DNA of 64,000 bases, taken from Minisyncoccia bacterium. Lineage in GTDB: Bacteria > Patescibacteriota > Minisyncoccia > Phycocordibacterales > UBA918. The notes beneath the pieces were generated by a model, which did not search any database, was not told where the DNA came from, and saw only the letters and a program-made list of their open reading frames with translations. The stretch spans positions 201,226 to 265,225 of the forward strand of contig JBKJIT010000004.1 of the NCBI GenBank assembly GCA_046598345.1, read 5' to 3'. Below, one piece after another: positions 1-64,000 of the stretch (its first letter is position 1; every line of letters starts with the position of its first letter). The position numbers were made by a program, and so were the translations under genes.

Positions 1-558
1 TCTCAATAACATCCCCTGATCGTTCACAGGTGTTGTTACTTAATACCTGCTCGTTTGCTATGACTGTGTTGCATCCCGGACACCAGTTCACAGTTCCTTT
101 ACCACGGAAAGCAATTCCTTTTTCAAAAAATTGTGTGAACATCCACTGTGTCCAAGCGTAGTACTCCGGGTCAGTTGAGCTTGCTGTCTTGTCCCATGAG
201 TAGGAAGCTCCCATGCTATCAAACTGTGTGAGCATATATTTCACGTTGGCATCAGTCCAATCTTCTGGATCAAGATTACGCTTGATCGCTGCATTTTCTG
301 CAGGAAGACCAAAAGCATCAAACCCCATGGGAAACAATATCTGTATACCCTGCATTCGTCTCATGCGAACATAAATATCTGGAACTGCAAAGGTGTACCA
401 GTGGCCAATGTGAAGATTGCCTGATGGGTACGGCCACTCAATAAGCACATATTCCTTTTCTTTGTTTAGATCACGCGGACCAACATCATAGATGCCAGAT
501 TCCTTCCAGTTTTTCTGCCATTTTTTTTCTATTTCCGTGTGATCGAATTTTTTATGCA
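1..558 (-). CDS. leuS: leucyl-tRNA synthetase, N-terminal part (partial; gene continues past window start)
   Basis: Minus-strand translation from ATG at 558 reads MHKKFDHTEIEKKWQKNW...EYVLIEWPYPSGNLHIGHWYTFAVPDIYVRM...MGFDAFGLPAEN...NWCPGCNTVIANEQV. It has the class I HIGH motif and the LeuRS-type CP zinc motif. There is no stop before coordinate 1. It is absent from the ORF track because it is truncated. Confidence 0.88.
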
Positions 559-609
559 TGTGAAGAAGTACCGACTAAGCGTATGTGTGCGCTCTGGGAA
601 TGTTTCAGT

Positions 610-1512
610 TTAGCGCGTAGGTAGTAGGGTAATAACCCGTGTAAAGCACCAATTTCCGCTCGTATGTTCCCAATCGTATGGATTCTTGACCATACCTACA
701 TCCATCATTGGTGTGTTAGCGTATTGTGCTTGAATCGATGGTGCTGCAAACACAGCACAAAGCTCAAAGGTATCTACATCACTCACTTTGTATGAGTATG
801 CTTCTCGTCCCTCTGGTGCAGCGGGTATAGGAAGTTCACCGTAGGCTTCTTCAAGTGTCGTTGGCAAGTTTTCATTGATTCGGTAGTAATTTTCTACTGT
901 GTACTGAATCATCATGAGATCATTAATTTGAGTTTGATCGATTCGCGTCTCGCGTACCTCACTCGGTGTTTCGGTATTCATGAATCCAACGACGAGCGAA
1001 GCAAGAACTAATACCAGAACGATGCCTCCATACTGAATAGATTCACGTTCGTGTGATTGCCAAAAGTTACGCGCATCGAGTAGATAGTATACGAAACCGG
1101 CGCCAACTACGATAAGAACGACGAGTGCTTTTAATATAAATCGAATACCCAGTTCACCACTTAGGAATTCATTGATGACAGCGACCAGGTCACCTAGAAT
1201 CACCGCTCCCCCGATGAGGAGTGATAAATAAATGAGCCACTTAGTGAGTGAAAGGTATGTGCCTTGTTCTTTCCGGCGGATTTGGTTCACCAATCTCGTG
1301 AGGAGAAGATATGTTGGGAAAAATACAATTAGCATTGCCCCGAAGAACCGAATTGAGCGCGCAGCGCTTTCATATTCGTAATATCCATTTATAACATCAG
1401 GAAATCGTACGGTAATGACACCGAATAAGAATGCTATCAGAGCTGTTAATGAGATATAGAGCGAAATGAGTGACCCGAGCTGCAGAGCGAAGTTTTTTGC
1501 TGTATTTTCCAT
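610..1512 (-). CDS. hypothetical polytopic membrane protein with a C-terminal soluble domain
   Basis: 300-aa ORF with several hydrophobic helices in the first ~180 aa and a hydrophilic C-terminal region. No motif recognised. Confidence 0.5.
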   Translation of the reverse strand: MENTAKNFALQLGSLISLYISLTALIAFLFGVITVRFPDVINGYYEYESAARSIRFFGAMLIVFFPTYLLLTRLVNQIRRKEQGTYLSLTKWLIYLSLLIGGAVILGDLVAVINEFLSGELGIRFILKALVVLIVVGAGFVYYLLDARNFWQSHERESIQYGGIVLVLVLASLVVGFMNTETPSEVRETRIDQTQINDLMMIQYTVENYYRINENLPTTLEEAYGELPIPAAPEGREAYSYKVSDVDTFELCAVFAAPSIQAQYANTPMMDVGMVKNPYDWEHTSGNWCFTRVITLLPTR

Positions 1513-1629
1513 ATGAAGAAATTGTGCGCTTTAATTGTCTTTTTGTAAAGAACGTCCAGTAGTCCCAAGATTCTTTAGAAATCTAAAAAGCTGTATTTAA
1601 TTTTTTGCCTGTATTATACTTAAGGCCTT

Positions 1630-1899
1630 ATGAAAGCTGATGATCTTCAAACCGCACCTAAACTATTTTGTGAAAATATAAAACTCGCCTTCACACCTGA
1701 GTATTTCGCTATGGGCTTGAGTTCAGGAAGTCAGGCAACGATTTATTCACTTACGCCAGGGCATGCGAAGCGACTTATGCAGTATCTTTCCCACGAAATC
1801 GCCCAATATGAAAAAACACATGGCAAGATTGTTGCAGAATGGAGTCCACATATTGTGAGTCCGGTACAGAAGGCCAATAAACCCAACCCTAAGAGCTAG
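1630..1899 (+). CDS. small conserved hypothetical protein (DUF3467-like)
   Basis: 89-aa ORF. The segment NIKLAFTPEYFAMGLSS...ATIYSLTPGHAKRL resembles the DUF3467 small-protein family. This is from memory, not a search. Confidence 0.4.
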   Translation: MKADDLQTAPKLFCENIKLAFTPEYFAMGLSSGSQATIYSLTPGHAKRLMQYLSHEIAQYEKTHGKIVAEWSPHIVSPVQKANKPNPKS

Positions 1900-2034
1900 T
1901 GGTGCAAATACCTCATCTTTTGTGTTTACTGCAACATTCAAACGCTTACCGTATAGAGATACGGCTCACGTTCTCATACCGGTGAAATATGCTCCCAATA
2001 TATTTCACCCTTGAATCTGCGGCGACCTAAGCCC

Positions 2035-2580
2035 CTAGCTGACTGAAGTACGTGTTTTAAGAATGTACATATACAGAATAATTAGAAAGACAAATACGAA
2101 CGCAGACATTAACGGAAACGTTAGGAAATCAAATTCGTAGAAATAGCGTTTTGCGCAGTCTCCTCCAGACGCTGGACATGGAAGGAATGAACTACCGCCC
2201 ACTTGAAGATAGTGTTGGTAGAGTGCAATTATGGTACCCAGTGATGAGAGTACAATTCCATAACGCGCAACTGCCTTGTCTTTGTAATAGATTGCCATTC
2301 CAAGAAGAATGACCTGCGGAAAAAGGAATACCCGTTGCAACCAGCAGAGGCCGCAGGGCACAAACCCAAACACATCAGAATACACAAACCCCATTACTGT
2401 TGAGCCAGTTGTGAGTATGAATGCTGAGAGTAGCCCATAGGTCCGAACAAGGCCTGCGAGCACTTGTTTTCCTTTAAAATCAATAAGGAGCAGAGCAGCT
2501 CCAATACCTACACCAATGCCGAGAATGGCGAGGATAAGGTCTGTTGTCGCAATAATTTCAGCCATACATAGCTTATGCAC
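2035..2580 (-). CDS. disulfide bond formation protein B (DsbB/BdbC family)
   Basis: Four transmembrane segments with two Cys pairs (PCGLCWLQR; CPASGGDC), as in BdbC/DsbB. It overlaps the upstream thioredoxin-fold gene by a few nt, indicating an operon. Confidence 0.7.
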   Translation of the reverse strand: MHKLCMAEIIATTDLILAILGIGVGIGAALLLIDFKGKQVLAGLVRTYGLLSAFILTTGSTVMGFVYSDVFGFVPCGLCWLQRVFLFPQVILLGMAIYYKDKAVARYGIVLSSLGTIIALYQHYLQVGGSSFLPCPASGGDCAKRYFYEFDFLTFPLMSAFVFVFLIILYMYILKTRTSVS

Positions 2581-2986
2581 CGGTCGTTGGTTCAGTCGGA
2601 ACTACACAGTTTGTCTTTTCTGCGAGCGCATCAAACTGCTGTACACCATCAAGCTTGCTACCATCGGCGAAAATCCAGGTAGGATAGCTCTCTACACCGG
2701 CATCAGTACAGACTTGGTTCCTCCCCTGTCCGTTTGGTGTAGAACATTCAACGTATGGCAATTTCGTAGATTTCTTGAAGAGTTCCTTCTGATCTGCACA
2801 GTGCGGGCACCAGAATGCTCCATAGAACTTTGCGCCGGCATCGGCTAGACACTGTGCAAACCCGTCATACACACTCGCAGCTGCGATATTCTCGCGACTG
2901 GCCGTATTACGTACAAAAATAAGTCCTGCAACGAGTACTACTACCAAAATCACATATATATAGGTCATTTTCATAAAAAACAGCAT
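2573..2986 (-). CDS. thioredoxin-fold thiol-disulfide oxidoreductase (DsbA/BdbD-like), membrane-anchored
   Basis: Signal-anchor MKMTYIYVILVVVLVAGL followed by FYGAFWCPHCADQKELF (CPHC active site). The track ORF extends to 3175, but the first ~63 codons run through an intergenic hairpin. Likely starts at 2986, 2974 or 2968. Confidence 0.7.
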   Translation of the reverse strand: MLFFMKMTYIYVILVVVLVAGLIFVRNTASRENIAAASVYDGFAQCLADAGAKFYGAFWCPHCADQKELFKKSTKLPYVECSTPNGQGRNQVCTDAGVESYPTWIFADGSKLDGVQQFDALAEKTNCVVPTEPTTGA

Positions 2987-3005
2987 ATCATTTTTTTTCA
3001 AGTAG

Positions 3006-3036
3006 ATAAAGAAAAAACCCCATGTTGCCATGGGGC
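3006..3036 (-). terminator. hairpin (ccccatg/catgggg) plus U-run read on minus strand; terminator or attenuator just upstream of the dsbA-like start
   Basis: A 7-bp GC stem at 3018-3035 followed on the minus strand by tttttt ctttatc. Confidence 0.45.
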
Positions 3037-3195
3037 CGCTCTGGTTCGTTCGCACATCCGAGCGCAATGTACAAACTTCTGGAAGTCTGGACCGGAACAA
3101 ATTCCGAGATCTAGCTTTTATCACACCGGCCACTCCCGCTTTTGCCTGGCGAGAGGCTACGCAAGGATTATGCAAGAAAGTTTTAATATGTCAAC

Positions 3196-3229
3196 CAAAA
3201 AAGCACCTGCTTTCACAGGTGCTTTTTCC
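3196..3229 (-). terminator. rho-independent terminator of typA (bidirectional hairpin)
   Basis: Stem agcacctg/caggtgct at 3202-3223, directly after the typA stop at 3229-3231. Flanked by A6 on the plus strand (U6 on minus) and T5 on the plus strand. Confidence 0.7.
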
Positions 3230-5025
3230 TAGTTTTTGCGTGTTTTAGATCGTTCCCCTTCTTTCAGTACCTGTTTTCGAAGACGTGTAGATTGTGGTGT
3301 GACTTCAAGATACTCATCGTTAGACATGATTTCAAGTCCAATTTCAATAGAAAGTGGTCGGTGTGGAGTGAGTGTAAGCGCCTCGTCAGTTCCAGACGAG
3401 CGAACGTTTGAAAGCTGCTTTCCTTTTGTCGGATTTACCATCATTTCCTCACCTTTTGATGTATTTCCAATAACCATGCCTTCGTATACTTCAGCGCTCG
3501 GGCCGATGTAGAGCTGTCCACGATCCTGCAAATTCCAAAGAGAAAATCCAAGTGCTTTTCCTGCGGCCATTGAAACCATTGATCCAGCTTGGCGCTTCTT
3601 AATTTCACCTGCGTACGGCTTAAATCCAAGAACTCGAGAGCACAGAATTCCTTCACCTTTTGTATCAATAATGAACTGTCCTTTGTAACCCAGTAGTCCA
3701 CGAGTTGGACCTTCAAGAAGAAGGCGAACTTGATTTCCGTGCATGATCATGTCCGTCATAATAAATGCGCGCTTTCCAAGTCGTTCGATCACCGCACCTT
3801 GAAATTCACTTGGAATATCAACAGTCACTTCTTCGTACGGTTCGTATTTGCCATCTGCTCGTTCTTCGATGATTGCCTGTGGCTGAGAAACTTGCAGTTC
3901 ATACCCTTCACGTCTCATATTCTCGAGTAAAATTGAGATGTGCATTTCTCCTCGCCCGTACACCTTACATGAATCACCACTGTCAAAATCAACTTTGAGT
4001 CCAACGTTAATTTCAAGTTCACGCTCGAGTCGCTCCCGAATTTGACGTGTGGTTACATATTTACCTTCACGTCCCGCAAATGGGGAGTTGTTAACAACGA
4101 AATCAAGGGCAATGGTAGGTTGGTCAACAGCAATTGCAGCGAGCGGCACCGCAGACTCCGAGTCAGCAATCGTTTCCCCAATGTAAATATCATTAAATCC
4201 AGCGACAATGATAATGTCACCTGCATACGCAGTGTCAGACTCCACACGCTCAATGCCCTTAAAGGTGAAGAGCTTAGTAACCCTTCCTTTACGGACTGGT
4301 TGTCCTTCGTGAAGAATAAAAACATTCTGGCCACTTTTAATACTTCCTTCATAAATTCTAGCAATCGCGAGACGACCGAGAAAGTTGTCATACCCGAGGT
4401 TAAACACTTGAGCCTTGAGACCTTCTCCTGGGGTAAATACACGCGCTGGGGGCACTTTTTCTAAAATAACATCGAGAAGCGGAGTAAGATCAGCAGATTC
4501 ATCAGTAAGTTTGCGCTTCGCAATTCCCTGGCGCCCGATTGCGTATACCACGGTAAAATCGGCCTGTTCGTCATTTGCACCAAGTTCAAGGAAGAGTTCG
4601 AGTACCTGCTCTTCAGTCTTGTGTGGATCAGCAGCGGGCTTGTCAATCTTATTGATGACCACAATTGGCTTAAGGCCGAGTTCGAGAGACTTCTTGAGTA
4701 CGAACCGTGTCTGAGGCATGGGGCCTTCCTGAGCGTCTACAATGAGAAGCACAGAGTCGATTGAGCGAAGTACACGCTCTACCTCAGAACCGAAGTCGGC
4801 GTGTCCAGGAGTATCTACAATATTGATTTTTGTACCTTTGTACTCAATAGAGGTGTTTTTTGCGTAAATAGTAATACCTCGCTCCTGTTCAAGAGCGTTT
4901 GAGTCCATTGTCGCAGTAGCATCAGTTACGGCACCAGTTTGTCGCATGATGGCGTCAGTAAGAGTTGTCTTTCCATGGTCAACGTGAGCGATAATCGCAA
5001 TATTTCGTGTTTCTTTTCCGTGCAT
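3229..5025 (-). CDS. typA: translational GTPase TypA/BipA
   Basis: Begins [27 protein letters not shown]...[21 protein letters not shown]. 598 aa with EF-G-like domain organisation. Confidence 0.92.
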
Positions 5026-5088
5026 AAATAAGTAAAAAAATAAAATGCGCCAGCCTGGGCGCGATGTGTGGATTAAAATAACCTTAAA

Positions 5089-5358
5089 TTAACGTTTCGT
5101 CAACTTTTTAGCTCGGATAAGGGCAATTTTCTCATTTCGCGTGAGTTTCTTAATGGCTGCTTCACGTACCTGGGCCTCGCTTCGCGAAGCCCAGGTTTCC
5201 CTAAAAACAATCTCAATCGGAAAACGACCTCGTGTATATTTAGCACCTGTCTTCCCTTCCTTGTGCTCTCTGAACCGCCGGTCTACATCAGTGGTGACAC
5301 CAGTGTAGAGAGATGCATCACTGCACTTAAGAATATATACAAACCACTTTTGCATCAT
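5089..5358 (-). CDS. GIY-YIG nuclease family protein (UPF0213-like)
   Basis: WFVYILKCSDASLYTGVTTDVDRRFREH is a GIY-YIG motif. 89 aa. Confidence 0.75.
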   Translation of the reverse strand: MMQKWFVYILKCSDASLYTGVTTDVDRRFREHKEGKTGAKYTRGRFPIEIVFRETWASRSEAQVREAAIKKLTRNEKIALIRAKKLTKR

Positions 5359-5570
5359 TTTGTCTTCGACAACCGCTGGGACACTGCCATTGAAACTGCT
5401 GCCGTTCCTAAGAATATTGGAAGATTGTTTTTGAGGAGACTGACGTGGGTAAAGGTGAAGTTAAACAAGTCCTGCGCGATGAGGAGTGCAAGAAGCGCAA
5501 GCACGGTCGTAAGAAGCAAGTATTTAAAGCTTGAAAGAAACTTTGTAAAAAATGTGATGGTTTCGCTCAT
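5355..5570 (-). CDS. possible small membrane protein
   Basis: 71-aa ORF with one transmembrane helix. Its stop overlaps the GIY-YIG start as ATGA. No homology recognised. Confidence 0.3.
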   Translation of the reverse strand: MSETITFFTKFLSSFKYLLLTTVLALLALLIAQDLFNFTFTHVSLLKNNLPIFLGTAAVSMAVSQRLSKTK

Positions 5571-5647
5571 ATGAATATTCTGAATGTACTAATCCCATTA
5601 GTATACGTGATGAAGAAATGATCACCAAATTTCTTCATTTACATATT

Positions 5648-6745
5648 TTAAATCAAAAACTCAATCACATCACCCTCCTTCACAATGTATTCCTTCCCTT
5701 CCGTACGGAGTTTTCCTGTAGAGCGTGCGACTGCGATTGAGCCAGCGTTTACAAGGTCGTCGAATGCCACGACCTGCGCGCGGATATACTTTTCCTTAAA
5801 GTCAGTGTGAATAGCAGCACCTGCCTCAGGTCCCGTTGCACCTTGCTTTACTGTCCATGCACGGGTCTCCTTCTCACCAGTTGTAAAATAAGACATGAGC
5901 CCCAGGCGATGGTAGCAGGCCTTAATAAGCGAATCAATTCCAGAGTCCAGGGTTGCATACTCACGACGGAACTCCGTTTTTTCTTCTTCTTCTAAATCTT
6001 TAAGTTCATTTTCAATACCTGCATCAATGAGTACGTACTCAGAGTGAGTTGATTCCATAAAATCCATGAGCTCAGTCCACCGGTCATCATTTGTCTCATC
6101 AAAATTGTATCCACTATTCTTCTTGTTGAGGACATAGAGAAACTGCTTCATCGTAAGCAGATGAAGATGCTTTATAAGCATGAGTTCTTCCTCATCCATT
6201 GGAAGTGTGTTTGCAAGTTTGCCACCTTCGAGGTGAGGGAGAAGTCGTTCAAGAAGCGCTTTTTCCTTTACTGCTGACTTGTCGCCCCTTCGTGCATCTT
6301 TTTCGACATTCTGGTGTCGCTTCGCAACGGTTTCACCATCGGCAAGAATTAGTTCAAGATTGATGACTTCAATATCGGAAAGAGGATCTACTGCACCACC
6401 TACGTGAATGACATCGGGATCATCAAAAATACGCACTACTTCTGCAATCATATCGACTTCTCGAATATTTGAGAGAAATTTGTTTCCAAGCCCCTCACCT
6501 TCAGATGCTCCCTTTACAATTCCGGCAATATCAACGAATTCAACGACTGCATGAATGACTTTTTCAGAACTTGAGATCGCTGCGAGTGTTTGAAGTCGCG
6601 GGTCGGGAACAGCAACAACCCCCACTGAAGGATCAATGGTACAGAAAGGGTAGTTTTCAGCGGGGACAGAATTCTTCGTGAGTGCATTAAAAAGCGTAGA
6701 TTTTCCTACGTTTGGCAGCCCTACAATTCCAACGGATAGTGACAT
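5648..6745 (-). CDS. ychF: ribosome-binding ATPase YchF
   Basis: [18 protein letters not shown] and the C-terminal TGS domain (VKEGDVIEF). Confidence 0.92.
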
Positions 6746-6854
6746 ACGCTGTTAGCCTATCAGATTCTTACCGTATTTCAAAAAGATGAAGGCATTCACA
6801 TCTTTTGAAAGTGGTCTTCGAGTACAAACTGCGGAATAATAGCACTCACTAATC

Positions 6855-7076
6855 TCACTTGAGATATGATGCGAGAGCTTCTTCAGCCTCACGAACCAGC
6901 GCCTCGTCGTCAGCATTAATAAGACCATTTGCAAGTGTCTTGAGTACGCCATGAATTTCTTTTGCAGGATAGCCACGCTCTAATAGCTTCTCTGCTTCAA
7001 TAAGCACTTCATTTTCCTCAGTCATAAGACTTTTCTTTAATGCTCGCTCAAAAAAAGTGGTAAAGGGATGTGACAT
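6855..7076 (-). CDS. small hypothetical helical protein
   Basis: 73-aa ORF. The overlapping 6752-6976 ORF is the less likely alternative. Confidence 0.35.
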   Translation of the reverse strand: MSHPFTTFFERALKKSLMTEENEVLIEAEKLLERGYPAKEIHGVLKTLANGLINADDEALVREAEEALASYLK

Positions 7077-8149
7077 ATGAACTAGTATACGATACGAATA
7101 CCTGTCGTATACGTGGTTTTTGTGGTATTACATCAAGTATGGATACACTCCTTGTAGAAAAGGCAACTCAAAATGTGCGTGATATTCTTAGTGAGGCGAT
7201 TCTCTATACATCAGCAGAAAGGGCGCTCGTTGTATATGACACGGATTCGGAACTTGCACAGATTTTAGTTCAAGCATATAAAAACGCGCTTCCAGATGCG
7301 CGGTTTGTTGATTTCGGACAGTCACACAAAGATGAGATCATTGGACTTTTCAATTCACTTAGCCCTAAAGATCTTGTTGTGCTCATCCAAACATCAGATT
7401 TCAGGCTGAATGAGTTTCGAATACGGATTTATTTGTTTGAAAAAGGTCTTAAGGTCGTTGATCACCTCCACCTCTACCGCAATACTCCCGACTCTTACGA
7501 GACGTACATTGATGCGCTTGCGTACGATAGCGCATGGTATCGCGGTGTAGGTCGAAGGCTCAAAGGTATACTAGAAAAAACAGAAGAGCTCCGTATCATT
7601 GGCCGCGACACCACGCTCACTATTACAAAAGGACTTGAGGAGCCAAAACTGAACGTCGGAGACTACACTGGTATGAAAAATATTGGAGGAACGTTTCCTA
7701 TAGGGGAAGTATTTACTGAAGCCAAGGATTTTGGTGGAATGAATGGCTCGCTTCGCATTCACGCTTTTGCAAATATAGATTTCAACATTACTTTTTTCGA
7801 ACCTTTTACTATTCATATCACTGAAGGGATTCTTACAGGCTGGAGCGAGGACACCCCTCAGTCATTTATTGATGTAGTAGAACAGGTTCGAAGTCACGAG
7901 CGGGCACTCATCCGTGAAATTGGATTTGGAATGAATCGCGCAATTAGTCGTGAACGTCCACTTAAAGACATTACTGCGTTTGAACGTAATTTAGGACTCC
8001 ATGTCTCGCTAGGAGAAAAGCACAGTGTGTTTAAAAAACCTGGAATTAGTGCTGACAAAACTCGTTTTCACGTTGACCTCTTCCCTGCTGTTGATACCGT
8101 TTTTGCAGACGAGGAAATTATCTTTGAGAATGGTACGTACACCGTCTAA
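7070..8149 (+). CDS. M29-family aminopeptidase-like protein (AmpS/AmpT-like)
   Basis: FPIGEVFTEA, LIREIGFGMN and HVDLF resemble conserved aminopeptidase T blocks. This is a memory-based alignment. The start may be the internal Met at 7139. Confidence 0.45.
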   Translation: MTYELVYDTNTCRIRGFCGITSSMDTLLVEKATQNVRDILSEAILYTSAERALVVYDTDSELAQILVQAYKNALPDARFVDFGQSHKDEIIGLFNSLSPKDLVVLIQTSDFRLNEFRIRIYLFEKGLKVVDHLHLYRNTPDSYETYIDALAYDSAWYRGVGRRLKGILEKTEELRIIGRDTTLTITKGLEEPKLNVGDYTGMKNIGGTFPIGEVFTEAKDFGGMNGSLRIHAFANIDFNITFFEPFTIHITEGILTGWSEDTPQSFIDVVEQVRSHERALIREIGFGMNRAISRERPLKDITAFERNLGLHVSLGEKHSVFKKPGISADKTRFHVDLFPAVDTVFADEEIIFENGTYTV

Positions 8150-8658
8150 GCTCCCTCTGCATTAGATTTTTTTGCGTACTTTGCATAAAAGTACCAAACG
8201 TAGGCAACTAAAAGGAACGCGAGGTTCGGAAAAAAGATCATAGGATTTCCCCAGCCTACGCCATCAACTTTAAAATCCGAAAGCGGCCAGAGGAACGGCG
8301 TCGGGAAGAATGCATAACTGTGGGTGAAAATATCGAGAAGTATATGGAGTCCCCATCCTCCCATTTCCCATATCGGTCGACCGATGAAATACCATACGAG
8401 CATGAAGGCAATGGTAAAGGTGATGAAGCTGTGCGAAATATCGTAGAGGCGATATACGTAGTCAGGGATTGTGAGTGTAAGCGTCGAGGGTGCGAAATGA
8501 AAAAATGCATAGCCCTGACGAATAACACGTTCTATAAAGAATATGCCAAACGAAAATAGATCTGGAGCTATTCCAAACGCAAATGCGAGCCAGAAACTCT
8601 TCTTCGAAGTGCGTCCCAACGCTACACTACTCCATAAACCGTGCGAAATAATATCCAT
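8146..8658 (-). CDS. membrane-bound metal-dependent hydrolase (YdjM/DUF457-like)
   Basis: 170-aa polytopic protein with HxxxD-type motifs (GLHILLDIFTHS). Confidence 0.55.
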   Translation of the reverse strand: MDIISHGLWSSVALGRTSKKSFWLAFAFGIAPDLFSFGIFFIERVIRQGYAFFHFAPSTLTLTIPDYVYRLYDISHSFITFTIAFMLVWYFIGRPIWEMGGWGLHILLDIFTHSYAFFPTPFLWPLSDFKVDGVGWGNPMIFFPNLAFLLVAYVWYFYAKYAKKSNAEGA

Positions 8659-8738
8659 AAGTATGCTTCATGCCGAGTAATGTCCACCGTTCATAACGGT
8701 TTTATCATTGTGACACATGTAAGTTGATCAAAACAAGA

Positions 8739-8778
8739 TGTATGGACAACTTGACAAATATGTTGTATTGTATGGACA
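8739..8778 (+). promoter_or_regulatory. direct repeat TGTATGGACA x2 flanking a TTGACA -35-like hexamer upstream of the RND operon
   Basis: Exact 10-bp copies at 8739-8748 and 8769-8778, 30 bp apart. TTGACA at 8751-8756. The membrane-fusion-protein gene starts at 8804. Confidence 0.4.
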
Positions 8779-8803
8779 TTAGTACTATTTATTTTCGCTG
8801 GGT

Positions 8804-10321
8804 ATGTTAAACCGTCTGTATGGCTGGTATGGGAAGCGTGTTGTCCGAGGAGCACTCATCGTGCTTGTTTTACTTATTGGCGCAGGGATTTTTCTGAGTT
8901 CAAAGGATGGCGCTACTGAAGAAGTCGCAATTGAAACAAAGCTTCCTGTGGTAACCGTGAAAAGCGTTAAGGACTTTGGAAGCGAAAGCAATTTTACGGT
9001 TGTAGGAACAGTCCGAGCAGTATCTGAAGCATCACTTCAGGCAGAAGCGAGTGGCCGAATTACTGCGGTAAACGTGAAGCTTGGTGATCGCATACAAGCT
9101 GGACGCGTCCTTGCTTCAATTGAAAATTCACGTGAACAGGCAGCACTCCTCCAAGCGCAGGGTGCGTATGAATCAGCACAGGCATCTTCCCTTCAAAGTG
9201 GCTCCCGCCTTGAGGAAGCTAAGGTCGCAGTTCGAAATGCCTCAAGAGATGCATTCAGTACTTCTGAGAACGTCGTACGCAACCTCCTCGATGAGTTTTT
9301 CTCCAACCCGACCGGGGGTGGAATCGTAGGTTTTCGCCTTTCTGGTACTGGTAACGCTTATGCATATATCTCTGAGCGGCAAGCAGTCGAACCACTCCTT
9401 ACAAAATGGAAGTCAAACATTGATGCAGATTTTGCTGGAATGACTGAAGCTGCAATCTTGATTGAAGCCGAGACTACGATAAAAAGCGTGAGTGATTTTA
9501 CTGCTTCTATAGCAGCTATTATTTCTGACGAAGACGAGGCAGAAAGTTTCTTATCTACAACCCGTGAAAGCTATAAAACGCGTCTTGCAGCAGCTAGAGC
9601 TTCACTCGATGGTACGCTCTCGTCTATTTCAGGTGCCAGACTTGGGTATGACCAAGCAGTACTTGCAAGTGCAAAAGATAAATCAACTCCCACTCAGACA
9701 GATGCAATGATTAAGAGTGCTCTCGGAGTACTTCGGAGTGCTCAGGCAAATCTTGAAAAAACGTATATTCGAACGTCGATTAGCGGTAGTGTAAATGCGC
9801 TGTACGTAACTCTGGGTGAGTACATTTCACAGGGGCAGCCAGCTGCAATTGTTGCTAATAACGGTGCACTTGAAATAACAACAGCGCTTGGTGAACAGGA
9901 TTTAGATCTTATTGAAGTTGGAAGCCCAGTTCTCATCAATGATACTGTCACTGGTTCAGTTACACGGATTGCACCAGCAATTGATCCACTTACGGGAAAG
10001 AGTGAGGTTAAGATCAGTGTTGATGACGCAACTGATTTAAAAAATGGTAGCACAGTTTCTTTGGCATTTGTTCGTGCTTCAAATAGAGAGACCGAAAACA
10101 CCACAGTCATTCTTCCACTTAAAGCACTCAAGATGCTCGCGTCAGGGCCGGTTGTCTTTAGCGTAAATTCTGAGAATACGCTCGTGTCGCACCCTGTAAC
10201 ACTAGGTACGATTATAGGTGACGCAGTTGTTGTCTCTGATGGAATTACGAATGAGTCAGTGATTATCACCGATGCGCGAGGCCTCTCTGAGGGTGACGCA
10301 GTCACACTTACGCAACAGTAA
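8804..10321 (+). CDS. efflux RND transporter periplasmic adaptor (membrane fusion protein, HlyD family)
   Basis: N-terminal transmembrane anchor, then beta-barrel/lipoyl-like segments (ASGRITAVNVKLGDRIQAGRVLASIEN; ISGSVNALYVTLGEYISQGQP) and a long coiled-coil insert. Confidence 0.8.
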   Translation: MLNRLYGWYGKRVVRGALIVLVLLIGAGIFLSSKDGATEEVAIETKLPVVTVKSVKDFGSESNFTVVGTVRAVSEASLQAEASGRITAVNVKLGDRIQAGRVLASIENSREQAALLQAQGAYESAQASSLQSGSRLEEAKVAVRNASRDAFSTSENVVRNLLDEFFSNPTGGGIVGFRLSGTGNAYAYISERQAVEPLLTKWKSNIDADFAGMTEAAILIEAETTIKSVSDFTASIAAIISDEDEAESFLSTTRESYKTRLAAARASLDGTLSSISGARLGYDQAVLASAKDKSTPTQTDAMIKSALGVLRSAQANLEKTYIRTSISGSVNALYVTLGEYISQGQPAAIVANNGALEITTALGEQDLDLIEVGSPVLINDTVTGSVTRIAPAIDPLTGKSEVKISVDDATDLKNGSTVSLAFVRASNRETENTTVILPLKALKMLASGPVVFSVNSENTLVSHPVTLGTIIGDAVVVSDGITNESVIITDARGLSEGDAVTLTQQ

Positions 10322-10322
10322 T

Positions 10323-13300
10323 ATGCATTCAGTCTGGTATTTTTTGCTTCGCAAACGGGAATTTAGTGCGCTGCTTATTTTGACCCTCATTGCAATAGGT
10401 ATTTTCTCGTTGAATGCAATTCCTAAGGAGTCTTCCCCTGAGGTTATCGTACCTATTGGTATCGTAATTACAGTGCTCCCGGGTGCCTCTGCAATTGACA
10501 TTGAGGAGCTTATTACGAACAAGCTCGAGCAGGAAATTTCAAATCTCGATAACCTCGATTCCCTTACTTCAAGTTCGCGCGATGGATTTTCTCAGATTGC
10601 GGTAAATTTTGATGCTGATGCCGATATCGATAAATCAATTCAAGATCTCAAGGATGCTGTTGATACTGTAAAGGGTGAGCTCCCCCGTGATGCTAATGAT
10701 CCAATAGTAACTAAGGTAAATTTTGCTGATCAACCAATTCTTGTTCTTTCTATTTCATCAGATCTAGCAGCACTCGAATTTACGGAACTATCTGAAACAC
10801 TTGCTGACGAATTTGAAAGTGTTCCTGGTGTTTCAAAGGTGTCAATTGATGGACGAAGAGAGCGTGAGATTCAAGTTGTTGTACGTGAGTCAGCGCTTCA
10901 GACATTTGGATTGAACCTAAGTGATGTTACAAGGGCACTTGCAGGTGCAAACCTTACTATTCCCGTTGGAAATGTAATTACTGACAATGTGGAGTACGCA
11001 GTACGCTATGAAGGAAAGATTACTGATATTGCAGAGATTCAAAATATTCCAATTAGTACCGTCGCGGGTATTCCTGTGTACGTGCGAGATATTGCAACCG
11101 TCATTGATGGTGTTGCTCGGGAAGCAAGCATCTCTCGTGTATCTGTGGAGGGCAAGCCTTCGGAATCCGCTATCACACTCTCGATCTTTAAGCGTGCTGG
11201 TGTCGACGTTACCGAAATGGGTGATGCTGTTCATGCAAAGCTCGCCACACTACAGAGTGAAGGCGGAATACTTGCCTCTTCGCAGGTTCTTGTTGTGTTT
11301 GACCAAGCAAAGTATGTTCGGAAGGACTTGAACGACCTAATAGTTACGGGTTTTGAAACAGTGGCCCTCGTTATTCTCTGTCTCCTCCTTACTATTGGAT
11401 GGCGCGAATCCCTCGTCGCAGCATTATCGATCCCGCTCTCATTTGTGATCGCATTTATTGGACTGTACGCATCTGGGAATACTATTAACTTCGTTTCACT
11501 TTTTGCACTCATTCTTGCAATTGGTATTCTCGTCGACTCGGGTATTGTGATCACTGAGGCTATTCATACGCGTCTTCGTACTTATGGAAATGCGGATGAA
11601 GCAGCTCGTGCTTCAATTCAAGAATACGCGTGGCCTCTCATTGCTGGTACACTCACTACTGTTGCAGTATTTGCTCCACTTTTTTTCCTTTCAGGAATCA
11701 CTGGTGAATTCATAGCATCAATTCCATTCACTATTATTTTTGTTCTGATCGCCTCCATCATCGTTGCACTTGGAATGGTACCCCTTATTGCTATTTACCT
11801 TACCAAGCACTCGCACTCAAATAGGTTTGAAGAGCTTCAGGAAGAATATACGCACAAAGCACAGGCATGGTACAGAGAAAAACTAGTGCATTTCCTCGCA
11901 AACAAGAAAGCTCAGCGTTTCTTTCTCATTTCTCTTGCAGTAGGGTTTATACTCACCTGTATTCTTCCCTTTACTGGACTCCTTAAGATTATCTTTTTTC
12001 CACCAGAAGACGTTGATTTCGTATTCGTAGAGATTGAAGCAAAGCAAGGAACTCCTGTATCTGAAACTGATCTAACTCTTCGAGCTATGGAAGAAGTGCT
12101 GTATGAAAAGCCCTACGTTATCGCATTTACTTCTACAGCTGGTTCAGGTTCCGCATTTACTGGTACAGGCATCAGCGGTTCAAAATTTGGTAATTTTTCA
12201 ATTACTCTTCCTGAAGAACGAGAGGAATCAAGTGCTGAAATTGCAGCTGATCTACGCGAATCTCTTGGTGTATTCAAGAATGTAGACGTGCGGATAACTG
12301 AGCAACAGAATGGCCCACCTTCAGGTGCACCAGTATTCATCAAATTCTTTGGCGGTGACCTTTCAGAACTAGCTGTTATAGTTGAGCGTGCAGAAAAAAT
12401 TCTTACAACGATACAGGGTACAAGAGACGTAACACCAAGTACAAAAAGTAATGCAACAGAGCTTGTGCTCGAAGTAGACACAGACAAGGCGAGTGCTGCA
12501 GGAGTATCCCCACTTACAATCGGTGAGGTACTTCGTTCAGCAGTATTTGGACTTACTGCGACTACGATAACTAAGGAAGGTAATGACATTGATATCGTTG
12601 TTAAGCTTGAAGTAAATCCTGAAGCGCCTGACGTTACTGCAGCGCCAAATATCACTCTCGACGCACTTCGAAATCTCTCAGTGCCAACACAAACTGGTAC
12701 GTCTGTGCTACTTGGTTCCGTGGTACGTGAGCGTGCTGCACCGGCGAATGCTCTCATAAACCACGAAGACGAGGAGCGCATCGAATCAGTCTCAGCCTAC
12801 ACGGTTGCTCCAATGACAGCCGCAGAGGTTATTGCTGAGTTCAAGCGACGTGAGGCTGAACTCAATATCCCATCTACTGTTCGTATCTCTTACGGTGGTG
12901 AGACTGAGGATATTAATAAGTCATTCACAGAAATGGGACTCGCATTTGTTGCGGGACTCCTCCTGATGCTTGCGATTCTCGTACTTTCATTCAACTCAGT
13001 TCGCTATTCTCTCTACCTACTTCTTGCAGTACCGCTTTCGCTCATTGGAGTATTTGCAGGGCTCGCGCTCACTGGACTCGCCCTCTCGTTCACTTCTCTG
13101 CTTGGTGTAATTGCGCTTGCTGGAGTCATCATAAACCACGCAATTATACTCATGGATTCAATGATCCATCATCGTGACAATAGAAAGCCTGGGGAGTCAC
13201 TCATTGATGTTGTAGCTGATTCAGCGGTATCTCGCCTACGTCCAATCTTTCTCACCACAATCACAACTGTTGTGGGTATGATACCGCTTTCTACTATCTC

Positions 13301-13457
13301 AGACTTCTGGAGCCCACTCGCCTTTGCGATTATGTTCGGTCTTACCTTTGCGATGATTCTTACACTTGTACTTGTGCCGACACTCTTCTATCGCGCTGAA
13401 AAAAGAAAAGATGAAAAAGCTAAGAAACTGAACGCTGTAGAAACAGGAGCTTCCTAA
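10323..13457 (+). CDS. RND efflux permease (AcrB/HAE1-like), 12 TM
   Basis: Starts at the ATG one nt after the fusion-protein stop (the track ORF begins 51 nt earlier in the same frame). Two large loops, two TM bundles and the conserved TM4 region (ALILAIGILVDSGIVITE). Confidence 0.9.
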   Translation: MHSVWYFLLRKREFSALLILTLIAIGIFSLNAIPKESSPEVIVPIGIVITVLPGASAIDIEELITNKLEQEISNLDNLDSLTSSSRDGFSQIAVNFDADADIDKSIQDLKDAVDTVKGELPRDANDPIVTKVNFADQPILVLSISSDLAALEFTELSETLADEFESVPGVSKVSIDGRREREIQVVVRESALQTFGLNLSDVTRALAGANLTIPVGNVITDNVEYAVRYEGKITDIAEIQNIPISTVAGIPVYVRDIATVIDGVAREASISRVSVEGKPSESAITLSIFKRAGVDVTEMGDAVHAKLATLQSEGGILASSQVLVVFDQAKYVRKDLNDLIVTGFETVALVILCLLLTIGWRESLVAALSIPLSFVIAFIGLYASGNTINFVSLFALILAIGILVDSGIVITEAIHTRLRTYGNADEAARASIQEYAWPLIAGTLTTVAVFAPLFFLSGITGEFIASIPFTIIFVLIASIIVALGMVPLIAIYLTKHSHSNRFEELQEEYTHKAQAWYREKLVHFLANKKAQRFFLISLAVGFILTCILPFTGLLKIIFFPPEDVDFVFVEIEAKQGTPVSETDLTLRAMEEVLYEKPYVIAFTSTAGSGSAFTGTGISGSKFGNFSITLPEEREESSAEIAADLRESLGVFKNVDVRITEQQNGPPSGAPVFIKFFGGDLSELAVIVERAEKILTTIQGTRDVTPSTKSNATELVLEVDTDKASAAGVSPLTIGEVLRSAVFGLTATTITKEGNDIDIVVKLEVNPEAPDVTAAPNITLDALRNLSVPTQTGTSVLLGSVVRERAAPANALINHEDEERIESVSAYTVAPMTAAEVIAEFKRREAELNIPSTVRISYGGETEDINKSFTEMGLAFVAGLLLMLAILVLSFNSVRYSLYLLLAVPLSLIGVFAGLALTGLALSFTSLLGVIALAGVIINHAIILMDSMIHHRDNRKPGESLIDVVADSAVSRLRPIFLTTITTVVGMIPLSTISDFWSPLAFAIMFGLTFAMILTLVLVPTLFYRAEKRKDEKAKKLNAVETGAS

Positions 13458-13459
13458 AT

Positions 13460-13882
13460 TTAAAGATAGAACCATCCAATAACACCTGCCCCTATCCAGC
13501 TTATGCCTGAAACAGTCCCGCTTATAAAAAGCTGTGTCTTTTGTGTAGATGACAATTTAGCAAATGGTGTCTCAGAAGCAATTTTTGAAAGGCGTCCAAT
13601 AACAAAACTATTAGCGAAAAGTGCTAGAACCATACAAATCTTCAAATAAAATGGAGGATAGTATAAAAGCTCCTCAGACATTCGATAAAAAAGCATACCA
13701 CCAGTAAGTAGCATCAAGCTCAAACCAACAAATACTGTGTAATGCAGCTTGAGTGTACGTGAACGCGAAAGCGTTAGCTTTTTTCCAAATAGATATTGAA
13801 TTCCATCATGATCTGCTATGACAATAGCAATCGTCGTTAAGCAAAGTACTGCAAGATGTACGTTTACTAACTCAATTTCCAT
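13460..13882 (-). CDS. hypothetical membrane protein
   Basis: 140 aa with 4 hydrophobic helices. Confidence 0.45.
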   Translation of the reverse strand: MEIELVNVHLAVLCLTTIAIVIADHDGIQYLFGKKLTLSRSRTLKLHYTVFVGLSLMLLTGGMLFYRMSEELLYYPPFYLKICMVLALFANSFVIGRLSKIASETPFAKLSSTQKTQLFISGTVSGISWIGAGVIGWFYL

Positions 13883-13894
13883 AGGATTCCTTAA

Positions 13895-14470
13895 TTAGAC
13901 ACCCTTTGTTCCGAGTTCTTCCACTTGCTTTGCCCAGGCTACAAGCTTTACTTCTTGCACATGTTCAGAAGGTCCAAATGCCGAAACAGTAACTTTGAAT
14001 CCAGCAAAACCAAGGATACCGTGAGAGATTTCGTTCGTAAAATCTCCAAATTTCCACCAGGTTTTAAACGGACTCTCAGTACCAGCCACAATAATGACAC
14101 GCGCAGTCTTCCCTTTAAGACGCTGAATGAGCTTTCTTGTTACTTTATCAAAATTAAATGCAAAACCAGGAAGCCACATACGATCAAACATCCCTTTCAG
14201 TACCGCTGGCATTGTGCACCACCAGTTTGGATACACAAACACCACATGATCAGCCCAATTGATTTTCTCTTGAACCATCTTCAGATCAGGTTCGAGCTCC
14301 TGAATAACTTTGTATCCCTGATGAAGAATTGGATCAAACTGTAAATCCGAGATGTTGAGTCGCACCACCTGATGTCCAGCCTTTTGCGCAGCCTCTGCAT
14401 AGGTATCAGCTAATTTTCCTGAATACGTTGCTGCATCAGGATGTCCGAGAAATACAAGAATCTTTTTCAT
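13895..14470 (-). CDS. flavodoxin-like NAD(P)H dehydrogenase (quinone) family protein
   Basis: MKKILVFLGHPDAATYSGKL...VFVYPNWWCTMPAVLKGMFDRM is typical of the MdaB/KefF/NQO-like fold. Confidence 0.75.
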   Translation of the reverse strand: MKKILVFLGHPDAATYSGKLADTYAEAAQKAGHQVVRLNISDLQFDPILHQGYKVIQELEPDLKMVQEKINWADHVVFVYPNWWCTMPAVLKGMFDRMWLPGFAFNFDKVTRKLIQRLKGKTARVIIVAGTESPFKTWWKFGDFTNEISHGILGFAGFKVTVSAFGPSEHVQEVKLVAWAKQVEELGTKGV

Positions 14471-14543
14471 GTCGTAAATACAGCCACCATTTTAGCACGG
14501 AGAGAAAGTACTAATACAGTTTGCTGTTTAAAACCCGAACGAG

Positions 14544-14834
14544 CTATCGGTGCAGCGTTCCGTTTGGATTAAACCGTGTACCACTGCGCGTTGGGATCTT
14601 ATTGCCCATTGCTTCCTGGAGTTCAGCTTGATATTTAGGCATTACCTTCATAGCTGCAGCCATTTGATCCTTTCCCTTTTTCATCTCCGCCTGCATTTCA
14701 GTTGAAATTTTTTCAAATAGTTCTGGCTTCTTCTCAAGCATAGTGAGTATCATTTCTCTTTGTTCTGCTGGAGCATCCTTGAGTTGCCGCTCGAGGAGCT
14801 TTTTCATCATAAAATTTTTTGCTTTTCCAAACAT
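14544..14834 (-). CDS. hypothetical protein
   Basis: 96-aa charged helical ORF. Confidence 0.4.
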   Translation of the reverse strand: MFGKAKNFMMKKLLERQLKDAPAEQREMILTMLEKKPELFEKISTEMQAEMKKGKDQMAAAMKVMPKYQAELQEAMGNKIPTRSGTRFNPNGTLHR

Positions 14835-14855
14835 ATGGTCTAATGAAATTTATAC

Positions 14856-15014
14856 TTGACTAAAATTAACTATCGTGCTATTGTATATTATGTTGTTGTC
14901 GTGCGCTGTCGTGTCGCATTATCGCATGGTGCGCCCACGTCGCGTCGAGGCCTCCCTTCTCGAATCGACAGCAACTTTGCCGCGAGCATCCTCTGGGTGA
15001 GCGCGGTTTTTTTT
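14856..15014 (+). ncRNA. candidate small structured RNA (promoter-like TTGACT-17-TATTGT, GC-rich body, GC stem plus T8)
   Basis: TTGACT at 14856-14861, 17-nt spacer, TATTGT at 14879-14884. A ~110-nt GC-rich stretch follows (gtcgtgcgctgtcgtgtcgc...), clearly GC-richer than the flanks. It ends in ccgcg..cgcgg plus tttttttt at 15007-15014. No plus-strand CDS follows. Confidence 0.3.
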
Positions 15015-15037
15015 GTCCACATCGAGACTCTTGGTGG

Positions 15038-15289
15038 CTACAATAGTATTGTAACTTGATTTTGACTTACCTCAAGAATGCCATTTGAGATTTCATATTG
15101 CTCTAATTCTGTATTTCCCTTTTTTACAACGACAGTACCTGCTGTAAGCAACGAGATAAAGGGTTCGTGGTGTGCAAGCAAAGTGAGTGCACCCTCGCTT
15201 CCAGGAACAGTCACCGAAAGAGCTTGACCTCTAAATACAGGCTCATCGACTCGTGTGATAGTTAACTCAAAATGTGCTGATGAAGCCAT
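15038..15289 (-). CDS. atpC: F-ATPase epsilon subunit (short form, N-terminal beta-sandwich only)
   Basis: Last gene of the atp operon. 83 aa matching the epsilon N-domain (ELTITRVDEPVFRG..). There is no room for a C-terminal helical hairpin. Confidence 0.75.
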   Translation of the reverse strand: MASSAHFELTITRVDEPVFRGQALSVTVPGSEGALTLLAHHEPFISLLTAGTVVVKKGNTELEQYEISNGILEVSQNQVTILL

Positions 15290-15294
15290 AGTGT

Positions 15295-16689
<1,395 letters not shown>

Positions 16690-16719
16690 TTAATGGTGAA
16701 TGATAATTGATGGACAATT

Positions 16720-17631
16720 CTATTTTTGCTTCATGGCCTCGATACCTCCGGTGATTTCTGAAACTTCTGCTGTGATGACGCTCTGTCGTTCCTTGTTATA
16801 GAGGATGGTGAGCGCCTTACCTACCTCTTTTGCCTTGTCTGTGGCGTTCTTCATTGCAACCATGCGGGCTGAGTGCTCGCTCGCCTTTGATTCTAGGAGC
16901 GCATGGTAAATCATAATTTGTACTAGCTTTGGAAAAAGCGTATTAAGGACGCTTTCGTCAGAAGGTTCTACTGTATACGTGGTAGTACCAAGGCTTTGCT
17001 CGAAAGCACTAAACTTACCTTTCTTTGGAAGAATATCTTCAATCATTCGTTCAAGGTCTTCTTTTGCAATTGGAAGCAGCTTTCGCTTAGCTGCTTTTTG
17101 TTCAAATGTTGAGACAAAGTTTTGGAAGACGATTGAAACAGTATGGTATTTCCCACTCACAAACCCTTCAGTTACCTGTTCTGTTACTTCTTCAAGCTCT
17201 GTGAGGCTGATTTCATCACGTACGTTCAGATATTCTTTTTTGATCGTGTATCCACGTCTCGAGAAGAACTCAAATCCCTTTTTCCCAAATGAAAAAATCT
17301 CCACTTTGTCTGTATCGATTCCGGAAAGATGGAGAGTGGCTTCCTTGAGCACAGCTCCATTGAGGTTACCTGCAAGTCCTTTATCTGATGTAATAACAAT
17401 GAGACAGTCGTGTGTTCCGTTTCCTTCTTGCATATAGGCGCTTCCTTTAGCTTCGAGGCTTCCTGAAACACGCCCTAAAATACGTAGTGCTGCCTCAGCA
17501 TATGGCCTTCCAGTAAGTGCGCGTTCTTGGCTTTTCCGCATTTTTACAGCAGAAACAGCCTCCATCGCCTTCGTCACTTTACTCGTGCGACCGATCGACT
17601 TTATTTTGCTTTTAATATGCTTAAGCGCCAT
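16720..17631 (-). CDS. atpG: F-ATPase gamma subunit
   Basis: MALKHIKSKIKSIGRTSKVTKAMEAVSAVKMRK is a typical gamma N-terminus. Start chosen at the internal Met, 4 nt after the atpA stop. Confidence 0.9.
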   Translation of the reverse strand: MALKHIKSKIKSIGRTSKVTKAMEAVSAVKMRKSQERALTGRPYAEAALRILGRVSGSLEAKGSAYMQEGNGTHDCLIVITSDKGLAGNLNGAVLKEATLHLSGIDTDKVEIFSFGKKGFEFFSRRGYTIKKEYLNVRDEISLTELEEVTEQVTEGFVSGKYHTVSIVFQNFVSTFEQKAAKRKLLPIAKEDLERMIEDILPKKGKFSAFEQSLGTTTYTVEPSDESVLNTLFPKLVQIMIYHALLESKASEHSARMVAMKNATDKAKEVGKALTILYNKERQSVITAEVSEITGGIEAMKQK

Positions 17632-17635
17632 GTAG

Positions 17636-19201
17636 TTATGCTTGGTAGAATTCCTTATGAGTTTCAATAAACAATGTCATAGCAGTTTTAAGGTCAGCTT
17701 CAGTAACGTCCGAAATCGCGCGTTCATTTTTAATTGAATCAAAGATACTCATCTTTTCACGTTCGATCATTTCGAGGAATGCCGTCTCAATTTTTCGTAC
17801 ATCTTCAACGCGAGCTCCTTCAAGGAGACCGTTGTTTGCACCATAGATAGATACAACCTGCTTGTAGAATGGCATTGTCTCGTGCTGATTTTGCTTCAAT
17901 AGCTCTGTGTACTTACGTCCACTCAAAATTCGCTTCTTTGTGTCCTCATCGAGATCACTTGCAAACTGCATGAAAGCCTCAAGCTCACGAAACTGTGCAA
18001 GTTCAAGTCGAATTTTTCCAGCAACTTTTTTCATTGCCTTTGTCTGCGCGCTACTACCCACTCGAGATACTGAAATACCTACGTTAAGCGCTGGGCGAAT
18101 CCCTTTGTTAAAGAGGTCAGTCTCAAGGAAGATCTGTCCGTCCGTGATCGAGATCACATTCGTAGGAATGTACGCTGACACATCCCCTTCTTGTGTCTCA
18201 ATGATCGGAAGTGCTGTGAGAGAACCGCCACCAAGTTCTGGTGAAAGTTTTGCCGCTCGCTCAAGAAGCCTTGAGTGAAGATAAAAAATGTCTCCTGGGT
18301 ACGCCTCGCGTCCTGGTGGACGGCGGAGAAGTAGTGACATCTGGCGATACGCAACCGCGTGTTTGGAAAGGTCGTCATACACAATAAGTGCATCTTTTCC
18401 TTTTTCCATGAAATATTCTCCAATTGCAGCACCTGCAAACGGAGCGAGGAAGAGAAGCGCAGCAGGGTCAGCCGCTGAAGTTGATACGACGATAGTGTAT
18501 TCCATTGCGCCCTCAGCTTCGAGTTCAGCAACTATACGAGCAGTCTTTGATTCCTTCTGTCCAATCGCAACATATATACAAATAGGACGCGTTTCTTTCG
18601 GTTCATACTTCTGATTGATAATGGTATCAATCGCCACAACAGTTTTACCAGTGGCTCTGTCTCCAATGATGAGTTCCCGCTGACCACGTCCAATAGGAAT
18701 CATCGAGTCGATTGCCTTAATTCCAGTGTGTATTGGCTCGTTTACCGACGAGCGATCCATAACTCCATACGCAACACGTTCAATCGCCATCTCACGATCC
18801 GTAGTAAGTGCTGCTTTACCATCAAGCACTTCACCGAGTGGATTTACGATACGTCCTACAATGCTGTCTCCTACAGGAATACTGAGGAGTTTTCCAGTAC
18901 GCTTTACCTGCATACCTTCCCTGATGCGTGTGGCATCGCCAAGCACCACTGCTTTCACGGTTTCTTCCTCAAGGTTAAGGACGAGTCCATAGAGCACATC
19001 TGCATGTTCGATCGCTTCTTTAAGTGATCGCCCTTCGGTGTCGTCGAAGAGTATCATCTCCATCATCTGTGCGCTTCGGAGGCCTTCAATTTCTGCAACT
19101 CCGTCACCCACAGCGACTACTGAGCCAACTTCTTCAGTATTAGTTGCTACATCAAGGGATGCGATCTCTTTTTTAATGCGTTCAATAAGTGCAGTGCTCA
19201 T
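17636..19201 (-). CDS. atpA: F-ATPase alpha subunit
   Basis: [20 protein letters not shown]-loop. 521 aa. Confidence 0.97.
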
Positions 19202-19203
19202 AA

Positions 19204-19602
19204 TTAACTCGTTAATGTGCGGTAAAGCGTTAATAATTGTTTTTTGTAACTTGCATCAATAATTTTGTCCTCGTGCTTCACAACTACTCCTCCCACGATT
19301 GTCTCGTCGATGGTTAGGGTGTAGTCCGAATTAGTTGAAAGAGATTCTAGAAGATGTGTGATTTTTTCCTTGTGTGCGTTTTCATCCTTTGCTTTGGCAA
19401 GTGTAACTTGTGGCACAAGGGCGCCCTCTTCTGCCTCTATGCGTATCAAAAGACGCTTTAGGATTCGAGGAAGTAGACGAGTATGCCCTTTTCGAGTCAG
19501 ACTTTCCTTGAGTCTTTTGATGACGCTCTCTGGGGTCTTTCCTTCCCCAAGGAGTTCTAGAACGGCTGTTGTGTAATCTTCAGTCAGCATACTACTTTGC
19601 AT
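19204..19602 (-). CDS. atpH: F-ATPase delta subunit (OSCP), short
   Basis: Operon position between atpF and atpA. 132 aa; typical delta is ~175 aa. Confidence 0.7.
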
Positions 19603-20038
19603 CTTTTAAGATTTTTTCCGCCGCAAGAATCGCGATCTTTGCGATTTCGGCTTCACTTTCTCGTTCTGCCTTCTTTTTAAGTTCCTCAGCCTTTTCTGCA
19701 GCATCACTCATAACCCTTGTAGCTTTCTGCTCAGCTGCTCCTAGAATCTCAGCTCCTTTGACCTCGGCTCGCTCACTCGCCTTTCCTACAATGTCCTTTG
19801 CCTCATGTTCAGCATGCGTAAGAATCTCTCCACGCTTTGCATTCGCGTTTTCAAGCTCACGTCCCGCCGCCTCAGCGTCTTTCACACCTTTCTCAATCTT
19901 CTTTTGTCTATCCTGAAGAAGTGTAAGTACCGGCGTATAGAGGAAATACCACAATAGCCCCGCAAGGAGCGCGAAATTAAACATCTGGATGACAATGAGT
20001 CGCCAGTCGATGCCAAATGCTGTAAGTACTTCCTCCAT
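19592..20038 (-). CDS. atpF: F-ATPase subunit b
   Basis: N-terminal transmembrane helix plus a long charged helix (AEAE/KKK). Operon position. Confidence 0.8.
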   Translation of the reverse strand: MEEVLTAFGIDWRLIVIQMFNFALLAGLLWYFLYTPVLTLLQDRQKKIEKGVKDAEAAGRELENANAKRGEILTHAEHEAKDIVGKASERAEVKGAEILGAAEQKATRVMSDAAEKAEELKKKAERESEAEIAKIAILAAEKILKDAK

Positions 20039-20046
20039 ATAGTGAA

Positions 20047-20343
<297 letters not shown>

Positions 20344-20354
20344 TTATACACTAA

Positions 20355-21161
20355 TTAATGTGGTTCCTCGATCGCCAATTTAATAAAAAATAGGGTCAAA
20401 ACAGCAAAAATGAACGCTTGAATGAGCCCTACAAACATCTCAAAAGCTAGAATCGGTACAGGAAGGATAAACGGTACAAAAAACATGGCTATAACAAGCA
20501 GTGTTTTTCCCGCAAAAATATTTCCAAAGAGACGGAATGAGAACGAAATAAGTCGCGCAAGCTCACTAAAGAGCTCAATAATACCAATAAGAAATGCGAG
20601 CGGTGATTTAAAGTTAATGAACTTCCCTGCGTACTTCCAAAGTCCAATGATAAGAACTCCTGAGAGCTCGATTGCAACAAACGCTATGATTGCAATCGCA
20701 ATCGTCATATTGAGGTCAGTATTCACTGGGTGAAGAAATGGAATAAGCGTCTCTTCACCGTGTGAAGTGGAGTAGATTCCGATTGAATCAACTCCAGGAA
20801 TAAGACCAATCCAATTCATCGCGAGAATGAACACAAAAATGGTCATAATAAGCGGGAAAAAACGTTTTGCAAGATCCTTATTCTCAAAAACGTCAGAGAC
20901 ATAGTCGAACGCCCCACCCACAAGAGCTTCAGCAATAACTTGGGCTTTCCCAGGAATAAGGGCGAGCTTGCGCTTAAGGAGGAGTGCTGCCAGAACGAGC
21001 ACGAACATAGTAAGCCACGAGGTCACAAGAGTGCTCGTAATCGGTACCCCAAATGCATGCCCCAAAATGGGGGGTGCAAGGTGTATGGCAATGCCTTCTT
21101 CGGCTGCTGCGTATGCAATATTCATAGAAAATGCGCCCGAATAATAGCAGAAAAACACCAT
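20355..21161 (-). CDS. atpB: F-ATPase subunit a
   Basis: Conserved Arg helix region (ISFSFRLFGNIFAGKTLL). The start is possibly the Met at 21125. Confidence 0.9.
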   Translation of the reverse strand: MVFFCYYSGAFSMNIAYAAAEEGIAIHLAPPILGHAFGVPITSTLVTSWLTMFVLVLAALLLKRKLALIPGKAQVIAEALVGGAFDYVSDVFENKDLAKRFFPLIMTIFVFILAMNWIGLIPGVDSIGIYSTSHGEETLIPFLHPVNTDLNMTIAIAIIAFVAIELSGVLIIGLWKYAGKFINFKSPLAFLIGIIELFSELARLISFSFRLFGNIFAGKTLLVIAMFFVPFILPVPILAFEMFVGLIQAFIFAVLTLFFIKLAIEEPH

Positions 21162-21191
21162 AAGATAAAGCGCAGATTGTGTGTATGTATA

Positions 21192-21228
21192 GTAAACCCG
21201 CCAGAGTAACTTGGCGGGTTTACTTTTT
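21192..21228 (+). terminator. strong hairpin (11-bp stem gtaaacccgcc/ggcgggtttac) with T5 on plus strand, between the secreted-protein gene and atpB
   Basis: Perfect 11-bp stem, 10-nt loop, ttttt at 21224-21228. On the minus strand there is no U-run after the stem, so its role is ambiguous (attenuator, insulator or plus-strand terminator). Confidence 0.4.
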
Positions 21229-21243
21229 GATCAATAAAAAAAC

Positions 21244-21798
21244 TTACTTCTGAGTTTCCCAATACTTCAGCTCTGAGAACATATTCACGAGAGTCTTAAG
21301 AAGGTTGTAGATCGAGTCACGAAGCTCGCTAGCACGATCAGTACCAGTTGCTTCCGTAATGCCAGCATCTGGGTCAGCCTTTTCAAGATCCGCGATAAAG
21401 TCCTTGGCCATTTGCGAATCTGCTGGAAGTGTCTGAGTTACTGTACGTACACCAAATTCATTTATTGTTGTAAGAAATACAGTTGACTTCCCTTCTGCAG
21501 CTGGACCATTGCTGCAAAAATACTGCCAATCTTGACTCCACTGGTGCTCTACCCAGATCTTAGGAGCGACCCATCCCTTCAATGCCTTGGTAACGGTAAC
21601 TACTTGGGTATGATTGGAAGTGACTTTTGTCGCTGTTCCAATAAATACCTGTGTTTCCTCGTCAGTAACAACCAAGTTAAGATAATCTTCAACCGGAAGA
21701 CAACTGAGCGCGTGTGCGCTTCCTGCTCCAGAGAACAGCATAAGTGCAAGACCAATTGCTATTAAACCTTTTTGCATATTTTTTATACCAATACTCAT
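21244..21798 (-). CDS. secreted hypothetical protein
   Basis: MQKGLIAIGLALMLFSGAGSAHA signal peptide. No recognised domain. Confidence 0.5.
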   Translation of the reverse strand: MSIGIKNMQKGLIAIGLALMLFSGAGSAHALSCLPVEDYLNLVVTDEETQVFIGTATKVTSNHTQVVTVTKALKGWVAPKIWVEHQWSQDWQYFCSNGPAAEGKSTVFLTTINEFGVRTVTQTLPADSQMAKDFIADLEKADPDAGITEATGTDRASELRDSIYNLLKTLVNMFSELKYWETQK

Positions 21799-21883
21799 AC
21801 TTAATACTTATACTAAACATCGCTATATACTATTCTACGAGGGTTTAGAGAAAAGGTAACACTTCAACACTTCTACTATGTAT

Positions 21884-22783
21884 TTAACTCAAGAGTTTTA
21901 ATAGCAGGGCCATGCGCACCAAAACCCCATAACGAACCTGCCTAAAATAGGCTGCTTTGGGCAACACGTCGAGTGCTGGATCAATCTCATCAACACGAGG
22001 AAGTGGATGTAGTATGATTGCACCTGCTTTCATATGCTCAGTATTGCTGGGGGTTAAAATATAGCTCCCTTTGAATTTTTCATACTCACTCTCTGAAGAA
22101 AATCGTTCTTTTTGGATCCTTGTTTGATAAATAGCATCTACCTCTGTGACTAAATGTTCAAAGTGAGGATGCTCACTATATGAAACTCCATGCTTAGTGA
22201 GATACTCCTTAATATCATCACCAATTTTGAGTTCATCAGGAGAAACTAGATGGATCTGAATATTCTCATATTTACCCAAAAGATAGCAAAGTGAGCGCAC
22301 AGTTCTTCCATTCTTTAAATCACCCATGAGTGCAATATGAATCCCATCTATCTGCCCAAGCTCGCGCTCGAGCGTATACAAGTCTAGAAGTGCTTGCGTA
22401 GGATGTTGGCCGGTCCCATCTCCAGCATTAATTATGGGAACTGAAGAGACGTTAGCAGCACGCTCAGCTGTTCCTGCTTCGAAGTGTCTTAGTACAATTG
22501 CGTCAGCATAATTTCCTACAACTTTAATACTATCCTCAAGTGTCTCCCCTTTAATCGCTGAGGAAAACTCTTTCGCATTTTCTGTCGTAAGTACATTTCC
22601 CCCAAGGCGCATCATCGCTGATTCAAATGAAAGCCTTGTTCTCGTACTCGGCTCATAAAATAGTGAGGCGAGGATTTTCCCCTGAAGTGGTCTTTCTGTA
22701 TTGGTTTGACATGCATCAGCTACACTGAACAAATCCGTAAGCTCCTCACGATCAAACTGCTGAGCCTCAATAAGGTGTTTCAT
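21884..22783 (-). CDS. pyrB: aspartate carbamoyltransferase catalytic subunit
   Basis: FYEPSTRTRLSFE, HPTQAL and HPLP motifs. 299 aa, which is ATCase length rather than ornithine carbamoyltransferase length. Confidence 0.88.
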   Translation of the reverse strand: MKHLIEAQQFDREELTDLFSVADACQTNTERPLQGKILASLFYEPSTRTRLSFESAMMRLGGNVLTTENAKEFSSAIKGETLEDSIKVVGNYADAIVLRHFEAGTAERAANVSSVPIINAGDGTGQHPTQALLDLYTLERELGQIDGIHIALMGDLKNGRTVRSLCYLLGKYENIQIHLVSPDELKIGDDIKEYLTKHGVSYSEHPHFEHLVTEVDAIYQTRIQKERFSSESEYEKFKGSYILTPSNTEHMKAGAIILHPLPRVDEIDPALDVLPKAAYFRQVRYGVLVRMALLLKLLS

Positions 22784-22849
22784 GGGGATTAGTATATCAG
22801 TAAGGGGCTTCCACGCTCTGGAAACACTTTTACCGAGCTCATTCAGGCA

Positions 22850-23086
22850 CTAATTGGAAAGATCCTTCTTGTACCCAATAAATGACTTCATAATTTCAAG
22901 CGGAAGAGCGAAGACAACCGTGTTCGACTGGTCTGACGAAATATCATTCAATACCTGAAGCGTGCGTAGATGAAGTGCCCCATCTGATGCTGAGAGTATG
23001 CGTGCTGCTTGTGCCATATTTTCTGCTGCCGCAACACGCTCCCCCTGAGAAAGACGGATATCACCAGCAGCAAACATGCCTGGCAT
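22850..23086 (-). pseudogene. relic of the C-terminal FAD-binding segment of a pyridine-nucleotide-disulfide/glutamate-synthase-small-subunit-like oxidoreductase
   Basis: The 78-aa ORF begins PGMFAAGDIRLSQGERVAAAENMAQAARIL, which is the GxFAAGD C-terminal FAD motif. No upstream part of such a protein exists. Confidence 0.3.
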
Positions 23087-23119
23087 GAACGTCTGGACTC
23101 TCTCATATAACTTTTTGAG

Positions 23120-23890
23120 TTATTCCTTAATGGATTCAAGGCGCTTTACAGTCGCACCACTCTCAGACATTTCACCATATACATGTACTTTTTGAGCATC
23201 ATAGAATTTACTTGTGTCACATGGTGCAGATGTGCCATCAATCTCTATACATGTACTTTCACTTGTAAAATTAAGTGGTACATGGTGACCTTGCTGGTTA
23301 TTCTCTTCAAATATGATGTACCAGAAGTTAGGATCAAGTGGTGGAGGAACTGATTTAAGGAGAAATCCTTCTTTATCAAAGCTAAATTCCGTAATAGGTG
23401 CTACTTCGCCCGAAGAACAGGAGATGTTGTCAATAAACCAACCGTCATTAAGGCGATTCAGTGTAATGATTGTTTGGTCAGTAACCAGTTTATCCCTTGA
23501 TTTAACAATTACTTGAGTGGTGTCTGCTAAAGAAACCAATACTTTTCCACCAACTCTATCAGGTATCACTGTTTGGCAAATTACAGGATCCTTTTCGGAT
23601 GTCGGACGATCTTTTGCACGAGTGAGTGCCGCACTCAGATTTTTACTTAAAAGCGGATTGGTGTCCAAATTTGATTGATATGGATTGGTACTTGTTGATT
23701 TCACCGCATCAAGCCATGAGGCATAAAAATCTAATGCAATGTCGATGGGTTCATCTGTTGAGGTCGCTTGTTCAGCAAGCACAGGATCTGTTGTTTTTTT
23801 AGATACAAACAAGAGGTTGTACAAAATTCCCCCTATTAAGAGAATTGCTACTACGCCACCTACAATAAGTATTTTATATTTTGAAGTCAT
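23120..23890 (-). CDS. membrane-anchored extracytoplasmic hypothetical protein
   Basis: N-terminal transmembrane segment (ILIVGGVVAILLIGGIL) and a 230-aa soluble domain containing 4 Cys. Confidence 0.5.
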   Translation of the reverse strand: MTSKYKILIVGGVVAILLIGGILYNLLFVSKKTTDPVLAEQATSTDEPIDIALDFYASWLDAVKSTSTNPYQSNLDTNPLLSKNLSAALTRAKDRPTSEKDPVICQTVIPDRVGGKVLVSLADTTQVIVKSRDKLVTDQTIITLNRLNDGWFIDNISCSSGEVAPITEFSFDKEGFLLKSVPPPLDPNFWYIIFEENNQQGHHVPLNFTSESTCIEIDGTSAPCDTSKFYDAQKVHVYGEMSESGATVKRLESIKE

Positions 23891-23968
23891 TCAAGGAATT
23901 ATACTCTATTCTGCTAACAGGAAAAAACTTTTAAATCGGATGCTTTTGCAGCTCTACATAAGTCTAGC

Positions 23969-24637
23969 TTACTGTAACCCGTCGAATGAGTCAGTCTGGA
24001 TTCTTTCTTCAGGAATTCCCTTTTCTTTAAGTGAAACAACAATAGCATCTACGAATGATGGTGGGCCGGCGACCATAAAGATAGCATTTGGTTTTTGTTC
24101 CTGAAGAATATGTAATGTATCCTCAGTCTCCTCTCGAGTAATGTGAAGCTGTTCAATTGGGAAATAATCCAACTCATTTTTATACAAATAGTTTTCTCTC
24201 GCGATGTGGACTAATGTTGGTTTAAAGCCCAGGCTTCCTGCGGCATGCTCACGGATGATGGATCGAAATGGGGTAATGCCTATTCCACCTGCAATCATAA
24301 TAAGCTCCCCGTCTCTAGGAACTTCGAGATACGTTTTTATCTTGAAGAGCTCAATACTGTCACCTGGTTCCAGTTTTAGGATTTCAGTTTTAAACGGAGA
24401 ACCTGACTCCACCGTCGTCGTGAACATAAGGTGAGGGTCTGAAGGTGCAGCAGCTATGGAGAGGTCTCGCACTGCTTTGTGAGGCGCAGGAACAGAATGA
24501 ATGCGCATATGCACGTAATATCCTGGCCCAAATTCAAAATCAGAGGGTTTGTCGAAGATAAACGTATGAATATGCCCATACTCATGTCGCTTCTCACGAA
24601 GGACTACGTTTGGCCACCTCTTTGTTTCAGGTGGCAT
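23969..24637 (-). CDS. FNR-like FAD/NAD(P)-binding oxidoreductase
   Basis: RxYS-like FAD region and GGIGITPF NAD(P)-binding motif. Confidence 0.7.
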   Translation of the reverse strand: MPPETKRWPNVVLREKRHEYGHIHTFIFDKPSDFEFGPGYYVHMRIHSVPAPHKAVRDLSIAAAPSDPHLMFTTTVESGSPFKTEILKLEPGDSIELFKIKTYLEVPRDGELIMIAGGIGITPFRSIIREHAAGSLGFKPTLVHIARENYLYKNELDYFPIEQLHITREETEDTLHILQEQKPNAIFMVAGPPSFVDAIVVSLKEKGIPEERIQTDSFDGLQ

Positions 24638-24646
24638 ACATAAGTA

Positions 24647-25417
24647 TTAATTTTTTTGGATTTCAAGAATCCTTTTTGGTAAATGAGGATGAGATGCAAG
24701 TGCTTCAGAAAGCCATACAAAAAATCCCTTCTCTGTTTTTGTTTGTTCGATATATGATTCGATATTTACAAGATTGCCCATCGTCTTTCCAGAAACAAGC
24801 TTGACGAGGGCACGTTCACAGGTATTTTGATCAGGAACGAGTGCTTTCATTACTTGGTCAGCTGAATACTCTCGCGCACGCGACAGCGCTGAGTTAAGAA
24901 AAGGAATGAAGGGCACAAGAAACCAATTATAAAAATGAGTATGATTGAGAACATGATGTCCCAGCTCATGTGCAACCACTGCTTTTAGTTGTTCTCTATC
25001 GTTCCCTTCTGTGAGCGCGCTTGCCAGGTCAGAAAAGATTACAAGCATTTTTCTTGAAACTAAGCGGGTTGCGAAGGCGTTGAGTTCTCCACCGGCTTGC
25101 ATTATATGAAGATCGGGCGGTGTTTTAAGTCCAACACGTTCTGAAAGAACTCTCATGGCCTCCCATAACTCTGGAAATTGATTGGGGCCAGCCTTTACGC
25201 TATTGATACGAATCGCGGCCATTGCGAGGAAGTGAAAAAATATATAAAAACAAGTGATTGCAATAAGAATTGCAAGCCAGAAAAGTTCTCCATAATTACC
25301 TTTAAACACTGACCAAACTATCCAGCCGTAAAATAGAGCGCTTATCAGAACACTGCCCATAAAATAAAATTTTTCTTTAGATGTCCTATAGCTTCGGGCA
25401 TTAATATGCTGTTCCAT
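24647..25417 (-). CDS. M48-family zinc metallopeptidase (HtpX-like)
   Basis: HELGHHVLNH zinc motif, N-terminal transmembrane helices, and a later glutamate in REYSADQ. Confidence 0.8.
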   Translation of the reverse strand: MEQHINARSYRTSKEKFYFMGSVLISALFYGWIVWSVFKGNYGELFWLAILIAITCFYIFFHFLAMAAIRINSVKAGPNQFPELWEAMRVLSERVGLKTPPDLHIMQAGGELNAFATRLVSRKMLVIFSDLASALTEGNDREQLKAVVAHELGHHVLNHTHFYNWFLVPFIPFLNSALSRAREYSADQVMKALVPDQNTCERALVKLVSGKTMGNLVNIESYIEQTKTEKGFFVWLSEALASHPHLPKRILEIQKN

Positions 25418-25473
25418 TGTATTATAATCACACTAGTTTGACTTGTTTGTCAATTTAACTCCACAGGGTTACC

Positions 25474-25506
25474 CAGTGACAACACTGTGACAACACTGTG
25501 ACAACA
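25474..25506 (+). repeat. tandem 11-bp repeat (c)tgtgacaaca x3 upstream of the M48 peptidase gene, next to palindrome TTGACttgtttGTCAA (25439-25453)
   Basis: Read directly: cagtgacaaca ctgtgacaaca ctgtgacaaca. It lies 57-90 bp upstream of the minus-strand start at 25417. Confidence 0.6.
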
Positions 25507-25650
25507 TCATTTTTTAACATGTCTAGATTGTTGTATGGACGATATTGAAATTTCTTTATTAATTATTTCTTTGAAAATTCCACTATGAGATTTGATCTGG
25601 TTTTATGTTTTCGGAGTATAAATTTATTTCAGTTGGTAAATAGACCGTTA

Positions 25651-26208
25651 TTACGTAACTGAAGTGGGTGCAGAGGGCTGAACTGGAGGTTTTGGAGGGG
25701 GTGTAGGGCGGAATTTATGCAGTATCCAGGCACCAGCAACTACCGTGACTGCATACACTGCAAGAATTGAAACCATAGAGAGCCACATATCTGCAGGGAA
25801 GAATTTGATGCCGTTTGTAAGGAAAAACCCGAGAACGAATGCAACCCACCATCCAATGAATGAGAGTGCGCTTCCCCAGTAGAGGCCAATCTTACGCTTC
25901 GCGAGCATCCATGCATTCACATTGATAAGTACAATAATAATCATCTTCGCCCAAAACACTCCGTCTACGAGCCTAAAGAGTTGATTGTTCATCCAATATT
26001 CAATGATAAAGCCAAGGCCAGAAACAATAGCTATAATAGTTCCCAGACGAGTTATGAAAAAGCTCTTATGCAGAAAGAGCTTATCAGTATCATCCATTTT
26101 TCCATCTTTTAGCGCAGTATTGAGGTTGATCTCAATAAACGTAGCTCCTCCAACGCCTAAAATGGTTCCGATGAGGTGTGCCAGGAGAAGAAATACGTGA
26201 AAGTCCAT
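25651..26208 (-). CDS. hypothetical membrane protein
   Basis: 185 aa, 5 transmembrane helices, Pro-rich C-tail. Confidence 0.45.
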   Translation of the reverse strand: MDFHVFLLLAHLIGTILGVGGATFIEINLNTALKDGKMDDTDKLFLHKSFFITRLGTIIAIVSGLGFIIEYWMNNQLFRLVDGVFWAKMIIIVLINVNAWMLAKRKIGLYWGSALSFIGWWVAFVLGFFLTNGIKFFPADMWLSMVSILAVYAVTVVAGAWILHKFRPTPPPKPPVQPSAPTSVT

Positions 26209-26218
26209 GAAAATAGAA

Positions 26219-26434
26219 TTAAGCTGCTACAGAAGCGGTGTAGCCTAACTTTCCAATTTCTTCGATAATCTGCTCTGCTTTAATTTTTGAATCATCAATC
26301 TCCCATGTACCTTTCTTACCTTCGAGATCAACGAAAACTGACGAAACACCCTCCATTTGTTCCGTTACCATCTGAATACCTGTTGCGCATCCGCCACAGT
26401 GCATTCCGACGATGTTCATATTTAGTGTAGACAT
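26219..26434 (-). CDS. copZ: copper chaperone (HMA domain)
   Basis: 71 aa with GMHCGGC metal-binding motif. Confidence 0.8.
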   Translation of the reverse strand: MSTLNMNIVGMHCGGCATGIQMVTEQMEGVSSVFVDLEGKKGTWEIDDSKIKAEQIIEEIGKLGYTASVAA

Positions 26435-26521
26435 AATTCAAGGTTTAAATTTACGTAATTTCTGTGTTGCTCGATCGACTTTCTGCTGCAAAGTAGATTT
26501 CTACATTTTAGTAGCAAAGCC

Positions 26522-26548
26522 CTTGCGAAAGTATCCCACACTTTCTCA
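26522..26548 (+). repeat. palindromic element cttgcGAAAGTatcccacACTTTCtca, a member of a 4-locus repeat family
   Basis: About 88-115 bp upstream of copZ. Near-identical to 34241-34267. Related modules at 35394-35420 and 44670-44694. Confidence 0.6.
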
Positions 26549-26602
26549 TGCCTAGAACTTCCAGCAAAATTTAAACTTTGAGGAAGCTCTCTATTGATTA
26601 TA

Positions 26603-28984
26603 TCATCCTACTTTCGGCTTTGAAGCAGCCAATGCATCCTTCTCGCCTTTCTTAATCTGCTTCTCAATAGGCGGAACATACGAATGGAGTGTCATTGAAT
26701 TCAATACTACTGACACGGAACTAAACGCCATCGCAAATCCAGCAATTTCAGGGCGAAGTGTTGCTTGTGAAAGGTTAAAGAGCATTTGCCCAAATGAACC
26801 ATAATTAGCCTGCATAGCAACGACCCAACCTGCCGCAATACCGAACGAGGTTTGAGTAATGAGAAGGTGGGCTCCCGCAGCGACAGGAATCGCTGCCACG
26901 TTGTAGAAGAATGCCCAGAAAAGGTTTTGCCAGACCTTAATAATTGTCTTTCGTGAAAGCTGAATAGCTGTCGCAACATCACGAAGATCGTCCTTAACAA
27001 GAATGATTTCTCCCGTTTCAATTGCCACGTCGCTTCCTGAACCAATAGCAATACCCAAGTTTGCTTGTGCGAGCGCTGGTGAATCATTAATACCGTCTCC
27101 AACCATAGCTACGTTCTTGCCCTCCGCTTGAAGCTTCTTTACCATTGCTGCTTTGTCCTGCGGCAATACTTCTGAGAGCACGCGGGTGATACCAACTAGT
27201 TTTGCAATTGCCTGCGCAGTCTTCTCATTGTCACCAGTAATCATAATAACTTCCTTCCCCATGCGCTTAAATTCAGCGATCGCCTCCTTTGCGTATGGTT
27301 TTAGTGCGTCCGCCATTGCAATGAGTGCGACTGGCTTACCATCGATGAGAAGGAAGACTGTGGTTTTTGCCTGCTCTTGAAGTTCTCCGAGCTTAGTCTG
27401 GTAACCTTTTGTATCAATCTTCAAATTATCCATATAGGTAAGGTTTCCAATGATGACTTCCTTTACCTTTCCACTGTGAGGAATCATTGCCTTAATACCC
27501 ATACCCTGCATCGCTTCAAATTTCTTTAGCATAATAACCTCACCAAACGTCTTTCCATGCTCAATAACTGCTCGCGCAAGTGGATGCTCCGAACCCATTT
27601 CAGCAGAGGCTGCAAGGATCGCAGCTTCTTCGCTTTTTACACTCTGGTCAAGCATTACGAAGTCCGTGACAATTGGTTTACCTATTGTGAGGGTTCCGGT
27701 TTTATCGAGTGCAATCGTATTGACCTTGTATGCTTTCTCAAGCGCTTCTCCTCCCTTCAAGATGATGCCAAACTTCGCTGCGCGCCCAATACCGACTACG
27801 AGTGCGGTCGGCGTTGCGAGACCCATGGCGCACGGACATGAGATCACGAGTACCGCAATCATACGTAAAAGTCCCGCACGTACGGGTAGATCAGCAATAA
27901 ATACCCAGCCAATAAAGGTAAGTACTGAAAGCAGAACAACGGCTGGTACAAAGTACTCGCTCACTTTATCGACAAGATCCTGTACAGGAGCACGCTTCGC
28001 CTGCGCCTCCTCCACCATACGGATTATTTGATAGAGCAGTGTATCCTTACCAATTTTTACTGCCTTAAATTTGAAACGACCTTCTAGATTTACGGTCGCA
28101 CCGATCACATTGTCTCCAGCGATACGTTTAACTGGGAATGATTCTCCAGTAACTACTTTTTCATCAATATGTGTTTCCCCTTCAATAAGGACACCGTCAA
28201 CAGGAACTTTTTCTCCTGGCTTTACGATGATTATGTCTCCTTCAACGAGTTCTTCGAGTGGAATGGTGACTTCCTTTCCATCACGTTCAACATGCGCTTC
28301 TTTAGCTTCGAGCTTAAGAAGTTCCTTAATAGCACTAGACGCCCTTCCCTTTGCAACAACTTCTACGTAGCGTCCTAGAAGAATAAAGGCGATAAGCGCA
28401 GCTGAACTTTCCCAAAATGGATGGTCGATATTGAAGAATAAGAAGCCAATCGCACTGTAGAGGTACGCAGCTGTAGTACCCAATACCACGAGCACATCCA
28501 TGTTTGCAGCTCCAATTCTGACTGCAGACCACGCATTGCGATAGAATGGCCATCCGATAACAAACTGAATTGGTGTAGAAAGAACCCAGTAAATATAGTT
28601 GAGATCGATACCGAAAACCTGGTGTACGTGAGGCAGGTTGAACATGTGTACACCCATGTAATAGGCAATGATGGGCGCTGCAATTGCGAACGCTGCGATA
28701 ACGCGACGCTTTGCAAGCAACATTTCCTTTGCCTCAGCCTTCTCTTCGTCTTCAATCGAATTTGACTCCTCATCCGGACGAATCACATCGTATCCGAGCT
28801 TGTTCACAAATGCATCGATCTGGTTAATCGAAATCTTGGATTCATCAAACTCGAGTGCCACTTTCTGAGCACCATAGCTTGTATTCGACGCGACAACGCC
28901 TGCCTGTTTTAAAAGCAGTTTGTCGATCAGAATGGCGCAAGAGGCGCAATGCATTCCTTTTACTTTAAGTACAAGCTTTGTCAT
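26603..28984 (-). CDS. copA: copper-translocating P1B-type ATPase
   Basis: N-terminal HMA (GMHCASCA), the CPC transmembrane motif (ISCPCAMGLATP), DKTGTLT and GDGINDSPAL. Confidence 0.95.
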   Translation of the reverse strand: MTKLVLKVKGMHCASCAILIDKLLLKQAGVVASNTSYGAQKVALEFDESKISINQIDAFVNKLGYDVIRPDEESNSIEDEEKAEAKEMLLAKRRVIAAFAIAAPIIAYYMGVHMFNLPHVHQVFGIDLNYIYWVLSTPIQFVIGWPFYRNAWSAVRIGAANMDVLVVLGTTAAYLYSAIGFLFFNIDHPFWESSAALIAFILLGRYVEVVAKGRASSAIKELLKLEAKEAHVERDGKEVTIPLEELVEGDIIIVKPGEKVPVDGVLIEGETHIDEKVVTGESFPVKRIAGDNVIGATVNLEGRFKFKAVKIGKDTLLYQIIRMVEEAQAKRAPVQDLVDKVSEYFVPAVVLLSVLTFIGWVFIADLPVRAGLLRMIAVLVISCPCAMGLATPTALVVGIGRAAKFGIILKGGEALEKAYKVNTIALDKTGTLTIGKPIVTDFVMLDQSVKSEEAAILAASAEMGSEHPLARAVIEHGKTFGEVIMLKKFEAMQGMGIKAMIPHSGKVKEVIIGNLTYMDNLKIDTKGYQTKLGELQEQAKTTVFLLIDGKPVALIAMADALKPYAKEAIAEFKRMGKEVIMITGDNEKTAQAIAKLVGITRVLSEVLPQDKAAMVKKLQAEGKNVAMVGDGINDSPALAQANLGIAIGSGSDVAIETGEIILVKDDLRDVATAIQLSRKTIIKVWQNLFWAFFYNVAAIPVAAGAHLLITQTSFGIAAGWVVAMQANYGSFGQMLFNLSQATLRPEIAGFAMAFSSVSVVLNSMTLHSYVPPIEKQIKKGEKDALAASKPKVG

Positions 28985-29004
28985 GACGAATAATTACTAA
29001 TTGA

Positions 29005-29481
29005 TTAATTTACGAGGTTTGAAAGTGCATTCACAACAAATTTTCCAAGATGCTCAAAATGCCCACGAAAAATTCCCGTGTAAGGGCCCTCTTGAACAAC
29101 TCCTCCTGGGAGATTTCCTGTCGCTTTACTGTCACTGCAGGAGACTGAACAGTAGAATGGGAATTCACCCTCCTTTGAGGCTACAAAATCAACCTCAATG
29201 CGTCCGCTCGCCGGAAGTCTTTGAGAAATACCGAGTGCATCGATTGCAAACCCGTGGTCGAATGTGTCCTCATTAATTACGGTAATGTGCACACGATCAC
29301 ATTTGTTTACAGTGATGCTTTCTGGGTCGAATCTCCACTCAAGTTTCTTTGAAACCACAGTCACATCGCGTGCAATACCCATGTTAGCTGAGCAATCATC
29401 GGTATCAGTAGTGCGACTAAAGATAAACCCGCCTCCAAGAAGTACGACGAGCACGATCCCCATAATTACAAATTTGTTCAT
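29005..29481 (-). CDS. cupredoxin-like domain protein, membrane-anchored (non-canonical ligand set)
   Basis: Start MNKFVIMGIVLVVLL is adjacent to the stop of the upstream giant ORF. ...HITVINEDTFDHGFAI...GEFPFYCSVSCSD resembles the Cupredoxin_1 fold, but the His after the Cys is missing. Confidence 0.45.
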   Translation of the reverse strand: MNKFVIMGIVLVVLLGGGFIFSRTTDTDDCSANMGIARDVTVVSKKLEWRFDPESITVNKCDRVHITVINEDTFDHGFAIDALGISQRLPASGRIEVDFVASKEGEFPFYCSVSCSDSKATGNLPGGVVQEGPYTGIFRGHFEHLGKFVVNALSNLVN

Positions 29482-29482
29482 G

Positions 29483-32400
29483 TTATTTAATTTCAGCTTT
29501 AAGATACTTTTTAACGACGAGGACGAGTGGCACCGTGAGTAGTAGGGAGATGATAAGGAGAATCCACCACTTCTTGTTTGGTGACCATCCAAAATTGTCT
29601 ACACTAAATGATGGTGTGCCAACCTCAATATCGAAGGTTGCAATGCGTGGTGCACTCTCCCCCTTAAGGACAAACGAGACGAAAGCGCGATACTGTCCTT
29701 CAGTCGGAAACTGAGTGGGTACTGAATAGGTTCGTCCACCTGCGGCGACCTCATGCCCATCTGCTATGCCCCCGTGTGCATATGCTACCGGAATACTAAA
29801 TAATGAAGGGGGCAACATTGAGTGTAAGTGTGGCATCGATTCATTAAATCCGGGAGCACCTGGTACGTTCTGGTCTCCAGCGGGAACCGTAGTCGGCTCT
29901 GGAAATGTAGTGTTGCCTGGGTAGGTCACGAAACGTACAGAACCGTCACTTCTCACAAAGGTAATGGTAATCGGTCGGGGAATTACATCGTCGAGCACCA
30001 TTGCTGCACCTTGAGAATCTGAAAATGTAAGTGCTAATAGCGTGTTCTTTCCTACTTCCACAAACCTAGTGTCAGCACTGACTGTGTATTCTCTATCACT
30101 TACTTGATCAGTATAGGAATATGCAAGTGGTTCAACACTTCCTGGGGTAACTGGTCCACCGGACGTTGCACCAGCTGGTGGAGGTGTTGATCCTGAAGCG
30201 GTTGGCTTCACAGTCGCGCGAAATTCATCCCCAATTGCATTTCCATTCTGATCTTCAACACGGAAAGAGAACATCATGCCTGCATGGAGGTGCTCCGAAA
30301 TGTGACAATGTGCCATCCATACACCAGGATTACTCATCTCAACTAGAACATCGATGTACTCACTTGGTGGCACAAGCGCTGTGTCCTTCCACACCATGTT
30401 GTCATTCGGCACGCCATTATTTGAGAGAACTACAAACCGTTGCCCATGAAAGTGGATTGGATGCTGCATGACGTGCGCGGCCATCATGTCATTCGTAAAT
30501 CTGATCTTTACGAGTGAACCTTGTTTAAAGGTCCAGTCATTGATACCCATATTGATCTTTCCGGTTGTCTGATCAATGATATTCCACGCCACATTTTCAG
30601 TCGTGTTAACTTTGTCAGTATTTTGTGCATCATCCCATTGCATTGCCTCAATACCACTTTGCATCATTGGCATTGCAGTTCCAGCGCCATGCCCATGTGG
30701 CATTGATTCATCCACTGATGTGGCCGAAGCAGCTCCTCCGTGTGCGTGTGCGTTGTGATCTACAGCACCGGTAAGTGTGACTGTGAGCAGTGCGCGCTTT
30801 TCAGGTTCTTGTGCCAAATACGCCTGTCTATACTGATCGAAAAGTGCTTTCTCTTCAATATTACGCCTGGCCACATTGAAGTTTTCAACATACGATGGTA
30901 ATGCCTCTTCTTCCTGTGCATCAAATTGAGCTACCACAATTTGGCGATCTGGAAGCATGTTCAGGAGTTTGTAGAGACCCTCCTCCGGGAAATACACTTC
31001 GACAACCAGTCGTTCTGCTGGCGAAAGAAGTACACTTTCCTCATACACTTCTTGTTCAAGTCTTCCCCATTCAGCTCCTACTACTTTTATTTGCGCCCCA
31101 GGGATAGCGAGCTTATAGGTACGTGCATTAGAAACATTGGTAAGGAAGAATCGAACTACCTCTCCCGCCTTTACATCGAGAAGTGCATCGGACTCTCCAT
31201 TAACGAGGTACATATTTCCAAAGCGACCAAGTAGTGCGTGATCAACCGTGTCTTTGTAGAAGTCAGCAATTTGATTGTTCTCAATGAGCACATCGTCAAT
31301 CATGATTGGCACTTCACGGTTCACCTCCGACCAATAGTCAGGGTTGTTCGATGCAACAATATAGCTTCCGTAGAGACCCATTTCTTGGCCATAATCATCT
31401 CTCGTGTGTGGGTGATACCAGGCAACACCAGCGTCGGGGAATGAGAGCGTATAGGTGAATGATTCCCCAGGTTTTACGACGTTTTGGGAAAGATCAGGAG
31501 TACCATCCATGAGATTGTTTAGGCGGAGACCGTGTGAGTGGATGGTTTGATCAACATCAGTATTGTTCTTGAAATTAACAGTAATCACAGAACCTTCAGT
31601 TGTTTTAATGAAAGGCCCAGGGACTGAACCATTGTACGCAAGCATGCGAACCATTTTGTTACCAATCTCCTTCTTTACGTACCCTGCTGTGATGTTATAC
31701 GTATCTCCATTTGCAAGCTCCACAAAGAGCGGGCCAGTAGCTTCTGGAAGACCTGTAATGTCTTTTGTAAATGTAGGGCGCTCTAGTACTGGTGCTTGCG
31801 TAGTGGGTGTCGCGACGTGATGTGTTGTTGCTGCGGGATCAAACTGTTTAAGATAGAAGTTTCGTGGAAGGAAATAAATGAAGAGAATTGCCAAGAATAC
31901 AGAAATCGCAATAAGATAATTGCGCTGAATGCCCAGTATTTTTTCTTCGTATCCGCGAGCAACTGGATCTTTGTAGACACCCGTCTCGCCATATGCAACC
32001 TTAGCTTCTTCGGCTCTTCGAGTTGCTTCAAGTGCATCAATTTCTTCACGGGCATGCTTAAGGTCATAGGTTACCTCGAGCTCATCGACATTCATCATGG
32101 TTTCGACTTGACGTCGATCCCTTTCGAGACGATCTATTTGCGCTTCAAGTGCTGCAACCTTGTACGCAGGACTATTATGCATCTCTCGTCGTCGACGTGC
32201 GTACCACCACCAAATCGGAAGTAGCCACACAAACACGAGGAACCAACTTCCGAGTTCAAGTGGAAGCCCGAAAAGACCAGTACCTGCTTCAATTCCATGT
32301 AGATGAGCAACATTTGTGCCAAGCGTATCGTTCATTATGGCGTTCACCTTCCCTTCCTGCGTCACTGATTCAAGCGCACTATGAATGCCTGAGTTCACCC

Positions 32401-33232
32401 ACCACTTATGTGAGAAAAGTCCAAGCGTAAGAATAAACCCAGAAACGAACACCATAGCCCAACCCGTTGCACGTTCGAGCTTGTCCTTACGAGCCATGAG
32501 CCAGTTAAGACCGTTTACTCCAAGAATTGCGAGGAATGCAAGAAGAAGAAGTGGTAGCACACGTCCTACGGCGTGAATGAGGAACATCGTCCATCCATAA
32601 AGTACATCTCCACTCGAAGCTATTTCAATCAAAATAAGCGGCGTTGCTGGATGCGGGCAGCCAACCCCTACATTTCCTAAAAATGCGCCAAGAAAGAACG
32701 CCTTGAGAATTTCCTGTCTTTTTTGAATAAATGCCGGCGCCGCACCTGAATAGGTCGGCATATGAAAATTCATGAGTCCTATTTCCGAGAGCGCAAAAAG
32801 AAGCGCAAACGTACCGGCACCAAAATAAATCCAGTTCTTAATAGCTTCCAGATCAGCCCCAAGTGAACTTACTGCAATTCCACCGAGAAGAGCTGCTGCA
32901 ATACCATAGAGACTGAGTGTAAAAGCAACTCCAAAACCGAATGCGAGTGCCATACTAAGGCCCTTTATCATTCCCTTTCCCATAGAGAGCGGAACAATAA
33001 CGAACGCAAGCGGCAGTGTGCATGGCATTACGATCATTGTTAGACCTGTTGCAAATGAAAATAAATACCAGCCGATACTGCCATCTGGTACTGACGGAGC
33101 AATTACAAAAAGATAGAGAAGCCCGAAAATAATGGCTGCTGCCACAAAGAGTGTGCCACTGATGAGCCAACCCCGAAGCCCTGACATTCCGCCCGGGGAC
33201 GCTAGAGATGAGGATGGGGTTTCTGTTGTCAT
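29483..33232 (-). CDS. fusion protein: CcdA/DsbD-type thiol-disulfide transporter TM domain + three-domain multicopper oxidase (CueO-like, Met/His-rich insert) + C-terminal domain and TM anchor
   Basis: N-terminal ~300 aa is a polytopic TM domain with CcdA-like paired Cys motifs (MPCTLPLAFV; GVGCPHPATP). The MCO copper motifs are HSHGLRL, WYHPH, HPIHFHGQRF and HCHISEHLHAGM. The Met/His-rich run is DHNAHAHGG..MPHGHGAGTAMPMM. It ends with a terminal hydrophobic helix. Single uninterrupted 1249-codon ORF. Confidence 0.85.
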   Translation of the reverse strand: MTTETPSSSLASPGGMSGLRGWLISGTLFVAAAIIFGLLYLFVIAPSVPDGSIGWYLFSFATGLTMIVMPCTLPLAFVIVPLSMGKGMIKGLSMALAFGFGVAFTLSLYGIAAALLGGIAVSSLGADLEAIKNWIYFGAGTFALLFALSEIGLMNFHMPTYSGAAPAFIQKRQEILKAFFLGAFLGNVGVGCPHPATPLILIEIASSGDVLYGWTMFLIHAVGRVLPLLLLAFLAILGVNGLNWLMARKDKLERATGWAMVFVSGFILTLGLFSHKWWVNSGIHSALESVTQEGKVNAIMNDTLGTNVAHLHGIEAGTGLFGLPLELGSWFLVFVWLLPIWWWYARRRREMHNSPAYKVAALEAQIDRLERDRRQVETMMNVDELEVTYDLKHAREEIDALEATRRAEEAKVAYGETGVYKDPVARGYEEKILGIQRNYLIAISVFLAILFIYFLPRNFYLKQFDPAATTHHVATPTTQAPVLERPTFTKDITGLPEATGPLFVELANGDTYNITAGYVKKEIGNKMVRMLAYNGSVPGPFIKTTEGSVITVNFKNNTDVDQTIHSHGLRLNNLMDGTPDLSQNVVKPGESFTYTLSFPDAGVAWYHPHTRDDYGQEMGLYGSYIVASNNPDYWSEVNREVPIMIDDVLIENNQIADFYKDTVDHALLGRFGNMYLVNGESDALLDVKAGEVVRFFLTNVSNARTYKLAIPGAQIKVVGAEWGRLEQEVYEESVLLSPAERLVVEVYFPEEGLYKLLNMLPDRQIVVAQFDAQEEEALPSYVENFNVARRNIEEKALFDQYRQAYLAQEPEKRALLTVTLTGAVDHNAHAHGGAASATSVDESMPHGHGAGTAMPMMQSGIEAMQWDDAQNTDKVNTTENVAWNIIDQTTGKINMGINDWTFKQGSLVKIRFTNDMMAAHVMQHPIHFHGQRFVVLSNNGVPNDNMVWKDTALVPPSEYIDVLVEMSNPGVWMAHCHISEHLHAGMMFSFRVEDQNGNAIGDEFRATVKPTASGSTPPPAGATSGGPVTPGSVEPLAYSYTDQVSDREYTVSADTRFVEVGKNTLLALTFSDSQGAAMVLDDVIPRPITITFVRSDGSVRFVTYPGNTTFPEPTTVPAGDQNVPGAPGFNESMPHLHSMLPPSLFSIPVAYAHGGIADGHEVAAGGRTYSVPTQFPTEGQYRAFVSFVLKGESAPRIATFDIEVGTPSFSVDNFGWSPNKKWWILLIISLLLTVPLVLVVKKYLKAEIK

Positions 33233-33236
33233 ACGC

Positions 33237-33497
33237 TTATGAAAGTTCCTTTAACTTATTTATAAAATCTTTTTCGTTCACCCCTCCGGTTGAGAAAAGC
33301 TCGCCATTTATGATAATTCCTGGAGAGGCAAATATTTGATGCTTTTGTACAAGTTCTTGTCCTGCAGGATCCATAAGGCTTACCTCTGAGAATTTTACAT
33401 TCGGCCAATCCGCTTTTATCGTCTCCCAAAACGCTTTAAAAGCCGCGCAGTGTGTGCATCCCGGTGATGATAGTTCCTCAAGTAAAATTTCTCGCAT
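33237..33497 (-). CDS. small cytoplasmic thioredoxin-fold protein (CxxC = CTHC), the usual CcdA partner type
   Basis: 86 aa with SPGCTHCAAF and no signal peptide. Ends 4 nt before the CcdA-MCO start. Confidence 0.7.
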   Translation of the reverse strand: MREILLEELSSPGCTHCAAFKAFWETIKADWPNVKFSEVSLMDPAGQELVQKHQIFASPGIIINGELFSTGGVNEKDFINKLKELS

Positions 33498-33580
33498 GCA
33501 AAATGCTCTTAGGTGATTACTAGTTCATTGTAACAACTCATTCTTTTAGTTTTGTCGAGTTGTACCCAGAAAATCTGAAG

Positions 33581-34153
33581 CTAGCAAGAAATTTCTTGAT
33601 ATCTAAAACAATCTTTGATGTGATCGTTTACCATTCCTACAGCTTGCATGTGCGCGTACCAAACTGTCGGTCCCAAGAACTTAAAACCTCGCTTTTTAAG
33701 ATCTTTAGACATTGCTATAGCCAGATCGGTGATCACAGGAATGTTCTTCCCCGTCTTTCTTTTTCCATCAATTGGTTTATCTGCAACCCAATTCCACATG
33801 TACGTACTAAAACTTCCAAACTCTTTCTGAACCTTAAGAAATGCCTGAGCATTTGTAATCGTCGAAGTAATTTTAAGACGATTTCTAATTACAGATGCCT
33901 CATTACAGAGCCTCTCAGCGTCTTGTCCAGTCATTTTTGCTACTTTCTTTGGCTCAAAATTTTTGAATGCTTTCCTATACCCTTCTCGCTTATTTAAAAT
34001 GATTCTCCAGGAAAGCCCTGCTTGGGCACTTTCGAGCACTATAAATTCAAAGAGTTTTTGATCGTCGTATATTGGTACTCCCCATTCTTCATCATGGTAC
34101 TTAACATAGAGATCGTCACCTCCTTCTGTCCATTTGCATCTTTTCATATGCAA
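33581..34153 (-). CDS. tag: DNA-3-methyladenine glycosylase I
   Basis: MKRCKWTEGGDDLYVKYHDEEWGVP...LESAQAGLSW is a Tag hallmark. Confidence 0.9.
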   Translation of the reverse strand: MHMKRCKWTEGGDDLYVKYHDEEWGVPIYDDQKLFEFIVLESAQAGLSWRIILNKREGYRKAFKNFEPKKVAKMTGQDAERLCNEASVIRNRLKITSTITNAQAFLKVQKEFGSFSTYMWNWVADKPIDGKRKTGKNIPVITDLAIAMSKDLKKRGFKFLGPTVWYAHMQAVGMVNDHIKDCFRYQEISC

Positions 34154-34335
34154 AGAGTACCAATTAACTGGTCCGTCTTACAGACGCTGTACACCCTGTC
34201 GATATTTCTTTTCGTCTCCTCAAGGAGTATCTGACAGGGTCTTGCGAAAGTCTCCCAGACTTTCTCACCCCATTCAGTATCGTGATAACGAATATACAGC
34301 TCATCTCCGTTTTTTACCCAGTCGCACCGTCTCAT
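34144..34335 (-). pseudogene. truncated, degenerate second copy of the tag N-terminus
   Basis: MRRCDWVKNGDELYIRYHDTEWGE parallels the Tag N-terminus. It then degenerates, with an apparent ~10-aa deletion, and stops after 63 aa. The repeat element 34241-34267 lies inside it. Confidence 0.45.
34241..34267 (+). repeat. second copy of the palindromic element cttgcGAAAGTctcccagACTTTCtca
   Basis: 25 of 27 identical to 26522-26548. It lies 88-114 bp upstream of the tag start. Confidence 0.6.
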
Positions 34336-34468
34336 ATTTTTATGTGTATCAGTCCTTGAAACTTCATGCGTGAGCTATATACCTTGTCGCTATTATTTTT
34401 GATTGCAGAGATTCTAGCTGAAAAAGTCCTGCAAGATGAAAATACAAAATCTTGTACAAAAATGTGTT

Positions 34469-34933
34469 TTAGCGAGTCACGACCATCTCTTCATCTTCAG
34501 TGTACGCGAATGGAGCGCAAACACTGATGCGACCCCCTGGTGTCTTAATAATCCTGTATGAAGTTCCTTGGTCAGTAGACTCAGCAGGATCACTTGGAAT
34601 GTTAGTCAAATACTTCTCGTCGGTAATCAAATCGTCAATTCTAATACCATCACAAGAAAAACCTACTTTACAAATATCAAGTCCATCTTCAATGCACGAT
34701 GCCCCAGTAGGAATATCTCCTGGGTATGTACCTTGATTATCAATAGCATATTGGTGCACAGCATCAAGAATTGATCGAATATCACTTCTTCTTTGGGCAT
34801 CTTGTGCCTCACTAAATTGCTTTCCAGGATTAATCGCAACAATCACTACGGCAGCTAGAATTGCAAGAATTGCAATAACAAGAAGTACTTCAATAAGAGT
34901 GAAACCCTGTGTGTTGTTATTTCCTTTAAGCAT
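34469..34933 (-). CDS. type IV pilin / pseudopilin (prepilin-type N-terminal methylation domain)
   Basis: TQGFTLIEVLLVIAILAILAAVV is a class III signal with G|FTLIE. 5 Cys in the globular part. Confidence 0.8.
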   Translation of the reverse strand: MLKGNNNTQGFTLIEVLLVIAILAILAAVVIVAINPGKQFSEAQDAQRRSDIRSILDAVHQYAIDNQGTYPGDIPTGASCIEDGLDICKVGFSCDGIRIDDLITDEKYLTNIPSDPAESTDQGTSYRIIKTPGGRISVCAPFAYTEDEEMVVTR

Positions 34934-35160
34934 ACTTTGTTAAAAACTAATATGGCTACAATAACGGCAACATTACCATCACGTCAACAGTATACAATAT
35001 GGTTACTCTATCTTTTGGTATTCTATTTATAAGAGTCTTAATCCTGTACTAGTTTCTACATACAATGACATTTCTTCATATTTACTTAAATTCAAATAAA
35101 AACACATTCTCAACTCTTTCTGGCTTAGACACTGCAGTCTTCACTCTGGGATAGACTGTA

Positions 35161-35189
35161 TTGACCAAAAAGCTGAATTTGCGTATGAT
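35161..35189 (+). promoter_or_regulatory. candidate sigma70-type promoter for tRNA-Ala (TTGACC-17-TATGAT)
   Basis: TTGACC at 35161-35166 and TATGAT at 35184-35189. The tRNA starts 28 nt downstream. Confidence 0.4.
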
Positions 35190-35217
35190 TGGCGGGCTTA
35201 ATGTTTAATTTCAGAGT

Positions 35218-35291
35218 GGGCCCGTAGCTCAGTTGGCTAGAGCGTCTGTTTTGCACTCAGAAGGTCGCAGGTTCAATTCCTGTCGGGTCCA
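35218..35291 (+). tRNA. tRNA-Ala (anticodon TGC)
   Basis: Manual cloverleaf: acceptor GGGCCCG/CGGGTCC with the G3:U70 Ala identity pair, D-arm GCTC/GAGC, anticodon loop TTTGCAC, T-arm GCAGG-TTCAATT-CCTGT. No CCA encoded. Confidence 0.88.
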
Positions 35292-35352
35292 CTCTGAAAT
35301 AAAACAAGTAGGTACGTAGCTAAGGCTTAACCTATTATATAGTTGGCTATTC

Positions 35353-35381
35353 AAAATCCGTCTCCCAGACGGATTTTGCTA
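35353..35381 (+). terminator. hairpin aaaatccgtct-ccc-agacggatttt after tRNA-Ala
   Basis: Perfect 11-bp stem with 3-nt loop, followed by gctattttg. Confidence 0.5.
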
Positions 35382-35393
35382 TTTTGCGCAGAG

Positions 35394-35460
35394 AAGGTAG
35401 AAAAGTATGGGATATTTTTCTAAATCCTTGAGCATCCGCCAGCTGGCTGAGTGCGAAAAG
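35394..35460 (-). repeat. composite repeat (module 2 then module 1, inverted relative to the copy at 44637-44694)
   Basis: Reverse complement of 35426-35460 = ttttcgcactcagccagctggcggatgctcaagg, compared with 44637-44669 = tttcgcactccgccagctagcggatgctctagg. 35394-35420 is related to the GAAAGT...ACTTTC palindromic module. Confidence 0.55.
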
Positions 35461-35632
35461 TGTACTGACCATGTTAATGCTGTCGAGGGCACAATTTAAT
35501 TGCCCAAAGCTGGCATTACTATCGTATATCCACGCACTGTGAAGAAATAAAAAATTGATTAGAGTGATACACTTTACTAATGATATTGGTGAACGTCCTA
35601 ATGAATAACATTTAATAAAATTTAAATACATT

Positions 35633-36976
35633 ATGAAAAAAGTTGTTATCCTACTTATTTTACTGGTTATTCTTGGAGGAGTAAGTGTTGCTTATTATTT
35701 TTCAAGTGAACCAAAGGAGCTACAATCGAATGAGTCAATAATTATCCTATGGGCAGAATGGGCTCCTGCTGATTCACTTAAGGAACTTGTAAAAGATTTC
35801 ACAAAAGAAACTGGCATTGATGTAACTGTTGCTACTGTGCCCTGGGCTGATTTTTCAAAAACAACCTTTGATGTATTTGAAAAGAAAGGTCAAGATTTTG
35901 ACATGGTAGTAGGTGATTCGCAATGGCTTGGAAAAGGTTCACGTGACGGGAATTATGTTGAATTAACTCAGTTTGTTAAAGCAAACAAGATTAATGAGTC
36001 TATGCATCCAGTTGCACTTGAGGGGTACGGGGAGTATCCAAAAGGAAGCCATAGATACTGGGCAGTACCACTAGAAGGCGATGCGTTTGGATGGGCATAT
36101 CGTAAAGATCTTTTTGAGGATGCAACCGAAAAAGCTGCTTTCATGAAAAAATATGGTTACCCTCTTGATGTTCCTGAAACATGGGCACAAGTACGAGACA
36201 CAGCCGAATTTTTTCATCGACCGGAAAGTGGATTTTACGGCATTGGCATTCCTACAGGAGTTGCTCATGACACTCTTTCTATGGGAGTTGAAAATCTTAT
36301 CTGGGCGATGGGTGGAGAGCTTGGTGATTATGAGTCACATAAAGTTGAAGGAATACTCAATAGTAACAAAAGCATTGCTGGACTTGAATTCTACAAGGAA
36401 TTATACAAATTTACTCCACCAAATTACGAAGATGCTTTTTACACTGTTCCGCTCGTTGATTTTGAAAAAGGAAAATTGCCGATGTTCTTTAGTTATTTTG
36501 CTTTTTTTCCTGAGCTCGAAGATCCATCAAAAAATCCACATTATGAAAATACTGGCTATTTTGCTATGCCAAAGGGTCCGCTTGGTGATCGAGTTGCTTC
36601 GCTTGGAGGGCAAGGACTTTCAATTAACAGCTATTCAACCAAGAAGGATGCCTCACTCACATTCATGAAATGGTTTATTAAAGAGGATGTCCAGCAGAAA
36701 TGGGCGAGATTGGGTGGGTTCAGTGTGAATAAGAAAGTTCTTGCATCCGATGAATTTTTAACCACAGGTGCTCGCTTCAACCCCGTATTTGCAGAGTCTA
36801 TAGGAATGTTAAAAGATTTTTGGGCTGACCCAGTATATTCAGAACTACTTGAGGCATCACAAGCTAGATGGAGTAAATTCATAACTACTGATGAAGTCAC
36901 CGCGCAAAAAACAATGGATACGCTTGCGGAGGAATGGGAGAATATATTTGAAATTAACGGTTATTATAGAGAATAA
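35633..36976 (+). CDS. extracellular solute-binding protein, family 1 (sugar-type SBP); no cognate ABC permease/ATPase adjacent
   Basis: N-terminal signal/anchor, ~420-aa SBP_bac_1-like body (WAEWAPADSLKELVKDF...). The next plus-strand genes are a sensor and a small membrane protein. Confidence 0.8.
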   Translation: MKKVVILLILLVILGGVSVAYYFSSEPKELQSNESIIILWAEWAPADSLKELVKDFTKETGIDVTVATVPWADFSKTTFDVFEKKGQDFDMVVGDSQWLGKGSRDGNYVELTQFVKANKINESMHPVALEGYGEYPKGSHRYWAVPLEGDAFGWAYRKDLFEDATEKAAFMKKYGYPLDVPETWAQVRDTAEFFHRPESGFYGIGIPTGVAHDTLSMGVENLIWAMGGELGDYESHKVEGILNSNKSIAGLEFYKELYKFTPPNYEDAFYTVPLVDFEKGKLPMFFSYFAFFPELEDPSKNPHYENTGYFAMPKGPLGDRVASLGGQGLSINSYSTKKDASLTFMKWFIKEDVQQKWARLGGFSVNKKVLASDEFLTTGARFNPVFAESIGMLKDFWADPVYSELLEASQARWSKFITTDEVTAQKTMDTLAEEWENIFEINGYYRE

Positions 36977-36985
36977 GTAGATTCA

Positions 36986-38392
36986 GTGCTCATGAAAGGA
37001 GGAAGGAAAACTATTGGATTGAAGCTGGGGATTATGCTCCTATGCATGGTTACTATACCCACTCTTTCACTTGGCCTTCTTACATACTTTACGTTTAAAA
37101 ATGAAACAAATACAAGTGCGGCTACTGAACTTGCAGTCATTGCTCATGACTGGAAAGTCATTACTGAGACGTATATACAGCAAGAAGAGCGGGTTCTGCG
37201 TCGTGAGGAAACTCTTGTTGAAACACGCCTTAAATCGATCTCACTTCATGTCAAAGCACTCATTGAAGCCGAAGAAGACGAGTCTGGAACCGTTTCAGAA
37301 CATGTAATTGAGCTTATTGATAGTATTGAGTTAGGACGTAATGGATATGTTTTTTTGCTTGATTATGCGGGAAATTTTGTTCAAACAAATACACAAACGA
37401 ATCAAAGCAAGAAATTCTCAAAAGTCACAAATAATGAAGGCGAGGATATAACTGCTGAGATTCTTAAGAAAAGCCATGAGCTTCGTAATGGTCAAACGTA
37501 TACCGCACAATTTGTATGGTATGAAGAGGGATCAAACGAACCTCGAAAACAACTCGCGGTTTTTAGTTATAGTGAAAAACTAGATATTATCGTTGGCGCT
37601 CTTTCTTTCTATTCAGATTTTCAAAGCTCAGATCTACGATGGATACTTCAAGATGAGCTGCGTACCCTGATGTCAGAGCAAACGATAAAGGATAATGGTT
37701 ATGTTTGGGCCTTGAATAGTCAAGGAGATTATCTTGTCTCAAAGGAAAAACTACGCGATGGAGAAAATATTTATAGTACACAAGATTCAAAGGGACAATA
37801 TATCATTCAAGATCTTATAGCTTCTGTTACTGCACTCGAAGCAGACGGGATCTATACGACTCAATTTGCATGGAAAAATTTGGGAGAAATTAGTGCTAAA
37901 GAACAACTAACTGCAGCAACGTATGTTCCTGAATGGGATTGGATCATTGCAGTGAGTGCAAACGAAGATGATTATCTAAAAGGGCTAACCCGCATTCAGT
38001 GGTATATTTTCTTTGTGAGTATTTTTGCGATTCTTGCAGGCTCTCTTGCAAGTTATATTTTTTCTCAATACATTACAAGGCCACTCAAATCGCTTCAGAA
38101 AGCCGCCCTAGAAATGAGGGATGGTAATCTAGATCACCCAATTACAAACTCTTCACACGATGAAGTGGGATTACTTGCTGATGATCTTGAGGTTATGAGA
38201 CAGCAACTAAAAAGCCGAAATCAAAACTTGGAGCAAACTAATACTGCTCTCAAGGAATTATCTCTAGATCTGACTACGAAAAATGAATCCGTTGAAAAGC
38301 TCAACAAGTTTATGATTGATAGAGAACTCAAAATGATAGAGCTAAAAAAGGAAATTGTAGATCTTAAGAAAAAGAATTTTCCTAATTCTTAA
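36986..38392 (+). CDS. membrane sensor with periplasmic double-Cache-like domain, HAMP domain and C-terminal coiled coil, no recognisable output domain
   Basis: TM1 (LLCMVTIPTLSLGLL), ~300-aa extracytoplasmic region, TM2 (IQWYIFFVSIFAILAGSLASYIF), HAMP-like ITRPLKSLQKAALEMRDGNLDHPI...DEVGLLADDLEVM, then ~70 aa of heptad-like sequence to the stop. Confidence 0.65.
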   Translation: MLMKGGRKTIGLKLGIMLLCMVTIPTLSLGLLTYFTFKNETNTSAATELAVIAHDWKVITETYIQQEERVLRREETLVETRLKSISLHVKALIEAEEDESGTVSEHVIELIDSIELGRNGYVFLLDYAGNFVQTNTQTNQSKKFSKVTNNEGEDITAEILKKSHELRNGQTYTAQFVWYEEGSNEPRKQLAVFSYSEKLDIIVGALSFYSDFQSSDLRWILQDELRTLMSEQTIKDNGYVWALNSQGDYLVSKEKLRDGENIYSTQDSKGQYIIQDLIASVTALEADGIYTTQFAWKNLGEISAKEQLTAATYVPEWDWIIAVSANEDDYLKGLTRIQWYIFFVSIFAILAGSLASYIFSQYITRPLKSLQKAALEMRDGNLDHPITNSSHDEVGLLADDLEVMRQQLKSRNQNLEQTNTALKELSLDLTTKNESVEKLNKFMIDRELKMIELKKEIVDLKKKNFPNS

Positions 38393-38568
38393 TTAAAACC
38401 TTAGCTCGCAGGACCCTCGTCGCAAGCGGATGGCGCATTCTTATCGTTCGTTAGCAAATCTTCTTCTACAGTCACACTAAAATATCATACAATCTGAACC
38501 GTTCATGTAATGCAGAATTCCTGTGAGCTGCCTATCTATGGCATCAGCTTGATATTCTGTGGCATACT

Positions 38569-39057
38569 GTGCCTATGTCACCTCATGGTATCGATAAAGT
38601 GATTAGTGCAGTGGGGTCAGTCTCATCCCTCCTCATCCATACTTGTCTTTTTGCTAGTGCTTTTCTCCTTGCGCTTTTTGGTGTTGTGGAATGGAGTATT
38701 ATGCTCCTTATTCTAACAACCGTTGTATCACTGGAGGCAATTTATCTTGCAATTTTTATTCAAATGAGTGTTACAAGGCAAGCTAAAGATCTTGAAAGTG
38801 TTAGTGAAGATGTTGAGGATATTCAAGAAGACATCGAAGAAATTAGTCACGATGTGGATGAGATTCAAAAAGACGTTGATGAGATTCAGGAGGACGTAGA
38901 CGAAATTCAAGAGGATGTTGAGGAGATTCAGGAAGATGTGGAAGAAATCACAGAAGAACCCGAAATCCACAATCAAAGTTCGCAAACTGTCTCTATAGAT
39001 GAACTGACATCAGATCTTCGAAAAATTCTTGCGAACTTAGAGCGACTCCAAAAATAA
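38569..39057 (+). CDS. small 2-TM membrane protein with acidic heptad-repeat tail (DUF1003-like)
   Basis: Two hydrophobic helices, then 7 tandem 21-bp (7-aa) repeats DV(D/E)EIQE at ~38806-38952. Confidence 0.5.
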   Translation: MPMSPHGIDKVISAVGSVSSLLIHTCLFASAFLLALFGVVEWSIMLLILTTVVSLEAIYLAIFIQMSVTRQAKDLESVSEDVEDIQEDIEEISHDVDEIQKDVDEIQEDVDEIQEDVEEIQEDVEEITEEPEIHNQSSQTVSIDELTSDLRKILANLERLQK

Positions 39058-39063
39058 CAAACA

Positions 39064-39098
39064 CCCTGTTACGCAGGGTGTTTGTTATTTTTGTGTAA
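39064..39098. terminator. bidirectional rho-independent terminator between convergent genes
   Basis: 13-bp stem aacaaacaccctg/cagggtgtttgtt flanked by an A-run and a T-run (aaaaataacaaac....gttatttttgtg). Confidence 0.75.
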
Positions 39099-39133
39099 GT
39101 GCAAACCTCTTGTGACGAGAACAGCACCAATGA

Positions 39134-42022
39134 TTATTGGTTTAATATTGTGCGTGTTTTTGGCCCTACGGTACCTGTGGGCTCAATTACATGCTTTAGT
39201 TGCAGGAATTTGACGGCAGATTTAGTTAGGTCTCCAAAGTAACCGGTTATGTCTCCATTGTAAACCTCAAGTGAGGTAAGTAGCTTCTGAAGCTCCGACA
39301 CCTCGGTTCCGCTAGAGCCAAGTTGTAGATCTTTTGTAAAAAAGTATTTAGAAGCACCCATGACTTCTGAAGATACTGTTTGTAATACGGTTAAATCTAC
39401 TTCATTACTCAATAAACCGTTCGGAAGCTGTGCAGAGATTTTGTGGAGCCCTATACTTGTTACTGGAACATAAAAGGTGAGTTGGTTTTCAGAAGGAGTG
39501 TTAATAAGAGCTGGTCGATTCTTATCGAACATGATGTAGGTAACACCTCTCAAATTTATGCCTTCTACGGTAATTAATCTGCCGATTTCAGCTGAACTTG
39601 CGGAAATTGATCCAATATATGGAGCGTCGCTGCACTGATCTAGGAGGATTTTAATACTGGAAATATCAGAAGCAGTAATGGTAAGACTTGCATTTAGATC
39701 AGCTTTGTCATCGAAACCAGAATTGGAAGAAATAAGCCCAGACTTTGATTTAACATATTCAACATCTTTTGCGTCAATAGAACCATCTCCGTTTACATCG
39801 GCATTTGAACACGTTGGTGCAGCAGTTCCTGAAGTACTTACAGTGTAAGTGAGAACCGTACAATTATTCGTTTCACTTGATTCACTCACAATCCCTGAAG
39901 AATCAACACAGTGCCTCACTTGCAGAGTCCCTGATTTAGTAAGTGCTAAACTAGCTGAAGTATCAAGGAACCGTCCTCCTGCAGCTGTTGTTCCTCGAGG
40001 ACTTGTAGTATTCAATGCTTCCCATGGACTTATGGTGTCGTAGCGGTAAGAAAAACTATCGACATACATTGACGGTGCATTTACTGTACTGCTATTTTTT
40101 ACTTCAGCAGTAAATGAAAGAGTCTGCCCCACTGTATAAACTGAGCTATTTCCTGAAACGAGAGTAAATGCTTGGCTGATAAGATCGGGTAATGCTGCGT
40201 TAGTTTGCGTAACCGATACAGAAACTGTTGCAGATTTAGAAACTGAGCCAGCTGAATTTGAACAAGTAATAGTATAGGTTGTCGTTTCTGTAGGATTTAC
40301 AATCGCTGTCGCAGAAGTCTTGCCAGAATCCCATCCAACATTCGTGGCGCTACAATAATCGGCACCAGTGGACGAAAGTGTTAGCGAACTACTTTGCCCG
40401 ACAGTGATGCTTGACGGTGTTGCTGCAAAATTTGTGATTATTGGTAGCGTCGATAAAGTATTTGGATTAACACTATACACGACTATAGTGCAATTATTGG
40501 TTTCGTTGGATTCGCTTACAATCCCAGAAGAATCAACGCAATGTTTTACTTCCAATAATCCTGCCTGAGTAAGCATGAGTGATGATGAGGTATCGAGGAA
40601 CCTACCCCCCGCAGCAGTGGTTCCGCGAGGACTTGTGGTATTGAGGGTAATCCAAGAACCGGACGACCCGTAGCGGTACGAGAATGTATCAACATACATT
40701 GATGGAGACTGGGTAGTGCTATTGTTTTTTACTTCTGCCGAAAATGAGATAGTTTGTCCGACAGTGAGCACTGGACTGGGGCCCGAGCTAAGACCAAAGG
40801 TTTGGCTAATGAGATCTGGCAATCCGGTAGTAACTTCAGTTACGGGTGCACACGCATTGAGCCACGAGAGGATTGAGCTTGCTTCGGTCCGTCTTGCTCC
40901 AGTGCCAACCGCTCCAGTTGTGAGCGAACTCCCTGTAAGCCCTGTGAGATACCTTGTGATTATAAGTCCGTCTGTGAGTGAAGAAATTTTGTCATCACCG
41001 TCTGCGTCGTAATCATGAGTTGCAATAAAGTTTTCAATGGCCGTTGAAGTTATGCGCGTAGCACCTGCCCCAATCACACCAGTAATGAGCTGGCTCCCTC
41101 GGTAGGAGTTAAGGTACCGAGTAATTAACAAGCCATCTGTAAGCGCATCTTTTTTTCCGTTACCATCGATGTCGAGGTTACAAGCTTCTACAGTTGAATC
41201 TGAATCCAATGAAGGTGTACCCCCAATTGTGAAAGGCCCAGTTTGGCCATCACCAGTTCCACCTCTATGGATTCCTGTGCTGTAATCGTAGACAGTCAGG
41301 GCGTATGCTCCATTTTTTAAGTTCGGATCATGGGCCCAAACAAAACTACCTGTATTTGAGATGCCTTGAGCAAGATATTTTGCTACTTGGCCGTTTTTTT
41401 CTCCTGATGCAAAAAAAAGTGCAATACCTATTTTATGATCGCCTAATCCTGACGAGGTCCATCTTATAGTTGCAATTGGTGAATTACCCGTTCCTTTTGT
41501 ACCACTATTATCTAAACTATACCCTGCTTGTGGATAGGTTACAGTAATAGCTGGCGTTTCAGCAACTGGAAGAGGTATGTCTGACTCGCATGTGTAAAAT
41601 GCATTTAGTTTTGCACGTGTACTTGGGCCCGTCTTCCCTGTTCCATAGAGAAGGCCATACGGTGCAAGGATTTCGCTCGCATACTTTTGTTGGAAGCCCG
41701 TTACGGCAGCCGCAGTTGCCTCGTCGTAGGATGTGGAATCATTGGAGTTAAAACCTTGAAGCTTAAGTGCTGTCTTTAATGCAATCACTTCAGCGCCGGA
41801 ATCACCCACATTCAAGTTATATGTAAACTCATGACAAAACGATCCACTGGATGTCTCACCAGTAGTTCTGCCAGTCATAGTATTAACTTGTGCCTGAAGT
41901 TGCGTAATGAGAGCAAGCAACTGCTGAATTTGTGCAAGCATTTCGTCAATCGTTGCCGCCTTCGAAACAATGGGTGTAAATAGTGCGAATACAAGCAAAG
42001 TGCTAACAAGGAGTTTTTTCAT
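39134..42022 (-). CDS. large secreted surface protein: signal peptide, PG_binding_1-like domains at both ends, dockerin/EF-hand-like Ca-binding repeats, two CARDB-like domains
   Basis: MKKLLVSTLLVFALFTPIVSKA signal. PG-binding-like VGDSGAEVIALKTALKLQGF... and C-terminal LQLGSSGTEVSELQKLL... Asp/Gly-rich repeats DIDGNGKKDALTDGLLITRYL and DYDADGDDKISSLTDGLIITRYL. Two ~115-aa paralogous segments ending ...SESNETNNC / ...SESSETNNC (CARDB E-x-NE-x-NN signature). Confidence 0.7.
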   Translation of the reverse strand: MKKLLVSTLLVFALFTPIVSKAATIDEMLAQIQQLLALITQLQAQVNTMTGRTTGETSSGSFCHEFTYNLNVGDSGAEVIALKTALKLQGFNSNDSTSYDEATAAAVTGFQQKYASEILAPYGLLYGTGKTGPSTRAKLNAFYTCESDIPLPVAETPAITVTYPQAGYSLDNSGTKGTGNSPIATIRWTSSGLGDHKIGIALFFASGEKNGQVAKYLAQGISNTGSFVWAHDPNLKNGAYALTVYDYSTGIHRGGTGDGQTGPFTIGGTPSLDSDSTVEACNLDIDGNGKKDALTDGLLITRYLNSYRGSQLITGVIGAGATRITSTAIENFIATHDYDADGDDKISSLTDGLIITRYLTGLTGSSLTTGAVGTGARRTEASSILSWLNACAPVTEVTTGLPDLISQTFGLSSGPSPVLTVGQTISFSAEVKNNSTTQSPSMYVDTFSYRYGSSGSWITLNTTSPRGTTAAGGRFLDTSSSLMLTQAGLLEVKHCVDSSGIVSESNETNNCTIVVYSVNPNTLSTLPIITNFAATPSSITVGQSSSLTLSSTGADYCSATNVGWDSGKTSATAIVNPTETTTYTITCSNSAGSVSKSATVSVSVTQTNAALPDLISQAFTLVSGNSSVYTVGQTLSFTAEVKNSSTVNAPSMYVDSFSYRYDTISPWEALNTTSPRGTTAAGGRFLDTSASLALTKSGTLQVRHCVDSSGIVSESSETNNCTVLTYTVSTSGTAAPTCSNADVNGDGSIDAKDVEYVKSKSGLISSNSGFDDKADLNASLTITASDISSIKILLDQCSDAPYIGSISASSAEIGRLITVEGINLRGVTYIMFDKNRPALINTPSENQLTFYVPVTSIGLHKISAQLPNGLLSNEVDLTVLQTVSSEVMGASKYFFTKDLQLGSSGTEVSELQKLLTSLEVYNGDITGYFGDLTKSAVKFLQLKHVIEPTGTVGPKTRTILNQ

Positions 42023-42101
42023 TAAAAGTGATTAGATTTATATACTTTCAGCATATCACCTTCATGATAAAAATATGAAGTTCTCCCCTATTCCAAGGTG
42101 A

Positions 42102-44117
42102 TTACCTGTTTAAGAGGGCTCGAGTTTGTGCACCTATAATTCCAACCGCAGGCAGCTGAAAGGCTCCCTGGAAGTGAAGCGCAGCGAGTTTAGTAGCCTC
42201 ACCAAAGAATCCGGTTGGCTCTCCAGAGAAAAATCCTTTTTGAGTAAGTACTTTCTGAAGTTCAGTAACTTCAGTACCACTGTCTCCAAATTGTAAAGTT
42301 TTAGTAAAATTATATTTGTACGTTCCGAGTACCTGACCGGGTGTCACAATCATAAATATGGTATTGCAGTTATTCACCTCATTTGATTCAAGCGTTACAT
42401 TGGTTGTGTCTACACAGTGCATCACTTCTAGTACGCCACTTTCCGATAGATAAATTTGCCCAGAAATGTCCATGAAACGACCTGATTCTGCTGTGGTCCC
42501 GTGCATGCCGGTGTTATTAACTGTTGTCCAAGGAGTTCCTGATGCATACCTGTAATAAAATGTATCAATGTAACCACTCGGAGCCTGTGCATATATTGAG
42601 TCATTTTTAACTTCTGCAGTGAAATTAACTGATTGTCCTTTTACCAAACTACCGGAAGACAACCTGAGTGCTTGACTGATAAGGTCTGGTCTTGTTGTGG
42701 TTCCGCCAGGTTGTACAACAACTGTTACAGAAGATGAAGCTGAGCCGTAAGAGTTAAAGCAAGTGACGCTATAAGTAGTTGTCTGCTTGGGATAGAAAAA
42801 CTGAACTGCAGTCGTAGCGTTCGTTGCATTTGCTGTATTCTTACATGCAGTGGCATTCGAACTTGAATACTTTAGGGCAGTATAATTTCCTGCTGTAATT
42901 AAATTTGGTGAAGCTGAAAGCGTCACTGTAGGATATGAGGGTTGTGGTACCGGTTGATTAATGCCGCGAATCATTTGATAGTTAGTAGCAAATTCTCCGA
43001 TAGGAAGGGGCAGATATTGATATCCAAGCGTTGTTGTAGTGCTGAAGTTAAGACTAGTCAATTCAGCTCTTATTGACTCCGTAAAAGCACCATTCAATTT
43101 CATAACTCCGTTAAAATTGAACGAACGTGTTGTTCCTGCGGCAATTTTATACAAATTCACTGGCTCTTCTAAAGAAGAAGATTCTAAAGATGCACTGACG
43201 ACAGAAATATATCCAGGAACTATTCCATCAGGTTTTTTAGCAGTAAAAGTAAGTCCCAAGCCTGTACTCGTCGACATGGCTGTAAACGTTGAATTTCGTC
43301 CAATGTACACATCCACTACTGGAGCGGTTACCTCAAACTCAATCGAATATACACCATGCACTTCTCCCGAATCTCCTATGGGTCTACTCTCTGCACTTGA
43401 ATCTGCAAAATCAATAATTGGATCTGGGATGGGAATTATTTTTACTGTAACAATATTACTCTGTCCATTTTCATTTGTTATATAAAGAGGATACGTGTTC
43501 CCAGGCGTAAGAGAAAATGGAACTGTAATCATAAGTTGAGTGTCTGTCGCCCACTTTGCTTTTGCTTGCATCCCTCCAATGGAAGCAGAAATTGCATCAA
43601 TAGAATTAATTCCAAGATACTTTCCATTAATAACCAAGTCCCCTGATGCATATGCTTCAAAACTTTGCGCTGCATAAGCTTCTGTTGATGCGATATACGG
43701 TTTGTATGAAAGTCCTGATGTTTGGGCAAGATTGAAATAATCGTTGCTATAGTCACACAATGGTTTAGAGGAAACAGGATCAATAGTCCCGTTATCGCAG
43801 ACGGCAACTTTATATTTACCAGGAGCAACAGTTGCAGGAACAGCAAGTGAATCAATTTGTTTTTTCTTTACATTGGTAAAGAGTGGAATTTTTGACACGA
43901 CACTCGCATTCATTGGGCTGTACAAAAAGGCAACCGGTTGTTTGGGAACATGGGTAGCACTCCAGGTAAAAGGAAGAAGATTTACATCTTTTCTTCCTAA
44001 AGAAATGGTCTCACCACCGTTAGGGGTAAGAATAGTAATTGAGGGAGTCTGCGCGGATGAGACTGCCGGCATAAGTAAACCAAGCGCAAATATAAAGCTT
44101 AGAAGCAGTTTTTTCAT
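42102..44117 (-). CDS. paralogous secreted surface protein with one CARDB-like domain and C-terminal PG_binding_1-like domain
   Basis: Signal MKKLLLSFIFALGLLMPAVSSA. CARDB-like segment ...LESNEVNNC. C-terminal LQFGDSGTEVTELQKVL... Its upstream region is homologous to the upstream region of the 39134-42022 gene (shared agcatatcacc...tatgaag...cccc). Confidence 0.7.
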   Translation of the reverse strand: MKKLLLSFIFALGLLMPAVSSAQTPSITILTPNGGETISLGRKDVNLLPFTWSATHVPKQPVAFLYSPMNASVVSKIPLFTNVKKKQIDSLAVPATVAPGKYKVAVCDNGTIDPVSSKPLCDYSNDYFNLAQTSGLSYKPYIASTEAYAAQSFEAYASGDLVINGKYLGINSIDAISASIGGMQAKAKWATDTQLMITVPFSLTPGNTYPLYITNENGQSNIVTVKIIPIPDPIIDFADSSAESRPIGDSGEVHGVYSIEFEVTAPVVDVYIGRNSTFTAMSTSTGLGLTFTAKKPDGIVPGYISVVSASLESSSLEEPVNLYKIAAGTTRSFNFNGVMKLNGAFTESIRAELTSLNFSTTTTLGYQYLPLPIGEFATNYQMIRGINQPVPQPSYPTVTLSASPNLITAGNYTALKYSSSNATACKNTANATNATTAVQFFYPKQTTTYSVTCFNSYGSASSSVTVVVQPGGTTTRPDLISQALRLSSGSLVKGQSVNFTAEVKNDSIYAQAPSGYIDTFYYRYASGTPWTTVNNTGMHGTTAESGRFMDISGQIYLSESGVLEVMHCVDTTNVTLESNEVNNCNTIFMIVTPGQVLGTYKYNFTKTLQFGDSGTEVTELQKVLTQKGFFSGEPTGFFGEATKLAALHFQGAFQLPAVGIIGAQTRALLNR

Positions 44118-44278
44118 CAGAATGAGTTTAGATTAATATGCACTTAGCATATCACCGTTCTCACAATATTATGAAGATGTCCCCAATGTCAGCCAATTTC
44201 AGCCCGATCTGATGGATTTGCTGGCTCTCTTTACTTACATTTAACTAAAAACAAATGCTTTTTGTTACACTTTCCTCG

Positions 44279-44451
44279 TTCATCGGGCTGTAAAAAAGTT
44301 TTCAACCCTCGTCTCGAAAGTAATATCCATATAAATATGATATTCTTTCTCGACTTCGGGCTGGATAAAGCATTTATACATCTCCTTTTCATTCGGTCAC
44401 AGTATCAAATAATGTATTTGTGATACTATGACACTCATTCATCGGGCTGTA
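44279..44451 (+). repeat. three direct copies of (c)(a/g)TTCATCGGGCTGTA-type motif upstream of tRNA-Pro (44279-44293, 44352-44365, 44436-44451); inverted CAGCCCGA at 44697-44704
   Basis: Read directly. Copies 1 and 3 are 15/16 identical. Copy 3 runs into a tRNA-like fragment. Confidence 0.55.
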
Positions 44452-44481
44452 GTATACCGGTAGTACGCGTCCATGTCGGGG
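44441..44481 (+). other. degenerate partial copy of the tRNA-Pro 5' half (acceptor/D-arm/anticodon-stem 5' side)
   Basis: gggctgtaGTATAccGGTAGTACGcgTCCATG compared with the tRNA cggggtataGTATAgtGGTAGTACGtaTCCATG, located 14 bp upstream of the intact gene. Confidence 0.45.
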
Positions 44482-44494
44482 AAAAAATAATTGT

Positions 44495-44565
44495 CGGGGT
44501 ATAGTATAGTGGTAGTACGTATCCATGGGGTGGATATAGTCTGAGTTCGATTCTCGGTACCCCGA
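44495..44565 (+). tRNA. tRNA-Pro (anticodon GGG)
   Basis: Manual fold: acceptor CGGGGTA/TACCCCG, D-arm GTAT/GTAC, anticodon stem TATCC/GGATA with loop ATGGGGT (U33, GGG, G37), T-arm CTGAG-TTCGATT-CTCGG, discriminator A. Confidence 0.82.
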
Positions 44566-44578
44566 CAATTAATTTTTC

Positions 44579-44599
44579 CAGAAGCATGAGATGCTTCTG
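44579..44599 (+). other. perfect 9-bp hairpin cagaagcat-gag-atgcttctg downstream of tRNA-Pro
   Basis: Read directly; preceded by aattttt. Confidence 0.4.
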
Positions 44600-44636
44600 A
44601 TGTAGACCGGTTCACATCCTACAGATGCTGTATACC

Positions 44637-44694
44637 TTTCGCACTCCGCCAGCTAGCGGATGCTCTAGGTCTTGCGAAGCTCTGCTTCTCACCC
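44637..44694 (+). repeat. composite repeat (module 1 at 44637-44669 plus module 2 at 44670-44694), same family as 35394-35460, 26522-26548, 34241-34267
   Basis: See the paired alignment given for 35394-35460. Module 2 tcttgcgaagctctgcttctcaccc resembles ggtcttgcgaaagtctcccagactttctcaccc at 34238-34270. Confidence 0.55.
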
Positions 44695-44720
44695 GGCAGC
44701 CCGACAAACACAAAGGAAAT

Positions 44721-45020
44721 TTAATTAAGTCTCAGCCCATCTATCTTCTTTGCAAGTTCAAAGTCTGAATGCGTCAGACCTTTTGCATCATGCGTCGTAA
44801 GTGTGATCTTCACCTTGCCATACGATAGCTCCACAACTGGGTGATGGTTTAAGATTTCTGCATGTACAGTCACCTTTGCAATAAAGGCGAGGCCATTTAT
44901 GAATGAAGGGAAAAGAAACGTCTTAGAAAGTTCAGTCTTCTTTTTATTAAGTTGCCACTCCGAAAGAGCCTTTAATTTTTTATCAATATCTTTTGCGAGA
45001 AGTGCTTTCAGTGTACTCAT
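44721..45020 (-). CDS. pterin-4a-carbinolamine dehydratase (PCD/DCoH)
   Basis: 99 aa with NGLAFIAKVTVHAEILNHHPVVELSYGKVKITLTTHD, a PCD signature. Confidence 0.78.
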   Translation of the reverse strand: MSTLKALLAKDIDKKLKALSEWQLNKKKTELSKTFLFPSFINGLAFIAKVTVHAEILNHHPVVELSYGKVKITLTTHDAKGLTHSDFELAKKIDGLRLN

Positions 45021-45040
45021 ACAGTAAGAATACCATGTTC

Positions 45041-46015
45041 CTATGGGCGCTCTAGTGCGTCAATGAGAAGATGAGTTATAAAATCCTTGTACGTTCCACC
45101 AACTGCAAGAATTGCTTTTGGCAATAATGAGTTAGGTGTTAATCCTGGAAGTGTATTAACTTCGAGAAAATAGATTCCGTCAGGGGCAACTATAAAGTCT
45201 GACCGTGAATACTGCGAGAGATCAAGTGTTTCATGTGCTAGTTTCGCCCACGCTTCCAGAGTTGCTTTTGTTTCATGATTAAATCTCGAAGGGCAGATTT
45301 CCTCTGTTTCACCCGAATACTTCACCTCTCTATCAAAAAACTCAGCGTGAGGCGGTGGTACGATCTCAATTGGTGGTAGTGCGTAAAGTGCCGTATCTCG
45401 ATAATTCTCAACTACACCACAAGTTGCTTCCCTTCCCTCAATTCGTGCTTCTACAATGACCTCTTCAAAGTTCTTCAGTGCATCGGTAAGCGCTTGTGGT
45501 AGAAGTGCAGGATTTTTGACCATCATCGTTCCCACGGAAGAACCAGATGAAACTGGTTTAATAACATACTGTGGACCAAATCTATCAACGATCTTATTCG
45601 AAATGGCGTGGACATCATGGAGAGCGTCCCTCCTCACGATCATATGCGGAGCCATTTTGATCCCGGTATCCTTCAGCATGTCTTTCGTAAGGCCTTTATT
45701 CATTGCTATTCCGGAGGCCAGTGCCTTACTCCCTGTATATTTCACCTTGTAGCGATCGAGAATTCGCTGGACAGTTCCGTCTTCTCCGTATGCCCCGTGA
45801 AGCGCATTAAAAACGACGTCTACTGCGTGGAGTACCTGCTCGGGGAGACGCTCCCGTCCATCAATGAGCCACTCTCCGCGTTTCGTAATTACAATATCAA
45901 TAGGATCAAACCGCGAGCGATCGAGAGCAGCAAGAACTCCTGCACCGGTTTCGAGTGAAATCGGGTATTCGTCACTTGGCCCGCCGCGCAAAACTGCTAC
46001 CCGTATGTTATGCAT
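45041..46015 (-). CDS. ddl: D-alanine--D-alanine ligase
   Basis: VAVLRGGPSDEY...ALHGAYGEDGTVQ...ATP-grasp...FLEVNTLPGLT. Confidence 0.9.
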   Translation of the reverse strand: MHNIRVAVLRGGPSDEYPISLETGAGVLAALDRSRFDPIDIVITKRGEWLIDGRERLPEQVLHAVDVVFNALHGAYGEDGTVQRILDRYKVKYTGSKALASGIAMNKGLTKDMLKDTGIKMAPHMIVRRDALHDVHAISNKIVDRFGPQYVIKPVSSGSSVGTMMVKNPALLPQALTDALKNFEEVIVEARIEGREATCGVVENYRDTALYALPPIEIVPPPHAEFFDREVKYSGETEEICPSRFNHETKATLEAWAKLAHETLDLSQYSRSDFIVAPDGIYFLEVNTLPGLTPNSLLPKAILAVGGTYKDFITHLLIDALERP

Positions 46016-46109
46016 ACCGTAAGTTTATCATGCAGACTTTTCTGCCGGCGCATATTTATACAGGTCACGATATGCTATTTTTTTCACATTGGGTGTAACT
46101 GGCAGTGCG

Positions 46110-47342
46110 CTACTTTCGTTGTATTTTCCTTTTTGATCTGTGATACGTAATGGCAAAACGGTGTGCCTCAGCGTTCGCAAGCAAGATTTCATTTTGATAC
46201 TCACGCACAATTTTGGTAGCCCCAATCACTCGTACTGGTTTATGAGCTTCATTCTTTACTACACCAACCACTGGTATTACCATCGCGTGTCGCTTTAGTA
46301 CGCGTTCCGCTGCATTTTTTTGCGCTGTACTGCCATCTACCACAATAATTTGGGGAAATGGCCATTCAGGATGTCCAAGGCGCCTTTCAAGGACTTCACG
46401 CAGTGCCGCTGTGTCATTTGATTTTTGGACACTCTCGATCTTAAACTTACGATAACTGTCCTTAGCGAGTGTACCCGATTCAAGTACAGTCATAACCCCC
46501 ACCATATGTTCACCTCCCATATGTGCAATATCATACGCCTCAATTCGAATCTCTTTTTCATCTCGGTACACGCGCGTCTCTTCCTTCATCAGTGCAATGT
46601 CCTGAATGTGGGTTAACGCAAAAATCTTTCGCTTTACGGTAGTAGCTTCCTCAAATCGCTCAGCCTTAGCAAGGAGCACCATCTCTCGAGTAAGTTCTTT
46701 AATGATCTGTCCCTTTTTGCCTTCAAAAAATAGCTTGATATGTCGTATCGTCTTTGCGTACTCTTCTTTACTTTGTACTCCTGGATAGAGGCCAATCTGT
46801 CGATTAAAATCTATTTTCCCTCGCGACATTTTAGTTGTGCTTTCTTGCACTGACTTTGTCGTATCATAAAATTGAAAAAGCTTCCTGATGATTTTTAAAG
46901 CATCCCTAAACAGCAGTCCATTAGGAAACGGACCAAATACATACTTGCAATCGAGCTCATCATATTTTTCGTGGAGATCCTTTCCACGTATAACAAGCAC
47001 GCGAGGGAACTCTTCATTAGTAATAATGAGATGGTTAAAACTTTTATCATCTTTCGAGCGCGTATTGCAGCGAGGTTTGTGCGTACGAATGAGATTTACT
47101 TCAAGAATCATCGCCTCAAGCACAGAATCAGTGATCGTCCAACTAATCTCGCGAGCATCTCTTACCATCTGCGAAATAAGCTCGCTCCGTTTCTCGTGAA
47201 GTGCTGGATCAAAATAACTTCGAATGCGGTGACGAAGAGACGTAGCTTTTCCAATGTACAGAATTTCCTTATTTCTTCCGAGAAAAAAATATACCCCAGG
47301 AGTATCGGGGATATTTCGCTTTGTAAATCGATCTTTCGTCAT
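46110..47342 (-). CDS. uvrC: excinuclease ABC subunit C, short form lacking the C-terminal (HhH)2 domain
   Basis: GIY-YIG N-terminus (TPGVYFFLGRNKEILYIGKATSLRHRIRSYF) and EndoV/RNaseH-like region (...NEAHRFAITYHRSKR). Ends after 410 aa. Confidence 0.8.
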   Translation of the reverse strand: MTKDRFTKRNIPDTPGVYFFLGRNKEILYIGKATSLRHRIRSYFDPALHEKRSELISQMVRDAREISWTITDSVLEAMILEVNLIRTHKPRCNTRSKDDKSFNHLIITNEEFPRVLVIRGKDLHEKYDELDCKYVFGPFPNGLLFRDALKIIRKLFQFYDTTKSVQESTTKMSRGKIDFNRQIGLYPGVQSKEEYAKTIRHIKLFFEGKKGQIIKELTREMVLLAKAERFEEATTVKRKIFALTHIQDIALMKEETRVYRDEKEIRIEAYDIAHMGGEHMVGVMTVLESGTLAKDSYRKFKIESVQKSNDTAALREVLERRLGHPEWPFPQIIVVDGSTAQKNAAERVLKRHAMVIPVVGVVKNEAHKPVRVIGATKIVREYQNEILLANAEAHRFAITYHRSKRKIQRK

Positions 47343-47346
47343 GTAG

Positions 47347-49995
47347 TTAGAGAAGACGCTTTAAATACTGTCCAGTGTACGATTTAGGATTCTTTGCAAC
47401 TTCTTCTGGAGTTCCCTTCGCAACAAGTGAGCCGCCATGCTCACCACCTTCGGGTCCAATATCAATCACATAGTCAGCACACTTAATAAGATCGAGATTG
47501 TGCTCAATTACCATAACCGTATTTCCTCGCTCAACGAGCTGTTGCAGAATATGAATCAGATTTTTAACATCTTCAAAGTGAAGTCCAATTGTTGGTTCGT
47601 CGAGTAAATACATGGTTTTTTGCGTGTGTGGTCGATACAGTTCCGATGCAATTTTAACACGTTGAGCCTCCCCTCCCGAAAGGGTCGTAGCACTTTGCCC
47701 TAGTTCTAGATAGCCTAGGCCGACATCGAGCAGTGACTGTAATCGCTCATGAATAGGCGGCACATCCTTAAAAAAGGCATCTGCTTCCTCAATCGTCATA
47801 TGGAGTACTTCGTGAATATTTTTCTTTTTATAGGTAACTTCAAGTGTCTCTTTAGTAAAGCGTTTTTCATCACAGACATCGCATATCACAAAGACTGTGG
47901 GAAGAAAGTGCATCTCGACTGCAATAAGTCCGTTTCCTTGGCACGCTTCACAGCGACCGCCCTTCACGTTAAATGAAAAGCGTCCGGCCTTCCATCCCCG
48001 AGCACGAGCTTCGCTTGTTGCGGCAAAAAGATCACGAATGTGCGTAAAAGCCCCAGTGTACGTAGCGGGGTTTGACCTCGGTGTTCTACCAATTGGCGAC
48101 TGATCAATAAGAATGGTTCTGCCGAGATATTCTGACCCCGTAAAGCTTGCTGCGTTGTAGGTATGCGGTGTGCGAAATTTCTTCTCTAATCTTGAGCGAA
48201 GATTCTTGTGGAGAATCTCATACATGAATGTCGATTTTCCACTTCCAGAAACACCCGTGACCGCTATCAGGCGGCTGAGTGGAATATCAACGTGTAAGTT
48301 TTGAATGTTGAAGGCTTTACCACCTCGAATCTTGATGCTTCCGCGTTCAGCTTCTCGACGTTTCTCTGGTACCTCAATCTTTCGTTTGCCGCGAAGGTAA
48401 TCCAGGGTGATCGAGTTTGAAGTATTTGTTTTTGCCTTAAGGAGTGGGTCAAGATAGCCAGCAACTACAATTTCTCCTCCATGAATGCCTGCCCCAGGAC
48501 CAATATCAACGATGTAATCTGATGCAAAAATTGTATCTTCGTCGTGTTCTACAATAATAATGGTATTGCCCAAATCTCGAAGTGATGTGAGTGTTTGTAT
48601 GAGTCGCTCATTGTCTCGCTGATGAAGGCCAATAGTTGGCTCATCGAGTACATACATTGCTCCCACAAGTCCTGATCCAAGTTGTGATGCGAGGCGGATA
48701 CGCTGTGCTTCTCCTCCAGAAAGGGTGTTCGCTCGACGATCCAGGGTGAGATACTGAATACCAACATTGACCATGAAATCGAGTCGTTCAATGATTTCAC
48801 GGAGCGCAGGCCACGCAATATCTTGGTCTTTTTTTGAAAGCTTCAGTGTTGTTATAAATGCAACAGCGTCCTTAATAGTCATGCTCGTGAAATCCACAAT
48901 ATTCTTACCCAAATCATTTTTTCCATCTCCGCCAAGGTACACGCGAAGTGCCTCTTTTCGGAGACGTGCCCCATTACAGCTCCCACAAACGTCTGTATTA
49001 AAAATCCCAGCTGTTCCGAGTCCATTACACTCCTCACATGCGCCATATGGAGAATTGAAGGAAAAGAGTCGGGGCTCAACCTCAGGAAAAGATGATCCGT
49101 CCGTTGGGCAGATAAATTTCGCTGAGAGAATTCGCTCGTGTCCATCAGGAGTAATTATTTTAACCATGCCGTTTGACTCCTTAAGTGCAAGCTCCACCGC
49201 TTCCGAAAGTCGTTCTTTTGAGCCTTTTGGATCATGCGAGAATTCACTGACATAGATTTCATCAATGAGCACATCAATGTCGTGTCGATGTGTCTTTGAG
49301 AGAATGATTTTTTCTCTGAGCTGCTTTATTTCACCATCAATCTTCACGGCCTCATACCCCTTTCCAAGAAGATCATAGAGAAGTTGGTAATACTCACCCT
49401 TTCGACCTACGACAAGCGGCGAGAAAATGGAAACTCGATGCGAACTGACCTCAACTCCCATCACCTCAGTTTTAGAATCTTTTTTGGCTTTTTTGATTTC
49501 CTTATCTTGAATTGATTTAAGAATAATTCCCAAGATTTCATCTTGTGAGAGCTTTTCAATTTTTACATCAACATCAAGACAGTATGGTTGTCCAATGCGT
49601 GCATAGAGAATACGAAGATAGTCATAAATTTCCGTGATTGTAGCTACAGTAGAGCGCGGATTTCTTGAAGCAGATTTTTGATCAATCGAAATTGCAGGAC
49701 TGAGACCTGAAATCTCATCGACGTCTGGCTTCTGCATCTGTTTAAGAAACTGTCGAGCATATGCTGAGAGTGATTCTACATACCGACGCTGTCCCTCTGC
49801 AAAAATAGTATCGAATGCAAGCGATGACTTCCCACTCCCTGAAAGACCAGTAAAAACCGTCATTTTATTCCGTGGCATCGTAAGATCCACGTTTTTGAGG
49901 TTGTGGGTACGAGCACCGCGTATTACGATTTCATCGTTTTTCTCATTCCACGAAGTTTTAATAGGTTTCTTTTGCATACAAATATACCCCCGCAT
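47347..49995 (-). CDS. uvrA: excinuclease ABC subunit A
   Basis: Two ABC modules ([14 protein letters not shown]; [15 protein letters not shown]; second module GVSGSGKST...[15 protein letters not shown]) and zinc-finger Cys clusters. Confidence 0.95.
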
Positions 49996-50079
49996 GAGGG
50001 CAAAGGTATACCTACTTTATCACATTCAGAGAACGGGAGATAATTATGAGTTTTTGAGGGATGTACCCTGTACTTGCTA

Positions 50080-51417
50080 TTACCTAGGGAGAGTTAGCAC
50101 TACTTGAGTACCAACTCCTTTGATAGATTCCACCCCAATAGAGCCCCCCATGAGTTCGACAAGCTCTTTGGTAATCCACATACCAAGCCCCGTCCCGGTC
50201 ACCTGTTCTACTTCTTTTGAATTCACTCGGTAAAACGGAGCAAAAAGCTTCTTTTGATTTTCTGCCGAGATTCCCATACCGGTATCTTTGACGCGAATCT
50301 CTATTCGATCACTTCTTGATTCCAGGGCCACAACAATTGATCCCCGCTCCGTGTATTTAATTGCATTGCTCATTACATTAGTAAGGATCTGAAACAAACG
50401 TTTTTCGTCAGTTGTGATCAAAACCTCAGCGTTAATCCCCTCTGCAGTAATAACAATATTTTTCTCATGAGCAGAAATCTGGATTGCTTCAACAACCCCA
50501 GCAATCACCGATCCAACATCAGTATCTTTTTTAACAATATTCATTTTCCCTGATTGGAGTCGCGCAATATCAAGGAGATCGCTCACAATAGTTACCAAAC
50601 GTTCTGCAGAAGATTCAATTCGTGAAGCCTGTGTGCGCGTTTCAGAATCGATTTGCTTCTTTTCTCTAATAAGACTTGCGTAGCCTCGTATGGCGGTAAG
50701 TGGCGCGCGTAATTCATGTGCGACCATATTAGTGAACATATCTTTGGTTTCACTAGCACGCTTTGTTTCTTGATAGAGATAGGCATAGTCAATGAGTCGC
50801 ACATGACGAATGATGAGAAAAAGCACTATTACAATAATACCAAAGAGCCAGTAGTACGCGGTCATGATCCTAGAGGCGAAAAGTGTATCGATATGGAGAA
50901 GTGAGGTCTCTGTACTAATAAAATATGTTTCCCCATCTACTCCATGCACCAGCTTCATACTCTGCCAATAGCGCACGCCATGAGCTGCAAAGGGCGTTAT
51001 TAGAGATTCATTAGGGTTTGTGTAGGCAATCCGGTATGGCAGTTCATTTTCAATTGTAGTTCCTATCGTTGTTGTATCGAGTGATGCAATAATTTTGATA
51101 GACCCCTGCTCTTCAACTGCAATATTAAATGAAACAATATCCAGGTTCTCCACTGCTAGTTTCTTGAGTTCTAATTGTATAAGTGCAGGATCATACGAAG
51201 CTGCGTGTATGAATGAGGTAAATACATCATGGAGGAGTCCAATTCGATCTTTCTCCAGTCGTTCTTGATTTTCTCGTGCGGCATTCAAAAATTGCTGGCC
51301 ACTGAGAAGAAACGCAAGAGGTACAATCAAAACCAGCACGAACGTCATGACAAGCTGTGGGTGTCTTCCGACATATCCACCACCACGCGTCACGAGTGAG
51401 ATTAGTTTGCTGATCAT
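50080..51417 (-). CDS. sensor histidine kinase (2 TM, extracytoplasmic domain, HisKA+HATPase_c); no response regulator adjacent
   Basis: H-box [17 protein letters not shown]-box [11 protein letters not shown]-boxes DTGMGI and GTGLGMWI. Its start overlaps the upstream gene's stop (ATGA). Confidence 0.85.
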
Positions 51418-54200
51418 TGTGGGAGCGGTTCAAGAACCCTCCTCGTATTTACATGAAGACCAAGGAGAATGAGTACGAGGCCAAGTGCTACAACAGCGAT
51501 TGATCCAACGACGAGCATCATGTGACTACTGAGAAGCGATGGGGCTTCTGATTCCACAATGACAGGATCTGCCGCACGCTCGTCTCCTTGTGCATACGCT
51601 TCAGCTGTTTTCACAAAAGAGAACGGGTTACTTTTAGCAACAATACGTCCGGCATTATCTGTGATCCCCACATATATTTCATGCTCCCCATCTTCAAGTT
51701 CCTTATCAAATATGTAACTCCATGCGCCATCATCATCAGTTTTTACAGTAACCACGATCGGTGTGCTGAAAATGTACAATGTTACAAAACTATTCGGAAG
51801 CCCGGTTCCAGAAATAATTGCAGGTGCTATTTCACTTTCCACAACCTCATCTTCGGTGCGGGGTCGGAGCGCAGAAATTGCAGTCACTTGGAAAAGGTTC
51901 TCATTTGTGATTCCTGATTCGCGAGGAGATTCAAACGCAACGAGTGTTTCACCTTTAGGGTTTTTGGGATCAAAACCACTTCTTATTTCAGCCCCGTCAG
52001 TAAATCCGTCAGCATCGGAATCTGCAGCAAACGGGTCTGTATCATAGAGATTAACTTCATCGTAGTCACTAATTCCATCATAGTCTGAGTCTTTAAGAAC
52101 TGCGTCACCAATACGATTCTTAATCATAGTTTCGTTGCGGACGGTAAGTTCCTCAAGCTCATGCACAATGCGAGTAAGATGTTCGTCGATCTTGGTAAGA
52201 ATTTCCTTTCTCTCAATAGAAAGCGGTACCGTTGTAAGTAGCTCTTCTTTGATTTTCTGAATACGCGCCTTTATTTCTGCGATCATCTCAGCATCATTTT
52301 CTCGCACAGCTCGCGCAAGTAATTCCAAATCTGCATCAATCAAACCTTTGAAGGATTCAAGTATTGGCACAATTCCATCATATTCCTCCGGAGTAACCTC
52401 AATGTCATTCATTATTGCAGTCAGCGGAGTAAGCGTAATTTGAGGCACACCGGGAGGAGGCGGGGATGATGTAGGGTCGTCAGGATCGATTATAGAGTCA
52501 GTAACTTCTGTATTAACTACTCGATATGTTTCAATCTGCTTAATTTCCTCCGGAGTTACTTTTGTGACGATTTCATTTTGCACAACTGCCTTAATGCGAC
52601 TACTCTCAGAAATACCATATTTGTGTTTTGCTCGTGCGAAGACTATGTACACATTATTTGGAGATTGCGTAGTGCGCCACATAAATCTCCATCGTACTTC
52701 ACTTTGCTTTTGTGCGAGTCCTAGGAAAATAGGAGTGAGCGCATTTTCAGGAAGTGCATACACTTCAACAAATGCAGCACCAGGTACGTCAACACTGACA
52801 TCAACGTCACCCTTAAGTGGGTCTGGTTCAGCTATTATTACGATAATGTCTGGCTCAAGCTCTTCAGTGATGCTGTCAGTCAGTATAGTAGGTTCTAAGA
52901 GCTCATTCGCTGTATCGCCTTCTTCAGTTGTTTCAGCAGTGGTCTTTGATTGAGTTCCTCCGTGTTGAATCAAGATAGGCAATACATTGCTCGTCTTCGA
53001 TGTCAGAGGAAATACAACTTGAGCCTTGAGCACATACTCCCCGTTTGCATATTTGGTAGTATCGAGTAAAAAACGCCATGTGCCTGCACTCACAAGTGGT
53101 GCATACCCGAGTAAAGAGAACGAAGAGTCCCCCTCCTTTCGCATCAATAATTTTGCCTGTGTGCCTCCAGCGCCTTTTATGGTAAATGGAACAACCCCAG
53201 TGAGAGCTGAGCCTCCGCCACCCTGAAGTGTGACCAATGATTCGGTAGAGGTTGTTGTGGGAGTGGTCGAAATGATTGTCACTGTTCCTGTCGCCGTCCC
53301 CGAATTTACTAATGTGGTTGTTTCATTCTGTGTCGAAGCCACTCCATCAGTCTGCGAGTTTGTCGTGGTTTCTACCGGATAATTCTCTACGGTCACATAC
53401 GAAGACTCAATATGATCGTAGCTACCAAAACTATTGGTCACAAGTACTTTAAGTTTATACTCTCCATCATTCACCCTCTTTGTATCCCAGTAAAAACGCC
53501 ACATGGTTTCATTGACTTTCACAGCAGTTCCGAGCGTCATGCTTGTAGCTCCGTTTTTATAATACGCATGCAGGGTAACGGCGGTCGCTCGCTCGACATA
53601 GACATTGACAGGAACTATGCCACTCATGGGTGAATTTGTATCTATGACCACATCGATTGCAGGTGTTTGGTTTATCGTAGCCGTAGCTTCAATCGTTCCG
53701 AGAGTGCAGTACGTCTGATTGTAATTAGGACTCCCAGGGTCTGTGCAGTTGTACTGCGTAGATCCGACTTGAGCGGTATTCCCTTCACCCCCAATCACCA
53801 TATTCATATTAAGCAACGCACAGACCGCGCCAATGAGTACAAAAAACACCCCTGAAACACGGGCCATCTGAGACGCCATCTTTGCAGAGTCCAGAGGAAA
53901 ACGGAAGGGTGACAGGAGTGCGAGTTTAACAGACGGTGAAATAATCGGCACAATTTCCTTTGCTTCCTCAGCGCTCCGTTTCTTCTTTTTAATACGTCGA
54001 GTGCGAGATATTTTCTTCTGTGCATTCGACGAGCTATGAATAGGAACAACAGACAGTACGTCGCTCGACTCCACTTTTACTACTTGTTGTTTAGATGAGG
54101 TACGTACAGCTTTGACTGGCTTTACTTTCTTAGGTTTCACTTCTTCCTTAGAAACAGTAATGGCAACCTCATCATGAGAAATAACTTTCTTTCGGGGCAT
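51414..54200 (-). CDS. large bitopic surface protein: Lys-rich cytoplasmic N-tail, TM, repeated Ig-like beta domains, Asp-rich Ca-binding-like motif, C-terminal TM
   Basis: ~100-aa basic N-terminal region (..RTRRIKKKKRSAEE..), TM (VSGVFFVLIGAVCALL), repeated ~120-aa segments with YKLKV/YVLKAQV motifs, DSDYDGISDYDEVNLYDTDPFAADSDADGFTDGAEI, and C-terminal helix MMLVVGSIAVVALGLVLILLGL. Confidence 0.55.
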   Translation of the reverse strand: MPRKKVISHDEVAITVSKEEVKPKKVKPVKAVRTSSKQQVVKVESSDVLSVVPIHSSSNAQKKISRTRRIKKKKRSAEEAKEIVPIISPSVKLALLSPFRFPLDSAKMASQMARVSGVFFVLIGAVCALLNMNMVIGGEGNTAQVGSTQYNCTDPGSPNYNQTYCTLGTIEATATINQTPAIDVVIDTNSPMSGIVPVNVYVERATAVTLHAYYKNGATSMTLGTAVKVNETMWRFYWDTKRVNDGEYKLKVLVTNSFGSYDHIESSYVTVENYPVETTTNSQTDGVASTQNETTTLVNSGTATGTVTIISTTPTTTSTESLVTLQGGGGSALTGVVPFTIKGAGGTQAKLLMRKEGDSSFSLLGYAPLVSAGTWRFLLDTTKYANGEYVLKAQVVFPLTSKTSNVLPILIQHGGTQSKTTAETTEEGDTANELLEPTILTDSITEELEPDIIVIIAEPDPLKGDVDVSVDVPGAAFVEVYALPENALTPIFLGLAQKQSEVRWRFMWRTTQSPNNVYIVFARAKHKYGISESSRIKAVVQNEIVTKVTPEEIKQIETYRVVNTEVTDSIIDPDDPTSSPPPPGVPQITLTPLTAIMNDIEVTPEEYDGIVPILESFKGLIDADLELLARAVRENDAEMIAEIKARIQKIKEELLTTVPLSIERKEILTKIDEHLTRIVHELEELTVRNETMIKNRIGDAVLKDSDYDGISDYDEVNLYDTDPFAADSDADGFTDGAEIRSGFDPKNPKGETLVAFESPRESGITNENLFQVTAISALRPRTEDEVVESEIAPAIISGTGLPNSFVTLYIFSTPIVVTVKTDDDGAWSYIFDKELEDGEHEIYVGITDNAGRIVAKSNPFSFVKTAEAYAQGDERAADPVIVESEAPSLLSSHMMLVVGSIAVVALGLVLILLGLHVNTRRVLEPLPQ

Positions 54201-54243
54201 GTAACCAGTATACGATTTTACGGCCCTAAAAATTCATGAATTT

Positions 54244-56289
54244 TTATGAATCTGTCGATAACTTTCGTTTCTTTTTCAGAGCCTCGAGTGCACGAATCTC
54301 GTCACGCAGGATTGCAGCCGTTTCAAAATCGAGAACTTTAACAGCTTCCTCCATTTGTGTACGCTTATCTTTCAACATTCCTTTCGGATCCTTAGCATAG
54401 AGCTCAGCGTCCACAATAAGAAGTGACTCCACCGTTTTCATATGCTCTGTCTTCATGTGCTCTGTAATATCTTTAATTTCCTTAGCAATGGTCTGCGGAG
54501 TGATTCCATGTTCCTTGTTATACATAAGTTGAATTTCACGTCGTCTATTAGTTTCAGTAATTGCGAACGTGAGTGCCTTAGTAAGTTCGTCAGCATACAG
54601 AAGAACACGACCTTTTATATTCCTTGCAGCACGTCCTATTGTTTGAATAAGCGCTGTTTCAGATCGAAGAAATCCCTCCTTGTCTGCATCAAGAATAGCG
54701 ACCAGTTCCACTTCAGGTAGATCGAGCCCTTCCCGAAGCAAGTTTACACCAACGATACAATCAAACACTCCTTTTCTAAAATCTGTCAGAATCTGAATGC
54801 GTTCCATCGTCTTTATATCACTGTGAATATATTTTGAACTCACGCCACGTTCCGTAAGAAACTCCGAAAGATCTTCTGCCATCTGTTTTGTAAGCGTGGT
54901 AACTAGCACTCGCCCTTTCTGGGTTATTGTTTTAACAGACTCTTCAATAAAATCCTTAATTTGCCCAGGATAACTTCCTTTTTCACTCACTGGTCGCACA
55001 TCGATTATTGGGTCCACAAGGCCTGTTGGACGAATGATCTGGTCAACAAGCTGTCCTCTTTTTCCATCAACTCGAGCAAATTCGTACTTACCTGGCGTTG
55101 CCGAAGTGTAAATCCTTTGACCAACACGCTCTTCAAATTCTTCAAAATTAAGTGGACGATTATCAATTGCACTCGGAAGACGAAAACCATGCTCAACCAG
55201 TGTGAGCTTCCTTGAACGATCTCCTGCGTACATACCTCCGAGCTGTGGAATAGTCACATGGGACTCATCAATCACTGTAAGAAAATCGGGTTTCCCGTCC
55301 TTAGTGTGCGGAAAATACGAGAGGAGCGTATACGGGGCTTCCCCGGTCTTTCGTCCATCAAAATGCCGTGAGTAGTTCTCAATACCATTGCAGTAACCAA
55401 CCTCGCGTATAAGTGCAAGATCATGGTCTGTTCGGCGTTTCAGACGTTGCGCCTCAAGCAGCTTTTCTTCTTTTTTAAATTTCTGTAACTGTTCATCCAG
55501 TTCGAGCTTGATATCTTCAATCGCACGTTTTCGCTCACCTTCAGGTGTCACAAAATGTTTTGCAGGAAACAGAAAAAACACTTCACTCTCCTCGATTATC
55601 GATCGTGATATCGCATCGATCTTTGTGATTGCTGAAACACTGTTTCCAGTGAATCCAAGACGATAAATAACCCGATCATTAATCGGCATAATCTCAATCT
55701 TATTTCCCACAGCACGAAAATGACCGGGTGTAAGATCAGCATTCGTACGCTCAAAGTACATGGACACGAGAAGTCTGAGCATATCCGCTCGGGAAATTAC
55801 AAAACCCTTTTCAATTTTCTTATGTACCTTTTCGTATTCGATTGGAGAGCCCAAACCATAAATGCACGAAACTGATGCAACAATAATCACGTCCTTTCGT
55901 GTAAGAAGCGCCTGTGTGGAGGCGTGACGAAGACGATCTATTTCCTCATTGATCATTGCCTCTTTTTCAATATACGTATCTGAAATTGGCATGTACGCCT
56001 CAGGCTGGTAGTAGTCATAATATGAAACAAAGTAATGGACGGCATTGTCAGGGAAAAAATCACGGTACTCTTGCGCAAGCTGTGCAGCGAGCGTTTTATT
56101 GTGTGCGATTACGAGCGTGGGTTTCTGCACGTACTGAATCACGTTCGCAGCCGTAAACGTTTTACCAGACCCAGTTACTCCAAGAAGAGTCTGGTGTTTC
56201 ATTCCCATTTCGTAACCTCTGACGAGCTTTTCGATCGCTTTTGGCTGGTCGCCTGCTGGAGTTTTGTCTGTAGAGAGCTTAAATTGCAT
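54244..56289 (-). CDS. uvrB: excinuclease ABC subunit B
   Basis: Begins PAGDQPKAIEKLVRGYEMGMKHQTLLGVTGSGKTFT, with helicase motifs and a C-terminal UVR domain (ETAAILRDEIRALE). Confidence 0.95.
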   Translation of the reverse strand: MQFKLSTDKTPAGDQPKAIEKLVRGYEMGMKHQTLLGVTGSGKTFTAANVIQYVQKPTLVIAHNKTLAAQLAQEYRDFFPDNAVHYFVSYYDYYQPEAYMPISDTYIEKEAMINEEIDRLRHASTQALLTRKDVIIVASVSCIYGLGSPIEYEKVHKKIEKGFVISRADMLRLLVSMYFERTNADLTPGHFRAVGNKIEIMPINDRVIYRLGFTGNSVSAITKIDAISRSIIEESEVFFLFPAKHFVTPEGERKRAIEDIKLELDEQLQKFKKEEKLLEAQRLKRRTDHDLALIREVGYCNGIENYSRHFDGRKTGEAPYTLLSYFPHTKDGKPDFLTVIDESHVTIPQLGGMYAGDRSRKLTLVEHGFRLPSAIDNRPLNFEEFEERVGQRIYTSATPGKYEFARVDGKRGQLVDQIIRPTGLVDPIIDVRPVSEKGSYPGQIKDFIEESVKTITQKGRVLVTTLTKQMAEDLSEFLTERGVSSKYIHSDIKTMERIQILTDFRKGVFDCIVGVNLLREGLDLPEVELVAILDADKEGFLRSETALIQTIGRAARNIKGRVLLYADELTKALTFAITETNRRREIQLMYNKEHGITPQTIAKEIKDITEHMKTEHMKTVESLLIVDAELYAKDPKGMLKDKRTQMEEAVKVLDFETAAILRDEIRALEALKKKRKLSTDS

Positions 56290-56363
56290 GAGAGTGAGTA
56301 TATCTTAATTTCTGAACTAAAAAAATGCCGGCTCGCTTTGGCAAACCGACATTGGTACTCGCG

Positions 56364-57011
56364 TCACACAGGTTTTCTCATTGCTTCCTCCAGCTCATGA
56401 ATCATGAACACCTGGCGCTCAGCGAGAGGGAGATAATGTGCTCGTGTTTCCGCAAACTTCTCTTGACGATACCTGACGCTTCTTTCTTCTTCCCATGCAT
56501 CCATAAGGTTTTCAACTCGATCCGCAATTTTGATAAGAGCAGGCGGACGAGGCATGATGATGAATGTTGAAAAAAATGCATGATTCCGAGCATCCTTGTC
56601 ACCGTTGAAGTCTTCAAGCTTTCCTTTTGATGTCCACCCGACAATTTCAGCGACCTCAGGATTAAACTGAAGCGCTAGCCTTGACTCCGGCCAGCGTTGC
56701 TTGTCTTCCCCAGTGTCATGATGAAGTGCGGCACATAGGGTATTTGCATCGTAAATCCTGTAGTACATGAGAACGAGAGTAACCCTCCTCAGATGCTCAA
56801 AATACCGCTCACCACTGAGACGTCTGTCTTCAGCAAAGATCTCCTTGGCGGTTTCATAGCCCCTCATCACGAGCCGCGATTCTGGGCTATACTCCGGATA
56901 CCGTTGGCCTAGTAAAGCTTGAAAGGACTTCTTGTCTGGATGCGTTGCAAAGAACGCTTTAATCTCTTTAAGCACGGATTTCTCCTTTTGCTGTGATGTA
57001 AAGTGATTCAA
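56364..57011 (-). CDS. HD-domain small (p)ppGpp hydrolase-like protein (SpoT/Mesh1-type)
   Basis: ERYFEHLRRVTLVL...LCAALHHDTGEDK and LIKIADRVENLM parallel the RelA/SpoT HD hydrolase motifs. Memory-based. Confidence 0.55.
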   Translation of the reverse strand: MNHFTSQQKEKSVLKEIKAFFATHPDKKSFQALLGQRYPEYSPESRLVMRGYETAKEIFAEDRRLSGERYFEHLRRVTLVLMYYRIYDANTLCAALHHDTGEDKQRWPESRLALQFNPEVAEIVGWTSKGKLEDFNGDKDARNHAFFSTFIIMPRPPALIKIADRVENLMDAWEEERSVRYRQEKFAETRAHYLPLAERQVFMIHELEEAMRKPV

Positions 57012-57035
57012 TCTTGCAACCTAGCGTATCAAAAG

Positions 57036-58241
57036 TCAATTGCCTGCAAGAACTCGCTCGCGAATATTTTTTGTCCAATTCACGATGAAGTATAGGTTAT
57101 GTAGTGAAGCGAGATGTGCTCCAAGGATTTCTTCTGAACGGAAAAGGTGTGCAAGGTAGGCCTTCGTGTAGTGGGTACAGACATAGCAATCACATCCCTC
57201 GTCTGGTTTTGAAAAGTCTCTCTGGTAAACGGTATTTTTTAAATTAATCTTAGTTGTGCCATCGTTTGTATGTGCATAGATGGTGCCCGTACGTGCAAGC
57301 CGCGTTGGGAGCACGCAGTCAAATGTGTCGCACCCCATTCGTACACCATTTACAATATCTTCCGGTTCACCAATGCCAAGTAAATGTCGGGGTTTATCTT
57401 CCGGCAAAATTTCATTCACAACACGGAGTGACTCACCAAGGTCTTCTTTTGAAAATGAACCTCCAATACCAAAACCATCAAAATCCATAGCGCTCAGTGT
57501 CCGTGCACTTTCTTGGCGCAGATCAGTGTATCGTCCACCTTGTACGACACCGTAGAGACCCTGTTTCTTCAGTGCTCCGTAATCTTGTTTGTGAGCCAGA
57601 ACTGAGCGCTTTGCCCACCGATGCGTCCGATCCATTGCTTCTTTTTGATACTCATACGCTGCTCCTGGGGATGTGCACTCATCAAATGCAACAATTATAT
57701 CTGCACCGATAGCATGCTGAATTTCAATTGATCGTTCAGCGGTGAAGCGGTGCATAGAACCATCGTGATGTGAAGTGAAGGTAACCCCCTCCTCGTCGAT
57801 AACACAGAGCTTCCCATGACTCTCCGCAAGTTCTTTCGAATATACATTAAGACCCTGTTTAGGCGCTATGCTTTCGTCAACATCTTCCTTGGCAAACTTT
57901 GTTACCCCTTTACCAAATGCAGCTCCAAGCGAAAACACCTGGAATCCGCCAGAATCTGTCATGAGTGGACCATTCCAGTTCATAAATGCATGGAGCCCAC
58001 CAGCTTCTTTTATGATTTCCGCTCCAGGCTGAAGATAGAGGTGGTAGGTGTTTGCGAGCGCAACTTGATTCCCTACATACTCGCGCATATCTTCAGACTT
58101 CACTGACTTCACCGTGCCCTTAGTACCCACAACAACGAACGCTGGAGTTTCAATGTCTCCATGTGGGGTATGAATAACACCAACGCGAGCGAGTGTTCCT
58201 CGCTCGCGTTTTAGAATTTCAAAGGTAACTGGAGCAGCCAT
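57036..58241 (-). CDS. tgt: queuine tRNA-ribosyltransferase
   Basis: TPAFVVVGTKGTVK..., catalytic Asp region, and the C-terminal zinc motif CDCYVCTHYTKAYLAHL. Confidence 0.9.
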   Translation of the reverse strand: MAAPVTFEILKRERGTLARVGVIHTPHGDIETPAFVVVGTKGTVKSVKSEDMREYVGNQVALANTYHLYLQPGAEIIKEAGGLHAFMNWNGPLMTDSGGFQVFSLGAAFGKGVTKFAKEDVDESIAPKQGLNVYSKELAESHGKLCVIDEEGVTFTSHHDGSMHRFTAERSIEIQHAIGADIIVAFDECTSPGAAYEYQKEAMDRTHRWAKRSVLAHKQDYGALKKQGLYGVVQGGRYTDLRQESARTLSAMDFDGFGIGGSFSKEDLGESLRVVNEILPEDKPRHLLGIGEPEDIVNGVRMGCDTFDCVLPTRLARTGTIYAHTNDGTTKINLKNTVYQRDFSKPDEGCDCYVCTHYTKAYLAHLFRSEEILGAHLASLHNLYFIVNWTKNIRERVLAGN

Positions 58242-58786
58242 TACTTAATCTCCACCAGTTCAAGTGCAAAGACCAAGTTTGAGCCAGCTGGAATAGGCCC
58301 CACCTGTCTGTTTCCATATGCCATGCTTGCGGGAATGACGAGAATACGATTGCCGCCAACTTTCATGCCAATCAATCCCTTATCCCATCCTTCAATAACC
58401 TTACCTTCTCCAACTCTAAAAGTATATGGCTCTCCACGAGTGTATGAATTATCAAACTGCACGCCGTCTTGCGTGGTTCCAATGTAGTTAACACTGATCG
58501 TATCCCCTTCCTTCACAGCTTCACCAGTTCCAACTTTAATATCATCAATTACGAGACGCACAAGCTCCCCGCTTGCGGTTGCTGCTTCACCGAGTGCTTG
58601 TGCAAGCTCTCCGTCGCTTCTAAGCGTAGTATCACCCTCAACTACTAATGCGCCTTGCGTATTTGGCTCAATTGAAGCAAGTGGTGAATTTTCAACGCCC
58701 TTGAACCGAACCATTGCAAGCGCTACCGCCATAATTGCAATACTGAAGAAGATACCCAGGGCCTCAAATTTTGTGACAGCATTCAT
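58241..58786 (-). CDS. FKBP-type peptidyl-prolyl cis-trans isomerase, membrane-anchored
   Basis: TM, then the FKBP core (VNYIGTTQDGVQFDNSYTRGEPYTFRVGEGKVIEGWDKGLIGMKVGG). Confidence 0.8.
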   Translation of the reverse strand: MNAVTKFEALGIFFSIAIMAVALAMVRFKGVENSPLASIEPNTQGALVVEGDTTLRSDGELAQALGEAATASGELVRLVIDDIKVGTGEAVKEGDTISVNYIGTTQDGVQFDNSYTRGEPYTFRVGEGKVIEGWDKGLIGMKVGGNRILVIPASMAYGNRQVGPIPAGSNLVFALELVEIK

Positions 58787-58841
58787 ATGTAATTAGTTAA
58801 CCCGTCCATAATAGCCATGATTCACAAATATGCAAACTGAG

Positions 58842-59861
58842 TCAGCGTTTTGTACTAAAATGCATTCGTCCAACATCATCGACGTGTAGGAGATCATCTG
58901 GTACAAATGACTGAACAAACACAAGCCCTTCTGCCCTTGACATGGGATTCGGCTGGCCCTTTTTCTCTATACTCGTTACCGGAATTAAAGTGAAATTAAT
59001 ATTCTCCTCTTTCAAAGTGAGTACCAGTGCCAATCCCTTCTGAACTATCTCAGAAAAATACTGATCAAATACAAAATTACCGAGTGAATAAAAAATTGCT
59101 TTTTCTTTGTAGACCTCAATATCTTGCACAACATGCGGGTGATGACCAATCACCGCGTCCACACCAGAGTCAATAAGAAAATGTGCCAGAGCTTCTTGCT
59201 CAACGCTATGCACTGCCTCGTATTCTGTTCCCCAATGCACATATACAATCTGAATATCAGTTGCTTTTTCGAGTGCTTGGAGCTCTCGTGTAAGCACCGC
59301 TTCGTCTGGAGACGCGAAGAGTGTGTGGAGGAATACCAAACCTACGTCTGTGCTTCCCACCTGTACCGTTTCAATTATAAATGGAACTTCATTGAAAGGG
59401 TGCCCCTGACAGCGCATCGCAACTTCAGCACAAACCAATTTGGTGTTAAAGAATCCTTCATTCCCGTAGTCGAGGCTATGATTATTTGCAAGCGAAAGTA
59501 CGTCAAATCCAACTTGGGAAAGTGTTTGCATGAACGGTTTGTCTATTGAAAATAGAAACGTGAGTTCAGGGGTTTGTGTATGTATTTCGGGTATTGCTCC
59601 TTCAAAATTCCCAATAGACACATTTGATTCAGATATGTGCGATCTCATTGCGTCAAAGAAATAATCTGAACCATGCTCTCTACCCCATGTTTCTACTTTC
59701 CGCCCGAGCATGATATCTCCTGCAAAAAACATTGTTCCTTCTGTATATCGGTTACCTATGAGGCCCCACGCACCTTGAAAAACCGGACTTGGAAACCCCA
59801 GATGCCATGAAAGCATAAACCCCCAGATAAGGGAGAGTATAAAACTGAAAATAATACCCAT
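58842..59861 (-). CDS. CapA-family (PGA_cap) metallophosphoesterase-like protein
   Basis: GDIMLGR, GNFEGAIP, LANNHSLDYG, VHWGTEYE and GHHPHVVQ. Confidence 0.78.
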   Translation of the reverse strand: MGIIFSFILSLIWGFMLSWHLGFPSPVFQGAWGLIGNRYTEGTMFFAGDIMLGRKVETWGREHGSDYFFDAMRSHISESNVSIGNFEGAIPEIHTQTPELTFLFSIDKPFMQTLSQVGFDVLSLANNHSLDYGNEGFFNTKLVCAEVAMRCQGHPFNEVPFIIETVQVGSTDVGLVFLHTLFASPDEAVLTRELQALEKATDIQIVYVHWGTEYEAVHSVEQEALAHFLIDSGVDAVIGHHPHVVQDIEVYKEKAIFYSLGNFVFDQYFSEIVQKGLALVLTLKEENINFTLIPVTSIEKKGQPNPMSRAEGLVFVQSFVPDDLLHVDDVGRMHFSTKR

Positions 59862-59870
59862 TTTGACTCG

Positions 59871-60269
59871 CTATACTTCGAACGGTCCTATCTTAAGGAT
59901 ATATAGCGCAAAAGTAAAACTTACTCCTGCAAGTATAAACGACACACAGAAGACTGTGGCGCCATGAATCATTTTAACGAAGGTTGTTTCTCTTCCTGAT
60001 GCACTGTGTTTCAGTAGCGCATCTTCGTGAGCGTGTACATGAATATTGCATAACGAGAGCACTGATTCGGGACTTAGAGTATCAACACGAAAAAGGGATT
60101 TTTCGCGCTTCTCTCCTGAGTCAGTTCCTCGCAGGACAGTAACTGCCTCCCTTGCCTCAAGGCCAGTCCATCCCACTTCTTTGAGTTTAAGGATTATTGA
60201 ATCATCACTGTCAGCAACGGGTATATCATTGATGCGGAGAAAACTCTCAACATATGGTTTCGCAACCAT
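59871..60269 (-). CDS. hypothetical protein with C-terminal TM helix
   Basis: 132-aa ORF, tightly spaced between neighbouring genes. Confidence 0.4.
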   Translation of the reverse strand: MVAKPYVESFLRINDIPVADSDDSIILKLKEVGWTGLEAREAVTVLRGTDSGEKREKSLFRVDTLSPESVLSLCNIHVHAHEDALLKHSASGRETTFVKMIHGATVFCVSFILAGVSFTFALYILKIGPFEV

Positions 60270-60271
60270 AC

Positions 60272-61303
60272 TTAGGATTGCCCTTTACGCACCTGAATGG
60301 CATAGAGTTCAAGGAGTACTGTAAAGAGACTGATTATAACTGGTCCCAAAATAAACCCAATTGGTCCAAATAGCACGATTCCTCCCAATACTGAAAGTAG
60401 GATTAGAAGTGGGTGGAGTGAGTTTCCTCTACTCATGAGATACGGCCCGAGCATGTTATCGATCATACCCACAGCAATTACGCCCCACACAGCAAGTCCT
60501 CCAGCAAGCAAATGAGAGCCAGTCACAATAAGATAGATGACAGCTGGAATAAAGACGATCGTTGTTCCTACCCCTGGGACGAGTGCTCCGATCGCAGCGA
60601 CAGCACCCCAGAGCACTGCATGCTCAAATCCAAAGAGTGAAAGTCCAACACCAGTAAGTACTCCTTGAATGAGTGCAACAAGTACAGTGCCGAGCGCAAC
60701 TGAGCGTATCGAGCGAGAGAGGCGCTTTATGATTAGTTCGTCCTGTACATTCTTAAGAGGACTAATTTGGATAAGAAAATTTGTAAATGTCTTCCCGTCC
60801 CGAAAAAAATAAAACGATGAAATAAGTGCGATGAAAAAAAGAAAAAGAGTTGACGCAGTACCAGCAAAAAAACTAACTAGGTGACTCGCAATGAACTCTG
60901 CTGCCTGAGCAATGAAACTTGAGAGGTCAAGAGAAAACCCAGGAATGAAGCGACCAACGAGTGCCTCAATATATTCAACAGCTCCACTAAATGAAAGGTA
61001 CGTTGTTGAGTTAACGAGTGAGTACATCGAGAGTGCTTCGCGTAAAATAAATGAACCGATAACAACGAGCGGAAAGAACACAATGAGCACTACAAACAGC
61101 ACTGTGAGGAATGCAGCGAGAGAAGCGTTGCGTTTTGGGGTACGCGCTAGGATTCGTTCATATACCGGATAGCAGATAGTTACAATAATGGCTGCAAGCG
61201 CAATCGCGCCACTAAATGGTGCGAGAAGCTTCCACGTGAGAAATGCAACACCTCCAAGGATTGCAAAGAAGAAAATATACTCAATGAGTTTATTTGAAAG
61301 CAT
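60272..61303 (-). CDS. AI-2E family transporter (UPF0118/PerM-like)
   Basis: 343 aa, 8 TM, with the typical PFxxAxxLAxxI start and Gly-rich C-terminal helices. Confidence 0.78.
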   Translation of the reverse strand: MLSNKLIEYIFFFAILGGVAFLTWKLLAPFSGAIALAAIIVTICYPVYERILARTPKRNASLAAFLTVLFVVLIVFFPLVVIGSFILREALSMYSLVNSTTYLSFSGAVEYIEALVGRFIPGFSLDLSSFIAQAAEFIASHLVSFFAGTASTLFLFFIALISSFYFFRDGKTFTNFLIQISPLKNVQDELIIKRLSRSIRSVALGTVLVALIQGVLTGVGLSLFGFEHAVLWGAVAAIGALVPGVGTTIVFIPAVIYLIVTGSHLLAGGLAVWGVIAVGMIDNMLGPYLMSRGNSLHPLLILLSVLGGIVLFGPIGFILGPVIISLFTVLLELYAIQVRKGQS

Positions 61304-61332
61304 ATACGAGTATTCTACCTTGGAAAGGAAAT

Positions 61333-61370
61333 TAAAAAAGGGTCAAGCAGTGTGCGCTTGACCCTTTTCT
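61333..61370. terminator. bidirectional intrinsic terminator (aaaaaagggtcaagc-agtgtgc-gcttgacccttttct)
   Basis: 9-bp GC-rich stem extended by A/T pairs, with T-runs on both strands. Confidence 0.7.
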
Positions 61371-61372
61371 CT

Positions 61373-61519
61373 TTACTCAAGATTCTGTCTTGAAGCGAGT
61401 GCTGCAGCTTCAAGTGTCTCAAATGTGGCTTTACCGGCCGTATCGAGAGCAGCAAAACTTTGAGTAAAAAGATGTGACGCATACCAAAGTATGATCACAA
61501 AACCTATTGCTCTCCACAT
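61373..61519 (-). CDS. possible 48-aa single-TM small protein
   Basis: Reads MWRAIGFVIILWYASHLFTQSFAALDTAGKATFETLEAAALASRQNLE. Its stop abuts the terminator. It is below the track's length cut-off and has no homology support. Confidence 0.2.
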   Translation of the reverse strand: MWRAIGFVIILWYASHLFTQSFAALDTAGKATFETLEAAALASRQNLE

Positions 61520-61674
61520 ACATATGATTTAGCGAATGCTACCTTCCCCGACGAGAGAAGACTGGATAATTTCCGCAGTCGCTAGGAGAGTTGGGAAGAA
61601 CCCCGAACTTTCTGTAGTATATCACAAAACTGGAAACTGTAAAGTTTCATGGAGATTTCATATTTTAAAATACA

Positions 61675-62262
61675 TCACCTGGTGAGCAATTCGTCAATCT
61701 CCGCCTTCAATTCATCATAGTGTAGTGAACCACGCTCATGGAATCTGAGAGAACCCAAGTCGTCATACACAATTGTTTCCGGCATCGCATAGCCCTCTAT
61801 AGTCTTAAAAAACATGTCCGCCTCGTCTACGGCATACACAATCCCCTCTCCGCGACCGATATAATCGAGATATGCATTCGCTGTTTCCTTAGTCTCCATG
61901 CGATTCATTGCAATCACGCTAATTTCTTTACCAAAATCAGATTTAATTCGTTCGAGCACATCAAAGTCATTTTTTGACAGCGGACTCCAAGAAGCCCAGG
62001 AGTTAATAATTACAGGTTTCCCTTCATACGATTTGAGATCAAAAGAATTACCCTCCAAATCGGAGTACACAGGAGTCTCTTCATTTTGAATCGCACGAAG
62101 GTCAGAATGCTGACGTGCATAAAATCCTCGTGGTGAAGTTAATTCATACGCAATAAACGCCACGACGATAAGCACGCTAATGAGTACTCCACTCGTAATG
62201 ACCGTACTTTTAGAAAGCTTTTGAATCACACTATATTCTACATCACGAGAGGCAGAGACCAA
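61675..62262 (-). CDS. TlpA/ResA-like thioredoxin-fold protein with CxxC replaced by SxxS (WASWSPLS), membrane-anchored
   Basis: N-terminal TM, then KPVIINSWASWSPLSKNDFDVLERIKSDFGKEISVIAMN, aligned to the TlpA consensus ..WATWCPPC.. Both Cys are replaced by Ser. Confidence 0.6.
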   Translation of the reverse strand: MVSASRDVEYSVIQKLSKSTVITSGVLISVLIVVAFIAYELTSPRGFYARQHSDLRAIQNEETPVYSDLEGNSFDLKSYEGKPVIINSWASWSPLSKNDFDVLERIKSDFGKEISVIAMNRMETKETANAYLDYIGRGEGIVYAVDEADMFFKTIEGYAMPETIVYDDLGSLRFHERGSLHYDELKAEIDELLTR

Positions 62263-62279
62263 TACACTTCTGTATAAAT

Positions 62280-62753
62280 CTATTCTTTGAGAAACAGCTC
62301 AAAATCATCGGGCGTCTCTCCTTCTCCAGGAGGAATAAGATTGAGTGCAATTGCGCGTCCTTCAAGGGTTGCCCTAATATCAACTGCTTCACTTCCAGCA
62401 AATTCGACTTTGAAACGCTGGTCCGTAAGCGCCTGTGCACAAGTTTCAGCGGTATTAATTACGTCAAAATTAATACTTGCAGTGTCGGGAGTTATGCTCG
62501 TGGCTACATCCCAATTGAGAAGATCACATGCAGTTGGCATCGTTATCGTTCCTACAAGTGTATGAACACCATCAATAAAGAAATGCTTTGCATCAATCCG
62601 CGTGATGCTGTCGTACGGGCCAGCAATAGGAGTTTCCGTTGTAGGGGTATTTGTTTCATTCATCTCTGATTTCTTTAGAAATGCAAAGACAAACATACCA
62701 ATAATGAGGACTACGAAAAGAATTACCGCGACAATAATCCCATTGTTCTTCAT
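62280..62753 (-). CDS. membrane-anchored hypothetical protein
   Basis: 157 aa; N-terminal TM plus a soluble domain with 2 Cys. Confidence 0.45.
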   Translation of the reverse strand: MKNNGIIVAVILFVVLIIGMFVFAFLKKSEMNETNTPTTETPIAGPYDSITRIDAKHFFIDGVHTLVGTITMPTACDLLNWDVATSITPDTASINFDVINTAETCAQALTDQRFKVEFAGSEAVDIRATLEGRAIALNLIPPGEGETPDDFELFLKE

Positions 62754-62814
62754 ATATTTGAAAACCTAACTAATAGTCGATTAGTATAGCACAATGGCTT
62801 AAAATATAGGTATT

Positions 62815-64000
62815 CTAGTCATTTAAAGCCCTTTCAGCCTCAATCTCTTCATTAGTCAAGACCTTGTCGCGATCTCCCTCCTGAATGATAACTTCATATT
62901 CTCTACCACTCTTAGAGGCATCGCTCACATACAAAACTGCTCCAACAAATATCAAAATGAGTATTAGAACAGAAATGAAGAACAAACGATACTGCACCAC
63001 AAATCTGAAGATTGTGTGTACCACATCAATAAGTTCATCTACTTCACTAAGGCGGTCACGAAGATCTCTTGCACCGCTTTGTAGCGGCGCAGTTACGGTT
63101 TTATACTTTGGTTTCAAAACGATACTTTTGTCATGAACGGCCAAACTTTTCTTATCTACCTTCCTAAGGTCAGCTTCCCTTTCTACATCTACACCCGCAA
63201 GTATAAGCATGCGCCTGACGTACAGTTTGATCATCCATGAGATAAGGAGGACGACGGCAATTAGTGTACCTAGGGTGATTAATGTCGCCTTGATTGGTAT
63301 CACCCAAAAATACGAAGTTGCTGAAGCGCTCTTTACACCATTTTCACCATATGCAAGTGTTGCAATTGCTTTGTAGCGGCCGATATCTGTAAGTGATGAC
63401 TCTCCTTTCCATGAAAACTTGAAATCACGAATACTTCTGGGAAGCACGTTCCCAAAATGTGTTTGATTATTGACTGGGATAACACCCCGTTCTGTCCCCC
63501 ACATATTTGTAATAATAATATCCCCGCGTGGCTGCACCAATACATTTCCCTTGTTCTCAAACCGTAGTGAGAACTCAGCACTTGGTGTCTCAGTTACCCC
63601 TTCGGTTACAGAAAATTCTCGTATATCAGCTAATTCCACAACATCACCCTCCACTCGAACGAAGAACAGTGACGTAATGGTTTGTGAGGTGTGAAATGCA
63701 ATTGGAGAATCTTTCTCTTTTGGGGGTTCGGTATTAACTAAGATTGCTGCAAAGTGTCCTCCGGGGGCTGCATCCTTAGGTATCTCAACAAAAAACTGAA
63801 TTTCCTTACTCTGCTCTGGAGGAATTACGTACGGGCCTCCCGGAACTTCGATCCACTCTGCGAGCGTAGCTTCTCGTTCCGTGTCATTCAAGATCGGTAT
63901 AAATTTTCCACGCCCTTCTTCGCCCATCGCCTCAAAGTTAACCACCTCAGTGTATACGGTAAGCTCATATGGATTTCCATTTACTACCTTAAGTGAGCTT
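62815..64000 (-). CDS. hypothetical protein with two TM segments (partial; ORF continues past the window end)
   Basis: The track start is a GTG. The reading frame stays open upstream through 64000, so the true start is outside the window. Confidence 0.5.
   Translation of the reverse strand, partial: SSLKVVNGNPYELTVYTEVVNFEAMGEEGRGKFIPILNDTEREATLAEWIEVPGGPYVIPPEQSKEIQFFVEIPKDAAPGGHFAAILVNTEPPKEKDSPIAFHTSQTITSLFFVRVEGDVVELADIREFSVTEGVTETPSAEFSLRFENKGNVLVQPRGDIIITNMWGTERGVIPVNNQTHFGNVLPRSIRDFKFSWKGESSLTDIGRYKAIATLAYGENGVKSASATSYFWVIPIKATLITLGTLIAVVLLISWMIKLYVRRMLILAGVDVEREADLRKVDKKSLAVHDKSIVLKPKYKTVTAPLQSGARDLRDRLSEVDELIDVVHTIFRFVVQYRLFFISVLILILIFVGAVLYVSDASKSGREYEVIIQEGDRDKVLTNEEIEAERALND

Follow-up and report, generated by a model that had tools for sequence, protein, structure and literature searches.

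Gene order around tRNA-Pro(GGG)

The window, by which is meant the whole 64-kb stretch of DNA that was analysed, comes from an ultra-small CPR (Patescibacteria) bacterium and carries along its plus strand, in this order, tRNA-Ala(TGC) (35218-35292), a gene for a solute-binding protein, Cache/HAMP and DUF948-like genes, a pair of surface-protein genes, a group of tRNA relics and tRNA-Pro(GGG). The two surface-protein genes are paralogous and lie on the minus strand, at 39134-42022 and at 42102-44117 (protein A); past tRNA-Pro, genes for a pterin-4a dehydratase, Ddl, UvrC and UvrA follow, likewise on the minus strand. Pfam scans of the 48 ORFs spanning the 64-kb window found no integrase, recombinase or transposase, and no mobilising enzyme linked to the tRNA cassette described below was found in the same 64 kb, the only small GIY-YIG gene of the window (PF01541; protein at 5089-5358) lying 39 kb from it. 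A 14-mer match between 44597-44610 and positions 5278-5291 in this GIY-YIG ORF was judged to be due to chance (E = 0.12).

The stretch between tRNA-Ala and tRNA-Pro is a variable region. Its content in the window, a 9.2-kb block at 35.3-44.4 kb comprising the genes from the solute-binding protein to the surface-protein pair, is absent from a fully syntenic relative (locus L113), where the distance from tRNA-Ala to tRNA-Pro is 265 nt, and other genes fill this place in L003, L004 and L005. A preliminary description of the region had suggested that the surface-protein pair may be cargo and that its presence should be compared among relatives; this comparison does reveal a presence/absence difference, and together with a slightly lower G+C content in part of the block it lends the cargo idea limited support. 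Nothing, however, ties the arrival of these genes to tRNA-derived repeats, and neither such a repeat nor an integrase bounds the block within the 64-kb window. What does bracket it, between the two tRNAs, is a 40-bp inverted repeat, of which one arm (44630-44669) belongs to the insertion called ins2 below and the other (35426-35465) lies beside tRNA-Ala; with the orientation of tRNA-Pro varying among relatives, this suggests that inversions and other rearrangements have taken place at this spot.

Pieces of an older tRNA-Pro around the live gene

The features on which the argument rests are, in order of position:

43909-43922, plus strand: outlying leader-end/tRNA-start motif TTCATTGGGCTGTA with 1 mismatch, inside the coding sequence of surface protein A, where it encodes YSPMN
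44200-44207, plus strand: isolated CAGCCCGA, the 3' acceptor strand and discriminator of a CGGGCTG-type tRNA, upstream of all 5' relics
44215-44292, plus strand: degenerate X-like leader X' (from alignment), ending in TTCAT and the first 9 tRNA nt, CGGGCTGTA (44284-44292)
44293-44355, plus strand: leader module Y (from alignment), with a hairpin that covaries in 8 loci
44356-44363, plus strand: second motif copy TCGGGCTG, a T and the first 7 nt of a tRNA-Pro copy truncated after nt 7-8
44364-44441, plus strand: leader module X, with a hairpin at 44396-44435 (from homology to L113 and L003)
44443-44475, plus strand: nt 1-33 of an older ortholog-type tRNA-Pro(GGG), 33/33 identical to L003 and 31/33 to L113
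44476-44494, plus strand: left flank of the cassette, with GGAAAAAATAATTG (44480-44493) as the strand complementary to the right flank; its homologue is the left flank in L065
44495-44566, plus strand: intact tRNA-Pro(GGG) with acceptor strand CGGGGTA (ARAGORN; Rfam tRNA model, 57.7 bits)
44566-44598, plus strand: right flank of the cassette, CAATTAATTTTTCC (pairing with 44480-44493) and then a hairpin; fold z = -5.9
44599-44619, plus strand: nt 39-50 of an ortholog-type tRNA-Pro, GATGTAGACCGG (44599-44610, 12/12 identical to L003), then a degenerate T-loop, TTCACATCC
44620-44691, plus strand: ins2, 72 bp inserted into the old gene's T-loop, with the palindrome CCGCCAGCTAGCGG (44646-44659)
44692-44705, plus strand: 3' end of the old tRNA-Pro, CCCGGCAGCCCGAC, comprising the T-stem 3' strand, acceptor 3' strand and discriminator, 14/14 identical to L003

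Upstream of the intact gene, which is presumably functional, there are three copies of the motif TTCATCGGGCTGTA within 220 bp, as the preliminary description had reported. A motif search of the 64-kb window places exact copies at 44279-44292 and 44438-44451; the third, at 44352-44365, is degenerate and contains the exact 8-mer TCGGGCTG. This 8-mer, counted together with its inverted form CAGCCCGA, occurs five times in the 64 kb, every time within 44200-44704, as against 1.1 occurrences expected per 64-kb window, and none of 100 shuffles reached five. Chance as an origin of the motif copies is ruled out by these statistics together with the perfect matches to orthologous tRNAs given below.

The motif copies take their meaning from the leader modules in which they lie. 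The first is the end of module X'. Three elements can be made out in module Y, which follows: the decayed partner strand CAACCC (44303-44308), a hairpin (about 44311-44353) and, at 44314-44341, a sigma-70-like site. In relatives this module directly precedes tRNA-Pro, with homology to the tRNA-Pro leader in L003, L017, L052, L055, L058, L099 and L009 and covariation in the central hairpin. Module X has its homologues in L113, in the stretch that immediately precedes the intact tRNA-Pro(GGG), and in the X units of L003, where an array of the same kind (X-T-X-T-Y-tRNA) is accompanied by a duplicate of the tRNA 3' end 170 bp downstream. The last letters of modules X and Y are ...TTCAT or ...CATT, after which the tRNA begins and runs for 8-10 nt; what repeats as TTCATCGGGCTGTA is therefore the end of a leader joined to a tRNA start that breaks off.

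The most downstream copy runs on into CGGGCTGTAGTATACCGGTAGTACGCGTCCATG, a stretch of 33 nt covering the acceptor 5' strand, the D arm, the anticodon-stem 5' strand and the A-T-G of the loop. The preliminary description had recognised it by its likeness to the adjacent intact tRNA, with which it agrees at 27 of 33 positions; its match to the tRNA-Pro(GGG) of L003, CGGGCTGTAGTATACCGGTAGTACGCGTCCATGGGGTGGATGTAGACCGGGTTCGATTCCCGGCAGCCCGA, is complete. The same L003-type gene is represented in the window by three pieces without a mismatch (nt 1-33, nt 39-50 and nt 59-72), so that the reading of the repeats as tRNA-Pro relics is upheld, and the inverted motif reported downstream, CAGCCCGA at 44697-44704, is therefore the 3' acceptor strand of the older gene. 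A covariance-model search, put forward earlier as a check on the fragment, gave no score for the 33 nt with the generic Rfam tRNA model, even when they are presented as a 3'-truncated hit, which is no refutation because half a tRNA holds too few bits for the model. More weight attaches to the identity, at 33 of 33 positions, with the tRNA of an actual ortholog, and the stretch qualifies as a genuine tRNA fragment by its identity to a bona fide tRNA across the whole of the retained part.

Two outlying features may belong with these relics. The motif copy at 43909-43922, a fourth in which one position differs, has about 0.02 such matches to the fixed motif expected by chance, and its flanks resemble the end of an X-type leader and the start of Y. 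The converse notion, that the relics are pieces of a surface-protein pseudogene, was not adopted: the tblastn match (11/24 aa, E = 0.1) is driven by the YSPMN-coding 14-mer and by homology to the X-type leader. No homologues were found for the N-terminal 144 aa of surface protein A. The isolated CAGCCCGA at 44200-44207 may be what is left of a tRNA-Pro copy that once lay upstream.

The intact gene sits on a 123-bp cassette (44476-44598) consisting of the left flank, the tRNA, the complementary right flank and a 19-nt hairpin at 44580-44598, AGAAGCAT-GAG-ATGCTTCT (AGAAGCATGAGATGCTTCT). The cassette starts right after nt 33 of the resident, ortholog-type gene and folds as a cloverleaf on a leader/trailer extension of the acceptor stem of about 13-14 bp (z = -5.9); the helix sequence has no second copy in the 64 kb. 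With 14 bp in the window and 11-15 bp at other loci, the inverted flanks are of the kind found as terminal inverted repeats, but they abut the tRNA and not the outer junction. Nucleotides 34-38 of the old gene are absent and therefore no excision restores it, which disposes of a split or intron-containing functional tRNA as a candidate.

The preliminary description had interpreted the repeated partial copies as footprints of integrase-mediated insertion and excision, with the surface-protein genes as possible cargo. It was right in that DNA has been inserted or replaced at a tRNA gene, while its attachment-site reading fails on several counts. In favour of such scars one may cite the block missing from L113, with its partly lower G+C, and the standing of tRNA genes as classical integration sites, the scars at which have been reviewed (PMC9897764). 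Against them, the window holds neither an integrase nor a transposase; the copies all lie on one side of the genes, within 220 bp except for one at -590 bp, with no partner repeat at the far end of the block (~35.3 kb); they stand 60-80 bp apart, spaced by conserved leader modules which are also found in relatives that do not have the genes. The interval from the 5' to the 3' relic is filled by the cassette with its intact tRNA, not by an island. Classical tRNA-integrating elements are reported to duplicate the 3' part of the tRNA (Williams 2002); here, the duplicated part is the 5' end. A phage origin was rejected, since 23-25-mers of the outer type and of the inner type are both absent from viral contigs. 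Integrase scars are thus a highly improbable explanation, and the relics are no evidence of a prophage or integrated island in the window.

Related loci and the recurrence of tRNA within tRNA

A scan of a genome collection (without the window's own genome) with Ddl returned two loci only. The best relatives by Ddl are MAGs labelled Paceibacteria or Saccharibacteria, of which the closest is 76% identical (69% for L003); with the nearest relative at this distance, no presence/absence pair between close strains was found. An independent assembly, L001, is identical to the window over 18 kb and may be the same data.

At L113, syntenic on both sides, leader X is followed by an uninterrupted ortholog-type tRNA-Pro(GGG). 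Ortholog-type tRNAs of the relatives differ by few positions, those of L003 and L113 at 3 of 72, whereas the live gene of the window is of a differing sequence type and at most 87% identical to every other tRNA-Pro in the locus set. The relic is identical to the ortholog and the live gene is not; thus it is the relic that looks native and the live gene that looks foreign, a relation that favours xenologous acquisition, where local duplication followed by decay predicts the opposite.

Such local tandem duplication of leader and tRNA units, with differential decay and with neither foreign DNA nor a mobile cassette, nonetheless deserves consideration as an account of the whole region. Tandem tRNA-Pro genes are common in relatives; in L118 and L016 the upstream flank is duplicated and a decayed tRNA copy comes after it; partial and intact copies share their sequence in L064, L072, L012 and L082; and the arrangement at L113 is compatible with reciprocal loss. 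Set against this are three observations: firstly, the divergence of the live gene from an ortholog-identical relic; secondly, loci (L095, L040 and L052) in which both outer anticodon-stem strands abut the cassette, a result that tandem copies cannot give; and thirdly, cassette ends that are conserved over unrelated loci, isoacceptors and even tRNA-Val. On balance, tandem duplication and decay is an unlikely explanation.

The preferred reading, replacement of a resident gene by a foreign one, draws further detail from L065, where the whole composite is colinear with the window, down to the break after nt 33, the hairpin and the T-loop insertion, and where a cassette related to that of the window holds a different inner tRNA. 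Insertions homologous to ins2 occupy the equivalent place in the T-loop at L065 and L113, and the palindromic core of ins2 recurs in other CPR contigs. L113 also has the hairpin and an ins2-bearing 3' relic downstream of its intact ortholog-type tRNA, and the 3' pieces of the window are therefore old. The shell of which they are part may predate the 33-nt 5' piece, in which case a replacement of nt 34-72 may have come last, in place of a clean insertion. Also against the preferred reading is the structure of the cassette junctions, which have no target-site duplication and where 5 nt of the old gene are missing.

Taken together, 44279-44705 probably represents the layered remains of tRNA-Pro(GGG) genes that were replaced in place one after another, with the live, foreign-type gene on a cassette of about 123 bp within its predecessor. 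That the live gene lies inside or behind broken older copies is a matter of observation.

The arrangement is not confined to the window. A 25-mer from the 5' half of the native-type tRNA retrieved 120 metagenome loci; because the loci were fished with this probe, frequencies among them are biased. At most of the 120, the match is simply the start of an intact tRNA-Pro (GGG, CGG or TGG). The nested design was nevertheless found in about 16 of 151 tRNA-Pro genes in this probe-biased metagenome sample: the window, L065, L079, L060, L095, L052, L040, L013, L007 (two), L072, L047/L117, L083, L045, L044 and L055. In this set an intact tRNA-Pro follows 42-58 nt after the 5' fragment of another tRNA-Pro (up to ~140 nt in L072 and L083), and at most loci the complementary 3' half comes next; in L040, L047, L052, L072, L079, L083 and L095 the upstream 5' fragment measures 25-34 nt and has matching outer 3' halves. 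Wherever the outer type is readable, inner and outer isoacceptor agree. L083 is a three-layer case, and at L037 and L090 a tRNA-Val is nested in tRNA-Val relics. Fragments of either end are, besides, far more frequent than the ~0.1-0.2 expected by chance: in a set of 111 tRNA-Pro genes that had sufficient flanking sequence, the first 9 nt recur exactly upstream of 14 genes and the last 12 nt recur downstream of 17. Full-text literature searches turned up no account of one tRNA gene lying within another, an architecture that is recurrent in CPR bacteria.

The cassettes themselves are of at least two types. In unrelated loci the ends CTTGCCCC...GGGGTGAAG are conserved, and L095 has, in its relic T-loop, an 'empty' 36-nt hairpin with these same ends; the stalk palindromes are dispersed at other sites too. 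In a second type (window, L065, L079 and L060), the cassette is followed by a common covarying hairpin of the form AGAAGnnn-loop-nnnCTTCT. The stretches on either side of an inner tRNA form 11-15 contiguous Watson-Crick pairs, differing in sequence from locus to locus, where shuffled sequences give 2.7 on average. In the minimum-energy folds calculated for L095, L052 and L047, the inner cloverleaf stands on a 20-25-bp stalk between the outer acceptor stem and D arm on the one side and the outer T arm on the other.

So much order raises the question of whether the composite is a functional unit, its outer halves and stalk being kept as a scaffold for processing, stabilising or regulating the inner tRNA, or the insertion behaving as an intron-like element. 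In favour of this, conservation of the outer pieces is perfect, compensatory changes (G7/C66 as against A7/T66) distinguish the outer acceptor and T stems of the window from those of L065, the folds are strikingly ordered and the distance from outer start to inner start, at 42-58 nt, is near constant. This conservation could, however, reflect a recent origin, or gene conversion with CGG and TGG paralogues that share the same ends. Nor would any excision restore a tRNA, given the loss of nt 34-38 in the window and of 2-17 nt elsewhere, and the outer parts are absent or decayed in L044, L055 and L083, the T arm of the window itself being degenerate. It is very unlikely, though slightly less so than integrase scars, that the composite is maintained for its function, and the reading of the outer halves as leftovers of replaced genes is retained.

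Known systems and a possible course of replacement

It is instructive to set the composite beside elements known to enter tRNA genes. With the tRNA-integrating elements (Reiter 1989; sublocation classes of Williams 2002) it has in common foreign DNA in a tRNA gene, an insert that preserves function, a partial copy as scar, and the anticodon loop and T-loop as preferred sites. It differs in that the scar is 5', the insert is a mere 123 bp with no recombinase, and the tRNA that the insert brings is a complete one of other sequence; in place of tRNA, island and 3' fragment one finds a 5' half, a whole tRNA and a 3' half, nested.

A second comparison is with introns. Group I introns are known by a conserved catalytic core, a U before the 5' splice site, a G at the intron end and a restored tRNA. 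No match to the Rfam family Intron_gpI at E<=10 was found in 43000-46000; because of this, because 123 nt is too short and because the joined flanks would be without nt 34-38, a group I intron is excluded. No Rfam family other than tRNA matched in the window region, and none matched in the 120-200-nt inserts of relatives, so that other known RNA families were rejected alongside. The comparison is still of value, in that group I introns with homing endonucleases occur in the anticodon loops of bacterial tRNAs, and often so in MAGs of unnamed phyla (bioRxiv 10.1101/2020.01.27.920355): the anticodon-loop target is shared, a homing logic is plausible, and GIY-YIG genes occupy equivalent positions at some related loci. 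Unlike these introns, the cassette has no ribozyme and no rescue by splicing, and carries instead a replacement gene.

For archaeal introns the test is one of structure. A bulge-helix-bulge intron has two 3-nt bulges 4 bp apart, and its excision gives a complete mature tRNA. In the window, L095, L040 and L052, no excision restores the anticodon loop. With the intron transposition and the split and tri-split tRNAs of archaea (Fujishima 2009, 2010; cited in PMC10714607), there is a likeness in the short, helix-closed insertions at anticodon-, T- and D-loops, with related inserts at several sites, and in the composite, highly paired precursor; the differences are the bacterial host, junctions that form no bulge-helix-bulge and an outer tRNA which, with nucleotides missing, could not be made.

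Two further systems resemble parts of the cassette. Like REP and REPIN sequences, the cassette stalks (CCCCACACCTA..., CCCCGTTAGA...) and the core of ins2, CCGCCAGCTGGCGG, also stand elsewhere in CPR contigs as hairpins of their own. No RAYT-type gene was seen, however, and the stalk of the window is single-copy in its 64 kb; to our knowledge, REPINs do not carry a tRNA gene in the loop or target tRNA loops. In the RNase III stalks of rRNA operons, a long leader/trailer helix presents the mature RNA at its tip, and the tRNA genes here are alike. Such stalks are known from rRNA and are not known as a standard part of bacterial tRNA genes; here a tRNA gene would be so presented, with any cleavage of the stalk putative. 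A covarying leader/trailer helix is present on tRNA-Ala as well (window, L113 and L123), and the helix is probably a native feature of the clade's pre-tRNAs.

From these parts a course of events may be proposed. A hairpin-flanked tRNA minigene from a related lineage would enter the anticodon-loop region of the resident gene and persist because it supplies the tRNA that it destroyed; in the transcript, the leader/trailer helix would act as a processing stalk, separating the live cloverleaf from the homologous relic halves. Modules X and Y upstream, each ending in the first 8-10 nt of a tRNA, would then mark earlier tRNA copies. At the nested loci the junctions show 2-17 target nt lost and no duplication, in contrast to the target duplication of a MITE. 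One candidate driver is homing-type double-strand-break repair, for which the conserved tRNA halves would provide the arms of homology; another is hairpin-based transposition. Homing-type repair is attractive in view of those conserved halves and of small GIY-YIG genes, homologues of the one in the window, which in L012 and L082 separate a 5' partial from an intact tRNA-Pro and in L047 adjoin the nested tRNA, although the GIY-YIG gene of the window itself lies well outside the cassette.

More tentatively, and with rather less confidence than attaches to the stack of replacements itself, the hairpin-flanked tRNA minigenes may constitute an undescribed class of selfish elements in CPR bacteria, which would kill a gene of the same isoacceptor through its anticodon arm, become irreplaceable by supplying the replacement and be open to re-invasion, leaving shells like those of a Russian doll, with 5' stubs on the upstream side and 3' stubs on the downstream side. 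The tRNA genes of the tiny CPR genomes are single-copy and essential. If true, such a class would drive the replacement of single-copy tRNA genes by xenologues in minimal genomes, and insertion by destroying and replacing would be a solution distinct both from the splicing of introns and from the restored 3' ends of integrases. If this reading holds, it would 1) explain horizontal replacement of tRNA genes; 2) give rise to many pseudo-tRNA fragments of the kind that confuses annotation, among which 'intron' calls of the ARAGORN type with no ribozyme may belong; and 3) offer a concrete substrate for probing what role is played by the small GIY-YIG proteins and the palindromic repeats that abound in CPR bacteria.

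The variable gene block and the repeat that encloses it

Between tRNA-Ala and tRNA-Pro, the window carries a five-gene block that is missing from L113, an otherwise syntenic relative in which the distance between the two tRNA genes is 265 nt. G+C content falls to 0.385-0.40 at 34-40 kb and 42-44 kb, against ~0.44 over most of the window. The features concerned are:

~35300-44400: five-gene block encoding SBP_bac_1, Cache/HAMP, DUF948-like and two PG_binding/CARDB surface proteins
35426-35465 (minus) and 44630-44669 (plus): 40-bp repeat, 87.5% identical, in inverted orientation
43838-43930, antisense within the coding sequence 42102-44117 (minus): one-mismatch copy of the tRNA-Pro motif (leader end plus tRNA start), with X-like and Y-like flanks (X and Y being leader modules)

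The 40-bp inverted repeat encloses the tRNA-Pro complex together with the 9.2-kb variable block. The palindrome at the core of this repeat, CCGCCAGCTRGCGG, recurs in L013, L035, L056 and L093, with the L013 copy lying in a relic T-loop (that of a broken older tRNA gene). The repeat looks like a dispersed REP-like element.

The 60 bp upstream of the two paralogous surface-protein genes (44128-44187 and 42032-42091) are 75% identical, from which it follows that the duplication took in the promoter or 5' UTR. In the gene 42102-44117, the motif copy falls in the N-terminal coding region (aa 66-70, YSPMN), and residues 1-144 of the protein had no homologues in the protein database. A tRNA-leader relic may lie beneath the 5' part of this gene, or the motif may be a chance match (p ~0.02).

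Leader structures of tRNA-Ala and tRNA-Pro

Among bacterial RNase P substrates, a paired leader is unusual. The genes and leaders concerned are:

35218-35292 (window): tRNA-Ala(TGC), with flanks 35209-35217 and 35291-35300
44283-44355 (window) and 7621-7696 (L003): Y-type leaders of tRNA-Pro, also in L052, L055, L058, L088, L099, L009 and L017

The acceptor stem of the window's tRNA-Ala(TGC) is lengthened by a 9-bp leader/trailer helix, TTTCAGAGT / ACTCTGAAA; since L113 and L123 pair at the equivalent position with sequences that differ from the window's, this helix covaries. Many tRNA-Pro leaders, listed above as Y-type, open with a 'microhelix' in which a short hairpin (AAGC-AAA-GCTT) links the tRNA's first 9 nt to the 3' acceptor strand CAGCCC. 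This CAGCCC could also pair with the 5' end of tRNA-Pro. The microhelix is followed by a 12-15-bp hairpin with strong covariation, ~10 nt ahead of tRNA-Pro. The array of X and truncated tRNA starts upstream of tRNA-Pro in L003 contains a run of ~100 Ns (7476-7575), and the gap hides its true unit count.

Nested tRNA genes, downstream inserts and GIY-YIG homologues

Nesting of an intact tRNA within relics of another extends to three layers and to tRNA-Val. These cases are listed here with inserts downstream of tRNA-Pro and a GIY-YIG protein:

~6225-6480 (L083, minus): three layers, in the order 5' fragment, outer tRNA-Pro, inner tRNA-Pro
4622-4694 (L037) and ~1884 (L090): tRNA-Val within tRNA-Val relics
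7769-7942 (L003): 120-200-nt insert downstream of tRNA-Pro, also in L063, L107, L118, L016, L009, L061 and L113
5089-5358 (window, minus): stand-alone GIY-YIG protein, 89 aa, PF01541

Each insert lies between the intact tRNA-Pro and a second copy of that gene's last 12-20 nt, at the T-loop position; the inserts had no match in Rfam, and several share the motifs GTCCGGAA..GGAGCGATG..CGCGAG. Stalks (paired flanks) of the CCCCGTTAGA family occur at the nested tRNA-Val of L037 and L090 and also flank tRNA-Pro(TGG) in L095. In other CPR contigs, homologues of the GIY-YIG protein flank a nested tRNA-Pro (L047, grouped with L117 and L069) or occupy precisely the gap that separates a 5' partial tRNA-Pro from the intact gene (L012 and L082).
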